In this document: in pieces, positions 1-64,000 of the stretch
Numbering within the stretch: the stretch's first letter is position 1
Layout of the letters: each line of letters starts with the position of its first letter
Assembly (NCBI GenBank): GCA_032718475.1
Contig: JAUCBJ010006637.1
Location: 62,714 to 126,713 of the forward strand
Direction of reading: 5' to 3'
From: Nemertoderma westbladi
Taxonomy: Eukaryota > Animalia > Xenacoelomorpha
DNA length: 64,000 bases
Notes under the pieces: model-generated
The model's input: only the letters and a program-made list of their open reading frames with translations
Databases searched by the model: none
Told to the model about the DNA's origin: nothing
Position numbers and translations under genes: made by a program

Positions 1-494
1 TTAATTTTGTGGTGATTTTTCATTATCATATTTACACTACGATTTTTTTTCGTGCCCCAAAGGGCACATTCAAAATTACCAAAAATTTTCTAGAATGTTA
101 TATTTGAGTTCAATATTTGTGATCAGTGTCCAAAAAAACCGCTATATATAGCGCAAAAAATTAATTTTAGTGAATTATAAAAACATTTGAAAATTTTAGC
201 ACGAAAAATACCTGAGATGGATGCCAGAAAGGGGCCACATCAAAAAATTAACATTGGTTGCGAGAAAAGGGACCTGCGTTTTTAATTTTTTGTATAAACT
301 CTCATAACTTTTTAACGAAAAACGATATGAAAAAACTAGTTCGATATTCGGAAAGCGCAGAATATTCTGCATCTAATAGGCCTAAAAACGCAAAATCGAC
401 CATGTGGTCCCCAGGTCCCTTTTCTCGCAACCAGCCACAAATACTGTACTTTTATCTTTGGAACAAAGAACGGGGACCCTCTCGGAAACAAAGA

Positions 495-590
495 TACTGT
501 AGGGGGGAAACTGGACGCAATAAAAATGAATCCCTCTCCAGGGGAAATTCGATGGAAATAACAGATGATTACTCTCAAAAATAAATAATA
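495..590. repeat. Dispersed repeat fragment (family also at ~12730-12930 and ~50510-50745)
   Basis: ggggggaaactggacgcaataaaaatgaatccctctccaggggaaattcga is close to the reverse complement of 50686-50736; the 12.8-kb copy aligns with the 50.5-kb copy. Confidence 0.6.
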
Positions 591-903
591 ATACCGTTTT
601 ATAGCGCCAAATTAAATATTGCAAATCTACAATAGCTTTTGTCATGTATGTTTGTGTTATTTAATTGTGTTATTTAATTGTGTTATTTAATTGTTCATTT
701 TAATGTTATACTTTGAGCACAATTAAACAAATACAGTACCAATACAGGTTGTGCAGCGGTCAGGCAGTGCTGCAGTCAGACAGTGCAGGCCTATATTCTG
801 ATATTACAGTATTACTTCAACCAAAATCAAAACACTTGTAAAGAAAATACAGGAATATCACTAGGCCAAAGCCTGAAAGCAGTAAAGGCAAAAGGCTACA
901 GGA

Positions 904-2309
904 CTGCGCTCGTCCTTTAGTACCGGTACCGTACTGGTCTGGTCACCAATGTTATTAATAATTAATAATTACGAATTTGGAATGTGTACTAAATTTCATG
1001 CAAGTCCTTTCAGCCTTTGGTGTTTGGTAAACAAAACAATGCTGCAATGTCTATAACAGTAATAAAGCAATACCAAACCAATTAGCCAATGGCAGAATTG
1101 AGTTCACTACAGCACTAGCGAATTCAGATGAAGGCAAGGACTACTATACTACAGGACTGACTCACTATGGCTACTACTAGGATCGGCATGCTGCATTGCA
1201 GCTGCATTTTTAAGAATGCTGTGCCGGCTTATCGACAAAATTGCACCGCCACAACTCCCTATCACCCATGACATTTGCTAGATCATCCGCATCTTCAAGG
1301 CCAGTGCCCTTTTAAGATGCGTCCCAAGAAAGTCATGGGCTGTCCACCATGCTTATTCACTCCATGAGGTTGCCAAAGTACAAGATTATGCACTGGCTGG
1401 TCCTCACGGCGAAAGCAATGTCCTGCAAAGCGGAGGCGATTTTGTTCTAGTGTCAAGCTTGGGGGAACCAATGAGAAACCTCCAATGTTATATAGTGTCT
1501 GGTTGGAGATGTGTGCATTGTACTTGACACAATGAACCCGGCGTAGCATTCTTGTGAATGTGCCATCCAGAGATTTGGTGTCCTCAGCAGTTAGAGCCCA
1601 GCATGGACTCCCATAGAGGAGTACTGGAACTACTGCTGCTCTAAATAATCGGACCTTAAGTTTCCGATTAATTCTCGGTGACTTCCAAATCCTGGAAAGC
1701 CTATTCAAGGCTGCCCATGCCTTTCCCTTACGTATTCGAAGGTCCTCACCTGACTTCCGGATCCATGATCCCAAGTAACAGAAGTCATCCACATGCTCAA
1801 GCATACCATTTTTTGAGCTTATGCTCATCCGATCAGAGACTTGCTGAGGACTTTCAAAGTTAACTGTCAAAATTTTGGTCTTTCTGGAGTTAATAAAAAG
1901 AGCAACACTAGAAGCAGCAGCATGTTCTAATGAGCTGAGGAGCCGGGCTCCCTCTAGTGATTCTGAGAGTAGAGGCCCTACTCCTAAGTTATCAGCAAAG
2001 TCTAGATCAGTTAGGTACTTGGCAGGATTTCCTCGACTTCTGGAGCCAGTAGGTGGAGTTATCATCACCCCATCATCATTATATGATGATCTAAGCGTAG
2101 AACATAGTCAACAACAATTATGAACATTAACTCACTGGCACATCCCTTCATCCTGTCATCCGACATCGCTAGCGAAGTCCATTGGTTTATTGGTATTGCT
2201 TTATACTGTTATAGACATTGTTATCAAAGGATTTTCATGAAATTTAGTACACAATCGTAATTATTAATAACAATATATTTTGGTGTCAAGAAATAAAGGA
2301 CGAGCGCAG
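904..2309. mobile_element. Degenerate foldback/TIR element with a LINE fragment in its centre
   Basis: Arms 904-1092 and 2178-2309 are reverse complements (ctgcgctcgtccttta/taaaggacgagcgcag; tgtgtactaaatttcatg/catgaaatttagtacaca; caatgtctataacagt/actgttatagacattg). Confidence 0.65.
1171..2125 (-). mobile_element. 5'-truncated RTE-type non-LTR retrotransposon (RT C-terminal half, 3' UTR, (TAG)n tail)
   Basis: ORF 1295-2068 has LDFADNL (RT catalytic motif variant), FCYLGS, VLLYGS and RLRFAGHCFR; very similar to 37600-38574; ends tgcagcatgccgatcctagtagtag on the - strand. Confidence 0.92.
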
Positions 2310-2877
2310 CGAGGCTTGTAACAAAGGGGACGAGTGTTGTGTACTAACTATTCAATATACCCTAGTCTAGAACGACCGTGTTTAGTACATTGTGCGACAT
2401 AAAAACGATGTGAAAAGTATCCCTATTCTGCTATTGGTAGAGTAATGTTGTGACACAGATGATTTGGGATTCAACTAGCGGTATATTGCAGTATTGCCTC
2501 ACCACCCCACAGCCCACTATATACATGGACCTCCCTCTCTCTATAGCCCACAGGCCTATTCTTTATCTCTGGTCATTTTACTATTCTAACAGTTCTCAAG
2601 CCAGGTTCCAGGGATGAAGGGGTACCGGTAGGCTACGCCCTGATGCCAGTCCAGTCTGCCTGTTGTGCAGTAGTGTGTGTGTTACATACAGATACAAGGC
2701 CTACTAGATACCTAGGTACTACTAGCTGACTAGGCCTTGGTAGTAAGGCAGTAGGCCCCAGGCCCACACTTGCTCTAGGCCTAGGCCAGTGGCCAGTAGG
2801 CTATTCTAGGAATAGACTAGCTATTCTAGTTTATTACCGGTCAGCCGGTAGTTTATTTGCTGAAGTTTTGATTCACA

Positions 2878-4587
2878 ATGCAAAGAACTAGTGAGTTGGC
2901 CAGCTCACTGGTAATCACTAAATCTATGTTCGCGAACATCTGTTCGGAAAATGATATCTTTGTGCGGTCATTTCTCGAAGAATACCTCGACGCAAACTCC
3001 AGCTTTCTGGACGAGTACGTAGTTAAGAAATGTACGCCAGTTCATATTGCAGGGTGGATGAAACGTTCGCTTTCCTCTGTATCTAACAATCCCTCGACCA
3101 CCACAATGGCATTGCCTCTCTATCCGGTGCAATCTCCCCCCACAGTCGATGTACCAGCTCCAAGTTACCCAGAGACCTATCCGGTGCAACCTCCCCCCAC
3201 AGTCGATGTACCAGCTCCAAGTTACCCAGAGACCTATCCGGTGCAATCTCCCGCCACAGTCGATGTACCAGCTCCAAGTTACCCAGAGACCTATCCGGTG
3301 CAATCTCCCCTCACAGTCGATGTACCAGCTCCAAGTTACGCAGAGACCTATCCGGCGCAATCTCCCGCCACAGTCGATGCACCAGCTCCAAGTTACCCAG
3401 AGACCTATCCGGCGCAATCTCCCCTCACAGTCGATGTACCAGCTCCAAGTTACGCAGAGACCTATCCGGCGCAATCTCCCGCCACAGTCGATGCACCAGC
3501 TCCAAGTTACCCAGAGACCTATCCGGCGCAATCTCCCCTCACAGTCGATGTACCAGCTGAAAGTTACCCAGAGACCTATCCGGCGCAATCTCCCGCCACA
3601 GTCGATGCACCAGCTCCAAGTTACCCAGAGACCTATCCGGTGCAATCTCCCGCCACAGTCGATGCACCAGCTCCAAGTTACCCAGAGACCTATCCGGTGC
3701 AATCTCCCGCCACAGTCGATGCACCAGCTCCAAGTTACCCAGAGACCTATCCGGCGCAATCTCCACTCACAGTCGATGTACCAGCTCCAAGTTACCCAGA
3801 GACCAGTCTGAAGCAAGGACCAAAGACCAGTCTGAAGAAAAGACCAAAGACCTCTCTGAAGAAAAGACCAAAGACCAGTCTGAAGCAAAGACTCAAGATC
3901 CGGCGGAAGCAAAGACCAGAGACCAGTCTGAAGCAAAGATCGAACAGTCTGAAACAAAGACCAAAGACCAGTTTGAAGCAAAGACCAGTGAGAAAATGTG
4001 TGAAAAACCCTTCTAGGTACCCGTTTCGGGTTCGGCCTACACCTGTGACGCGATTCCGAATCCTGAGTTATCATCCGAAACACCAAAACATGAAGCGCCT
4101 CCAATCCGTTCCCAAACCATCATTCATGCTGCCTGTGGTGAGATTGCATCGTCTCAATTTCCAACAGAATGCTACGTCTTACCTTACACAACTCAACCCA
4201 TCATATAGGCCTACTTCAGAAATCGGACTGAATGAGATAGAAGAGGGTGAAGTGGAGTTTAAACATAACACAGGTGTGGCTGATAGAGGTATCAATGGGG
4301 TGGTAGAGGCTGTAGACTCTAGCCACACAGCCCCAAGTCTCCTACCTGACACCATACTAGACACCCCTCCCCTCTATCACCCGCAACAACCGGAAGTACC
4401 GTCAGGAATAATTCCTGCCTCCAGACCGGAACCTCTTGGGGACAACCCAATTAATTTATGGGAGGATGATACGCTACACGGAAGACCGTTAGATTCTGCG
4501 ACACCTGTAACACAAGAATCCCAGTCCCTCTTATCTGACCTGAATAGGCCAGAACTGGCAATGGATTTAATCAATGAAACCCCCTAA
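2878..4587 (+). CDS. Intronless 569-aa ORF of unknown function: unique N-terminus, 12 x 19-aa Pro-rich repeats, basic TSLKQRPK repeats, unique acidic/Pro-rich C-terminus
   Basis: ATG start; about 80 aa before and 200 aa after the repeats stay open in non-repetitive sequence, unlike the satellite-only ORFs. No family recognised with certainty. Confidence 0.5.
   Translation: MQRTSELASSLVITKSMFANICSENDIFVRSFLEEYLDANSSFLDEYVVKKCTPVHIAGWMKRSLSSVSNNPSTTTMALPLYPVQSPPTVDVPAPSYPETYPVQPPPTVDVPAPSYPETYPVQSPATVDVPAPSYPETYPVQSPLTVDVPAPSYAETYPAQSPATVDAPAPSYPETYPAQSPLTVDVPAPSYAETYPAQSPATVDAPAPSYPETYPAQSPLTVDVPAESYPETYPAQSPATVDAPAPSYPETYPVQSPATVDAPAPSYPETYPVQSPATVDAPAPSYPETYPAQSPLTVDVPAPSYPETSLKQGPKTSLKKRPKTSLKKRPKTSLKQRLKIRRKQRPETSLKQRSNSLKQRPKTSLKQRPVRKCVKNPSRYPFRVRPTPVTRFRILSYHPKHQNMKRLQSVPKPSFMLPVVRLHRLNFQQNATSYLTQLNPSYRPTSEIGLNEIEEGEVEFKHNTGVADRGINGVVEAVDSSHTAPSLLPDTILDTPPLYHPQQPEVPSGIIPASRPEPLGDNPINLWEDDTLHGRPLDSATPVTQESQSLLSDLNRPELAMDLINETP
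3121..3990 (+). repeat. 57-bp tandem repeat (~12 copies) followed by degenerate 24-bp repeats
   Basis: Unit tatccggtgcaatctcccgccacagtcgatgcaccagctccaagttacccagagacc, then agaccagtctgaagcaaagaccaa-like units. Confidence 0.95.
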
Positions 4588-4713
4588 CCAACCCATCATA
4601 TACGGGACATTCTGGAGACTTGCAGTTTGTCTTCAACACATTCCGGATTGTGGGTACCGGTGCTGATCACAAACTAAATAATTTTGTGAACACGACAGTA
4701 TGGCACTGCCCTG

Positions 4714-6136
4714 TAGTCCGGCAGCAAATAGCACAAATTTTGGTGAACCGTGTTTTTTATACCCATAAAATGTTTTATCGGTTTTGTACTCATTAGACCC
4801 TGCTGAACAATATTTAGGAGGGTGTCGCCCCTACAACCATGAGCATTTCTCATAAATCGTGTTACCATGGTTACCGGGGTGCTTATCTGCAGCTGCCATG
4901 TTTTAAACACACAATGGTTACAGGATTTACCCCAAACCTGACTAAACCAATGATTGTGAATTCGATGAGCTTATTTTCAAACCACTGTTACCCTGGTAAC
5001 CGTTGCTAGGGGCAGTAATCTACGGTTCACGCCATAGCAAAAACCAACTTAACCATTATGCGACCTCAGTATCAACATATTCCCTTAGTATATCGCATAC
5101 TGAACTTGTATTCGACAATTCGAGTCACAGTTATTATGACAACCGTTGCTACGGTAACTACTGAAGTATATCATAGCAACCAGCTACCAAAGCATTCTAT
5201 GACTATATGATTGTACTGTTTCAACATACCCCCGCTGTATCGTACATAGTTCATAATGGGTTTATTGAACTTGGTTTCTAGCCACAGTTACCATGACAAC
5301 TGTTGCTATGTAGACTAGACAATGATTCTAAATATGATTTCAAAGGTCGTTGATATTCACAGGAACTATTGTAGAGGAATTACCTTTAGGTAAGTATTTT
5401 AGTTCACAATTTTTATTAATAATAAATTGATATATCAATTATCAAAGATCATAAGATCCGCAAGTACCAGGAACTCATGGGTCGGGGCTACCTCTTCCAT
5501 CCGGCAGCCTACGAGACCTTGGGCCGCCCCGTCCCTGAAACATCCGAGTTCCTGAAAGGAGATCGGGGCAAGACTCCACTCTGTGCGAAATCTATATCTT
5601 TTAATGACTGGTCGGGGTGTAATAGTAACTCAGTGACGTTACAGTGGAATATATATATCTTGATAGTCGTAGTCATATAATGCTTATATCGCTGGTTGGT
5701 AGGGGGCCTATGGAGATCCTATTGGACTTAACAACGATGATAACCCTGACTCGAAACCAAGTTGAATAACCTTGATATACTGTGGGTAGAGTCACTGTAG
5801 TTTTCTAATGCTTAAATTTGTGTTAAATATGGCGTTTCCCGAAGATTACTGCCACTAACAACGGTTACCATGGCAACAGTGCTTCGGGACTGGGTTCATT
5901 AGCATTGGCAATCATCGATAGAGACCAATTTGATGTAAAATGGTCTAGATATTGAGTGTTTATAATAGCGGTTGCTAGGGTCTCAGTCGCTGTTGACATG
6001 GCTCGTGATCGTCTTGCTCAAGGCTGAGAGAGCGACACCCTCCCTAATATCGACTAGTATGGTATTGTGGTCATGAAACTGATGAGACTTTTTATGGGTA
6101 TAAAATTGCACGGTTCATCACTTTGCTGCCGGACTA
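4714..6136. mobile_element. Non-autonomous TIR DNA transposon, Academ-like (TAG...CTA termini, 3-bp TSD CTG)
   Basis: tagtccggcagcaaa at 4714 and tttgctgccggacta ending 6136; imperfect IR continues ~120 bp; ctg on both sides (4711-4713, 6137-6139). Superfamily inferred from termini and TSD length. Confidence 0.75.
5445..5580 (+). mobile_element. Fragment of restriction-like endonuclease (RLE) domain of a CRE/R2-type non-LTR retrotransposon
   Basis: Translates DHKIRKYQELMGRGYLFHPAAYETLGRPVPETSEFLK, matching the K..KY..L...Y.F.P.A.ETLG.......FL pattern. Confidence 0.6.
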
Positions 6137-7825
6137 CTGCGGAGATATATGTTTTGCCACGACGGAGTAGAATTGATATTTTCCATCCAGATCATGTATT
6201 TATTTCATTTGTGATTAGTGTGAGTTTGGTCCACAAATTGTAAATATGGAATGTTTTCTCAAAAGGATGATTGATAATGAAGCCACCTAAATTCCATGGT
6301 ACACATAGCAAATTTGTGAGAATTGTTATGTATTTTTATTGTGTTTTATCGAATTTTATTGGATTGGCACTAGAACATGTAAATAATCTGATATTGCCCA
6401 CGTCTACTAAACAATTTTTGTGTTCTAGAACATTATTATTTATAGTAGCTAGTGTTTTTATGAAGCTAGTAATAGTACGTTACGTACCGATATTTAAAAT
6501 GCTTAAAACTCATTTTATTCTTAAATTGTTACTTTTTCGCTCGAATATACCCCAAAATCGGGAAAAAATATGTACTTTTTCTTTAGGGAAAAATAGTAGT
6601 AACCCATAGGATTGTAATGATTTTAAATTTTTTCCAAACGAAAAAAGTAAACTAAAATATTTTTTATATAATTTCTTAAATTTTATTACATGTGTTGAAA
6701 GAGCATCGAAGTAGAAAAGGTTTGCAAGTAATTTGAGCAAAATCCATTTAAACACTGAAAAGTTATTGCAACTTTAGTGTCTGCAAGCCTTCCCTGGTTA
6801 CTCCAAAACGGAACTCAATATCCAATATTGGTTTATGTAGTTAAGCGGCTCTCTAGTTACGTAATTAATTCAATTTATTTTGTAACACTATATCGCTCTA
6901 TATTTTATTAATGAATTGAGCAACAAAAAAGTACCAATTTAAAGAAAAACGTTACGTATTACATGGGAAAAATACCTCACTAACGCTCGGTAAATAAAAT
7001 GCCTCGAGAATAGTAAAAAAAGGTTCTATTTTTTTTCCCAAGTAATAAATAATTAATTTTTTAATGTTGCGTATGTAAGGTGTTCCTCTATTGTTGCTGG
7101 GTTAACATTATCCAAGAATAATAGCTAATACATATTGTCACGAATACTAAAAAATATTAGATTATACGAATTCGAATTGTTACGAAAATGGATATTGCAC
7201 CACAATGCAATAGTCGGTTTGTCCATCTTTCTGTCAGTTTGTCTGTCAAAAACTAATAAAGCATACCATCAACATTAAATTTTAGCTATTGGGGTTTTCT
7301 TGGTCGATGATTTCATTTCCGATGGCAGTTTTTACCTTTATTTACGTTCAACGAAATGCTGTGAATGGAATAACACAGGGTAACATTTAAAAGCGTGGAT
7401 CACCTGTATGATCCATAGCGCATTAGCGTACCATTGCTTATGGATCATGTGTGATCCATAGTACAGTACCTAAGGGGTTAAGCCGGGATTTTCGATTTTG
7501 CCTTGAATTTTATTTTATAAGCTTTTTAAAAGTGTCTTTTGCGAAATTGTACATTTCCTATCGTCGCCAATCTTCACATTAGTGAAGATTCATTCTTTCA
7601 TATCATTAGAAAGCTTGCCAAATATGTAACAATATCTGAATTTCGTTGAGAAACAGCTGAGAAATAGGCGTTCAAAGATTGCAAGAATTATTGTTCCCGT
7701 TCACTGTAGGCTATTTATTCTATTTAATAAATACATAATGTTCTGAAACATTTTGTTTATGTTTATTTTGCTTATGAAAATAGACTCAAACAACTTTAAA
7801 AAGTTAATTAATTACTCTAACAACA

Positions 7826-8053
7826 TTAAGGACATGGTGGGCGGTTGGGGACTCGCCCTCGCTTCAGCAGATGATAGTGGCAATGGTGGAATTAGCATTG
7901 GATAAAATAAATCAAATCTCTAAACTCTAACCGCATCATCCATTGCCACCTCTCATGTTCTGGAAGACTGGCTAACAAGTTTCCTAAGGTTGTTCTGATT
8001 GTGTGCTACTCTCCAACTAGTGTTGCCCCTGTAGAGGAGGTGGAAAATTTTGA
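7826..8053 (+). mobile_element. RTE LINE fragment (AP-endonuclease region)
   Basis: Aligns to 36990-37127 and continues into VVLIVCYSPTSVAPVEEVENF (APE YAPT-type motif). Confidence 0.8.
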
Positions 8054-8757
8054 AGGGAGGTGGAGGCAGTTTTCCGAAACTGCCTGATTTTTCCAAATTT
8101 GCTAATTTTGAATTAGATAATGAAACCATCGAAAACTCGAAAAACATTTTCAGAGTCGCCAACCCCATTGCGATATTCACTAACACCAGAGCCCAATGCA
8201 GTTTAGTGAGGAGAAGGGGGACTTGACATACCTCGGACCTCGTCGGTGTCTTCAGACACCATCAATTCAATATCCTTGTAAGTCTCAAGTACTCGTCTAT
8301 ATTAATCTCTTTGCTTCACTCGAGGAAAAATCAATGTTTTCCATAAAGTACAACTTTATTCGGCGTGATAGATTGACCTCGGATAGAAACTTTTTGAGTA
8401 GAATTGATAATTATATTTTATATTATAATAAAATATACGAACATATTAACACCATCAACAGATAAATTAAACTAAAAGAAACATACCAAGTAAATTAAGA
8501 ATGATTAAATTCTTTAAAATTGATTACAAAATCTCAAACCGGTAATAAGAAATAAAAATCACTTTCCACAATTCCAAGATCCACAATTATTATAAAATAG
8601 CCCTTCACAATATAAATCGGACAAATTATTAATTAGAACTGCTAATAATTGATAAATAATTTATTTACTATGTGTAAATTACAATAACTGCAAGATCTCT
8701 ACTAATTCTCGGAATTTAATAACATTGACAAGAGAACTACTAGAACAACCCATCCCT

Positions 8758-9597
8758 CTATCCACTACAGACCGCGGCCTTCGCAGTAGCTCTGTTACCG
8801 TCCACTACCTCGCCCCAATCTCTCGCAGCTAACTTCGGCAACGCCGCCAATAACACCCGCTTCGCTACGTGAGCGTTAGTCTTCAACGCGCGGAGAACTT
8901 CATCAACCGTAACGTTATGCTCCGATTCGCGCCAACTGTCGTAGTCAGTTGGCAAGGCTAACGCGGCGTACGATAAACCAGCCTCCCTCGCGAGACAGGC
9001 CTCCGGGACCGTGGTCATATTAACCACATCGGCGCCCCACGAAGCGAACAACTGGCTCTCTGCTCGCGTCGAGAACCGAGGTCCTTCTATAGTGACAGCT
9101 GTCCCTCGAGAATGAAACTTAATCCCGAGTTCCTTCATGGTTTCTATTAGAACGTTCCGCGTCTCCCGACAGAACGGTTCCCCCATCGGGACGTGTGCGA
9201 CTCCGTGGAAATCGCTGTCAACCCGAGTTATTCCGTCGTAGAAAGTCGTTGCTCGGAGCCGCGTTCGGTCGATAAACTGGTCGATAACTACGATTTCGCC
9301 GGGGGCGATTCCCTCTCGTAAAGAACCGCAGGCGGTTGTTACTAAGACGTGGGTGCAGCCGTGGGCCCGTAGCGCCCAGATGTTGGCGCGGTAGTTGAGA
9401 GTCGACGGGCTCACAGAGTGGTCGGCTCCGTGTCGGGAGAGTAGCACTACGTCTACTCCGGATATGGTGCCGATAAGGAGGGGGGAAGACGGGGGTCCGT
9501 ACGGGGTCGATACGTTCAGCTTACGGAGGTCCGAGATGAATTCTACGTCCTCCAAACCTGTTCCACCGATAATACCAACGGTAATTTTCGACATCAT
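8758..9597 (-). CDS. MTAP: S-methyl-5'-thioadenosine phosphorylase, single coding exon, 279 aa
   Basis: VGIIGGTG, TPYG, LLSRHG, NYRANIWAL, GCTHVLVTTACGSLRE, DQFIDRT, TIEGPRFSTRAES, WGADVVNMTTVPE, TDYDSW: full-length animal-type MTAP. Confidence 0.97.
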   Translation of the reverse strand: MMSKITVGIIGGTGLEDVEFISDLRKLNVSTPYGPPSSPLLIGTISGVDVVLLSRHGADHSVSPSTLNYRANIWALRAHGCTHVLVTTACGSLREGIAPGEIVVIDQFIDRTRLRATTFYDGITRVDSDFHGVAHVPMGEPFCRETRNVLIETMKELGIKFHSRGTAVTIEGPRFSTRAESQLFASWGADVVNMTTVPEACLAREAGLSYAALALPTDYDSWRESEHNVTVDEVLRALKTNAHVAKRVLLAALPKLAARDWGEVVDGNRATAKAAVCSG

Positions 9598-10169
9598 TAA
9601 ATAATTACTTGAAATTATCTTGAATAATTTTATCTCTAATACCGGTAGCGCTACAGACAGATCTTAACACTTACCAGCTTACCGCTACCAACAGTAATAT
9701 TATTATTATTAATGGTATTTAAGCCATTATTGCCATTGTTATCAATTATTATTTTGGATAATATATTAACTTTTTATTATTTCTCGGACAACTAAAAAGG
9801 AAGAGGGAGCTATTGGTTTAAGTATGTCAGCAGTGTATCTTATTATCTATCCATTCCCCATTCCAGTGTATATTAGCCAGCCTATCGCCGCTAAAGCCAG
9901 ACATCAATATTTCTCTATCCTTGTAAGGTCGTAGTTGTGTCAAACTTTAGCTGATAATTTTTTTTATCAGTTTCGAAGAAACTGATGTTTCGTAGATTTT
10001 GCTCTATTGCTAAGTATTATAAATGTCTAGGAATTCGTGGTATTTATATTATGCTCTTATTATTGACACATCCTTATATGAATAGCAATACAATAATTTA
10101 TTCTTTAACTGACTTATTTTGCAAAATATAATTTTAATACTTTATTTTAAAATATACTTCGGCTCGGCC
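9598..10169. promoter_or_regulatory. Putative shared divergent promoter region between MTAP and CTHRC1-like
   Basis: The two start codons point away from each other about 570 bp apart. TSSs not determined. Confidence 0.4.
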
Positions 10170-10310
10170 ATGGTGAATGTACGTACACAGAGCTCTTTAA
10201 TTCTTGCGATGTTGTTTACTATTATTTGTGTAACAACAGCCCAAAACGGACCAATGGGTGATACTGGGTCTGTCGACAATGAAGACATGCCACAAAATTT
10301 AGCCATAAAG
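10170..10310 (+). CDS. CTHRC1: CTHRC1-like exon 1 (signal peptide)
   Basis: gccATGG context; MVNVRTQSSLILAMLFTIICVTTAQ hydrophobic signal; ends AAG|gtttgt, phase 0. Confidence 0.75.
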
Positions 10311-11029
10311 GTTTGTGTTTTGGAAATAATGGTGTTCAGCCAGAATCTATTAGAGCATTAATTAGGCGACGAGGATTGCGTCTGGTTTGTCTCGTCCACA
10401 CGTCATGCAGTCATGTGACAAAATGAGATAAGTCTCTAACTAGAGACGATCTAGTTCTAGTTAGTAAAATTCATACAGGAGTCTATATCTACTATACATA
10501 AAGACTTACTAAATATAATAGAACACACTTTAGTATTCTACATTCGGTATTCGGTATACTACACGTACTGACTTCCGGAATCGCTACTTTGAATTTGGCG
10601 CGCCAGTGTATCATTAACATAATTTTACACTTGTTTATACTTTTTCATTATGTCAATGAAGCACTCAAAATAAAAAGTATTAAATATGTCAATGACACGT
10701 AAATGCGCCATTGATAATAATACTGCACAGTAATTATAATATCGTACTAGACTATATTCTGGTACAATTATACCAATAAATTTCGTGGAATATAATACTT
10801 TAAACAATATACTGTAGGTGTGACAGTGACACAATTGGTTCGGAAATAAAATGTCGCAAACGCGTCAGTGAGCGGGCTAGTAACACATTTTATTCCAAAA
10901 TTGTAACATTACTCAACACCATTAGTATTAACAGCGAGTTGTTATTTAGCACTTTACAACTTTAGAGGACATTACAGTATTGTATTGGCCTGTTCTCATA
11001 CTCATATCTTTACGAAATTGCGACAACTA

Positions 11030-11099
11030 TGGAGAATCGGGAAGCCTGGAAGGATCTCATTTCCACTGTCCGAGTTCGCTCGACCTAGTAGTAGTAGTA
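11030..11099 (+). mobile_element. Solo 3' end of a second RTE-like family with (TAG)n tail
   Basis: Same ~60-bp sequence as the 17341-17725 array unit; reverse-complement copy at ~40219-40250. Confidence 0.65.
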
Positions 11100-11218
11100 T
11101 TGGCCTGTACAATTATAGTATTGTAGTGTAGTGGGTGTTGTAATGTCCAATGTTTAGGTAGTAACCAATGACGGCGAGCTGTAAAGTTACGGCGTCATGG
11201 TGTAATATCGCTGGAGTA

Positions 11219-11366
11219 CGGTGGCTGAATTGTGCCACTTAATACTTTTTTTTATTTATTTTTTTAAGGGACTTTTTGGTCGACCAAAAAGTACTTTTTG
11301 GTCGACCAAAAAGTCCCTTAAAAAAATAAATAAAAAAAAGTATTAAGTGGCACAATTCAGCCACCG
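11219..11366. mobile_element. Perfectly palindromic 148-bp MITE flanked by TA (Tc1/mariner-like)
   Basis: TA|cggtggctgaattgtgccac...gtggcacaattcagccaccg|TA; the whole element is its own reverse complement, centred at 11292/11293. Confidence 0.85.
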
Positions 11367-11487
11367 TAGTACCGGTGTACATAAAGCTTTGTTAAACACA
11401 TTGATCGCTAGGCCTACCGGTGCCTAGGATATTAATCCTTCATCATGATAGTGTTACGGTTTTAAATAACCACCTAATTCACTTAAT

Positions 11488-11975
11488 GTAATTTGATTTT
11501 GCCTCGAAAATAGTTGTATGTTTTCTATTGGATAATACTTCCAGACTTTTTGGTCGACCAAAAAGTAGTTTTTGGTCGACCAAAAAGTCGACTTATTGGT
11601 CGACCAAAAAGTACTTTTTGGTCGACCAAAAAGTACTTTTTGGTCGACCAAAAACTACTTTTTGGTCGACCAAAAAGTCGACTTATTGGTCGACCAAAAA
11701 GTACTTTTTGGTCGACCAAAAAGTCGCTTCAAAAAAAATAATAAAAAAAAGTATTAAGTGGCACAATTCAGCCACCGTACCGGTACAGTAATTTGATTTT
11801 ACCTCCAAAATAGTTATATATATGTTTTCTATTGGATAATACTTCCAGACTTTTTGGTCGACCAAAAAGTAGTTTTTGGTCGACCAAAAAGTACTTTTTG
11901 GTCGACCAAAAAGTCGACTTATTGGTCGACCAAAAAGTCGACTTTTTGGTCGACCAAAAAGTAGTTTTTGGTTAA
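11488..11975. repeat. Array of palindromic units tttttggtcgaccaaaaa with a duplicated ~60-bp leader and one MITE terminus
   Basis: About 13 SalI-centred palindromes; leader taatttgatttt...ataatacttccagac at ~11488 and ~11788; MITE arm at ~11731-11777. Confidence 0.9.
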
Positions 11976-11984
11976 ACGCATGTA

Positions 11985-12085
11985 GCTAAAGATTGAAAGC
12001 AAAAATAAAAATTCTGGCTCACCCAGTCAGTGGACGGGAAGTGAAACTATCTCTGTTTCAAATTTCATGCAATCTCATTAAGATT
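11985..12085. repeat. Dispersed repeat, inverted copy at ~16143-16260
   Basis: gtgaaactatctctgtttcaaatttcatgcaatctcattaag (12041-12082) is the reverse complement of 16143-16184. Confidence 0.7.
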
Positions 12086-12240
12086 TGTAGAAAAATTAGG
12101 GGGGGGGGGGGGGGGGGCGTGTCACTGAATTACGACACTATATTCTGGGACATGGTGTAATTTGTGCAGTTTCTATCACTTATAATAATATATATACAAT
12201 CATTTCGTAATGTTAAAATTTTGGAATAAAACTACATACA

Positions 12241-12378
12241 TACTTGTTGCAAAGTACTTTACAGTGTTCTGGTCCTCGTTGCTTTATTTTCACTCACTCA
12301 CTAACGTTCGTTCGTGTAACAAAGCCACTCGGATCATCACACTGCTACACTGTAAAGTGCTACTTTACACACAAGTAT
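12241..12378. mobile_element. Small imperfect hairpin element
   Basis: tacttgt..aaagtactttacagtgt ... acactgtaaagtgctacttt..acaagta. Confidence 0.45.
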
Positions 12379-12503
12379 ATAAATAGTTGATACAATTATT
12401 TACATTTGTAACAGATGGATTAAACGATTAGTATTAACTTTATATTCATATTTAACTTCCGATGTATTAAAAGGGTTTCGAGTTGTTCAAATAATCTTTA
12501 TAG

Positions 12504-12650
12504 TTTACTTTCACGTTTAAGGGCGAGAAAGGCGACAAAGGGGACCGTGGGAGCAGGGGGAAGAAGGGTCGATCTGGGATCGAAATACCCCAGCTGACCC
12601 AGTGTTTGTGGAGCGCCTTGGAAACCAATCGCGACGAGGGTCTAATACAG
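12504..12650 (+). CDS. CTHRC1: CTHRC1-like exon 2 (short collagen Gly-X-Y tract)
   Basis: tttatag|FTFTFKGEKGDKGDRGSRGKKGRSGIEIPQLTQCLWSALETNRDEGLIQ|gtaact; an alternative in-frame acceptor at 12522 is possible. Confidence 0.88.
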
Positions 12651-13006
12651 GTAACTATGCAATGTAGATCGTAATAACTATTATACTCCCTATATGGTGG
12701 CGTTGCGTTATGTCCCCCCCCCCCCCCCCCCAGACATATACTTGACAAAAATCACATCTCAGCGAATTAATGTCTCGGCTCAATATTAAATTATTAATTA
12801 AGCGAACGGCGTATGTTGCAGTGGCACGTTATTCTAACGAAAAAAGTCAATTAAACAGTTTATTTTTGTGAGTAATCAATCAGTTGATATTTGTGTCGAT
12901 TTTCCTATCGAGAGAGATTGATTTTACGACACTATGCGGTAGCAGAAATATATTTTGTTGGAATTAATAAAATTTGTCGAAAATATAAATTTTTCTATAC
13001 TTATAG

Positions 13007-13208
13007 CAATGTGCATTCAGTAAACGCTACGTGAACACAGCAGTAAAGGTTACCTGGAACGGTTCTATAAGACTCACTTGTTCCTACGAATGTTGTCAAC
13101 GGTGGTACTTTACTTTCAACGGAAACGAATGCGCATCGCCTGGCGGCGTCGAGGGATACATCGTTAAGAGCCTCAACATGACATTGAATGTTCACAGAGT
13201 CGCCGCTA
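13007..13208 (+). CDS. CTHRC1: CTHRC1-like exon 3
   Basis: ttatag|QCAFSKRYVNTAVKVTWNGSIRLTCSYECCQRWYFTFNGNECASP...NVHRVAA|gtaggt; CCQRWYFTFNG.EC is the CTHRC1 signature. Confidence 0.93.
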
Positions 13209-14212
13209 GTAGGTCTAGGCAGTAGTAGGTATTTTCCTAACTACTGTATATAGAGGCCTATATAAATATATAATAGGAATGACAAACGCATGGAATTTGT
13301 GTATTTTTATTCTCAATTTATTTTTTACCAATAAAGCTAATTTTCGTTTATTTGGTAAAACCATAAAACCATAACAAAACCATAACATTTTGTTTGCTTA
13401 GTTATTTTTTTTCAAAATTCGTCTCTAGGACCGCACAGTTTCATGCAATGTAACTAAACTTTCTGCTCAGAAAATAAATAGGTATTATTTACCGCTCGTC
13501 GCGAGATCTCTTTAATACGGAGAGAACACACCGAGCGAGGTCAATAAGCTAAATCCAGGTACGCGGAGGTAGATATTATATAAATATATCTGTGGGTCTT
13601 CCTAAGGTAGCGATGGACTGCATGATGAGCAGCAACATGCGTTACACAATGCGGTGGGAGAGGTTGGTGTGTAGTGGTGCTGAGACAGAGCCTGCATACC
13701 TAGGTCTACTCATCTGTTGGTCACCAGTATTTAGGAGAAAGGCGCAGTTTGTGGAGAAAACCGGTTGAGAAAAGTTGCGAAACAACAACTAAACCGGTTA
13801 ATTATCCATTGTTTGGGCAATCTGTCGCCGCCAGTGTGAAGATCATGAATATGATGATGAATCTTGCCGAGTCCACAGCAGAGCTTCCTGTAAAGTGATG
13901 TGGTGAGGGAAACATTGTAGGTGTGTGCTGAATCTGCCGAGACATATATGCTTTTTGAGCTACTGTATATAGAGCTCCGATGTACTGTGTGAAAAAAGGA
14001 GGTCTACATAAATATACAAGGTTTATACAACAATAATTATTCGCGAATGTAAAATGATTCGTTTAAATTTTTAATTTATTGTTCCATTGTGTTTTTCTCT
14101 GTGTTCAATCTCAAGCACTTGATTAAGGTAATTTTACTAAGGTAAATTAAGGTAATAGGGTTTAAAATATTCTTATTCCTAAAAATTACTATTATAATTG
14201 CAATTATTTTAG

Positions 14213-14364
14213 TTATTGGTGTATGCGATGAACTACCTCGTGGAACTACTAATGTTGGATTTTGGGTTGGTTCCTGTACGGACAACAGACCATATCCGGT
14301 GGGAGACGCGAAGACAGGATGGGGTGCCAGCAGGATAATCATTGAAGAAGTCCTACTCACCTGA
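14213..14364 (+). CDS. CTHRC1: CTHRC1-like exon 4 (terminal); full protein ~213 aa
   Basis: ttttag| in phase 1: IIGVCDELPRGTTNVGFWVGSCTDNRPYPVGDAKTGWGASRIIIEEVLLT*, matching WVG.C...YP.GDA.TGW..SRIIIEE. Confidence 0.93.
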
Positions 14365-16670
14365 ATATCGAATAAACAAAATACATATGTAATATAATAT
14401 ACAATGAATAATTATAACCCTTACCATAATTGTATGCATGCATATGTTAATTTAGTTTAGTTTATTAGCCTTTACTTTGTCACTATAATATATATAATAT
14501 CTTAATTTTAAACACAAACTTTTATATTGTAGCTGCAGACTTTATATTATAAACTTAGGATAACAGCTAAATATGGGAATTCAACATAATCATTTTGAAT
14601 ACAGTTGGTGTTCTAGAAAATAAGTACAAGAACAGAAAGGGCGGAAAACTAGGGAACGCGTTGATGCGATGTGGGAAGATGCGTTGAGATATGAAGACCA
14701 GAATGGCGGGTTATGGCTATGTATTATGGTAGATGATTATCGCAATGCTGAGCTGATCCGCCCCCAGCTATTAGATTAGTTCTAACTATATATATGTGAC
14801 CTTGGTTTCAGGGTGGGTAATCAATTCAGAGAAACCGAAACCGAGACACAATCTCCATCGTTGTGGGACTGAAATATATTTAAAATAAAAAAATATGGCT
14901 TTGAAACCTTCCCAACTGGTTGAAAATTCAAGGCCTTGAAATTGTTGGGTCCAGATTAATTTCCATAACTACAGGGCCCTTTACTCTGCCTTTTTTCCTC
15001 TATTATTGCTAACATATCGCTCAATAGATTCGATGTAATCATACAGTAGAATTTAACATGACTTTAACTCCTCTTTATCATATTAAACAGAACCCACCTG
15101 TGTAACCCCTTGGTATAAGTGTTTATTTCATCACACACACGTAACGCACACTAATTAGTTCACCCAATTCACGAATCTAAATTCCAGAATATCCTTTTAG
15201 GCACCCACACCACCACCCCACCTAGAAAGGTACCTCACATCAAAAAACATATGAAATGAGCCGAACTGGTTTAAAAAATGTGAGAAAATTATTCATGACT
15301 TCAACTTCAATAATAATGAGCATTGTTTTGGAACATATTTTTCTTTTTAATTATGACATCATCTATATAGAATGTGTTATTCGTTCTTACGTCATATTCC
15401 GTATCGATTTAACTTTCGGACAGGTTTTATTACGAACAGCCAACTCTTCTCTACAACAATAGTCAACGTTTATACCAGCAGGTTTGCCGCTCCAACTAAT
15501 ATAACAAGTTACTGTACACGCGCCGGCATTGAGTGATATGGGATTAATTCGGGTATGCGTGAATACGGCACCCCCAATGCTAGACGATCAATAGCACTGC
15601 AGTTACTGGGGGGAGTTATTTTACATATATACGGTAACATATATCGACGTAACTTTCAAGAACATATGTTAGCTAATGTGTGGGTGGATGAATACAAGGT
15701 TGGTACTGTAGCTGGTAGGTTGACAATATACTGGTGTTTCACCAAGTTTATAGCAATTTACAGCAATGTAATACTGTACTGTAACTTCATGTACTAAACA
15801 ACTATAGTATCGTATCTTAGCACTTTAGATGGAAAATCTCAATCAAAAGGTGTCGTTTGTAGGCCCTATCATATTCAGTATGATACGCATATTTACTAAA
15901 CATAACACCAACACCTCTCACAAACTAATATTCTCATTCGAATCACAACACAATCATTGACACCTTTTAAAGAAGACAATGCAATCAGTGGGCCGTGTAA
16001 TACCGAAGTACCGGTAATATATATGCTGTACATATATATGAAGCACATATACTACGTACTGACATGAGCTAGAATCCAAGCTAGTAGGCCTATATATCTA
16101 CAGTATAAAAGCCATGTCCTAGGCCATGGTCTCCTAAACCTACTTAATGAGATTGCATGAAATTTGAAACAGAGATAGTTTCACCTTTCTCCTTCATGTT
16201 GGGTGCGATTTTTACATTTCATTTTCACGATTGGATATTTTCGCTTCATTCTTTAGCTACAGCGTTTGATAAAGGGTGTCTCCGACGGTATTGCAACAGT
16301 TACAGTGATTTGTTGGTTGATAGAAAGGCGTTGCAAGGATTCCAAATATGTAACACAATCTGAATTTCATTGTAAATTAGCTTAGATATGAGCGTTTGAG
16401 GGTGCATAGTTTTTATAACCACAAATTCATTAAAAAATATCTATAAAATTAAATTAAAGTGTTTACGAGCATTAATTCGAAATTATTTCAGCTAACGAGG
16501 TAGGGAAGGTTTTCACTTTTAGACATTTCGCCCTCTAGCGGTAGACTGGAGAACTGCATTCGGACTAACTAACATACAAAGATACAGATAATGGTGTCGG
16601 AGATATCTGCCAAAGAAATGCGAGGACTCCAGCCGCGGGTGTCTGTTAAATCACCTAGAATTCACCACGT

Positions 16671-16850
16671 TGTGAGTATCTATGTCTGTGTAGCACAGGA
16701 ATACAGGACATTCACCATGTGGCATTGAACTGCCCATTACTTCTCGATATCAAATCGGATAGTGATGATCTGCCGGACTTCTTTAAGAATCCTTGCGCTG
16801 CGGTTAAGTACACGTTCGAGGGACCTTCGCGCAGCACGAGGCTCAGCTAA
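16671..16850 (+). mobile_element. Degraded non-LTR retrotransposon ORF2 C-terminal CCHC zinc knuckle
   Basis: Translates CEYLCLCSTGIQDIHHVALNCPLL (C-x-C-x8-H-x4-C). Confidence 0.45.
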
Positions 16851-17249
16851 CCCGAAACATGTTAGCCCGAGAAAGCTGTAATCGGAGTACTCGAAATTTG
16901 GTCTACTACTTCGTTAGCTTGTCTCTACCAGTTCTATTTAAGCAATGATCGTAGGTCACTACTCCAACTTTCAGATGAATCTGATTGGTTCTATTACAGC
17001 TGCTGTTATGTTTCTGTTAATTCGCCCCCTAGCGGCCGACAGTGGAAGTGATCCATATTATAAACTACGATGTACTACATCACATGCTACGTAATAATAC
17101 ACCATAGAATACAGTATCAGGTCAGGGTCGCGAGATCCTGCTACCATTATGGCTGTAATGTGAGTACCACCTGTAGCTGTCAACCCAGTAGGGCAACCCG
17201 ACCAGTATCAGTCAGTACCTTATTCATCAAATAGTTGATCAGACGCAGA

Positions 17250-17340
17250 TCATATAGACCCAACTTGAAAGGGACACTGGACGTGAAGAAATGAAATTGG
17301 AGAAACGAAATGCGACAACTACTGTATGGATGGGTAATCG
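17250..17340 (+). mobile_element. Degraded RTE-like ORF C-terminus leading into the 60-bp array
   Basis: With one frameshift it reads ID-QLERDTGREEMK, like the Y.DQL..DTG end motif of RTE-type ORFs. Confidence 0.45.
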
Positions 17341-17725
17341 GGAATCGGGAAGCCTCGAAGGATCTCATTTCTACTGTCCGAGCTCGCTCGATCTAGTAGT
17401 AGTTGGAGAATCGGGAAGCCTCGAAGGATCTCATTTCTACTGTCCGAGCTCGCTCGATCTAGTAGTAGTTGGAGAATCGAGAAGCCTCGAAGGATCTCAT
17501 TTCTACTGTCCGAGCTCGCTCGATCTAGTAGTAGTTGGAGAATCGGGAAGCCTCGAAGGATCTCATTTCTACTGTCCGAACTCGCTCGATCTAGTAGTAG
17601 TTGGAGAATCGGGAAGCCTCGAAGGATCTCAATTCTACTGTCCGAACTCGCTCGATCTAGTAGTAGTTGGAGAATCGGGAAGCCTCGAAGGATCTCATTT
17701 CTACTATCTAGTAGTACTGTAGTAG
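17341..17725 (+). repeat. 60-bp tandem repeat (~6 copies) of a retroelement 3' end
   Basis: Unit ggagaatcgggaagcctcgaaggatctcatttctactgtccgagctcgctcgatctagtagtagtt-type; approximate unit length. Confidence 0.9.
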
Positions 17726-18249
17726 TAATAAATAATAAACTGCTGTAAAAGATTGGCATTTCCGTATAATTTATATTTAAAAAATAAATAAGTAAATTGT
17801 GTATTAAATGATAGAGTTGTAATTGTTGGCCTGCTGTAGGAGAAGGTTGCTACTTTGGCAGCTTTGTCAAGTGCTTGAGTGGCATTTGAATTAGACGATG
17901 AATGACCTCGCCCGAACTAAATTACATAGTAGTGGGGCCGTTTTGGGGGCCATAAAGACGTGATTGGCATGTGTTGGGGGGAAACCCAAATTTCATAGAC
18001 AATTCTTGCGAGGGGTAGATAACTAACTAACTACCTTCAGTTGGCATCAGAAAGGGTCCTTTGTGGCTCAATTAGTTACTGGGGCAGTGGATAACCATGT
18101 GGGTGGCGTTATGGCAGGAAGATGTCGTGGTTGCTAATAATGTGAGTCAGCAATTATAAATAAATGCCTGTCTGACGATAAATTCTACCAAGTTATTATT
18201 TGAATTTCAATTATTCAAAAATGTCATAGCATAGCTAATCAAAGCAAAC

Positions 18250-18395
18250 AGTCGGCCGAAGCCGGAGGAGACCCGAAGGCTCCTCTTTCGATAGCTGCTA
18301 CCCGAGGGTAGGGGTTGGCGCTGCTCCTATCCCATGTTTTGCTCCTAATTCAACTGGTCCTCATTTTATCGACACCAGTGAATGAAAATCTGAAT
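18250..18395 (-). mobile_element. Possible SINE body fragment
   Basis: gacccgaaggctcctctttcgatagct... and ctggtcctcattttatcgac resemble, from memory, conserved invertebrate SINE domains (Meta-domain-like). Not verified. Confidence 0.3.
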
Positions 18396-18402
18396 GGATT
18401 CT

Positions 18403-19550
18403 AGGGCTGAGGTGGGACTGAGCTGGGGCTGAGCTGGGTCTGAGCTGGGGCTGAGCTGGGGCTGAGGTGGGACTGAGCTGGGGCTGAGCTGGGGCTGAGG
18501 TGGGACTGGGGCTGAGCTGGGGCTGAGGTGGGACTGGGGCTGAGCTGGGACTGAGGTGGGACTGGGGCTGAGCTGGGGCTGAGCTGGGGCTGAGGTGGGA
18601 CTGGGGCTGAGCTGGGGCTGAGGTGGGACTGGGGCTGAGCTGGGACTGAGGTGGGACTGGGGCTGAGCTGGGACTGAGGTGGGACTGGGGCTGAGCTGGG
18701 ACTGAGGTGGGACTGGGGCTGAGCTGGGACTGAGGTGGGACTGGGGCTGAGCTGGGGCTGAGCTGGGGCTGAGGTGGGACTGGGGCTGAGCTGGGGCTGA
18801 GGTGGGACTGGGGCTGAGCTGGGACTGAGGTGGGACTGGGGCTGAGCTGGGACTGAGGTGGGACTGGGGCTGAGGTGGGACTGGGGCTGAGCTGGGGCTG
18901 AGGTGGGACTGGGGCTGAGCTGGGGCTGAGCTGGGGCTAAGGTGGGACTGGGGCTGAGCTGGGGCTGAGTTGGGACTGAGGTGGGACTAGGGCTGAGCTG
19001 GGGCTGAGCTGGGGCTGAGCTGGGGCTGAGCTAGGGCTGAGCTGGGGCTGAGCTGGGACTGAGGTGGGACTGGGGCTGAGCTGGGGCTGAGCTGGGACTG
19101 GGCTGGTTCTGAGGTGGGACTGGGGCTGAGCTGGGGCTGAGCTGGGTCTGAGGTGGGACTGGGGCTGAGCTGTGGCTGAGCTGGGTCTGAGGTGGGACTG
19201 GGGCTGAGCTGGGGCTGAGCTGGGTCTGAGGTGGGACTGGGGCTGAGCTGGGGCTGAGCTGGGGCTAAGCTGGGACTGAGGTGGGACTGAGGTGGGTCTG
19301 GTGCTGAGCTGGGGCTGAGCTGGGTCTGAGGTGGGGCTCAGCTAAGCTAAGGTTGAGCTGGGGCTGGGGCTGAGCTGGGACTGGGGTGGGACTGGTGCTG
19401 AGCTGGGGCTGACCTGGGTCTGAGGTGGGGCTCAGCTAAGGTTGAGCTGGGGCTGGGGCTGAGCTGGGGCTGAGCTGGGGCTGAGCTAGGGCTGAGCTGG
19501 GGCTGAGCTGGGGCTGAGCTAGGGCTGAGCTGGGGTTGAGCTGGGGCTGG
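18403..19550 (+). repeat. G-rich GGGGCTGAGCT / GAGGTGGGACT minisatellite
   Basis: About 1.15 kb of mixed ~11-nt units with strong G/C strand asymmetry. Confidence 0.95.
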
Positions 19551-19607
19551 CTCAGTTGGTTGATCGCCGGGTTTACAATCTAATCGTTGTACGTTCGAGC
19601 CCCGCCA
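19545..19607 (+). mobile_element. tRNA-derived SINE head
   Basis: A-box TGGCTCAGTTGG and B-box GTTCGAGCC at tRNA-like spacing; no convincing cloverleaf. Confidence 0.5.
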
Positions 19608-20298
19608 GAATCCTGCATTATTATAATTATCTGTTATTATTAGCATAACTAGTTATAACATACTGAATATACCTACTATAATAACCTATAAAATCTGCAA
19701 CGATAAAAAATGTTATTTGAATATGGAAATATTATGTAACTCTGTGGTAGGATATATAAAAATTAGAACCTTTTAAAGGAAGATGGGAATTCAGTTAGAG
19801 TCTATATGGCACATCATAAAATTTTGGCATGTTACCGGTAGGGTACATGTAAGCAAATATATCAGCTAGACTGGTACCCGCACTTCAGAATGGTACAGTG
19901 TAGGCCTACAGCCTACTATCTAAACATAATCGATCGGCCTTACTTATTACAGACGATCGTTCGTAATCCTCACAACAGTAAAATAGAATAAGGTTCTCGG
20001 GAGACCACTAATTCCGCTACAGCAATAGGTTAATAAGTGACTATTTCGGGATACCTAACCACCTCCATTGGTTTTATGTGTATTCTTTGGAAAAATACAT
20101 ACAATTCTATATCACCTTCATCTGCAGATTCCGAATATGAAATTGGATTTTAATTTCACCGCAAATTGTCGGAGATTTGATCGAAATTCAATCGCCTAAT
20201 TATTACGATGTAAATGTAAAGAATAAATATAAATAAGTCACGGAAGAAGTAATGTTTCTCGATTCGAATTCGAATATAATATATCATTTGCGCTTTTT

Positions 20299-22846
20299 TG
20301 ATACAAGAGCAGTGTAATGAGAACAAGAGCAGTGTAATGAGAATGAGATACAAGAGCAGTGTAATGAGATACAAGAGCAGTGTAATGAGATACAAGAGCA
20401 GTGTAATGAGATACAAGAGCAGTGTAATGAGATACAAGAGCAGTAATGAGATACAAGAGCAGTGTAATGAGATACAAGAGCAGTGTAATGAGATACAAGA
20501 GCAGTGTAATGAGATACAAGAGCAGTATAATGAGATACAAGAGCAGTGTAATGAGATACAAGAGCAGTGTAATGAGATACAAGAGCAGTGTAATGAGATA
20601 CAAGAGCAGTAATGAGATACAAGAGCAGTGTAATGAGATACAAGAGCAGTGCAATGAGATACAAGAGCAGTGTAATGAGATACAAGAGCAGTAATGAGAT
20701 ACAAGAGCAGTGTAATGAGATACAAGAGCAGTGTAATGAGATACAAGAGCAGTAATGAGATACAAGAGCAGTGTAATGAGATACAAGAGCAGTAATGAGA
20801 TACAAGAGCAGTGTAATGAGATACAAGAGCAGTGTAATGAGATACAAGAGCAGTAATGAGATACAAGACCAGTGTAATGAGATACAAGAGCAGTGTAATG
20901 AGATACAAGAGCAGTGTAATGAAATACAAGAGCAGTAATGAGATACAAGAGCAGTGTAATGAGATACAAGAGCAGTAATGAGATACAAGAGCAGTGTAAT
21001 GAGATACAAGAGCAGTGTAATGAGATACAAGAGCAGTGTAATGAAATACAAGAGCAGTAATGAGATACAAGAGCAATGAAATTAGATACAAGAGCAGTGT
21101 AATGAGATACAAGAGCAGTGTAATGAAATACAAGAGCAGTAATGAGATACAAGAGCAGTGTAATGAGATACAAGAGCAGTAATGAGATACAAGAGCAGTG
21201 TAATGAGATACAAGAGCAGTGTAATGAGATACAAGAGCAGTGTAATGAGATACAAGAGCAGTGTAATGAAATACAAGAGCAGTAATGAGATACAAGAGCA
21301 GTGTAATGAGATACAAGAGCAGTAATGAGATACAAGAGCAGTGTAATGAGATACAAGAGCAGTGCAATGAGATACAAGAGCAGTGTAATGAGATACAAGA
21401 GCAGTAATGAGATACAAGAGCAGTGTAATGAGATACAAGAGCAGTAATGAGATACAAGAGCAGTGCAATGAAATACAAGAGCAGTAATGAGATACAAGAG
21501 CAGTGTAATGAGATACAAGAGCAGTAATGAGATACAAGAGCAGTGTAATGAGATACAAGAGCAGTGTAATGAGATACAAGAGCAGTAATGAGATGCAAGA
21601 CCAGTGTAATGAGATACAAGAGCAGTGTAATGAGATACAAGAGCAGTGTAATGAAATACAAGAGCAGTAATGAGATACAAGAGCAGTGTAATGAGATACA
21701 AGAGCAGTAATGAGATACAAGAGCAGTGTAATGAGATACAAGAGCAGTGTAATGAGATACAAGAGCAGTGTAATGAAATACAAGAGCAGTAATGAGATAC
21801 AAGAGCAATGAAATGAGATACAAGAGCAGTGTAATGAGATACAAGAGCAGTGTAATGAAATACAAGAGCAGTAATGAGATACAAGAGCAGTGTAATGAGA
21901 TACAAGAGCAGTAATGAGATACAAGAGCAGTGTAATGAGATACAAGAGCAGTAATGAGATACAAGAGCAGTGTAATGAGATACAAGAGCAGTGTAATGAG
22001 ATACAAGAGCAGTGTAATGAAATACAAGAGCAGTAATGAGATACAAGAGCAGTGTAATGAGATACAAGAGCAGTGCAATGAGATACAAGAGCAGTGTAAT
22101 GAGATACAAGAGCAGTGCAATGAGATACAAGAGCAGTGTAATGAGATACAAGAGCAGTAATGAGATACAAGAGCAGTGTAATGAGATACAAGAGCAGTGT
22201 AATGAGATACAAGAGCAGTGTAATGAAATACAAGAGCAGTAATGAGATACAAGAGCAGTGTAATGAGATACCCGAGCAGTGTAATGAGATACAAGAGCAG
22301 TGTAATGAAATACAAGAGCAGTAATGAGATACAAGAGCAGTGTAATGAGATACAAGAGCAGTAATGAGATACAAGAGCAGTGTAATGAGATACAAGAGCA
22401 GTAATGAGATACAAGAGCAGTGTAATGAGATACAAGAGCAGTGTAATGAGATACAAGAGCAGTGTAATGAAATACAAGAGCAGTAATGAGATACAAGAGC
22501 AGTGTAATGAGATACAAGAGCAGTAATGAGATACAAGAGCAGTGTAATGAGATACAAGAGCAGTGTAATGAGATACAAGAGCAGTGTAATGAAATACAAG
22601 AGCAGTAATGAGATACAAGACCAGTGTAATGAGATACAAGAGCAGTGTAATGAGATACAAGAGCAGTGTAATGAAATACAAGAGCAGTAATGAGATACAA
22701 GAGCAGTGTAATGAGATACAAGAGCAGCGTAATGAGATACAAGAGCAATGTAATGAGATACAAGAGCAGTAATGAGATACAAGAGCAGTGTAATGAGATA
22801 CAAGAGCAGTAATGAGATACAAGAGCAGTGTAATGAGATACAAGAG
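20299..22846. repeat. 21/19-bp minisatellite (gagatacaagagcagt[gt]aat), over 100 copies
   Basis: Direct inspection; 19- and 21-bp variants interspersed. Confidence 0.97.
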
Positions 22847-23353
22847 GAAGAGGTACGATTGAAATACGAGAGATGTAATGGGGATATAAGAGTTGCAATT
22901 GGGATACAAGATCCGCAGTATCTTGCTACACGTATATGTAATTAGCACCTTTTTACTTACAGAACATATGAACTGCATACCGCTTTATTTAGAATGTCTA
23001 ATTAATTGTAATGTTTAATTATAGATTTCATCAAGGTTTAATTGATTTGTATTGCTTTCATCAACTTTTATTTCCATTTTGTGAGAATGTTTGTTTTTAA
23101 TTAAATTATTTTTATTATATTTTACTAAATTATTTTATGAACCAAAGATTTATGAACCATACAAGAGAATCAACCTACAATTAATTAATTATTATTATTT
23201 ATATTTTGATCTATTAACTTTAAGAACTGTATCCCGTTTTAACATATGAACTGCATACCGATTATTGAAAGTGTTTATAATTAATTATTTTTTTAATGTT
23301 TAATTATAGATTTAAATTGAATGAATTTATAATAAATAAATTAATAAATAAAA

Positions 23354-24035
23354 TTACAAGAGCTGCAATTGTGATACAAGAGCTGCAATCGGGATACAAG
23401 AGCTGCAATTGTGATACAAGAGCTGCAATCGGGATACAAGAGCTGCAATCGGGATACAAGAGCTGCAATTGTGATACAAGAGCTGCAATCGGGATACAAG
23501 AGCTGCAATCGGGATACAAGAGCTGCAATTGTGATACAAGAGCTGCAATCGGGATACAAGAGCTGCAATTGGGATACAAGAGCTGCAATTGAGATACAAG
23601 AGCTGCAATTGGGATACAAGTGCTGCAATCGGGTTACAATAGCTGCAATTGAGATACAAGTGCTGCAATTGGGATACAAGAGCTGCAATTGGGATACAAG
23701 AGCTGCAATTGGGATACAAGAGCTGCAATTAGGATACAAGAGCTGTAATCGTTTTACAAGAGCTGCAATCGGGATACAAGAGCTGCAATCGGGTTAGCAG
23801 AGCTGCAATCGGGATACAAGAGCTGCAATCGGGTTACAAGAGCTGCAAATGGGATACAAGAGCTGCAATTGGGATACAAGAGCTGCAATAGGGATACAAG
23901 AGCTGCAATCGGGTTAGAAGAGCTGCAATTGGGATACAAGAGCTGCAATTGGGATACAAGAGCTGCAATTGGGATACAAGAGCTGCAATTGAGATACAAG
24001 AGCTGCAATTGGGATACAAGAGCTGCAATTGGGAT
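23354..24035. repeat. 20-bp minisatellite (gggatacaagagctgcaatt), ~34 copies
   Basis: Exact 20-bp period; shares the gatacaagagc core with the preceding array. Confidence 0.97.
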
Positions 24036-24787
24036 GTGCACAAACGAATGAAAATCCCACCGATGTCTATATTTAGCATTGGTTTGAACATTCATCCGGG
24101 CAACAACTCCCACGTCATAGATTCATTCGCAGGTGAACTAGTGAGATGTGCCATGTATAATAATTAGATAACAGACCCCCTATTCAATCCGTGTGTCAAC
24201 CTTTAGGATAAAAGCACTCATAGCGATGTTAACTAACTAGTACTTATTCCTTGATCTTCATTAAACAACGTACAGTGCAGTTGAAGAGTACAGATCTCCT
24301 GTTAGACTAATATGATTCAAGATAACTAACTTAATGGTCCATTTCTACCATTCTTCTTTCGCCTCAAATAGCTACAATAATAAAAATAACCGGAAGTTTG
24401 AAACCTAGGTACCTAGTTCAAGCCCAAATAGGGTCGGTAAAAAATTATCGCTATAGAGAGCATTTTATCTAACTGTACATTATCATACATTATTATATAA
24501 ATAATAAAGATTCCCTGGTTGGTGGACATTACCATGTCAGGGCGCTACAGTAGAAACTGTCAAGGAACATTGCGAGTTGGTAAACAACAAATTATACTGA
24601 TAGACCTTTCGACTTAAGGGCCACATTTCAATAACTTACTGTATCATTGTACTTACCGCATAACATGGTGTTGTGTAATATGACAAATTGTAACAAATTT
24701 ATGTGGTAAGCTAAAATCTAGGAGTGCGTGTACCGATAACTCTATAATAAATATTTGTTATTTCCAATACAGATCGAAATAGGCCTA

Positions 24788-24990
24788 GAAATAAAGTAAA
24801 GAATAAAGTAAAGAAAGAGATAATGATGTGTGGGGGCAAGTTAGTTTCAAACAAGTGCGAAATCGCTTAAGGGTCCGCGTCTACTAACGCGTGAACCTAC
24901 CTAATACAAAACCAACAAATTCACTGGAAACGGGGATTGAACTCGGTACTTAGAGATTCCAAGTCCAACGCTCTACCAACTTCGCCTCTG
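24788..24990 (-). mobile_element. tRNA-derived SINE
   Basis: The - strand reads ggcgaagttggtagagcg...gagttcaatcccc (A and B boxes) and ends in a (ctttactttatt)-type tail. Confidence 0.55.
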
Positions 24991-25261
24991 CGCCTTATGA
25001 AGCCTTATAAAGCTAACACCGTACTGGAAATTAACGACACCAACAACGGAATTAATACTAGACCTAAAAATCGTTCAATAACAAATCAATTTCAATCATA
25101 AACTCCTGGTTGCATTTTAAAATCGGAAAATTATCACAAATCGATAGTTTGAATTCGAATCCCAACCAAATACTTTTAATCATGCATAAGTTAGTCTCGT
25201 GAGACAAAATTGTCATAAAAGCGCACCAGGTCTCTATTTACATCGTTGTGTGAAATAGTGA

Positions 25262-27475
25262 AAAGTAGTACTTTATGTACCGAGAGAACGCAGCGAGGGA
25301 GGAGTAGTGTAGGATAAAGTAGTACTTTATGTACCGAGAGAACGCAGCGAGGGAGGAGTAGTGTAGGATAAAGTAGTACTTTATGTACCGAGAGAACGCA
25401 GCGAGGGAGGAGTAGTGTAGGATAAAGTAGTACTTTATGTACCGACAGAACGCAGCGAGGGAGGAGTAGTGTAGGATAAAGTAGTACTTTATGTACCGAG
25501 AGAGCGCCGCGAGGGAGGAGTAGTGTAGGATGAAGTAGTACTTTATGTACCGACAGAACGCAGCGAGGGAGGAGTAGTGTAGGATAAAACAGTACTTTAT
25601 GTACCGAGAGAACGCAGCGAGGGAGGAGTAGTGTAGGATAAAGTAGTACTTTATGTACCGAGAGAGCGCCGCGAGGGAGGAGTAGTGTAGGATGAAGTAG
25701 TACTTTATGTACCGAGAGAACGCAGCGAGGGAGGAGTAGTGTAGGATAAAGTAGTACTTTATGTACCGACAGAACGCAGCGAGGGAGGAGTAGTGTAGGA
25801 TAAAACAGTACTTTATGTACCGAGAGAACGCAGCGAGGGAGGAGTAGTGTAGGATAAAGTAGTACTTTATGTACCGAGAGAGCGCCGCGAGGGAGGAGTA
25901 GTGTAGGATGAAGTAGTACTTTATGTACCGAGAGAACGCAGCGAGGGAGGAGTAGTGTAGGATAAAACAGTACTTTATGTACCGAGAGAACGCAGCGAGG
26001 GAGGAGTAGTGTAGGATAAAGTAGTACTTTATGTACCGAGAGAACGCAGCGAGGGAGGAGTAGTGTAGGATAAAACAGTACTTTATGTACCGAGAGAACG
26101 CAGCGAGGGAGGAGTAGTGTAGGATAAAGTAGTACTTTATGTACCGAGAGAGCGCCGCGAGGGAGGAGTAGTGTAGGATGAAGTAGTACTTTATGTACCG
26201 AGAGAACGCAGCGAGGGAGGAGTAGTGTAGGATAAAACAGTACTTTATGTACCGAGAGAACGCAGCGAGGGAGGAGTAGTGTAGGATGAAGTAGTACTTT
26301 ATGTACCGAGAGAACGCAGCGAGGGAGGAGTAGTGTAGGATAAAGTAGTACTTTATGTACCGAGAGAACGCAGCGAGGGAGGAGTAGTGTAGGATAAAGT
26401 AGTACTTTATGTACCGAGAGAACGCAGCGAGGGAGGAGTAGTGTAGGATAAAGTAGTACTTTATGTACCGAGAGAACGCAGCGAGGGAGGAGTAGTGTAG
26501 GATAAAGTAGTACTTTATGTACCGAGAGAACGCAGCGAGGGAGGAGTAGTGTAGGATAAAGTAGTACTTTATGTACCGAGAGAACGCAGCGAGGGAGGAG
26601 TAGTGTAGGATAAAGTAGTACTTTATGTACCGAGAGAACGCAGCGAGGGAGGAGTAGTGTAGGATAAAGGAGTACTTTATGTACCGACAGAACGCAGCGA
26701 GGGAGGAGTAGTGTAGGATAAAGGAGTACTTTATGTACCGAGAGAACGCAGCGAGGGAGGAGTAGTGTAGGATAAAGTAGTACTTTATGTACCGAGAGAG
26801 CGCAGCGAGGGAGGAGTAGTGTAGGATAAAGTAGTACTTTATGTACCGACAGAACACAGCGAGGGAGGAGTAGCGTGGGATAAAGTAGTACTTTATGTAC
26901 CGAGAGAGCGCAGCGAGGGAGGAGTAGCGTGGGATAAAGTAGTACTTTATGTACCGAGAGAGCGCAGCGAGGGAGGAGTAGTGTAGGATAAAGTAGTACT
27001 TTATGTACCGACAGAACACAGCGAGGGAGGAGTAGCGTGGGATAAAGTAGTACTTTATGTACCGAGAGAACGCAGCGAGGGAGGAGTAGTGTAGGATAAA
27101 GTAGTACTTTATGTACCGAGAGAGCGCAGCGAGGGAGGAGTAGCGTGGGATAAAGTAGTACTTTATGTACCGAGAGAGCGCAGCGAGGGAGGAGTAGTGT
27201 AGGATAAAGTAGTACTTTATGTACCGACAGAACACAGCGAGGGAGGAGTAGCGTGGGATAAAGTAGTACTTTATGTACCGAGAGAACGCAGCGAGGGAGG
27301 AGTAGTGTAGGATAAAGTAGTACTTTATGTACCGAGAGAACGCAGCGAGGGAGGAGTAGTGTAGGATAAAGTAGTACTTTATGTACCGAGAGAACGCAGC
27401 GAGGGAGGAGTAGCTAGGGATAAAGTAGTACTTTATGTACCGAGAGAGCGCAGCGAGGGAGGAGTAGTGTGGGAT
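25262..27475. repeat. 54-bp minisatellite, ~41 copies
   Basis: Unit aagtagtactttatgtaccgagagaacgcagcgagggaggagtagtgtaggata. Confidence 0.97.
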
Positions 27476-28159
27476 CACGTAAATAAACGAACCGTGAATT
27501 ACGCTGGATAGGTTAATGTGTGTCTTAATCGGCGTACTCAACGCTTAATTTATAGGTTTATGTCCGTTGCAGTTACTACAACAACCGTATGGTAAACAAT
27601 TTTACGCATAATAAACCACGGATATCATGAAGGAGTTGTAAACTATAATTTTAAAGGCTTAACGCTTCGGGTTTCATTCGCTTTTAATATTGCAATATGT
27701 TGTTTAGTTACAAGCAGGGGGGTGTTTCAACTCTGAATCACATAACATACCAAAAAGTAAAGGTTTTTGGGCCAAAATTATAAAAATATATATTTTTGTT
27801 GATTATTGAAATTAATTACCTTAATTATTGTGGTCTTACACGCAAAGTTATTATTGTTACCGTGGCTGTTTGTTAGTTACCCTTGGAAACGAATATATAT
27901 ATGGCATTGAATTGGAATACGCCAAAACTATAATCCGTAAAATGAACAAATGTGTCACAAATAAAGATTGACATACCAAATATTTCGAGATTCCACAACT
28001 ACCGTTCTATAGGAATGGCCTGGTAACGCTAAGCTCTTACTATACTCCCTCTGGGAAACATATTTATTAATCGATAACCGGAAAATAACAACAATCATGG
28101 GTTGCCTCCACGGAATGCAATCTGTTGATTGCGAATTATTGGTATTTGTTAATAAGGGC

Positions 28160-28890
28160 TGCTACTCTCACGGCTCACCGCTGCTACACTCACGGCTCAC
28201 CGTTGCTACCCTCACGGCTCACCGCTGCTACTCTCACGGCTCACCGCTGCTACACTCACGGCTCACCGCTGCTACACTCACGGCTCACCGTTGCTACCCT
28301 CACGGCTCACCGTTGCTACCCTAACGTCTCACCGCTGCTACCCTCACGGCTCACCGTCGCTACCCTAACGCCTCACCGTTGCTACCCTAACGTCTCACCG
28401 CTGCTACCCTCACGACTCACCGCTGCTACTCTCACGGTTCACCGTTGCTACCCTAACGCCCCACCGTTGCTACCCCCACGGCTCACCGTTGCTACCCTCA
28501 CGGATCACCGTTGCTACCCTCACGGCTCACCGTTGCTACCCTAACGCCTCACCGTTGCTACCTTAACGCCTCACCGTTGCTACCCTAACGCCTCACCGTT
28601 GCTACCCTAATGCCTCACCATTGCTACCCTCACGGCTCACCGTTGCTACCCTAACGCCTCACCGTTGCTACCCTAACGCCTCACCATTGCTACCCTAACG
28701 CCTCACCATTGCTACCCTAACGCCTCACCGTTGCTACCCTAACGCCTCGCCTCACCGTTGCTACCCTAACGCCTCACCATTGCTACCCTAACGCCTCACC
28801 GTTGCCACCCTAACGCCTCACCATTGCTACCCTAACGCCTCACCGTTGCTACCCTAACGCCTCACCGTTGCTACCCCAACGTCTCACCCT
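28160..28890. repeat. 22-bp minisatellite (ctcacggctcaccgttgctacc grading into ctaacgcctcaccgttgctacc)
   Basis: Direct inspection. Confidence 0.95.
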
Positions 28891-30162
28891 GCCACCACCA
28901 TGACATTGCGGTTGCATCCTGTATGTATATTCGTCTAGTCTCATCATCACGAGAAGGTGGTTATGCAACAAAAATATCTACGTTACGTTATTGGTTTGCT
29001 TGCTGGATATTTTGAGTTTCACCGTGGTAGTGCGAGTCTCAAAACGCGGAAACAATGACATTTTGAGTTTCCCCGTGGTAGTGCGAGTCTCAAAACGCGG
29101 AAACAATGATATTTTAGCTTCTACTCTACAATTATGAGAACCTGTTGCATTGGCCTCACTTAAATATGTTTCTGTCTATTCTCCCGTCATTATAATACAA
29201 TAGTTATAAAGTCAACTTACCTTCACTGCTCGTTGAGACCGTGTATATGATTAAAATATATTTACAAAACAAAAAGTTACAATGCCAATAATAATTAATA
29301 CAGTAATCTCTCTAATCTGGCAGAATTATTACCTTTCTATACATAATAACGGTGTAATATCCAAGTCACTGCCTTTGTATAATAAAACCGTAATATTCGA
29401 GTACATTAAGAGATACAATATTTGGGCGATTCTTCTTCGCATCAACATGTTACTGGGCTACCCGCAGTAATGCAAGACTTATATACCGGTAGGAACGTGA
29501 CAATCTGCTACGTTCCCTTTAGTTTACAGTATAGGTTCGCCGTTGGGGGTTGCTACATCGCTATGCAGTGCCAACCCCTCCCATATATAGAGTTACTCCT
29601 CCCATCACATTATTGCCAGTGCAGACTCCCCATATCTTACCCAAGAAAACAAGCTGTAACGTGTCACTCATGTACTGAACCAATGCAAACTAGCGATTTA
29701 GGCCCTTCCGCTTATCTGATGACTGAAACCTCCAAGATTTGGTGTTGAACCAATTCTTACTAACAACGTAGCGGCGTTGTGCTAATGTTTCTATGGCACT
29801 AGGCTGACAACCAATAGCACACCTATTTGTTACCATGCTTCACTTTGCACTGTGGAGCCCGCCTTAATTATATGCGGAACTCCTATTGGTTAGGGTATTT
29901 GTTAGGCTGGTGTTGCACCTTGTGCCTTATGAAAAGGTAGTAACTTACAGTCTTTATTAAAAAAAAATATAATAATACTTACTGTAGTTATTACGTATTA
30001 AAAGATAATAAAGATAATTACGTTTTAATGTTGCAACTCAACATATGATAATAAGAACTTACCTGCGGGTGATGGTTTCTCGCGGGAAGTGCAGCTCAGT
30101 ATTGAATAACTCTTAAATTGTACTTTAGTAAAGTGTTGCAATTGTACCTTAACACATCAACT

Positions 30163-30465
30163 ACTACTATAATCGGTCTGCTGTTAGTATTGCAGTTGCA
30201 CATTGAGATGCTATGCTGGCTTAACAAAAAATTTGTGCCACTTGGCTTTTTGTAATGCAGCTTGCATTTAGAATGCTATGCTGACTTATCGACAAATTGC
30301 GCTGCCACAACCGCTTACCCCCCATGTTTCGCGAAATTATCCGCATTTTCAAGGCCAGTGTCCTTTAAGAGGCGTCTTAAGAAAGTCATGGGCTGTCAAA
30401 GCACAAGATTGTGCCCAGGTTGGGTTAGCCCTCGCGGCGAAAGCAATGTCTTGCGAAGTGCGTTT
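30163..30465 (-). mobile_element. Degraded RTE LINE 3' end
   Basis: caaggccagtgtcctttaaga, aagaaagtcatgggctgtc and ctactactat tail match 1171-1440. Confidence 0.8.
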
Positions 30466-30704
30466 AAGACAGTTCCTATAACCTGTAGCAGCTTGATCTA
30501 GTGGTGACGTTCCTGGCCTTCCATTTAGGAATCCCTGGTAGATCCCTAGATGGGACAGCACTGTTTGGGCACTGTGCTTTAAATCTTTAAATGCTTCAGC
30601 CTAGCCCAACCCTGGCTTTGATCCTTCACTGGTCGATAAATGGGAACCAATGCGACGTGGGAAACAGAGTGGAACGTGGAAGGGTTTGATGTTCAAGATC
30701 ACCC

Positions 30705-31772
30705 TTGGTGGTGAACAGGAATTCCTTTTGGGAAACATAGTGGAAGGGTTTACTGTGGAAGAACACCCATGGTGGTGAACAGGCATTCATTTAGGAAACA
30801 GAGTGGAAGGGTTTGCTGTGGAAGATTACCCATGTTAGTGAACAGGTATTCATTTAGGAAACAGAGTGGAAGGGTTTGCTGTGGAAGATCACCCATGGTA
30901 GTGAACAGGCATTCCTTTAGGAAACAGAGTGGAAGGGTTTCCTGTGGAAGATCACCCATGGTGGTGAACAGGCATTCGTTTAGGAAACCGAGTGGAAGGG
31001 TTTACTGTGGAAGATCACCCATGGTGGTGAACAGGCATTCATTTAGGAAACAGAGTGGAAGGGTTTGCTGTGGAAGATTACCCATGTTAGTGAACAGGTA
31101 TTCATTTAGGAAACAGAGTGGAAGGGTTTGCTGTGGAAGATCACCCATGGTAGTGAACAGGCATTCCTTTAGGAAACAGAGTGGAAGGGTTTCCTGTGGA
31201 AGATCACCCATGGTGGTGAACAGGCATTCGTTTAGGAAACCGAGTGGAAGGGTTTACTGTGGAAGATCACCCATGGTGGTGAACAGGCATTCATTTAGGA
31301 AACAGAGTGGAAGGGTTTGCTGTGGAAGATTACCCATGTTAGTGAACAGGCATTCCTTTAGGAAACAGAGTGGAAGGGTTTCCTGTGGAAGATCACCCAT
31401 GGTGGTGAACAGGCATTCGTGTAGGAAACCGAGTGGAAGGGTTTACTGTGGAAGATCACCCATGGTAGTGAACAGGCATTCCTTTAGGAAACAGAGTGGA
31501 AGGGTTTCCTGTGGAAGATCACCCATGGTGGTGAACAGGCATTCGTTTAGGAAACCGAGTGGAAGGGTTTACTGTGGAAGATCACCCATGGTGGTGAACA
31601 GGCATTCGTTTACGAAACCGAGTGAAAGGGTTTACTGTGGAAGATCACCCATGGTGGTGAACAGGCATTCATTTAGGAAACAGAGTGGAAGGGTTTGCTG
31701 TGGAAGATCACCCATGGTAGTGAACAGGCATTCCTTTAGGAAACAGAGTGGAAGGGTTTACTGTGGAAGAGC
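30705..31772. repeat. 63-bp minisatellite, ~17 copies, with 4-unit higher-order block
   Basis: Unit atggtggtgaacaggcattcatttaggaaacagagtggaagggtttgctgtggaagatcaccc; near-identical ORFs 30750-30959 and 31002-31211 are offset by 252 bp. Confidence 0.95.
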
Positions 31773-32884
31773 ACCCAGCCGCCCAGTGAAAAGTGTGCAA
31801 GCGTATCGCAAGCGTGCAACGCAGGCGTATCTGATATGATTTGATGTTATGGCCGACCTTTTACGCAAGCGACCTACTTGAGTTATGTCGCATAAATATC
31901 GCAACAACTTGCTTTCAGTCGCATAAAACTCACATGCGATTCACTTGCGACTTCTATGCGTCATGACGCATTTATTATCGCTAAAAATTCATTGAAATGG
32001 AAACCATAGCTAAATCGCTATATCTCCAAAAGTAAACAAAATGATAAGCAAAAATAATTAAACAATAATAATTATTAAACCCCGATGCCAATATGAGAGT
32101 CGAAAAGGGAATAAGGGAATAAAAGTCTATCAAAATATTTGACATTAAAATTTTTTTTACATTCCCGTTGCCATGGTAATAAGTATAATGAAAAATTTGA
32201 ATAATTGTCATTCAATTCTATAAAACACCGTTTTGCTCGGTTTGTCAGTCTGAATATTAAGTTAAAGTTACCAACATTATATTTTATCAATCGTCAATTG
32301 TGAATCATATTTGTAAAGGTCATAAAGTGCCAATAAACAAAACTGTCCAATCAGAGAGCAAGACCTGTGATAACATGATTTTTAGTTTCTAGAATATTAA
32401 ATTTTGGTGAGCAATTATGGAAACGGGATTGAAAAATAATATACCTTACAAATATTTTGATAGACTTTTATTTCCTTAACTCACCTGTCAAATCTCAAGA
32501 ACAGAATCCCCCTTCATCTTGAATTACAGACCCCGCAAAGTTTGAACTTTGTACCCGGTTAACTTGACAACAAAATAAAAATTCCAGAAAGACATTTTAT
32601 AACATTTCTATGAACCCTAGTCATCATTTCCACCTAACAAAAGTAGCACATAAGAAGTTTCCAAGGAAATATTATGAAAATAGTGCCATAAATAGAGAAA
32701 AGATCGGCCCACGCTAATTTCAGCTATCCCGCTCGCTGCACGACCTGTTATTTAGTATACCTTGATTATATATAACTTTTATTTTGTTAATAAAGTTTTT
32801 CGTATAATAATGATAATACTAACAAACAGTTTTTGCAATTGGTGTCGCGATGCTGAAAATTTTGCGTTCAAAAACATTCCTTGG

Positions 32885-33650
32885 GTAACCGATGTCAAAA
32901 TCCGTGTGTGACGTTCCGTTCGTAACTTATGTCAAAATCCGTGTGTAACATAACTGAGTATTCCGTGTGTAACTGATGTCAAAATCGCGTGTAACATACC
33001 TGCGTGAGTATTCCGTGCGTAACTGATGTCAAAATTCGTGTGTAACGTTCCGTGCGTCTGCGTGAGTATTCGGTGCGTAACTGATGTCAAAATTAGTGTG
33101 TAACGTTCCGTGTGTAACTGATGTCAAAATCCGTGTGTAACATACCTGAGTATTCCGTGTGTAACTGATGTCAAAATCGCGTGTAACATACCTGCGTGAG
33201 TATTCCGTGCGTAACTGATGTCAAAATTCGTGTGTAACGTTCCGTGCGTCTGCGTGAGTATTCGGTGCGTAACTGATGTCAAAATTCGTGTGTAACGTTC
33301 CGTGCGTCTGCGTGAGTATTCGGTGCGTAACTGATGTCAAAATTAGTGTGTAACGTTCCATGTGTAACTGATGTCAAAATCCGTGTGTAACATACCTGAG
33401 TATTCCGTGTGTAACTGATGTCAAAATCCGTGTGTAACATACCTGAGTATTCCGTGTGTAACTGATGTCAAAATCCGTGTGTAACATACCTGAGTATTCC
33501 GTGTGTAACTGATGTCAAAATCCGTGTGTAACATACCTGAGTATTCCGTGTGTAACTGATGTCAAAATCCGTGTGTAACATACCTGAGTATTCCGTGTGT
33601 AACTGATGTCAAAATCCGTGTGTAACATACCTGAGTATTCCGTGTGTAAC
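32885..33650. repeat. ~47-bp minisatellite
   Basis: Unit gtaactgatgtcaaaatccgtgtgtaacatacctgagtattccgtgt. Confidence 0.93.
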
Positions 33651-33936
33651 ATTCGCTCCCGTAAACTACCGCTCGGTGTACATTCGCTCCCGTAAACTAC
33701 CGCTCGGTGTACATTCGCTCCCGTAAACTACAGCTCGGTGTACATTCGCTCCCGTAAACTACCGCTCGGTGTACATTCGCTCCCGTAAACTACCGCTCGG
33801 TGTACATTCGCTCCCGTAAACTACCGCTCGGTGTACATTCGCTCCCGTAAACTACCGCTCGGTGTACATTCGCTCCCGTAAACTACCGCTCGGTGTACAT
33901 TCGCTCCCGTATACTACCGCTCGGTGTACATTCGCT
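33649..33936. repeat. 31-bp minisatellite, ~9 copies, directly abutting the 47-bp array
   Basis: Unit acattcgctcccgtaaactaccgctcggtgt. Confidence 0.93.
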
Positions 33937-34826
33937 ATTGTATTGTCTTCTAATTTCAGTCGAGATTTTTTTCATGTGTAAGGCTGGCTCGTAATACGAG
34001 TTTGCTTTTTTTCAATGAAATGTTCTTGAATTTGCGATACTTTTTTCGATAAATCTGGCGAGAATACATATATTTATGTTATACATTAGTAGAAAATTAT
34101 CTCTCTACCTTGAATAACCCGAAATACATGAACCAACAAACTTTTGTCAAAGTATTGGTAGGCCTACATTTAGTCAGTTCGTACATAACGATACTTTTCT
34201 TGGTAAAAATCTTGAACACATCGGGCAGTGATCCATTTTTTTTTATTTTTTAAATTTTATACTATAAAAAGTATTGCAGGGATAAATCATAATTTTGAGT
34301 CTAAAACCGTCAATCAAATTCCGTAACGTAACATGTTTTTTTTAATAAATGCCCAACGAGACTCGCGTAGCTCAGCCGCTGTTCAGGGCCAAATTACTGG
34401 CTGGTCAGTCTGACAGTGCTAGACATATTAACTGCGGGGGGGGGGGGGGGTGGGGGTTGGGTGGAGAGGGGGGGGGGGGGGGGGATCCAGTAGTGTTTTA
34501 AACCACTTTTTTTTACATTAGGGTATGTGCTGTCCTGGCTCTGGGGTATGGTAATAACTGCCAGATTATTATAGTAAACACACAAATTTCAAACAAAAAA
34601 TGATATTCATTATATATTTATTATTACAAAATTATAATTGTTAATTATTATGCTAAGGAACAGAGTTATAATGAAATAAGACAGTCAAAAATTATTACAA
34701 ACTAAGCCATTAACGGCAGCCGAACTGTACAATAGCTATACTGTAGCAACAGTGTAGCACTAATAGCCTACAACTACGTTCACTATTTATTATATATATA
34801 CTATACAAGCTATATTTCGCCAGCTA

Positions 34827-35016
34827 TTAACTCCCAGCACTGAGTATATCTGATCTAAGTTGAGGTGTCTCGAGTGCGGATTGTCTCAACCTCGTAACAC
34901 ATTCCATATACTCCGCGTATAAATGGCTACAATTCAATGAGTCCGTTAGATGTAGATCGAGGCATTTCTCGATTGAGTTTTTAATGTCGATGCAAACAGG
35001 TTTATATTCGATGGAA
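34827..35016 (-). CDS. CHCHD3: MIC19/CHCHD3-like exon 5 (terminal, CHCH domain)
   Basis: ttttcag|...YKPVCIDIKNSIEKCLDLHLTDSLNCSHLYAEYMECV...*: CX9C-X10-CX9C as in CHCHD3/CHCHD6. Confidence 0.88.
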
Positions 35017-35794
35017 CTGAAAAATAAAACAATTATATTATATATAAGAAATCGAAAAGTAATTAATTGTGGAATAAAAAAATGTATCGAAAACAGTTTC
35101 ATTATTTTATTACTCTGCAAAATTAGGGAGACCCTAAGGGGAGGCCTACCTACTGTGTTAGCTGTATTATATTATACATTTGGTATAGTAACAAGTTATG
35201 GATGGCAAGTAATTAATTGGTTGCCGATTGAGGATGTGAGATAATAAATTTCTAAAAATTAAGTGATTGAAGTAGAAGAGTGAAATAACCTGAAGTAAGG
35301 AGGACTGCGATCGAGCGAGTGGAGGAAATAAAAGGGATAGTCTCCGATCGAATCTCATTGATTTATTTAGTTGGGAAATATGATTCTAATTATAAATTCT
35401 AATAATATAATATAATTCTACACACCACAGAGCATTGGGTCAGCTAATTACAGTGAATGTTCTAGACGTCTTTGTTAACCTCGCAATGTACAAATTTCGG
35501 AATCGCGAAACTTTTAAGGGAATAAATATATCGCATTTACAAACCAATAAGTTTGCCATCCCCAACTTGTTACTATAGAAATGTACAGCTAACACAGTCA
35601 TTAGGTAGTAGGACTACATTATTTTAATATTCAATACATATTGAATTTCTCCCCTCCTTATTAATTATTATATTTAGCCTTATAATGTTAGAAATTAATA
35701 GAGAATTGAGATGCTGTACTTATAAACTAATTAATACAACTTTAGTGTCTGGAGCGTCTAACTTCTATACATTGATCTGGGGTCGTTCACTAAC

Positions 35795-35919
35795 CTTATC
35801 ATTGAGTCAACCTTCTCTACATTCCATCTGAGATTGCTCTGAGCCATGGCTTTATGTAAACGACTTCTACGTTCCATTGCCTCGGCATATTGCTGCCACA
35901 CCTCGCTGTGCTCTTTAAC
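35795..35919 (-). CDS. CHCHD3: MIC19/CHCHD3-like exon 4
   Basis: gtatag|VKEHSEVWQQYAEAMERRSRLHKAMAQSNLRWNVEKVDSMI ag|gttagt; phase 0 to 2, fits exon 5. Confidence 0.8.
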
Positions 35920-36093
35920 CTATACATAGAAATAAAGCCTTATAATGTCCTTCTCATCCTCTATAAAATCTACTCCCGATTACCGGGAAATGGATTATCA
36001 ATTTAACATAATTATTTATTTAAGTATTGAGCTTGTAACGAACTAATTAATTACCTTCGTGGCACACATTCACACTACTGTAACATCCTACCT

Positions 36094-38574
36094 GGTCCAG
36101 AAACAGTACCAAGTCCATTGATCAAGAAAACTTGCCACCTCCATGCAGCATAAAGGAGGTGCCACCTGTAGCTGCATAGACCCTCTTACTAGGGCAAATC
36201 TGGTCCTGTAACTAGGAACCCCTTCGTTCTGGGATAGTGACACCCTTGGTCCTGGATTACGGACCCATATACTTGGCTGCAGAGGTATATGGCCTGACCA
36301 GGCAGATGGTGATCTACCAATGGCTGGTCAGGAGTAGAGTGTTCTCATGTCCACTCTGAGTGCACTTCACTGCGACCTGCACCTGGCAGCAGGGGTATAG
36401 GGAATGACCCAGCAGATGAGCTGCACAGCCAATGGTGGGTCATGTGCGTCAGAGTAGATATGGCTGATGGGCCTCATATCTGACTCCATTGCAACACCCA
36501 CCCTGTGGAATGGCAAACCAGGGTGTGGTATTTGCCCCGTGAGCTGACTCGGCAAAAAAGCACCCCCCAACCCCCACTATGGATTACATTAGTAATGCGG
36601 AGGTCCGGCCACTAGAATTACCGGACACAATCGGCCTCACAGGCGTCAGTTAACTCCTGACCGTCTCACCCGCAACTGGAGAGAGAGCGGCCAACAATTC
36701 TGTGAATGCCTTTCCTGATGACCTTTCTGGCCCAAACCCTGGGACACCAGGGAGGCCAGATTGTGAGGGGGAGAGGGATTCTGGAGTTGGAGGCTACTCT
36801 CATGTTCCACCACGACCAACAAAGCCATTGGTGAAGTCACAAGTCACAAGACTAGCCTCAGTAAACACCCTAACACTCGGGTCCCCAATGCGACAAGGTG
36901 AACTGACTGCCTTGGCAGATAAGCTTTCTCTTAGCGCAGTGGGTATTCAAGAGCACCGAATGCAGACTGGACAGACTGATGAGGTTCTGATTAAGGACAT
37001 GGGGGGCGGTTGGCGACTCGCCCTCGCATCAGCAGATGATAGTGGCAATGGTAGAATTGGTCTATTGATGAATCCAACTGCACATGCAGCATTGGACAAA
37101 ATAGACCAAATCTCCAACCGCATCATCAAAACAAATAAGTTGGTGCCAGTTCCCAAGAAGGGCAACCTAACACTCTATGGTTCTTTTCGGGGAATCTCAT
37201 TGATCTCGATTGCTGCAAAGCTATACAATAGAATTCTATTAAATCGCATCAGGGATCCCATTGAGAGACTGCTCCGTGGAAATCAGAATGGGTTCCGTAA
37301 AGGTCGGGGGACCATGGAGCCCATTTTGGCACTTAGACGGATAATTGAAGAGTTATCAAAAAAGAAAGGCAGGCATCTGCTGTTATCTTTGTTGACTTCT
37401 TCAAGGCCTTTGATTCAGTCTCTCGCTCACGTATGTTCAGCATACTTTCATTATATGGGATTCCTGATGAAATTATTGCAGCAATCAGACCAGTATACGA
37501 TGGTTCGACAACATTTGTGTCTACTGTTGACGGTGACACAGAACCATTTGAAGTGTTATGGGGCGTCCTGATGGGAGACACACTTGCACCATTCTTGTTC
37601 ATAATTGTGGTTGACTATGTTCTACGCATGTCCTTCTAGATCATCATAATGATGATGGGGTGATGATAACTCCACCTACTGGCTCCAGAAGTCGAGGAAA
37701 TCCTGCCAAGTACCTAACTGATCTAGACTTTGCTGATGACTTAGGAGTACTCTCAGAATCACTAGAGGGAGCCCAACTCAACGGCTCCTCAGCTCATTAG
37801 AACAGGCTGCTTCTAGTTTTTTTTTATTAACTCCAAAAAGACAAAAATGTTGACGGTTAACTTTGAAAGTCCTCAGCAAGTCTCTCACCGGATGAGCATA
37901 AGCTCAAAGGATGGTATGCTTGAGCATGTGGACGACTTCTGTTACCTGGTATCATGGATCCGGAAGTCAGGTGAGGACTTTCGCATACATAAGGGAAAGG
38001 CAAGGGTAGCATTGAATAGGCTTTCCAGGATTTGGACACATCGAATTCATCGGAAACTTAAGGTACGATTATTTAGAGCAGCAGTAGTTCCAGTACTCCT
38101 ATATGGGAGTCAATGCTGGGCTCTAACTGCTGAGGACACCAAATCTCTGGATGGCACATTCACAAGAATGCTACGCCGGGTTCATTGTGTCAAGTACAAT
38201 GCACACATCTCCAACCAGACACTATATAACATTGGAGGTGTCTCATTGGTTCCCCCAAGCTTGACACTAGAACAAAATCGCCTCCGCTTTGCAGGACATT
38301 GCTTTCGCCGTGAGGACCAGCCAGTGCATAATCTTGTACTTTGGCAGCCTCATGGAGTGAATAAGCATGGTGGACAGCCCATGACTTTCTTGAGACGCAT
38401 CTTAAAGGACACTGGCCTTGAAGATGCGGATGATCTAGCAAATGTCATGGGCGATAGGGAGTTGTGGCGGCGAAATTTTGTCGACAAGTCGGCACAGCAT
38501 TCTTAATATATATATGATATATATATATAATGCAGCTGCAATGCAGCATGCCGATCGTAGTAATAGTAGTAGTA
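36094..38574 (+). mobile_element. RTE-type LINE with 5' region, internal deletion and frameshifts; 14-bp TSD; antisense in CHCHD3 intron 3
   Basis: APE start (LASVNTLTL, VGIQEHR), RT (RGISLISIAAKLYNRILLNRI, NQNGFRKGRGT, GDTLAPFLFIIVVDYVLR, LDFADDL), (TAG)n tail; TSD gtaaca[t/g]cctacct at 36080-36093 and 38575-38588. Confidence 0.93.
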
Positions 38575-38586
38575 GTAACAGCCTAC

Positions 38587-38699
38587 CTTAGTGGCAGTGG
38601 AATTACGTTCATCCTGGCGTCCACGCCAGTAAGCCAGAGACCCTGGGTTAGGGTAATCCATAGCGTCCGTATCCTTATCGGGGGGAAACAATGGACATT
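38587..38699 (-). CDS. CHCHD3: MIC19/CHCHD3-like exon 3
   Basis: ttttttattctag|(Q)CPLFPPDKDTDAMDYPNPGSLAYWRGRQDERNSTATK|gtaggc; phase 1 to 0 bridges exons 2 and 4 exactly. Confidence 0.75.
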
Positions 38700-39139
38700 C
38701 TAGAATAAAAAAATAACAGTTTAATAATATGTAGAGCGCATAATGTGCATAAATAATACAGCAAAGCAAAGTCGGTTGCTATGATACGGCTGAGCAAAAG
38801 GAAAACGATTTATATATAATGAAAAGTGGCGTTTAGCAGATAATTCTGTACCCGACATCATAATGCCCACAATTTTCAAAACCAACTTCTGGCAACTGCA
38901 TTTTAAATATAAAGGCTTAATTTTATTTAAAATCAGTATAAGCAAAGGTGTGCGCACTACTATACCGAGCAATAATGGTTTCGGTCTGCCAAAACACCAG
39001 TTAAAATAACATTTAGTAGATTGTTTAAATGAATGGTGGAAAAATTGTCACAATTACTAGTTCATGTATATTTCTATTAACTTAAATTAATAGAAGAGAT
39101 TAAAAGAACGACAGACATCTGGCTGTTATCTTTTTTTGA

Positions 39140-39800
39140 CTTCTGTATGGACTTCCGGGTCCAGAAGTCGCGGAAATCCATCCAAACATCTAACATATCT
39201 AGACTTTGCTGATGACTTAGGAGTACTCTCATAATATGGGAGTTCAACTTCATCAGCTCATTAGAACAGGCTACTTCTATTGTTGGTCTTTTTGTTAACT
39301 CCAAGAAGACAACAATTTTGACAGTTATGACTTATGAGCATAAGCTCTAAGGATGGTTTGCTTGAGCATGTGAACGACTTCTGCTACCAGGGATCATGGA
39401 TCCAGAGGTGAGGAGGTCTTTGAATACGTAACGGGAAGTCCTGGGCCGCATTGAATGGGGTTTCCAGGATTTGGAAGTCACACAGAATACATCGTAAACA
39501 TAAAGTACGATTATTTAGAGCAGCAGCAGTTCCACTACTCCTCTATTTGATTCCATGCTGGGCTTAACTGTTGAGGACACGAAATCTCTGTATGGCACTT
39601 ACTGCATACAAGAAAGCTATGCCGGGTTCACTGTATCAAGTATAAAGCACACATCTCCAACCAGACACTATAACACTGGAGGTGTCTCATTGGAGACTTG
39701 AACAAAGCTGTCACCGCTTAGCAGGGCAAGTCCAATCATAACTGGGTACAATCTTGTTGTTTGTGTAGCCTCATGGAGAAAATAAACAAGGTGGACATTC
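39140..39800 (+). mobile_element. Older, degraded copy of the same RTE family
   Basis: atctagactttgctgatgacttaggagtactctc, cttgagcatgtg and gtacgattatttagagcagcag match 37720-38250 with many indels. Confidence 0.85.
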
Positions 39801-40399
39801 CCGAAAATGGGGAGGTAGAGTAAAACGTCTGTCCTTATCTGATCTGACATCATCTGAACCTATAACCAATCAGGAGAAACAGATATAATATTGTATAAGG
39901 TACTGTTAATTAGGTACAGTAAATAGCCAATAGGGGATCAGGTTGCTAGGCTACGTATCAGTATCATCATATGACATACAGCAGTACAGGCATACCGGTA
40001 TGCAGCCAATGCACCAAGGCATTGGTATTATATATTAAAAATGCGATATAGGATGAAGGATGGCGGGTATTTTTGTATATCTTTCTTGTTAATATTTATC
40101 TTTATTAATAGTTGAAAGTTAATTATATTAATTATAATTAATATTATTAAATAATGATACTTATTAGTATATTACAGATTTGTTTTAAAAATTAAACATC
40201 CATACTGTATTAATATATTACTACTACTACTAGGTCGAGCGAACTCGGACATCGGATCAGAATCTCTGTACTGCCGAATATGGCGCAACACTTATGCCGC
40301 ATATTGCCCTGATTGCCAGTTGATACAGCGAAGTTTATACCCAGACGACGGGAAAATGGGAATGTAGGAAGGTGGATGGGAATGGGGAATCAATAAACG

Positions 40400-40925
40400 C
40401 TGCTGTTACCTTCCAATTGAAGGAAAGGAGCAGGTTACAGCGGCGGCATGCCGATACTAGTAGTAGTACAGCGGCGGCAATTTCTAACCAAAACAATAAA
40501 GTTGTTACCTACAAACTGAGGGAAAGGACCTGCTCCTTTCCCTCAATTTGTAGGTAACAATTTTATTGTTTACAGGGTCTAGGATTTTCTAACTAAAACA
40601 ATAATCGATGTTGTTACCAATTTAGGGAATAAAGCAGATTACAGAATCTAGCTTTTCTAACCAAACAATAAACTATGTTGTTGTTACCTACCTCATAACC
40701 AAAACAATAAACGTGTGTTGAGTAGGTTACATCTGTACATGGTTTCGCTTTTCTAACCAAAACAATATAAGTTGTTGTTACCTATGAATGGACGGAGATG
40801 GAGCAGGTTACAGGGGCGGGCTTTTCTAACCAAAACAATAAACGATTTTGTTACCTGCAAATTGAGGAAATAGAGAATGTTAGCCTACCGAGGCTGTCTT
40901 TTCCAATTCTAACCAAAACACAAAG
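40400..40925. repeat. Degenerate array of tttctaaccaaaacaataaa...gttacct...aggttacag units
   Basis: About 7 copies; the same motif occurs at 50565-50645. Confidence 0.75.
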
Positions 40926-40929
40926 CAAC

Positions 40930-42205
40930 CATCCGGCCACATTCACATCCACCCACCTTCCCGCCCACCATCTCATCTTCCCACATTCACATCCACTCAC
41001 CTTCCCACCCACCATCTCATCTTCCCACATTCACATCCACTCACCTTCCCACCCACCATCTCATCTTCCCACATTCACATTCACATCCACCCACCATCTC
41101 ATCTTCCCACATTCACATCCACTCACCTTCCCACCCACCATCTCATCTTCCCACATTCACATTCACATCCACCCACCATCTCAACTTCCCACATTCACAT
41201 CCACCCACCTTCCCGCCCACCATCTCATCTTCCCACATTCACATCCACCCACCTTCCCGCCCACCATCTCAACTTCCCACATTCACATCCACCCACCTTC
41301 CCGCCCACCATCCCATCTTCCCACATCCACCTTCCCACCCACCATCTCATCTTCCCACATTCACATCCACCCACATTCCCGCCCACCATCTCATCTTCCC
41401 ACATTCACATCCACTCACCTTCCCGCCCACCATCTCATCTTCCCACATTTACATCCACCCACCTTCCCGCCCACCATCTCATCTTCCCACATTCACATCC
41501 ACCCACCTTCCCGCCCACCACCTCAACTTCCCACATTCACATCCACCCACCTTCCCGCCCACCATCCCATCTTCCCACATTCACATTCACATCCACCCAC
41601 CATCTCATCTTCCCACATTCACATCCACCCACCTTCCCGCCCACCATCTCAACTTCCCACATTCACATCCACTCACCTTCCCACCCACCATCTCATCTTC
41701 CCACATTCACATTCACATCCACCCACCATCTCATCTTCCCACATTCACATCCACCCACCTTCCCGCCCACCATCTCATCTTCCCACATTCACATTCACAT
41801 CCACCCACCATCTCATCTTCCCACATTCACATCCACCCACCTTCCCGCCCACCATCTCATCTTCCCACATTCACATCCATCAACCCACCATCCCACTCAC
41901 CTTCCCACCCACCATCTCATCTTCCCACATTCACACACCTTCCCGCCCACCATCTCATCTTCCCACATTCCCATCCACCCACCTTCCCACCCACCATCTC
42001 ATCTTCCCACATTCACATCCACCCACCTTCTCACCCACCATCTCATCTTCCCACAGTCCCATCCACCCACCTTCCCACCCACCATCTCATCTTCCCACAT
42101 TCACATCCACCCACCTCCACCCACCATCTCATCTTCCCACAGTCCCATCCACATCCACCTTCCCACCCACCATCTCATCTTCCCACATTCCCATCCACCC
42201 ACATT
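40930..42205. repeat. C/A/T-rich low-complexity minisatellite (ccacattcacatccacccaccttcccgcccaccatctcatcttc)
   Basis: Almost G-free + strand; explains the His/Pro ORF 40798-42231. Confidence 0.93.
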
Positions 42206-42653
42206 CGTACCTTGTCCATATAACTGTATAAGTATAAACTAATAGTATAAACCACTACACTAAGGGGAACAAGTGTTAGATAACGATTAGATCAGATCAG
42301 ATAAGGACAGACGTTTTAGGGTGGCGTTTTAGTTTTATGGGTGTATTAGTTGTTATAGTGATGGAATGAAGCGGAATGCCCTAGCCATTGACTTTGGTGA
42401 ATGTCTCTAAATACTAAATTTTGAATATATCAATGTTTGAATTTCAAATTGTAGACCTACAGTCAAATTTAATACCGGTACCGACATTTGCAGTAGGAGG
42501 TTATTTGAGTTTGGATATGTAGATGATATTTCAAGTATTGCATAGCTTGTGTCGCACATCCCGATTAATTAGGCCATGTCCAGTACCAGGTCTACCTACC
42601 CCTTGACGTCTCTATCTACAATTACCTGAAACTTAAAAGTTTGCTATACTAAC

Positions 42654-43110
42654 GTTCACGGATTACTATTTTTTCCGGAGGAGCTTCCAACGTAATATCT
42701 TCCCCTTTTGTTTGGCTTTGCTTTTCATCTGCTTTAGGTTTAGCTACTTCAGGTACCGGTGATTTTGTTTCCGATATTATTTTGGGTTCCGGAATTGACG
42801 ATTCCGGTATTATTGCGGGTTCAGGAATTTTTTGTTCAGGAACTTTTGGTTCCCGAACTATTGAGGCTGGAATAGTTGGTTGTTTGGTTTCTTGTAATTT
42901 TGGTTCTGATAATTTTGGTTCTGGTATTTTTGTTTCTGGTATTTTTTGTTCAGAGTTTTCGATTACTGATGGAGGTACCGGTAATACAGTTGGCCGAGTT
43001 TGTGATGATTTTAGTTTATCCAATGAATCTTCTTTAGGTTCTTCTGTTTTGCTTTCAAGGGGTATCTGGGCCTGGGGTTTGGGTTGGCCTTCTAAATGTT
43101 TCTGGTTAAC
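42654..43110 (-). CDS. CHCHD3: MIC19/CHCHD3-like exon 2 (Pro/Glu/Lys-rich insert)
   Basis: tttcttag|VNQKHLEGQPKPQAQ...KIPETKIPEPKLSEPK...EAPPEKIVIRE c|gttagt; 457 nt open, phase 0 to 1. Confidence 0.78.
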
Positions 43111-44415
43111 CTAAGAAAACAAACGGCACCGACGATAAACAAATGAAAATTTTGATGTTATGATATTATTACTTGTTGAGAGGACGTTGGCATGGACTGT
43201 GACTGTAGTACTAAATATTTGAAAATTATACCGATAAAGACAGTAATTTATTAGCCCTACCACCCTACCCCTCTCTGCCTCTTCTCTACCACGCACTCTA
43301 TTTCGAATTTTTCCAATTGGTTATTTTGGTTAGGCTTAACTAACTGTAATGTCATGTACAGATGTAATGTAATGATATGTAATGTAATATGTATAGATGT
43401 AATGTCCCCAGTGAAATTAAATCCGTGTGATGGCAATGTCTGTCTACATTACTGACATAAGTATATCAACAACGTACAAGTATTTGATTTGGTTTTTTTC
43501 ACGTCAACAACAAATTATATGCACTAAACAGATAAAATCGCAATGTAAAGCGAAACAACGATGAGAAACAACAATGAATATTATATAACTATGCATATAA
43601 GTGTACTGTACATACCTATATGGCACGGTAACATGAGAAATGTTGCACAATTGCATTAGTTTAAAACAATGGGTCTCAACATCACAAGCATAGGTAAAAT
43701 ATAATTAATGTATTGTACAGTATAAACAAGAAGGATATCGTATGTAGTGAATATAAATGTAAATATGTACCGGTAGGCTATGTAAATATGAGTGTAAATA
43801 TAATTAATGTAACGTACTGTAAAAACAAGAAGGATAGCGATAGCGTATGTAGTGACGTGTGGATGGCCTCATGAGGTTTCACATCGTTTCCATGAGGGTC
43901 CAGACGGAGTTCTAAAGTTCCTGTCTGCCTGTATTGATGGTTTCAACTTAAGGGTTGACCATGACCATAAAAAGCTGGAAAGTTTGAAAGTGTGGTTCCC
44001 TTTCAATATAATATAAATACAGTCTTCCATGTTCTGATATTCCATGTCTGTCAGACGGTCTGACGGTAGGGTACGCAATAATATCAATGAAACGGTCGAC
44101 TTAGCCTAGCGTCACTCGGTGGCGCCGCAGAATATTACACTACTAGGCTACCTATTACAGTTAGTTTCCTGGTTTCAGAGTATCGGAATACGGTGTACGG
44201 TACTGGCAGACTGCAATAAAGTGTGAAAAAAAGAACGACAGATACTGTACCAGTGTACGGTAGGACTACAAATAACATAAATCCGGATATACCGAGCATT
44301 AACTACTGAACTAAGCCTGGAATGGAATTGTGGAAATGACTAACACAGTAACCTAACAGTCAACTAGGCCTAGAGAACTAGTTATGCCTACAGACTTCAG
44401 TACTTATTGACTTAC

Positions 44416-44517
44416 ATTGGCATCTTTGGAGAACGTCAACCATGATCTACCATCTGGAGTTATTTCATGGCTGATATTCGTGTTGATCTTGTGAGCTGTC
44501 GATTGTTGAGCACCCAT
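44416..44517 (-). CDS. CHCHD3: MIC19/CHCHD3-like exon 1 (N-myristoylation motif); full protein ~328 aa
   Basis: MGAQQSTAHKINTNISHEITPDGRSWLTFSKDAN|gtaagt; MGxxxS matches the myristoylated N-terminus of MIC19/MIC25. Confidence 0.82.
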
Positions 44518-45059
44518 CACTGATCACAGCATCACCGCTTACTAAACACTAAAACCATTCATTACGAGATTCCAGCATTCAGGCCTACATTTAACTAGGT
44601 TACTGCAACCGCTGTACCGTACCGTAATTATATAGCAGTATACAGTGTACAACAGGTATAGGGCCTATGCCAGTCAGTCAGTATGGATGCAGTTGCCGTA
44701 TGCTGGTCCTGGCTGCGTGGTCAGCTGGTATGTCGTATATCTGTATGTGTGTGTGTATTCTGGCTGTCCGGTATAGTGCCAGAGTACTGGCTGTCTGGCT
44801 GGAGTAGATCATACCTGTCTGCCTGTCAATAGCGTTCATCTGATCTGATCAGCAGGATCATATATTATTCTGAAATCATTAGCCAAGGCCATCTAAACAA
44901 CATGGCATGACAAGGACCTAGCCTGCAAAATTATCGTAGGCTGACTGCGGAATTATCAAATATTATATTTTCCACGAATGCGGAATGGAGGGTCCATATT
45001 TAAAAGAAGATAACTAGATTTTCGTAAAGAATTTAATTGAAACAGTATTTAATAATTAA

Positions 45060-45485
45060 TTATCGCTCGAGTTCCTGCAGCTTTTGTTTGTTTGTGGCTG
45101 CCTCTGGCTATGTTTGTGGCAGGAATGTTTGAACGCTAATAAGTCAGTCAATCATGGATGAAATGGAACCAAACTTGGTACACATGTAGTCTATCAAAAA
45201 TTTAGAAATTCTACACACAGACAGACTTATACAGTTCCTCTGTCTGCCGAAAGGGGGGCGAATTTACAGAAACGTAAGAATAGCAGTACTTATAGAACCA
45301 ACCATCAGATCATCTGAAATTTGGTAGTAGTACAGTAGCCTACGAACATTGCTTAATTAGAAATTCTACACAGACAACTTTTAAAGGCTCCGCTGTCTGC
45401 CGCTAGGGGGCGAATTAACAGAAACGTAAAATTAGCTGTAATTATAGAACCAACCATCAGATTAATCTCAAATTAGGTAGTACAG
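45060..45485 (+). repeat. Non-autonomous element with tandem ~155-bp internal units; related piece at 50300-50395
   Basis: aaattctacac..agac..ctgtctgccg(ct)agggggcgaatt..agaaacgtaa..tatagaaccaaccatcagat repeated; the 50.3-kb piece ends in hairpin cgtgcttagcacg (Helitron/Helentron-like, inferred). Confidence 0.55.
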
Positions 45486-45555
45486 TAGTAGTAACCTATA
45501 GGCCTACGAGATATAATCCTATATATATGATTATATATATCCTATATATAACCTA

Positions 45556-46814
45556 CAGTCCCTATCTCATTCTAGATACCGTTTCTCAAACTGGGTACCT
45601 TTTCTCTTACCTCACTCTTACTAACTCAAACCTGTCTGGTTTTCTCAAACCCAACTCAAACTCGCGTAACCACCCACTGTGCACTGTGTAGCATTCATAC
45701 AACAAGCTGTCTGTGTTTAATGGTCCACTCGCTTCTGTTATACTCTGCCTACGGGTTTGATGGTCTTCTGCTGTTATAACATTCCCTAAACTTGATTTGT
45801 TTGTGTGTAATTAACTCCAGTAGACAGTGAGAATTAAGTTGCAGACTCAGTGACTCAATTTATTTTTAAATTTCAGAATAAAAAAATTATATGCTAAATT
45901 ATTAAACTGAAGATTTATTAATTTTTTATTACATTTATTAAGTATGTATGACTCATAACATATTAACGTTATTTTACATTAAAATATAACCATATAATAT
46001 AACCAACCAATTTTATAAATTTAATTTAATGTCGCGTATATTTCGCTAATGTTTCTAATGTTTAACTTTAATGTTTAACTAATGTTTTACTAATGTTTAA
46101 TTCTCTATTACATCGTCAACACAATTATTCGCAATATATCCGGGTGTGGGCATACCGGGCAAAGGGGCCAGAGGAAACCTCTGTAATTATAGACAGGCTC
46201 ATATTTATGGGAGGGGGGTGGGTGGGGGGGGGGGGGTGTGTGTTGCGAGGTCCCATATGCACTATAATAATTCTTAATTAACAATTAGATTTTTAAACTA
46301 ATATGTCTTGTAAGGCACCAATTGACATCAAACAGACAGACAACAGAGCACAAATTTCCCACAACAATATTCCCAGAATTAAAACTATCTCTACAAACAG
46401 ACCGAGCCAGTGTGGTTTAGTTAACAACATACATTTAGTAAAGCCCACAAAGGAACTGTGTGATTGACATGTCTTTTATGAGACACACGCAAGCCGGCCT
46501 GCCCAGCTTATGTAACTCAAGAGCCCAAGCAACAGACAGAGGCCCCTTCCCCATGTGGTGCCTCACTCAAACAGAGTAATTATCCATCCCGTACAGGAAG
46601 AGTAATGCTGAGTATGGCACAGTTGGAGGTCAACCTAACTCAAAACATGGCGCCAGACTCTAGTTTGAGTTAGATTGAGCTGGCTGCATCTTTCTGATTT
46701 CTCAACTCTTACCCCAGTCTTACCTACTGAAATTCTCCGTTGACTATCATTAGTAAAAGGTTTGAGAAATGATACCCAGTTTGAGAAATAATATTCAGAA
46801 TGAGATAGGGACTG
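45556..46814. mobile_element. Non-autonomous Tc1/mariner-pogo-type element (TA TSD)
   Basis: TA|cagtccctatctcattct ... agaatgagatagggactg|TA; IR continues with tttctcaaactgggta / tacccagtttgagaaa. Confidence 0.85.
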
Positions 46815-46836
46815 TATATCAGCTGTTCGTACTTAA

Positions 46837-49796
46837 GGGGGGGGTATAATAATAGACCATAAATTTTGGACGCTCTATAGATGCATCTAAAATTATTTTT
46901 TTGCTAGGAGTCATATTTTGAGTTTTGTGACTAAGGAATTAAAATTTTGGAAAAATTCAAAATTTTTCAAAAATTTTATTTTTTCGCCAAAATTTTGCCA
47001 AAAAGGCAAAAAATGAAAAAAATGCTAAGGCTTCTAGCCAAATTATCCAAATACTTCAAAACTCACGTGAGAAAGTCAGTAGGACGTCCCAAACGATTTG
47101 CATTGACAAAATTTTGATATCTTGTCGAGAAGAGCAAAAAGCACCAAAAGGGACATTTTTGGTCCAAAAAATGACCAAAATTTCAAAAATTTGGCCCAAT
47201 TTTTCGAAAAAATTGAGTTTTTAAAAAAATATCAAAATTTTGTCAATGCATTTTGTAAAGGACCCCACAATCATCGATCATGCAAAAAATCAGCACATTT
47301 GGGCCATTTTTGACAGAGCCTTAGCATTTTTCGTTTGAAAAATGCTAATTGGAGAAAAACAGGTTTAAAGTTAAAGTTTGTTTATTTTATTATGAAGTTA
47401 AATTTTTGAAATTTCGATTAAATGAGATAAACTCAGTGAATTCTAATAAAATTTTTTTCATCTAGTTCCAAATTTTATGTAGATTCCAAAAATTGTATTA
47501 TTATCGCATGTTAATCTTAAGGTCATATTATTTCATATAAAAGACATGTTAAAGGGTGTGAATTTTTTGACAAAATTTGAACAAAAAACTGAAATCAATA
47601 AAAAATAATAATTCAAATTAGGCACTATATTAATATTCATTAATTAAAATTAAATTTAAAAATTTAAAATGAAATTTAAAAAGTTAATTAAAAGGCCCCA
47701 GATTTATATGACTTATGATCGGGTGCTTGCCATTTCTTTGATGGTTTGTGTTCAGTACTTTTCTGTTTACGTTTTAGGTTGACCTTCTTTGCTCGTTCTG
47801 CAAGGTCACCATCATCTTCCTCAAGGCCAAGCTTCTTCAAAATTATCTGTTCTGCTGAACACCCCCGATTGTGAACTAAAACAGTATACGAAACATGAAA
47901 CATGAGTGTACTTAGACCCACAAACGTTTCTTTAGATAGACGAGTCCATAGCCGTGAATGCAGAGATTCGTTCGGATTTTGTGTGAGGCCAGGGATACAG
48001 CGTTCCAGAATTTCGCTCGTTGTTAGGCGTTCATAAACAGGTAAAATAAACTTCATGTTTGCCTCTTTTATAAATGTTACATTTTTGTAACTTATAGCAT
48101 TGTTTTTGAATTTACACCACTTATTTTCAGGGCATAACTCATGTTGTTTCTCAACATTATCTCCATAATCACAATAGTGATGTGTTGCAGCCACGATTTC
48201 ACTTCGAATCGTGCTTATGAGCACTGATTTTTCAGTCTCTGAGAGTTTATCTATATCAACATCTGCTATATTCTTCACGATCGTATTTCGGTAATATGAC
48301 TGCAATTGGTGACATCGACTATCAGTCAACCCTCCCTTGCCTCCAAGTTTATGAGTTTTGCGAGCATTGGAAAGACCTGTATATAGACGCTTCGCAACGT
48401 GGTTCAGGCACTCTTTCTTCTGCACTGTTACATTCTGCTCTCTGTAAGGATCGGACTCCAATATGTTCTTCATAACGCTGCTGTCGCCATCCGATACCAT
48501 TGATTGATATATGACACCATTATTTGATAGGGATCTATTGAATAGTTTAACAGCTAAATGAGGTTCCATACCTGAACTGGACCCTGAATAATTTATATTA
48601 CACTCATGATCAGCATTGCCATCTTCTTCTTTGTTGCGGCTACAAATATTACAGTATTTTGAACAAACATCGAAATCAATGACATGTCCTGTATTTTCGG
48701 ATATGATAAACGCGGCACCATAAAGTGATTGATGGCCTCTTTTCATCCATGTACCGTCAAAAGATATACATATTTCCCTGTCAATCTCTTTCATTGCACA
48801 ATTTTTTGCATTTCCTCGTGCAAGTGATTCCGTGACCTTCGAGATTTCGTTGACATGAAATTGCCAGGCTCTCTTCGCAACAGGAGATGGTAGTGACATT
48901 ATTCTAGAAAACGTCTCTGCATCACCATGGGTCCCACCAACACAAAGCCAAGCCAGTACTGCACGAAGATTCACATCCGCTGTTTTTCTTCCAGGACGAG
49001 GTTCAGTTCGAGAAACTTGGTCGCTCGTGAAAGTAGAATATTGCCAATCACAACGTGAACATTTCCCCTCAAAATTGGTACTATAACCACGATGTGACTC
49101 ATTTATCACTACTGTACCGTCACATTGCTTATCATCATGTTTCTCCATTATCAGTTTCTTTATTATTTGCGTTGCTACAACGTTATATCCCTCCAACTTT
49201 CCATCTGAGGGTAGGACATTCAGATTCGATGCTATTAGCGACGGTTCTCGATCTTTTGGCACTACCGGTACCGGTACTGAAATCGATTTCATATGCGCGA
49301 GGTTCAATGTACCGGTATCTTGTTTCTTGGTTCCTGTTTCTTGTTTCTTGGTTCTTGGCATACTGTATTATAAAAATTATATCGTCAACGATGTATGTAC
49401 AATTTTCGATTCGAAGATGGAGGACGCTCTATAGTCTGTGTCCGTCAAAACTGCTGATTGCATTGATTGAAACACCAATACAGCATACAGTTAGTAACTA
49501 AAACATAACAATGTGCAAATTCTCGTTTTAAACCTCCCGCTAAAATACATTCCAACCTGTAATAACTTATTAGCCAATACAATGATTTCAGTGCAACAAG
49601 CCGGAAATTTTGTTAATTTTTGTCATTTTTTTCAAATAATTTTCAGGATGCGTGTCTATATAATGAGCCATAACTCGAAAACTAGACAAGCTAGAAATAA
49701 ACTGTTTACAGATTTGAAATCTCCATAAAATTTGCTACAAGAAACGGGTATAAAATTTTTTTTATATTTTTTGACCCCAATTATTATACCCCCCCC
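46837..49796 (-). mobile_element. Kolobok-type DNA transposon, apparently complete (2960 bp)
   Basis: TTAA TSD (46833-46836, 49797-49800); perfect 17-bp TIR ggggggggtataataat / attattatacccccccc; internal transposase ORF. Confidence 0.9.
47688..49361 (-). CDS. DDE transposase (Kolobok / Mutator-like domain), 557 aa
   Basis: SFDGTWMKRGHQS, CSKYCNIC, NYSGSSSGME, VSDGDSS, KKECLNHVAKR, TQNPNESLHSRLW; uninterrupted ORF. Confidence 0.93.
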   Translation of the reverse strand: MPRTKKQETGTKKQDTGTLNLAHMKSISVPVPVVPKDREPSLIASNLNVLPSDGKLEGYNVVATQIIKKLIMEKHDDKQCDGTVVINESHRGYSTNFEGKCSRCDWQYSTFTSDQVSRTEPRPGRKTADVNLRAVLAWLCVGGTHGDAETFSRIMSLPSPVAKRAWQFHVNEISKVTESLARGNAKNCAMKEIDREICISFDGTWMKRGHQSLYGAAFIISENTGHVIDFDVCSKYCNICSRNKEEDGNADHECNINYSGSSSGMEPHLAVKLFNRSLSNNGVIYQSMVSDGDSSVMKNILESDPYREQNVTVQKKECLNHVAKRLYTGLSNARKTHKLGGKGGLTDSRCHQLQSYYRNTIVKNIADVDIDKLSETEKSVLISTIRSEIVAATHHYCDYGDNVEKQHELCPENKWCKFKNNAISYKNVTFIKEANMKFILPVYERLTTSEILERCIPGLTQNPNESLHSRLWTRLSKETFVGLSTLMFHVSYTVLVHNRGCSAEQIILKKLGLEEDDGDLAERAKKVNLKRKQKSTEHKPSKKWQAPDHKSYKSGAF

Positions 49797-51449
49797 TTAA
49801 GCAATCGGACGGAACCATTGTGAAGTGTTGGGCGATGTTGTCGTTTTCAGTTGGCGGACAGATACAAACCAAACCGGGGTTACAATATCTCCACTTTAAT
49901 GAACTCTGTTGCAAGGACCTCAACGAAATTAAAATAACCTAGGCAGCTAAGGAACTTTTAACACCTGATGACTTTAAATCAATGGAAAAACACGGATCGG
50001 AATTATCCGCAACGGAACAATCGCTTTCTTCTGTTTCGCCATCGAGTGGACTACGGACTGGTTGCTAGGCTACGCTAAACTATACTCCTATTGGACATAC
50101 ACTGTAGTTAGTTTAATTCGAAAAAGTGTTATTTTCGTTATTTTGTTCCTTGTTGAATTGTTAAACATTGATTATACTGTATGTGCTTATTTCGTTATTG
50201 TGCTTATACAGTAATATACAGCCGCATATACTAACTTTATTTTATATTATTTATCGTATATTTTTCTACCACATCATATTTCTATATATAAGGATATACG
50301 AGATAAATTCTACACAAAGACAGACTTTTACAGTTCCTGTCTGCCGCTAGGGGGCAAATTGTTAGAGCTCCAGTTCAACGTGCTTAGCACGGTTTAATAA
50401 ACAAAAACAATAAACTCATTATCTATTCATTACAGTAATTATAACAGTAAAATGCAATATATTCTATTTTCTAGTGAAATCAAGAAACGGGGGGGGGGGG
50501 GGGGGGGGGGGCTGGACGCAAACCCCATCTTGGCGAATTAATATCCCGCCTCAATGTTAAATTCTCAATTTAGGGAAAGGAGTAGGTTACAGTGGCACGA
50601 TATTTTAACCAAAACAATAAACTAAACACAATAGAACAGGTTACAGTTTTATTGTTGAGAGTAATTAGTTGTTACTGTATTTGCGTCGAATTCCCCCTGG
50701 AGAGGGATGAATTTTTATCACGTCCAGTTTCCCCCGCTATCTGCAAAAATAATACCAAAAATATATTTATAATATGAATAATCTATTTGGAAATTGTAAG
50801 TTTGGCCTTTTTTTACCATATTTTTTTATTATTTTACCAATTATTTAAAATTTTTGATAGAATTGAACAACATTTGCTTAAATAATGAGATGGCACTAGC
50901 TGAGCCCAGTCAGCCAGAGCCAGTTGTTAATAATATAAAAATATCGGCTGTAAATACAGTTTCACACAAGATGACAAGGGCGTTACATCCCTTCCTTTGT
51001 ATAAGAAATATAAAAATGTAACACAAAATACAAGACTATCGGCTAATCGGGAGGAATAACTAAACCTCCCCGACTGTAGTCCTCCAATAATTACCATGAT
51101 TATTATCCATAAAATAAGTATCATCGTGGTCTCTTTGAATACTACCTGGTATTTTTATGTCCAATATAAAGTGCTACATTACTTCATCAAATTCCGAGTA
51201 TAAATAAATAACAATAACAAAAAAACATAATTATAAACAGTTCGGATCTTCCTACATGGCTTTATGGCAATGCATGGGCATATGAGGGCTAGGTTGTCTG
51301 GTTGTATGTAGAGGTGGAGGGCGACCGAACAAAACCTTGACGGTATTTTGTTTTTACTTTTATCATAATATAACATGAATATAAAAATACTGTAATTAAT
51401 TTTACTGCGTGCGTAACCCTAAGACAATATAAGAAATAGAGGATTATTA

Positions 51450-52421
51450 GGTTAAATCTTTTCGACCTACGCGTAGCTACGCGTAGTTTGTAACTTCCAT
51501 TCCTGTCATTTACCGGTAGGGCCAGACTTACTGCTTTTTTAACAACTACTCGTAGGTGTTTTAAAACTACGCCTAGGTCTGTAGGTATATTGGAACTACG
51601 CGTAGGTGTTACGCGTAGCTACGCGTAGGTGTTACGCGTAGCTACGCGTAGCAGTCCTGATAACAATGATTTTTCATTTCAGGCACGTCTCATGATTCAA
51701 GTATCTTTGTTTCCATTGGATAATTTCAATATTCTACAGTAGTAAGCTATAAGTCTACCGGTGAAGTGGTTAAGCGAAAGCTGATAATACTGCATATAAT
51801 TCAACTTGTTCGATCAGACGTTAAAGTGCAACAAATCATGGTAGACAATTTAGTATCCCCCCTCCCTTTACAAGGGGTTAGCATATTAAATATATCCTTA
51901 CCCTCTCGTGAACAAAGGCAATAATAAATAGCAATGGAGAATCGATCCATCGGCCTATTTCCTTTGTAAGCTATTTTTGAACTCTAAACATTATTAACAC
52001 ATTTTAGCGCGCGCAACGCATGAAGTGAAGAATAATGTAGCCTTGAGCGTATGCCACTACACAGAGTATACAGGTATAGGATACATTACTGTTGAAGCAT
52101 TTAATTGTTGTACTGTATATTGAACATAAAGTATTGTCTTATTTTACTACTGAACCGCTTGGAATACGTAGGCCTACTAATGATAAACGTCGTAGCGATA
52201 AATGTAGCACCTATGCGTAGTTATACGTCGGACCTACGCGTAGTTCGCGTAGGACCTACGTGTAGCTACGCGTAGCACCTACGTGTAGCTACGCGTAGCA
52301 CCTACGCGTAGTTAATGTTGTAATTCTGAAACTGGTGATATATGAACCAATGTTGCGAACTACGCGTACAGTAGCTACGCGTAGGCCTACAGTACGACGT
52401 GTAGGTCGAAAAGATTTACCC
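51450..52421. mobile_element. Non-autonomous TIR element with 8-bp TSD and ctacgcgtag subterminal palindromes
   Basis: gattatta|ggttaaatcttttcgacctac ... gtaggtcgaaaagatttaccc|gattatta; superfamily (Merlin/hAT/MULE) unresolved. Confidence 0.85.
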
Positions 52422-52940
52422 GATTATTATGAGTTATGATAGTACAGCAGTATGTCTTGCTGCTGTACTGCAGTGCTGTCTTATGCAGTTATGTCAGTAT
52501 GTAGCACAGTATGCAGTTGCAGGTTCGGTACCAGCGACCACGCTGTACTGGTACAGTATATAGGATGTACTAGACGTCGTCCAGCAACTACAGTGCAATT
52601 ATCCGGGTCGCAATTGTCCGGGTCGCAATTGTCCGGGTCGCAATTGTCCGGACTCCCTGTAGTACATCCATGACGTACTATAGATACGACCCGCCAATCT
52701 GCTGCACAGCCGCTAAATTCAGTGGGCCAGTTATTTCTCTTAGATAGAATCTCTGAAACAATAGGTCTATCACGTCGAAAGTACTTGGCCCTAACTAAAA
52801 TTATGTCCTCTTTCAGATGAGACAAATAAAAATGTAATAGCTCCAGAAGTTTTCGAGATATTAGGAGTTCTTGGCACCCATACCATATCAACACCTTTCG
52901 GAATTTATAAAATTACACAAAATGCGACACCCATCAAAGA

Positions 52941-53628
52941 CTTTGGTATAACCATAGGGTACTGTGCTTTGGTATAACCATAGGGTACTGTGCTTTGGTA
53001 TAACCATAGGGTACTGTGCTTTGGTATAACCATATAGGGTACTGTGCTTTGGTATAACCATAGGGTACTGTGCTTTGGTATAACCATATAGGGTACTGTG
53101 CTTTGGTATAACCATAGGGTACTGTGCTTTGGTATAACCATAGGGTACTGTGCTTTGGTATAACCATAGGGTACTGTGCTTTGGTATAACCATAGGGTAC
53201 TGTGCTTTGGTATAACCATAGGGTACTGTGCTTTGGTATAACCATAGGGTACTGTGCTTTGGTATAACCATAGGGTACTGTGCTTTGGTATAACCATAGG
53301 GTACTGTGCTTTGGTATAACCATATAGGGTACTGTGCTTTGGTATAACCATAGGGTACTGTGCTTTGGTATAACCATATAGGGTACTGTGCTTTGGTATA
53401 ACCATAGGGTACTGTGCTTTGGTATAACCATAGGGTACTGTGCTTTGGTATAACCATAGGGTACTGTGCTTTGGTATAACCATAGGGTACTGTGCTTTGG
53501 TATAACCATATAGGGTACTGTGCTTTGGTATAACCATAGGGTACTGTGCTTTGGTATAACCATAGGGTACTGTGCTTTGGTATAACCATAGGGTACTGTG
53601 CTTTGGTATAACCATATAGGGTACTATG
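52941..53628. repeat. 26/28-bp minisatellite (ctttggtataaccatagggtactgtg), ~26 copies
   Basis: Direct inspection. Confidence 0.96.
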
Positions 53629-54330
53629 CTTTTTTGGTTAGTCGAATTCATTATTAGAAATCGAAAACGAGATTAGATGCAAAATTTTAATTTTCATTTT
53701 TTAATATTAAAAGAACATATATACATGCATACAGACAGAAAATATTAAAAGAGCACCAAAATATATATTAGTTTAGTATAGGGTAGTATTACCTACTACC
53801 CTATAGTAAGGTCATGGTACATATTTTAATCTTCTGTGTTCTAAACATTAATCAGAAAAGTAATTAACATAAGGTTTATTAGCATAAAGAAAATAAATAC
53901 ATTATGACTTACTGTACTGTATAAAGTTCAAAATACTGTAGTATACGGTCCTGGCCCTGGGACCCTGGGTCCATTTCAGCGTTATCCGTACAGTATCAGC
54001 GCGATTGATGTCCCAGTGTGTTATACAGTATGTATTAACAGTCTTGGACATCACCAGCAATGTACCGCCGCTACCGGTACTACATTTATGTATTTATTCA
54101 AAGATTCCTCGCGACTCGGAAATATTATCTCACCTCAAATGAATTCTATAATTTATATATAAATATATATTTAGGTAATTAAAACAAATAATAACAACTG
54201 TGTACAGGTGTAAAGCAGTCACAAAATACGGGTGTGACAACAAGCGAACAAGGATATGAAAATATATACTGTATATCTTGCAGCCGTGGATTTTGCTTTT
54301 ATCCTCCAAATATAATATGTAGGGCCTATT

Positions 54331-54450
54331 TCATTGGACTTTGAACATATCAACTTTACTGCTAGAATTATTGTAGCCTTTACTTTCCATGTGATCCACA
54401 ATGGCCTTGTATATCTCATCTCGATTCATCATCATTCCGAATAAATATGG
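54331..54450 (-). CDS. GRAMD4: GRAMD4-like terminal exon
   Basis: gttttttag|PYLFGMMMNRDEIYKAIVDHMESKGYNNSSSKVDMFKVQ*; matches the P..FG.M..RDE end of the GRAMD4 GRAM domain; phase 0. Confidence 0.85.
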   Translation of the reverse strand, partial: PYLFGMMMNRDEIYKAIVDHMESKGYNNSSSKVDMFKVQ

Positions 54451-57400
54451 CTAAAAAACAATCACAGTAACCTTTTAGATTTAGCGGAACTACAATAAAT
54501 AATAATAATAAATATGGATAAAAAACAATCACAGTAACCTTTTAGATTTAGCGGAACTACATTCAATAATAATAATAAATATGGATAAAAAACAATCACA
54601 GTAACCTTTTAGATTTAGCGGAACTACATTCAATAATAATAATAAATATGGATAAAAAACAATCACAGTAACCTTTTAGATTTAGCGGAACTACATTCAA
54701 TAATAATAATAAATATGGATAAAAAACAATCACAGTAACCTTTTAGATTTAGCGGAACTACATTCAATAATAATAATAAATATGGATAAAAAACAATCAC
54801 AGTAACCTTTTAGATTTAGCGGAACTACAATCAATAATAATAATAAATATGGCTAAAAAACAATCACAGTAACCTTTTAGATTTAGCGGAACTACATTCA
54901 ATAATAATAATAAATATGGATAAAAAACAATCACAGTAACCTTTTAGATTTAGCGGAACTACATTCAATAATAATAATAAATATGGATAAAAAACAATCA
55001 CAGTAACCTTTTAGATTTAGCGGAACTACAATAAATAATAATAATAAATATGGATAAAAAACAATCACAGTAACCTTTTAGATTTAGCGGAACTACAATA
55101 AATAATAATAATAAATATGGATAAAAAACAATCACAGTAACCTTTTAGATTTAGCGGAACTACATTCAATAATAATAATAAATATGGATAAAAAACAATC
55201 ACAGTAACCTTTTAGATTTAGCGGAACTACATTCAATAATAATAATAAATATGGATAAAAAACAATCACAGTAACCTTTTAGATTTAGCGGAACTACATT
55301 CAATAATAATAATAAATATGGATAAAAAACAATCACAGTAACCTTTTAGATTTAGCGGAACTACATTCAATAATAATAATAAATATGGATAAAAAACAAT
55401 CACAGTAACCTTTTAGATTTAGCGGAACTACATTCAATAATAATAATAAATATGGATAAAAAACAATCACAGTAACCTTTTAGATTTAGCGGAACTACAT
55501 TCAATAATAATAATAAATATGGATAAAAAACAATCACAGTAACCTTTTAGATTTAGCGGAACTACATTCAATAATAATAATAAATATGGATAAAAAACAA
55601 TCACAGTAACATTTTAGATTTAGCGGAACTACAATCAATAATAACAATAAATATGGCTAAAAAACAATCACAGTAACCTTTTAGATTTAGCGGAACTACA
55701 ATCAATAATAACAATAAATATGGCTAAAAAACAATCACAGTAACCTTTTAGATTTAGCGGAACTACAATAAATAATAATAATAAATATGGCTAAAAAACA
55801 ATCACAGTAACCTTTTAGATTTAGCGGAACTACAATAAATAATAATAATAAATATGGCTAAAAAACAATCACAGTAACCTTTTAGATTTAGCGGAACTAC
55901 AATAAATAATAATAATAAATATGGCTAAAAAACAATCACAGTAACCTTTTAGATTTAGCGGAACTACAATAAATAATAATAATAAATATGGCTAAAAAAC
56001 AATCACAGTAACCTTTTAGATTTAGCGGAACTACAATCAATAATAACAATAAATATGGCTAAAAAACAATCACAGTAACCTTTTAGATTTAGCGGAACTA
56101 CAATAAATAATAATAATAAATATGGCTAAAAAACAATCACAGTAACCTTTTAGATTTAGCGGAACTACAATAAATAATAATAATAAATATGGATAAAAAA
56201 CAATCACAGTAACCTTTTAGATTTAGCGGAACTACAATAAATAATAATAATAAATATGGCTAAAAAACAATCACAGTAACCTTTTAGATTTAGCGGAACT
56301 ACAATAAATAATAATAATAAATATGGCTAAAAAACAATCACAGTAACCTTTTAGATTTAGCGGAACTACAATCAATAATAACAATAAATATGGCTAAAAA
56401 ACAATCACAGTAACCTTTTAGATTTAGCGGAACTACAATAAATAATAATAATAAATATGGCTAAAAAACAATCACAGTAACCTTTTAGATTTAGCGGAAC
56501 TACAATAAATAATAATAATAAATATGGATAAAAAACAATCACAGTAACCTTTTAGATTTAGCGGAACTACATTCAATAATAATAATAAATATGGATAAAA
56601 AACAATCACAGTAACCTTTTAGATTTAGCGGAACTACATTCAATAATAATAATAAATATGGATAAAAAACAATCACAGTAACCTTTTAGATTTAGCGGAA
56701 CTACATTCAATAATAATAATAAATATGGATAAAAAACAATCACAGTAACCTTTTAGATTTAGCGGAACTACATTCAATAATAATAATAAATATGGATAAA
56801 AAACAATCACAGTAACCTTTTAGATTTAGCGGAACTACATTCAATAATAATAATAAATATGGATAAAAAACAATCACAGTAACCTTTTAGATTTAGCGGA
56901 ACTACATTCAATAATAATAATAAATATGGATAAAAAACAATCACAGTAACCTTTTAGATTTAGCGGAACTACATTCAATAATAATAATAAATATGGATAA
57001 AAAACAATCACAGTAACCTTTTAGATTTAGCGGAACTACAATAAATAATAACAATAAATATGGCTAAAAAACAATCACAGTAACCTTTTAGATTTAGCGG
57101 AACTACAATCAATAATAACAATAAATATGGCTAAAAAACAATCACAGTAACCTTTTAGATTTAGCGGAACTACAATAAATAATAATAATAAATATGGCTA
57201 AAAAACAATCACAGTAACCTTTTAGATTTAGCGGAACTACAATAAATAATAATAATAAATATGGCTAAAAAACAATCACAGTAACCTTTTAGATTTAGCG
57301 GAACTACAATAAATAATAATAATAAATATGGCTAAAAAACAATCACAGTAACCTTTTAGATTTAGCGGAACTACAATAAATAATAATAATAAATATGGCT

Positions 57401-57798
57401 AAAAAACAATCACAGTAACCTTTTAGATTTAGCGGAACTACAATCAATAATAACAATAAATATGGCTAAAAAACAATCACAGTAACCTTTTAGATTTAGC
57501 GGAACTACAATAAATAATAATAATAAATATGGCTAAAAAACAATCACAGTAACCTTTTAGATTTAGCGGAACTACAATAAATAATAATAATAAATATGGC
57601 TAAAAAACAATCACAGTAACCTTTTAGATTTAGCGGAACTACATTCAATAATAATAATAAATATGGCTAAAAAACAATCACAGTAACCTTTTAGATTTAG
57701 CGGAACTACAATAAATAATAATAATAAATATGGCTAAAAAACAATCACAGTAACCTTTTAGATTTAGCGGAACTACAATCAATAATAACAATAAATAT
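54440..57798. repeat. 67-bp intronic minisatellite (~50 copies) containing the GRAMD4 3' splice site
   Basis: Unit aataaatatgg[c/a]taaaaaacaatcacagtaaccttttagatttagcggaactacaataaataataat; the lowest-coordinate copy is the real intron/exon junction. Confidence 0.96.
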
Positions 57799-58038
57799 GT
57801 AATATTATGGTTTTGTTCAGAAATGAAAAAATTGAGAAAGCGCGTCACCGGGGGTTGAACCAGCGGTATACTTACGTTTCAGTCCACATCAGTAGCGCTA
57901 ACCAGTTCAGCCACTTGCCCCTGACATTCACTCTCCCACCTAATCCACTTCTACTTCTCACGCTGGTAGCGCTGGTTCAACCCCCGGTGACGCGCTTTCT
58001 CATTTTTTCCATTTCTGAACAAAACCATAATATTACAT
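57797..58038. mobile_element. 69-bp near-perfect inverted repeat containing a tRNA-like Pol III promoter
   Basis: Arms 57797-57865 and 57970-58038; the - strand has TGGCTGAACTGG (A box) and GGTTCAACCC (B box). Confidence 0.7.
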
Positions 58039-58518
58039 CTTTAATTACAGTTGCATTAACAGCTGAACTCCAATTTATTTATATAATAATAAATAAACAA
58101 ATTGATTGCGTTTCCTTTTACGATTTTAACTTATTTACGTAAAATATCTAGAAATATAAATATAAAGTAATTAACAATATAGGGAACCTACGGACAATCT
58201 TCAATATGTAACACTATATACACATACTGGGCCTCGTGCTGCGCGAAGGCCCCACGAACGTGTAACACTATATACACATACATTCTGTAGTTTTAGAGCA
58301 CCGGGTTTTGTCATCTACATACCCACCTATAGATACACTTTTAGATATAGATAGACTCTTATAGATACAATTTTTGCCACAATTTGTTTCGCTAAACCAA
58401 TCAATCTACATTCCTTATTTAAAAATGTTACATTACTATTCAAAATAATGTATTTTCCAATTAATATTAGAGCAAAATTATAGATAGGCTTTAATAATAT
58501 AAATGAAGTTTGAGTTAC

Positions 58519-58760
58519 CTGTAGTCCATTCTTTACAATAATCTCCATACAGACACCACTTCCTGGGATCACAGCGTAAGGTTTACATTTCTCTATAGAA
58601 ATAACTTCATTTAATTCTATTGTCAAGTTCTTAGTAGTTTGAGTCTTCGCTCTCAAGAAACACAGGAAATTATCAGTTAGAAATAATCTCCCGTGTTTAA
58701 ATGGAGAAATTGTTTTATCCTTAAGAATCCTGGTTGTCCTGTACCCACTTGATGGCCATT
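58519..58760 (-). CDS. GRAMD4: GRAMD4-like exon (GRAM domain core)
   Basis: gttttag|(E)WPSSGYRTTRILKDKTISPFKHGRLFLTDNFLCFLRAKTQTTKNLTIELNEVISIEKCKPYAVIPGSGVCMEIIVKNGLQ|gtaact; G.L.LT.N.LCF and PGSG motifs. Confidence 0.9.
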
Positions 58761-59228
58761 CTAAAACATTTTAAAAATATTCCAGTATATTATTATTCTA
58801 GTATATATGTAATTCAGAGCTTGAATCTATACAGTTATGATAATCTATGAGTTTAGCAAAATCGCATTTATTTTGTTACTCAAGCAGTCATTGAATGGTC
58901 GTGTACAAAGAAGATGGGACATTCCCAACACACATGGCGAATGAAGGAAGCAAGCCATTTTCTCCTATATTGCCATTACCACTTTTTGGGAATTAAGGGA
59001 TTCATTCCCTTGTTTTATGTTTATTAATTTTGGTTTCCTTGTCCCCTTTTTTATCACTGAAGTTTCCTTTTTCCCCTTTATTTTAACTTTTCTGTTTCCT
59101 TTTTTTGTGAAATTTACCGCTGGGAGGGCTGCATTTCCTTCCAAGCTACAAAGGGAACTAAATTCGCCTTGATGAAACAACAATAATTTGGGGACGTAAA
59201 TTCGCTTAAAGGGGACCTAAGTCCGCAA

Positions 59229-62200
59229 TTACCTGTGGGATGAGCACCCGGCACCTGTCGTTCTGTACACCCACACACCTACCTGGTAAGGCGCTGTCTG
59301 GAGTGAGCACCCGGCACCTGCCGTTCTGTACACCCACACACCTACCTGGTAAGGCGCTGTCTGTAGTGAGCACCCGGCACCTGCCGTTCTGTACACCCAT
59401 ACACCTACCTGGTAAGGCGCTGTCTGGAGTGAGCACCCGGCACTTGCCGTTCTGTACACCCACACACCTACCTGGTAAGGCGCTGTCTGTAGTGAGCACC
59501 CGGCACCTGCCGTTCTGTACACCCATACACCTACCTGGTAAGGCGCTGTCTGGAGTGAGCACCCGGCACCTGCCGTTCTGTACACCCACATACCTACCTG
59601 GCAAGGCGCTGTCTGGAGTGAGCACCCGGCACCTGCCGTTCTGTACACCCACACACCTACCTGGTAAGGCGCTGTCTGTAGTGAGCACCCGGCACCTGTC
59701 GTTCTGTACACCCACACACCTACCTGGTAAGGCGCTGTCTGGAGTGAGCACCCGGCACCTGTCGTTCTGTACACCCACACACCTACCTGGTAAGGCGCTG
59801 GCTGGAGTGAGCACCCGGCACCTGCCGTTCTGTACACCCACATACCTGCCTGGTAAGGCGCTGTCTGTAGTGAGCACCCGGCACCTGCCGTTCTGTACAC
59901 CCACACACCTACCTGGTAAGGCGCTGGCTGGAGTGAGCACCCGGCACCTGCCGTTCTGTACACCCACACACTTACCTGGTAAGGCGCTGTCTGGAGTGAG
60001 CACCCGGCACCTGTCGTTCTGTACACCCACACATCTACCTTGGAAGGCGCTGTCTGGAGTGAGCACCCGGCACCTGTCGTTCTGTACACCCACACACTTA
60101 CCTGGTAAGGCGCTGTCTGGAGTGAGCACCCGGCACCTGCCGTTCTGTACACCCACACACCTACCTGGTAAGGCGCTGGCTGGAGTGAGCACCCGGCACC
60201 TGCCGTTCTGTACACCCACACACTTACCTGGTAAGGCGCTGTCTGGAGTGAGCACCCGGCACCTGCCGTTCTGTACACCCACACACCTACCTGGCAAGGC
60301 GCTGTCTGGAGTGAGCACCCGGCACCTGCCGTTCTGTACACCCACACACTTACCTGGTAAGGCGCTGTCTGGAGTGAGCACCCGGCACCTGCCGTTCTGT
60401 ACACCCACACACTTACCTGGTAAGGCGCTGTCTGGAGTGAGCACCCGGCACCTGCCGTTCTGTACACCCACACACTTACCTGGTAAGGCGCTGTCTGGAG
60501 TGAGCACCCGGCACCTGCCGTTCTGTACACCCACACACTTACCTGGTAAGGCGCTGTCTGGAGTGAGCACCCGGCACCTGCCGTTCTGTACACCCACACA
60601 TCTACCTGGTAAGGCGCTGTCTGGAGTGAGCACCCGGCACCTGTCGTTCTGTACACCCACACACCTACCTGGTAAGGCGCTGTCTGTAGTGAGCACCCGG
60701 CACCTGTCGTTCTGTACACCCACACACCTACCTGGTAAGGCGCTGTCTGGAGTGAGCACCCGGCACCTGTCGTTCTGTACACCCACACACCTACCTGGTA
60801 AGGCGCTGGCTGGAGTGAGCACCCGGCACCTGCCGTTCTGTACACCCACATACCTGCCTGGTAAGGCGCTGTCTGTAGTGAGCACCCGGCACCTGCCGTT
60901 CTGTACACCCACACACCTACCTGGTAAGGCGCTGGCTGGAGTGAGCACCCGGCACCTGCCGTTCTGTACACCCACACACTTACCTGGTAAGGCGCTGTCT
61001 GGAGTGAGCACCCGGCACCTGTCGTTCTGTACACCCACACATCTACCTTGGAAGGCGCTGTCTGGAGTGAGCACCCGGCACCTGTCGTTCTGTACACCCA
61101 CACACTTACCTGGTAAGGCGCTGTCTGGAGTGAGCACCCGGCACCTGCCGTTCTGTACACCCACACACCTACCTGGTAAGGCGCTGGCTGGAGTGAGCAC
61201 CCGGCACCTGCCGTTCTGTACACCCACACACTTACCTGGTAAGGCGCTGTCTGGAGTGAGCACCCGGCACCTGCCGTTCTGTACACCCACACACTTACCT
61301 GGTAAGGCGCTGTCTGGAGTGAGCACCCGGCACCTGCCGTTCTGTACACCCACACATCTACCTGGTAAGGCGCTGTCTGGAGTGAGCACCCGGCACCTGT
61401 CGTTCTGTACACCCACACACCTACCTGGTAAGGCGCTGGCTGGAGTGAGCACCCGGCACCTGCCGTTCTGTACACCCACACACCTACCTGGTAAGGCGCT
61501 GTCTGGAGTGAGCACCCGGCACCTGCTGCCGTTCTGTACACCCACACACTTACCTGGTAAGGCGCTGTCTGCAGTGAGCACCCGGCACCTGCCGTTCTGT
61601 ACACCCACACACTTACCTGGTAAGGCGCTGTCTGGAGTGAGCACCCGGCACCTGTCGTTCTGTACACCCACACACCTACCTGGTAAGGCGCTGTCTGCAG
61701 TGAGCACCCGGCACCTGCCGTTCTGTACACCCACACACTTACCTGGTAAGGCGCTGTCTGGAGTGAGCACCCGGCACCTGTCGTTCTGTACACCCACACA
61801 CCTACCTGGTAAGGCGCTGTCTGGAGTGAGCACCCGGCACCTGCCGTTCTGTACACCCACACACCTACCTGGTAAGGCGCTGGCTGGAGTGAGCACCCGG
61901 CACCTGCCGTTCTGTACACCCACATACCTGCCTGGTAAGGCGCTGTCTGGAGTGAGCACCCGGCACCTGCCGTTCTGTACACCCACACACCTACCTGGTA
62001 AGGCGCTGTCTGGAGTGAGCACCCGGCACCTGTCGTTCTGTACACCCACACACTTACCTGGTAAGGCGCTGTCTGGAGTGAGCACCCGGCACCTGTCGTT
62101 CTGTACACCCACACACTTACCTGGTAAGGCGCTGTCTGGAGTGAGCACCCGGCACCTGCCGTTCTGTACACCCACACACTTACCTGGTAAGGCGCTGTCT

Positions 62201-63390
62201 GGAGTGAGCACCCGGCACCTGTCGTTCTGTACACCCACACACTTACCTGGTAAGGCGCTGTCTGGAGTGAGCACCCGGCACCTGTCGTTCTGTACACCCA
62301 CACACCTACCTGGTAAGGCGCTGTCTGGAGTGAGCACCCGGCACCTGTCCGTTCTGTACACCCACACACTTACCTGGTAAGGCGCTGTCTGCAGTGAGCA
62401 CCCGGCACCTGTCGTTCTGTACACCCACACACCTACCTGGTAAGGCGCTGTCTGGAGTGAGCACCCGGCACCTGTCGTTCTGTACACCCACACACCTACC
62501 TGGTAAGGCGCTGTCTGGAGTGAGCACCCGGCACCTGCCGTTCTGTACACCCACACACCTACCTGGTAAGGCGCTGTCTGGAGTGAGCACCCGGCACCTG
62601 CCGTTCTGTACACCCACACACCTACCTGGTAAGGCGCTGTCTGGAGTGAGCACCCGGCACCTGCCGTTCTGTACACCCACACACCTACCTGGTAAGGCGC
62701 TGTCTGGAGTGAGCACCCGGCACCTGTCGTTCTGTACACCCACACACCTACCTGGTAAGGCGCTGTCTGGAGTGAGCACCCGGCACCTGCCGTTCTGTAC
62801 ACCCACACACCTACCTGGTAAGGCGCTGTCTGGAGTGAGCACCCGGCACCTGTCGTTCTGTACACCCACACACCTACCTGGTAAGGCGCTGTCTGGAGTG
62901 AGCACCCGGCACCTGCCGTTCTGTACACCCACACACCTACCTGGTAAGGCGCTGTCTGGAGTGAGCACCCGGCACCTGTCGTTCTGTACACCCACACACC
63001 TACCTGGTAAGGCGCTGTCTGGAGTGAGCACCCGGCACCTGCCGTTCTGTACACCCACACACCTACCTGGTAAGGCGCTGTCTGGAGTGAGCACCCGGCA
63101 CCTGTCGTTCTGTACACCCACACACCTACCTGGTAAGGCGCTGTCTGGAGTGAGCACCCGGCACCTGTCGTTCTGTACACCCACACACCTACCTGGTAAG
63201 GCGCTGTCTGGAGTGAGCACCCGGCACCTGCCGTTCTGTACACCCACACACCTACCTGGTAAGGCGCTGTCTGGAGTGAGCACCCGGCACCTGTCGTTCT
63301 GTACACCCACACACCTACCTGGTAAGGCGCTGTCTGGAGTGAGCACCCGGCACCTGCCGTTCTGTACACCCACACACCTACCTGGTAAGG
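59229..63390. repeat. 63-bp intronic minisatellite (~66 copies) containing the GRAMD4 5' splice site
   Basis: The - strand unit is GTA[G/A]GTGTGTGGGTGTACAGAACGGCAGGTGCCGGGTGCTCACTCCAGACAGCGCCTTACCAG. Confidence 0.97.
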
Positions 63391-63563
63391 GTGTTTCCTG
63401 TTGTTCCAACCCAAATAGTTCAGTAAAGGTTGTATTGTCTATCAGAGGATCTTCCCTAATCATGCCACACGGTACCATGAGTGCTGCATTAACCCGACTA
63501 AATGTCCCTGCTAGTATATTCATACCTGGAGACCCGCTTTTTGTCTCCACGCTTCTTTGTATT
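63382..63563 (-). CDS. GRAMD4: GRAMD4-like internal exon (gene continues beyond window)
   Basis: tttacag|IQRSVETKSGSPG...DNTTFTELFGLEQQETPLP g|gtaggt; F.E.F.L...E.PL is the GRAM N-terminus; phase 1 joins the 58760 exon. Confidence 0.82.
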
Positions 63564-64000
63564 CTGTAAATACAGTATATAAATTTTGTTCAAAATTACA
63601 TTTATGTTTGAATTTTTAATTAATTTATTTTAAAAAATTTTCAGGTTTGTCATAATACGTTTATTATGACATGATCTTCATAATATTAGTTGTATACTGT
63701 ATGTGCTGCACCTGTACATACAGGTAGGCCTACAACGTAGTACTGAGTCCTACATTTCGGAAGATTTATTTGTATCCTAACAGTAGGCCTAGTACGTAGG
63801 ATTTGTTATTATACAATAATAAAAACTTGGTTGCGCTTAAAACCCTAAGGCTTTTACAGTTGATGGGGCAACATAACTATCAGGTGAAATTCTGTGAAAA
63901 TAATTCTGCACCGCTAGGTGGCGCTGCAAATTTATGCAAATTTTTTAGGTTTGTTATAAATAGTATTAAAATTTATTAACAAAAAATTTCAAAACGTTAT

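Follow-up and report, generated by a model that had tools for sequence, protein, structure and literature searches.

A 67-bp minisatellite reiterating the last 3' splice site of a GRAMD4-like gene in Nemertoderma westbladi: a large mirage-class array with decoy acceptors in two states

How is the right 3' splice site found when the last intron of a gene offers that site some fifty times over, and how has half of the copies come to carry AT in place of AG? These questions are raised by a minisatellite of Nemertoderma westbladi, located in a window of 64,000 nucleotides (GenBank assembly GCA_032718475.1, contig JAUCBJ010006637.1, positions 62,714 to 126,713 of the forward strand), and all coordinates below refer to positions in this window. 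Tandem Repeats Finder assigns a period of 67 bp, 50.1 copies and 98% matches to the stretch 54440-57799, and on the minus strand the spacing is exactly 67 nt for all 50 units. Each unit consists of 56 nt of intron type, including a T-rich tract that is followed by AG or AT, and 11 nt identical to the start of the last exon. The array is a tandem repeat spanning an exon-intron boundary of its host gene. A preliminary description of the locus had spoken of about 50 tandem copies of the intron's own 3' splice site occurring in two states, and this is confirmed by the unit-by-unit reading: 25 of the 50 units carry AG (24 decoys and the true site) and 25 carry AT.

The host gene is read from the minus strand, where exons 63563-63382, 58760-58519 and 54450-54331 join into a single open frame. 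The middle one is the penultimate exon with the GRAM core, whose donor at 58519 would be paired with a site of the acceptor array, and it matches the Pfam GRAM family with an E-value of 3.5e-8 (33.7 bits compared with a cut-off of 23.6). A HMMER search gave 63 matches, the best ones being mostly proteins of 550-700 aa aligned near the C-terminus, and the last exon aligns with 11 homologues, starting right after the junction. Names were checked for 10 clusters among the best 17 of the 63 matches: four were GRAMD4-like, the best match included, one was a GRAM-domain name, three were uninformative and two unnamed, and the name of another family occurred in none of these 10. The upstream exon (63382-63563), from the donor of which a second array is seeded (see below), is placed by the open frame and by one weak homologue match (E 0.003). 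A word-based protein search with the GRAM exon returned no match, a PDB search a single weak one (E 0.21), and the leads from an Atlas search were GRAM/PH-like only. The GRAM domain, the GRAMD4-like best matches and the homology of the last exon support the earlier identification of the gene as GRAMD4, an assignment made from the C-terminal part of the protein, the N-terminal part lying outside the window.

The acceptor in actual use could be read from one assembled contig of sequencing run X1 with a length of 2,751 nt and a depth of 48.5. Positions 45-857 of this record are the same as window 53640-54452 with 0 differences, positions 856-1099 correspond to window 58519-58762, and the loose end of the contig at 54452 is identical to 58521-58550, from which it follows that donor 58519 is joined to the last acceptor at 54450 over the whole 4,068-nt intron. 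Among the assembled contigs no junction other than this true one was seen, and 49 upstream acceptor copies are skipped in it (one contig, one run). The true AG at 54451-54452 on the minus strand, which lies within the last array unit and directly precedes 54450, is supported by the open spliced frame and by homology in addition to the spliced contig. It should be kept in mind that the library type of X1 is unrecorded, that assembled contigs drop rare isoforms, and that the array is known from the window, X2 and X4 and not from the allele of X1, the contig of which shows 2 differences from the window in the penultimate exon. A retrocopy would in principle be another source of the contig. X1 gave no coverage of one unit of either array or of unique intron sequence, and the contig, which departs from the reference at 58762, did not match the donor unit; such gaps carry no weight as evidence, either on the decoys or on the donor used upstream. 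Together with the frame it defines the final exon region at 53640-54450 (minus strand), with 39 codons and a stop at 54450-54331 and a 3' UTR reaching to at least 53640. A 26-bp array at 52941-53632 starts just beyond the covered 3' UTR, and as the spliced contig extends 44 letters past 53640, this third array may contain the end of the transcript.

Since polypyrimidine tract, AG and the first 11 exon bases are the same in the decoys as in the true site, the choice between them would have to rest on what lies beyond +11. The 11 intact copies at the beginning of the array, as transcribed, speak against a simple 5' to 3' scan for the first AG. From +12 to +60 after the true site the sequence contains 63% purine and 4 GAR triplets, compared with 45% and 0 after a decoy. 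Because purine-rich exon sequence and a nearby 3' end come after the true site and after none of the decoys, exon-side enhancers combined with terminal-exon definition would be the most likely selector of the true acceptor. RNA structure was also considered as a selector and was rejected, as the predicted folding of the true site and of two decoy contexts does not surpass that of shuffled sequences (z 0.27, 1.05 and 1.11). Competition in cis between duplicated acceptors is said to have been the subject of classic experiments by Reed and Maniatis in 1986.

A second array is found in the previous intron, where a 63-bp unit reiterates the donor side at 59241-63390 (minus strand). It was detected by Tandem Repeats Finder, and in X4 one of its units has a depth of 941 compared with 14. 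This array contains 66 donor copies, 63 with GT and 3 with GC; 19 of the 63 GT copies have the GTAAGT form, and there is a duplication of its own at a lag of 16 units. The anatomy of the acceptor and donor arrays supports the earlier view that two consecutive introns have each been expanded from their own splice junction. The 63-bp donor unit corresponds to 21 codons and the frame of the upstream exon stays open to residue 418 from the exon start, so that splicing from a decoy donor would add 21-aa repeats to the protein without a frameshift. By eye, an internal pyrimidine-rich CAG is seen in each donor unit 15 nt before the AG:GT, which suggests possible microexons or recursive-splicing points.

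For the acceptor array, the state of each copy is given by the position of its first exon-like base, on the minus strand and in transcript order. The 5'-most block (57063-57733) has AG in 11 of 11 units and is followed by an all-AT block (56527-56996, 8/8), an intact-decoy block (55656-56460) with AG in 12 of 13, and a proximal dead block (54517-55589) with AT in 16 of 17 and a lone AG at 54852, after which comes the true site. The two states are strongly clumped, with 9 runs compared with 26 expected and none of 20,000 shuffles giving a number that low. All five copies at a distance of up to 335 nt from the true site are dead, and the nearest intact decoy is 402 nt away. The preliminary description was accurate in stating that the 17 or so nearest copies are dead except one, and also in its two mostly intact blocks, but the all-AT block between them had been left unnamed.

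Only 5 of the 67 unit columns vary, 4 of them commonly. A T/A column at -45 falls into 11 runs, compared with the 9 runs of the AG/AT column, and it is linked to the latter with Fisher p values of 4e-8 (next unit) and 2e-6 (same unit). As this marker is equally clumped and tightly linked, the dead state marks a unit type. In addition, there is a higher-order duplication within 55110-57588 (minus strand), where 16 units at about 57588-56517 recur 21 units (1,407 bp) downstream, at about 56181-55110, with 15 of 16 identical. Since the repeated stretch includes an intact as well as a dead block, the two apparent AG/AT block pairs represent one event.

The expectation under neutral turnover was evaluated with two models, both of which are toy models with a test statistic picked after the data were seen. 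In the first model the last unit was free to seed copies and the runs were not conditioned on clumping. Here 16 or all of the 17 nearest copies were dead in 0-2.2% of the runs and the five nearest copies in 0.6-5.8%, and with 6 of 9 settings at most 5% of the arrays reached the clumping of the real array. The second model had nucleotide-level breakpoints, demanded AG at the last site, and was conditioned on array size, dead fraction and no more than 11 runs; with its 12 settings this proximal pattern, 16 or more dead among the nearest 17, was obtained in 9.5-24% of the runs. The AG/AT blocks have the look of a minisatellite in ordinary turnover, and neutral turnover suffices to produce them.

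Our preferred reading, to which we assign a probability of roughly 0.72, is that the array is a mirage minisatellite (a term used for amphioxus, see below) that was likely amplified by ordinary turnover and is likely tolerated, the one spliced transcript seen making use of the last copy only. It may have originated by local duplication of the 67-nt junction segment, perhaps aided by a 10-nt direct repeat, and slippage or unequal exchange would then have expanded it, a duplication of about 1.4 kb being one of the steps. The AG/AT pattern could then be ascribed to one G>T change in a unit type carrying a second marker, with subsequent spread of this type in blocks. The same 10-nt word is present at both ends of the array, as expected for a microhomology-seeded duplication or for a partial end unit.

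Among the alternatives, the one that survives best is the proposal of the preliminary description that selection purged competing acceptors near the real one, although we find it unlikely. Enhancers of the true exon would activate acceptors a few hundred bases upstream, so that alleles with AG lost from the proximal copies would have been favoured, and copies further away could have kept theirs without harm. The loss of AG from 16 of the 17 nearest copies and from all five within 335 nt is in agreement with such a process and is seldom obtained with the unconditioned neutral models (0-2.2%); however, when the models are matched for clumping the pattern is obtained in 10-24% of the runs, as opposed to 0-2% for the unmatched ones. 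The commonest single variant does strike the AG, where the chance that one of 4-5 variable columns falls on it is p 0.12-0.14. Against selection we note that the linked -45 marker outside the AG shows the same blocks, that the block pairs go back to one duplication, and that we are probably dealing with one mutation event in one array, which makes the effective sample about 1. Furthermore, one intact decoy is as close as 402 nt to the true site, and 24 decoys in all have kept their AG. Purging is no more than a possible explanation for the blocks. The comparison between the two arrays does favour it: 25 of the 49 acceptor decoys, which are transcribed before their true site, are dead, while 62 of the 65 donor decoys, transcribed after theirs, keep GT. 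Slightly more doubtful still is the wider idea that splice fidelity steers minisatellite evolution asymmetrically, with acceptor decoys purged near exon enhancers and donor decoys left intact. If it were true, the two arms of the process would be visible next to each other in this gene, which would provide a natural ruler for the reach of exon definition.

The decoys had also been thought to give an early stop and possibly regulated truncated isoforms. All 24 are in frame and lead to a tail of 40 aa compared with 39 aa in the native protein, which means that the stop is not early, while the other part of the claim stands in that a hydrophobic tail replaces the native C-terminus (GRAVY 1.34 compared with -0.56 for the native tail). 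The sense strand of the array contains neither AATAAA nor ATTAAA, and the 3' UTR of a decoy transcript would consequently be longer by up to 3.3 kb. Since a transcript spliced to a decoy in the last intron is without a downstream junction, junction-dependent NMD would not apply. Regulated use of the decoys would then mean either a GRAMD4 isoform with the last 36 residues exchanged for the hydrophobic tail or a lowered expression via the long 3' UTR, both of which we judge very improbable. That all 24 decoys yield nearly the same 40-aa hydrophobic tail might be taken in its favour, as might the lengthening of the UTR and the use of proximal pseudo-donors in human 6-16 and CBS intron 13 (PMC1557585). 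The sameness of the tails, however, is a consequence of the repeat, and AT-rich codons account for their hydrophobicity; the tail is without a match in Pfam, and a motif that occurs in 33 of 63 homologues is lost by the swap. With the sole spliced contig using the true acceptor, and with a decoy product that would be a full-length protein with a swapped tail, the notion of regulated truncated isoforms finds no support here.

The array is present in other samples as well. In contigs of X2, a possible source of the window, the tandem joint leading back 67 nt is found and the unit depth exceeds that of the flanks tens of times. Runs X5 and X8 contributed nothing further. X4 represents a different sample and a different study, with its own SNP and indel alleles, many of them in the 3' UTR and the exon; here the joint has a depth of 381 and the unit 640-1,078 compared with about 13-15 for the flanks, where summed contig depth is not equivalent to copy number. 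A second individual also carries the acceptor array. That the array or its block pattern should be an assembly artefact is scarcely credible, for near-identical AT-rich repeats are indeed error-prone and an array-spanning read is not among the data, but the joints and the raised depths recur in X2 and in the independent X4, and the variants are few, discrete and linked.

The array abuts at its 5' end on a high-copy inverted-repeat element (57792-58093, no strand assigned) with 77-nt arms at 57792-57868 and 57967-58043 and a thousands-fold summed depth in the DNA runs X3 and X4, which is likely a non-autonomous transposon. Further upstream in the transcript, about 1.6 degenerate 67-bp units with a spacing of 67 nt are seen at 58061-58163 (minus strand). 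Their score is reached by 1-2 of 1,000 shuffles, and because the stretch is AT-rich and in part overlaps the high-copy element this is weak evidence; being located 5' of the inverted-repeat element, these units suggest that the array may predate the insertion. The last intron also harbours a second very high-copy dispersed repeat at 58226-58263, of which another copy is found near 16809-16846.

Long tandem arrays are common in this window, where 13 of them cover 32% of the sequence. When 50 peptides from the flanks of these 13 arrays, together with 2 other peptides, were compared with Pfam, none reached the cut-off (3 weak matches, E 0.009-0.06); as the two known GRAMD4 junctions likewise went unflagged, this comparison carries no weight. 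Repeats also occur within a 571-aa open frame at 2872-4587 (plus strand), which contains in-frame repeats of 57 bp and 24 bp, has no Pfam match and begins with what we by eye take to resemble a phosphodiesterase N-terminus. Two stretches at about 12600-12650 and 15600-15700 (plus strand), ending in GT donors, presumably resemble GALNT exons, as judged by eye; for the stretch at 15600-15700 a Pfam search gave no match. An MTAP open frame without introns (278 aa, 8761-9594, minus strand) is at most 59% identical to the 120 matches listed and may be a retrogene or have lost its introns; in a tree of 38 of these 120 matches it took no definite place among the animals. The remaining frames are a Mutator-like transposase of 559 aa at 47691-49367 (minus strand) and a broken LINE-type reverse transcriptase at 36654-38506 (plus strand).

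Arrays of this kind are already known from lancelets and human genes, and the present one is a large case of the mirage class. In amphioxus, "mirages" are tandem repeats over exon-intron boundaries, the named cases being BflGb6, BflGb9, Adh3, troponin C and PGBD5 (PMC3087553, PMC3902484), with BflGb6 affected on the acceptor side (PMC3087553) and Adh, troponin C and PGBD5 described alike (PMC3902484). A good many of the units there retain the splice signal and others have lost it, splicing is reported to be undisturbed and turnover is concerted (PMC3087553). The likeness is close: the units span the end of the intron and the start of the exon, 25 of 50 keep the AG in our array, the one spliced contig uses the authentic site, and turnover is reflected in the 98% identity, the linked unit types in blocks and the higher-order duplication. 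In amphioxus both 5' and 3' borders can be affected, and here both an acceptor and a donor side are. The differences from what is given for BflGb6 are the number of units, 50 compared with 3-6, and their identity, 98% compared with 81-100%, and our array has in addition a clean two-state AG/AT mosaic. For BflGb6 the boundary units are reported to be excluded from homogenisation, a trait that does not belong to the mirage definition (PMC3087553). The 3' terminal unit of our array is identical to the commonest intact type B (17 of 50), and such an exclusion may be absent at this end; at the other end the weak degenerate units lie 5' of the inserted element.

In humans, CBS 844ins68 is described as a two-copy, 68-bp duplication of an acceptor junction in which the distal site is used (PMC2630376). 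It resembles our array in having nearly the same unit size and layout, with the distal copy spliced and a normal mRNA, and it differs in having 2 copies rather than 50 and in preceding an internal exon rather than the last one. Donor-side VNTRs have been described for F7 IVS7 (37 bp), 6-16, CBS IVS13, LMNB2 and PDGF intron 4 (PMC1557585) and for ABCA7 intron 18 (PMC5954066). They share with our arrays that a minisatellite reiterates a splice site and that the authentic site next to the exon is the main or only one used, and the neighbouring 63-bp donor array matches them directly. In these donor-side cases the true site comes first in the transcript, whereas it comes last in our acceptor array, and a first-come rule can thus not explain the choice. 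What differs here from the cases cited is the scale (50 units with 24 live decoys), the two-state mosaic, and the combination of an acceptor and a donor array in consecutive introns.

The fact that 24 sequence-identical upstream acceptors can be skipped implies that the choice of the 3' splice site is probably set from the exon side in this gene and not by taking the first AG. The array is a ready-made natural construct for testing such exon-side choice, and it is at the same time a trap for gene annotation. The finding would carry more weight if data pooled over many such arrays showed that acceptor copies are purged near the exon and donor copies are not.
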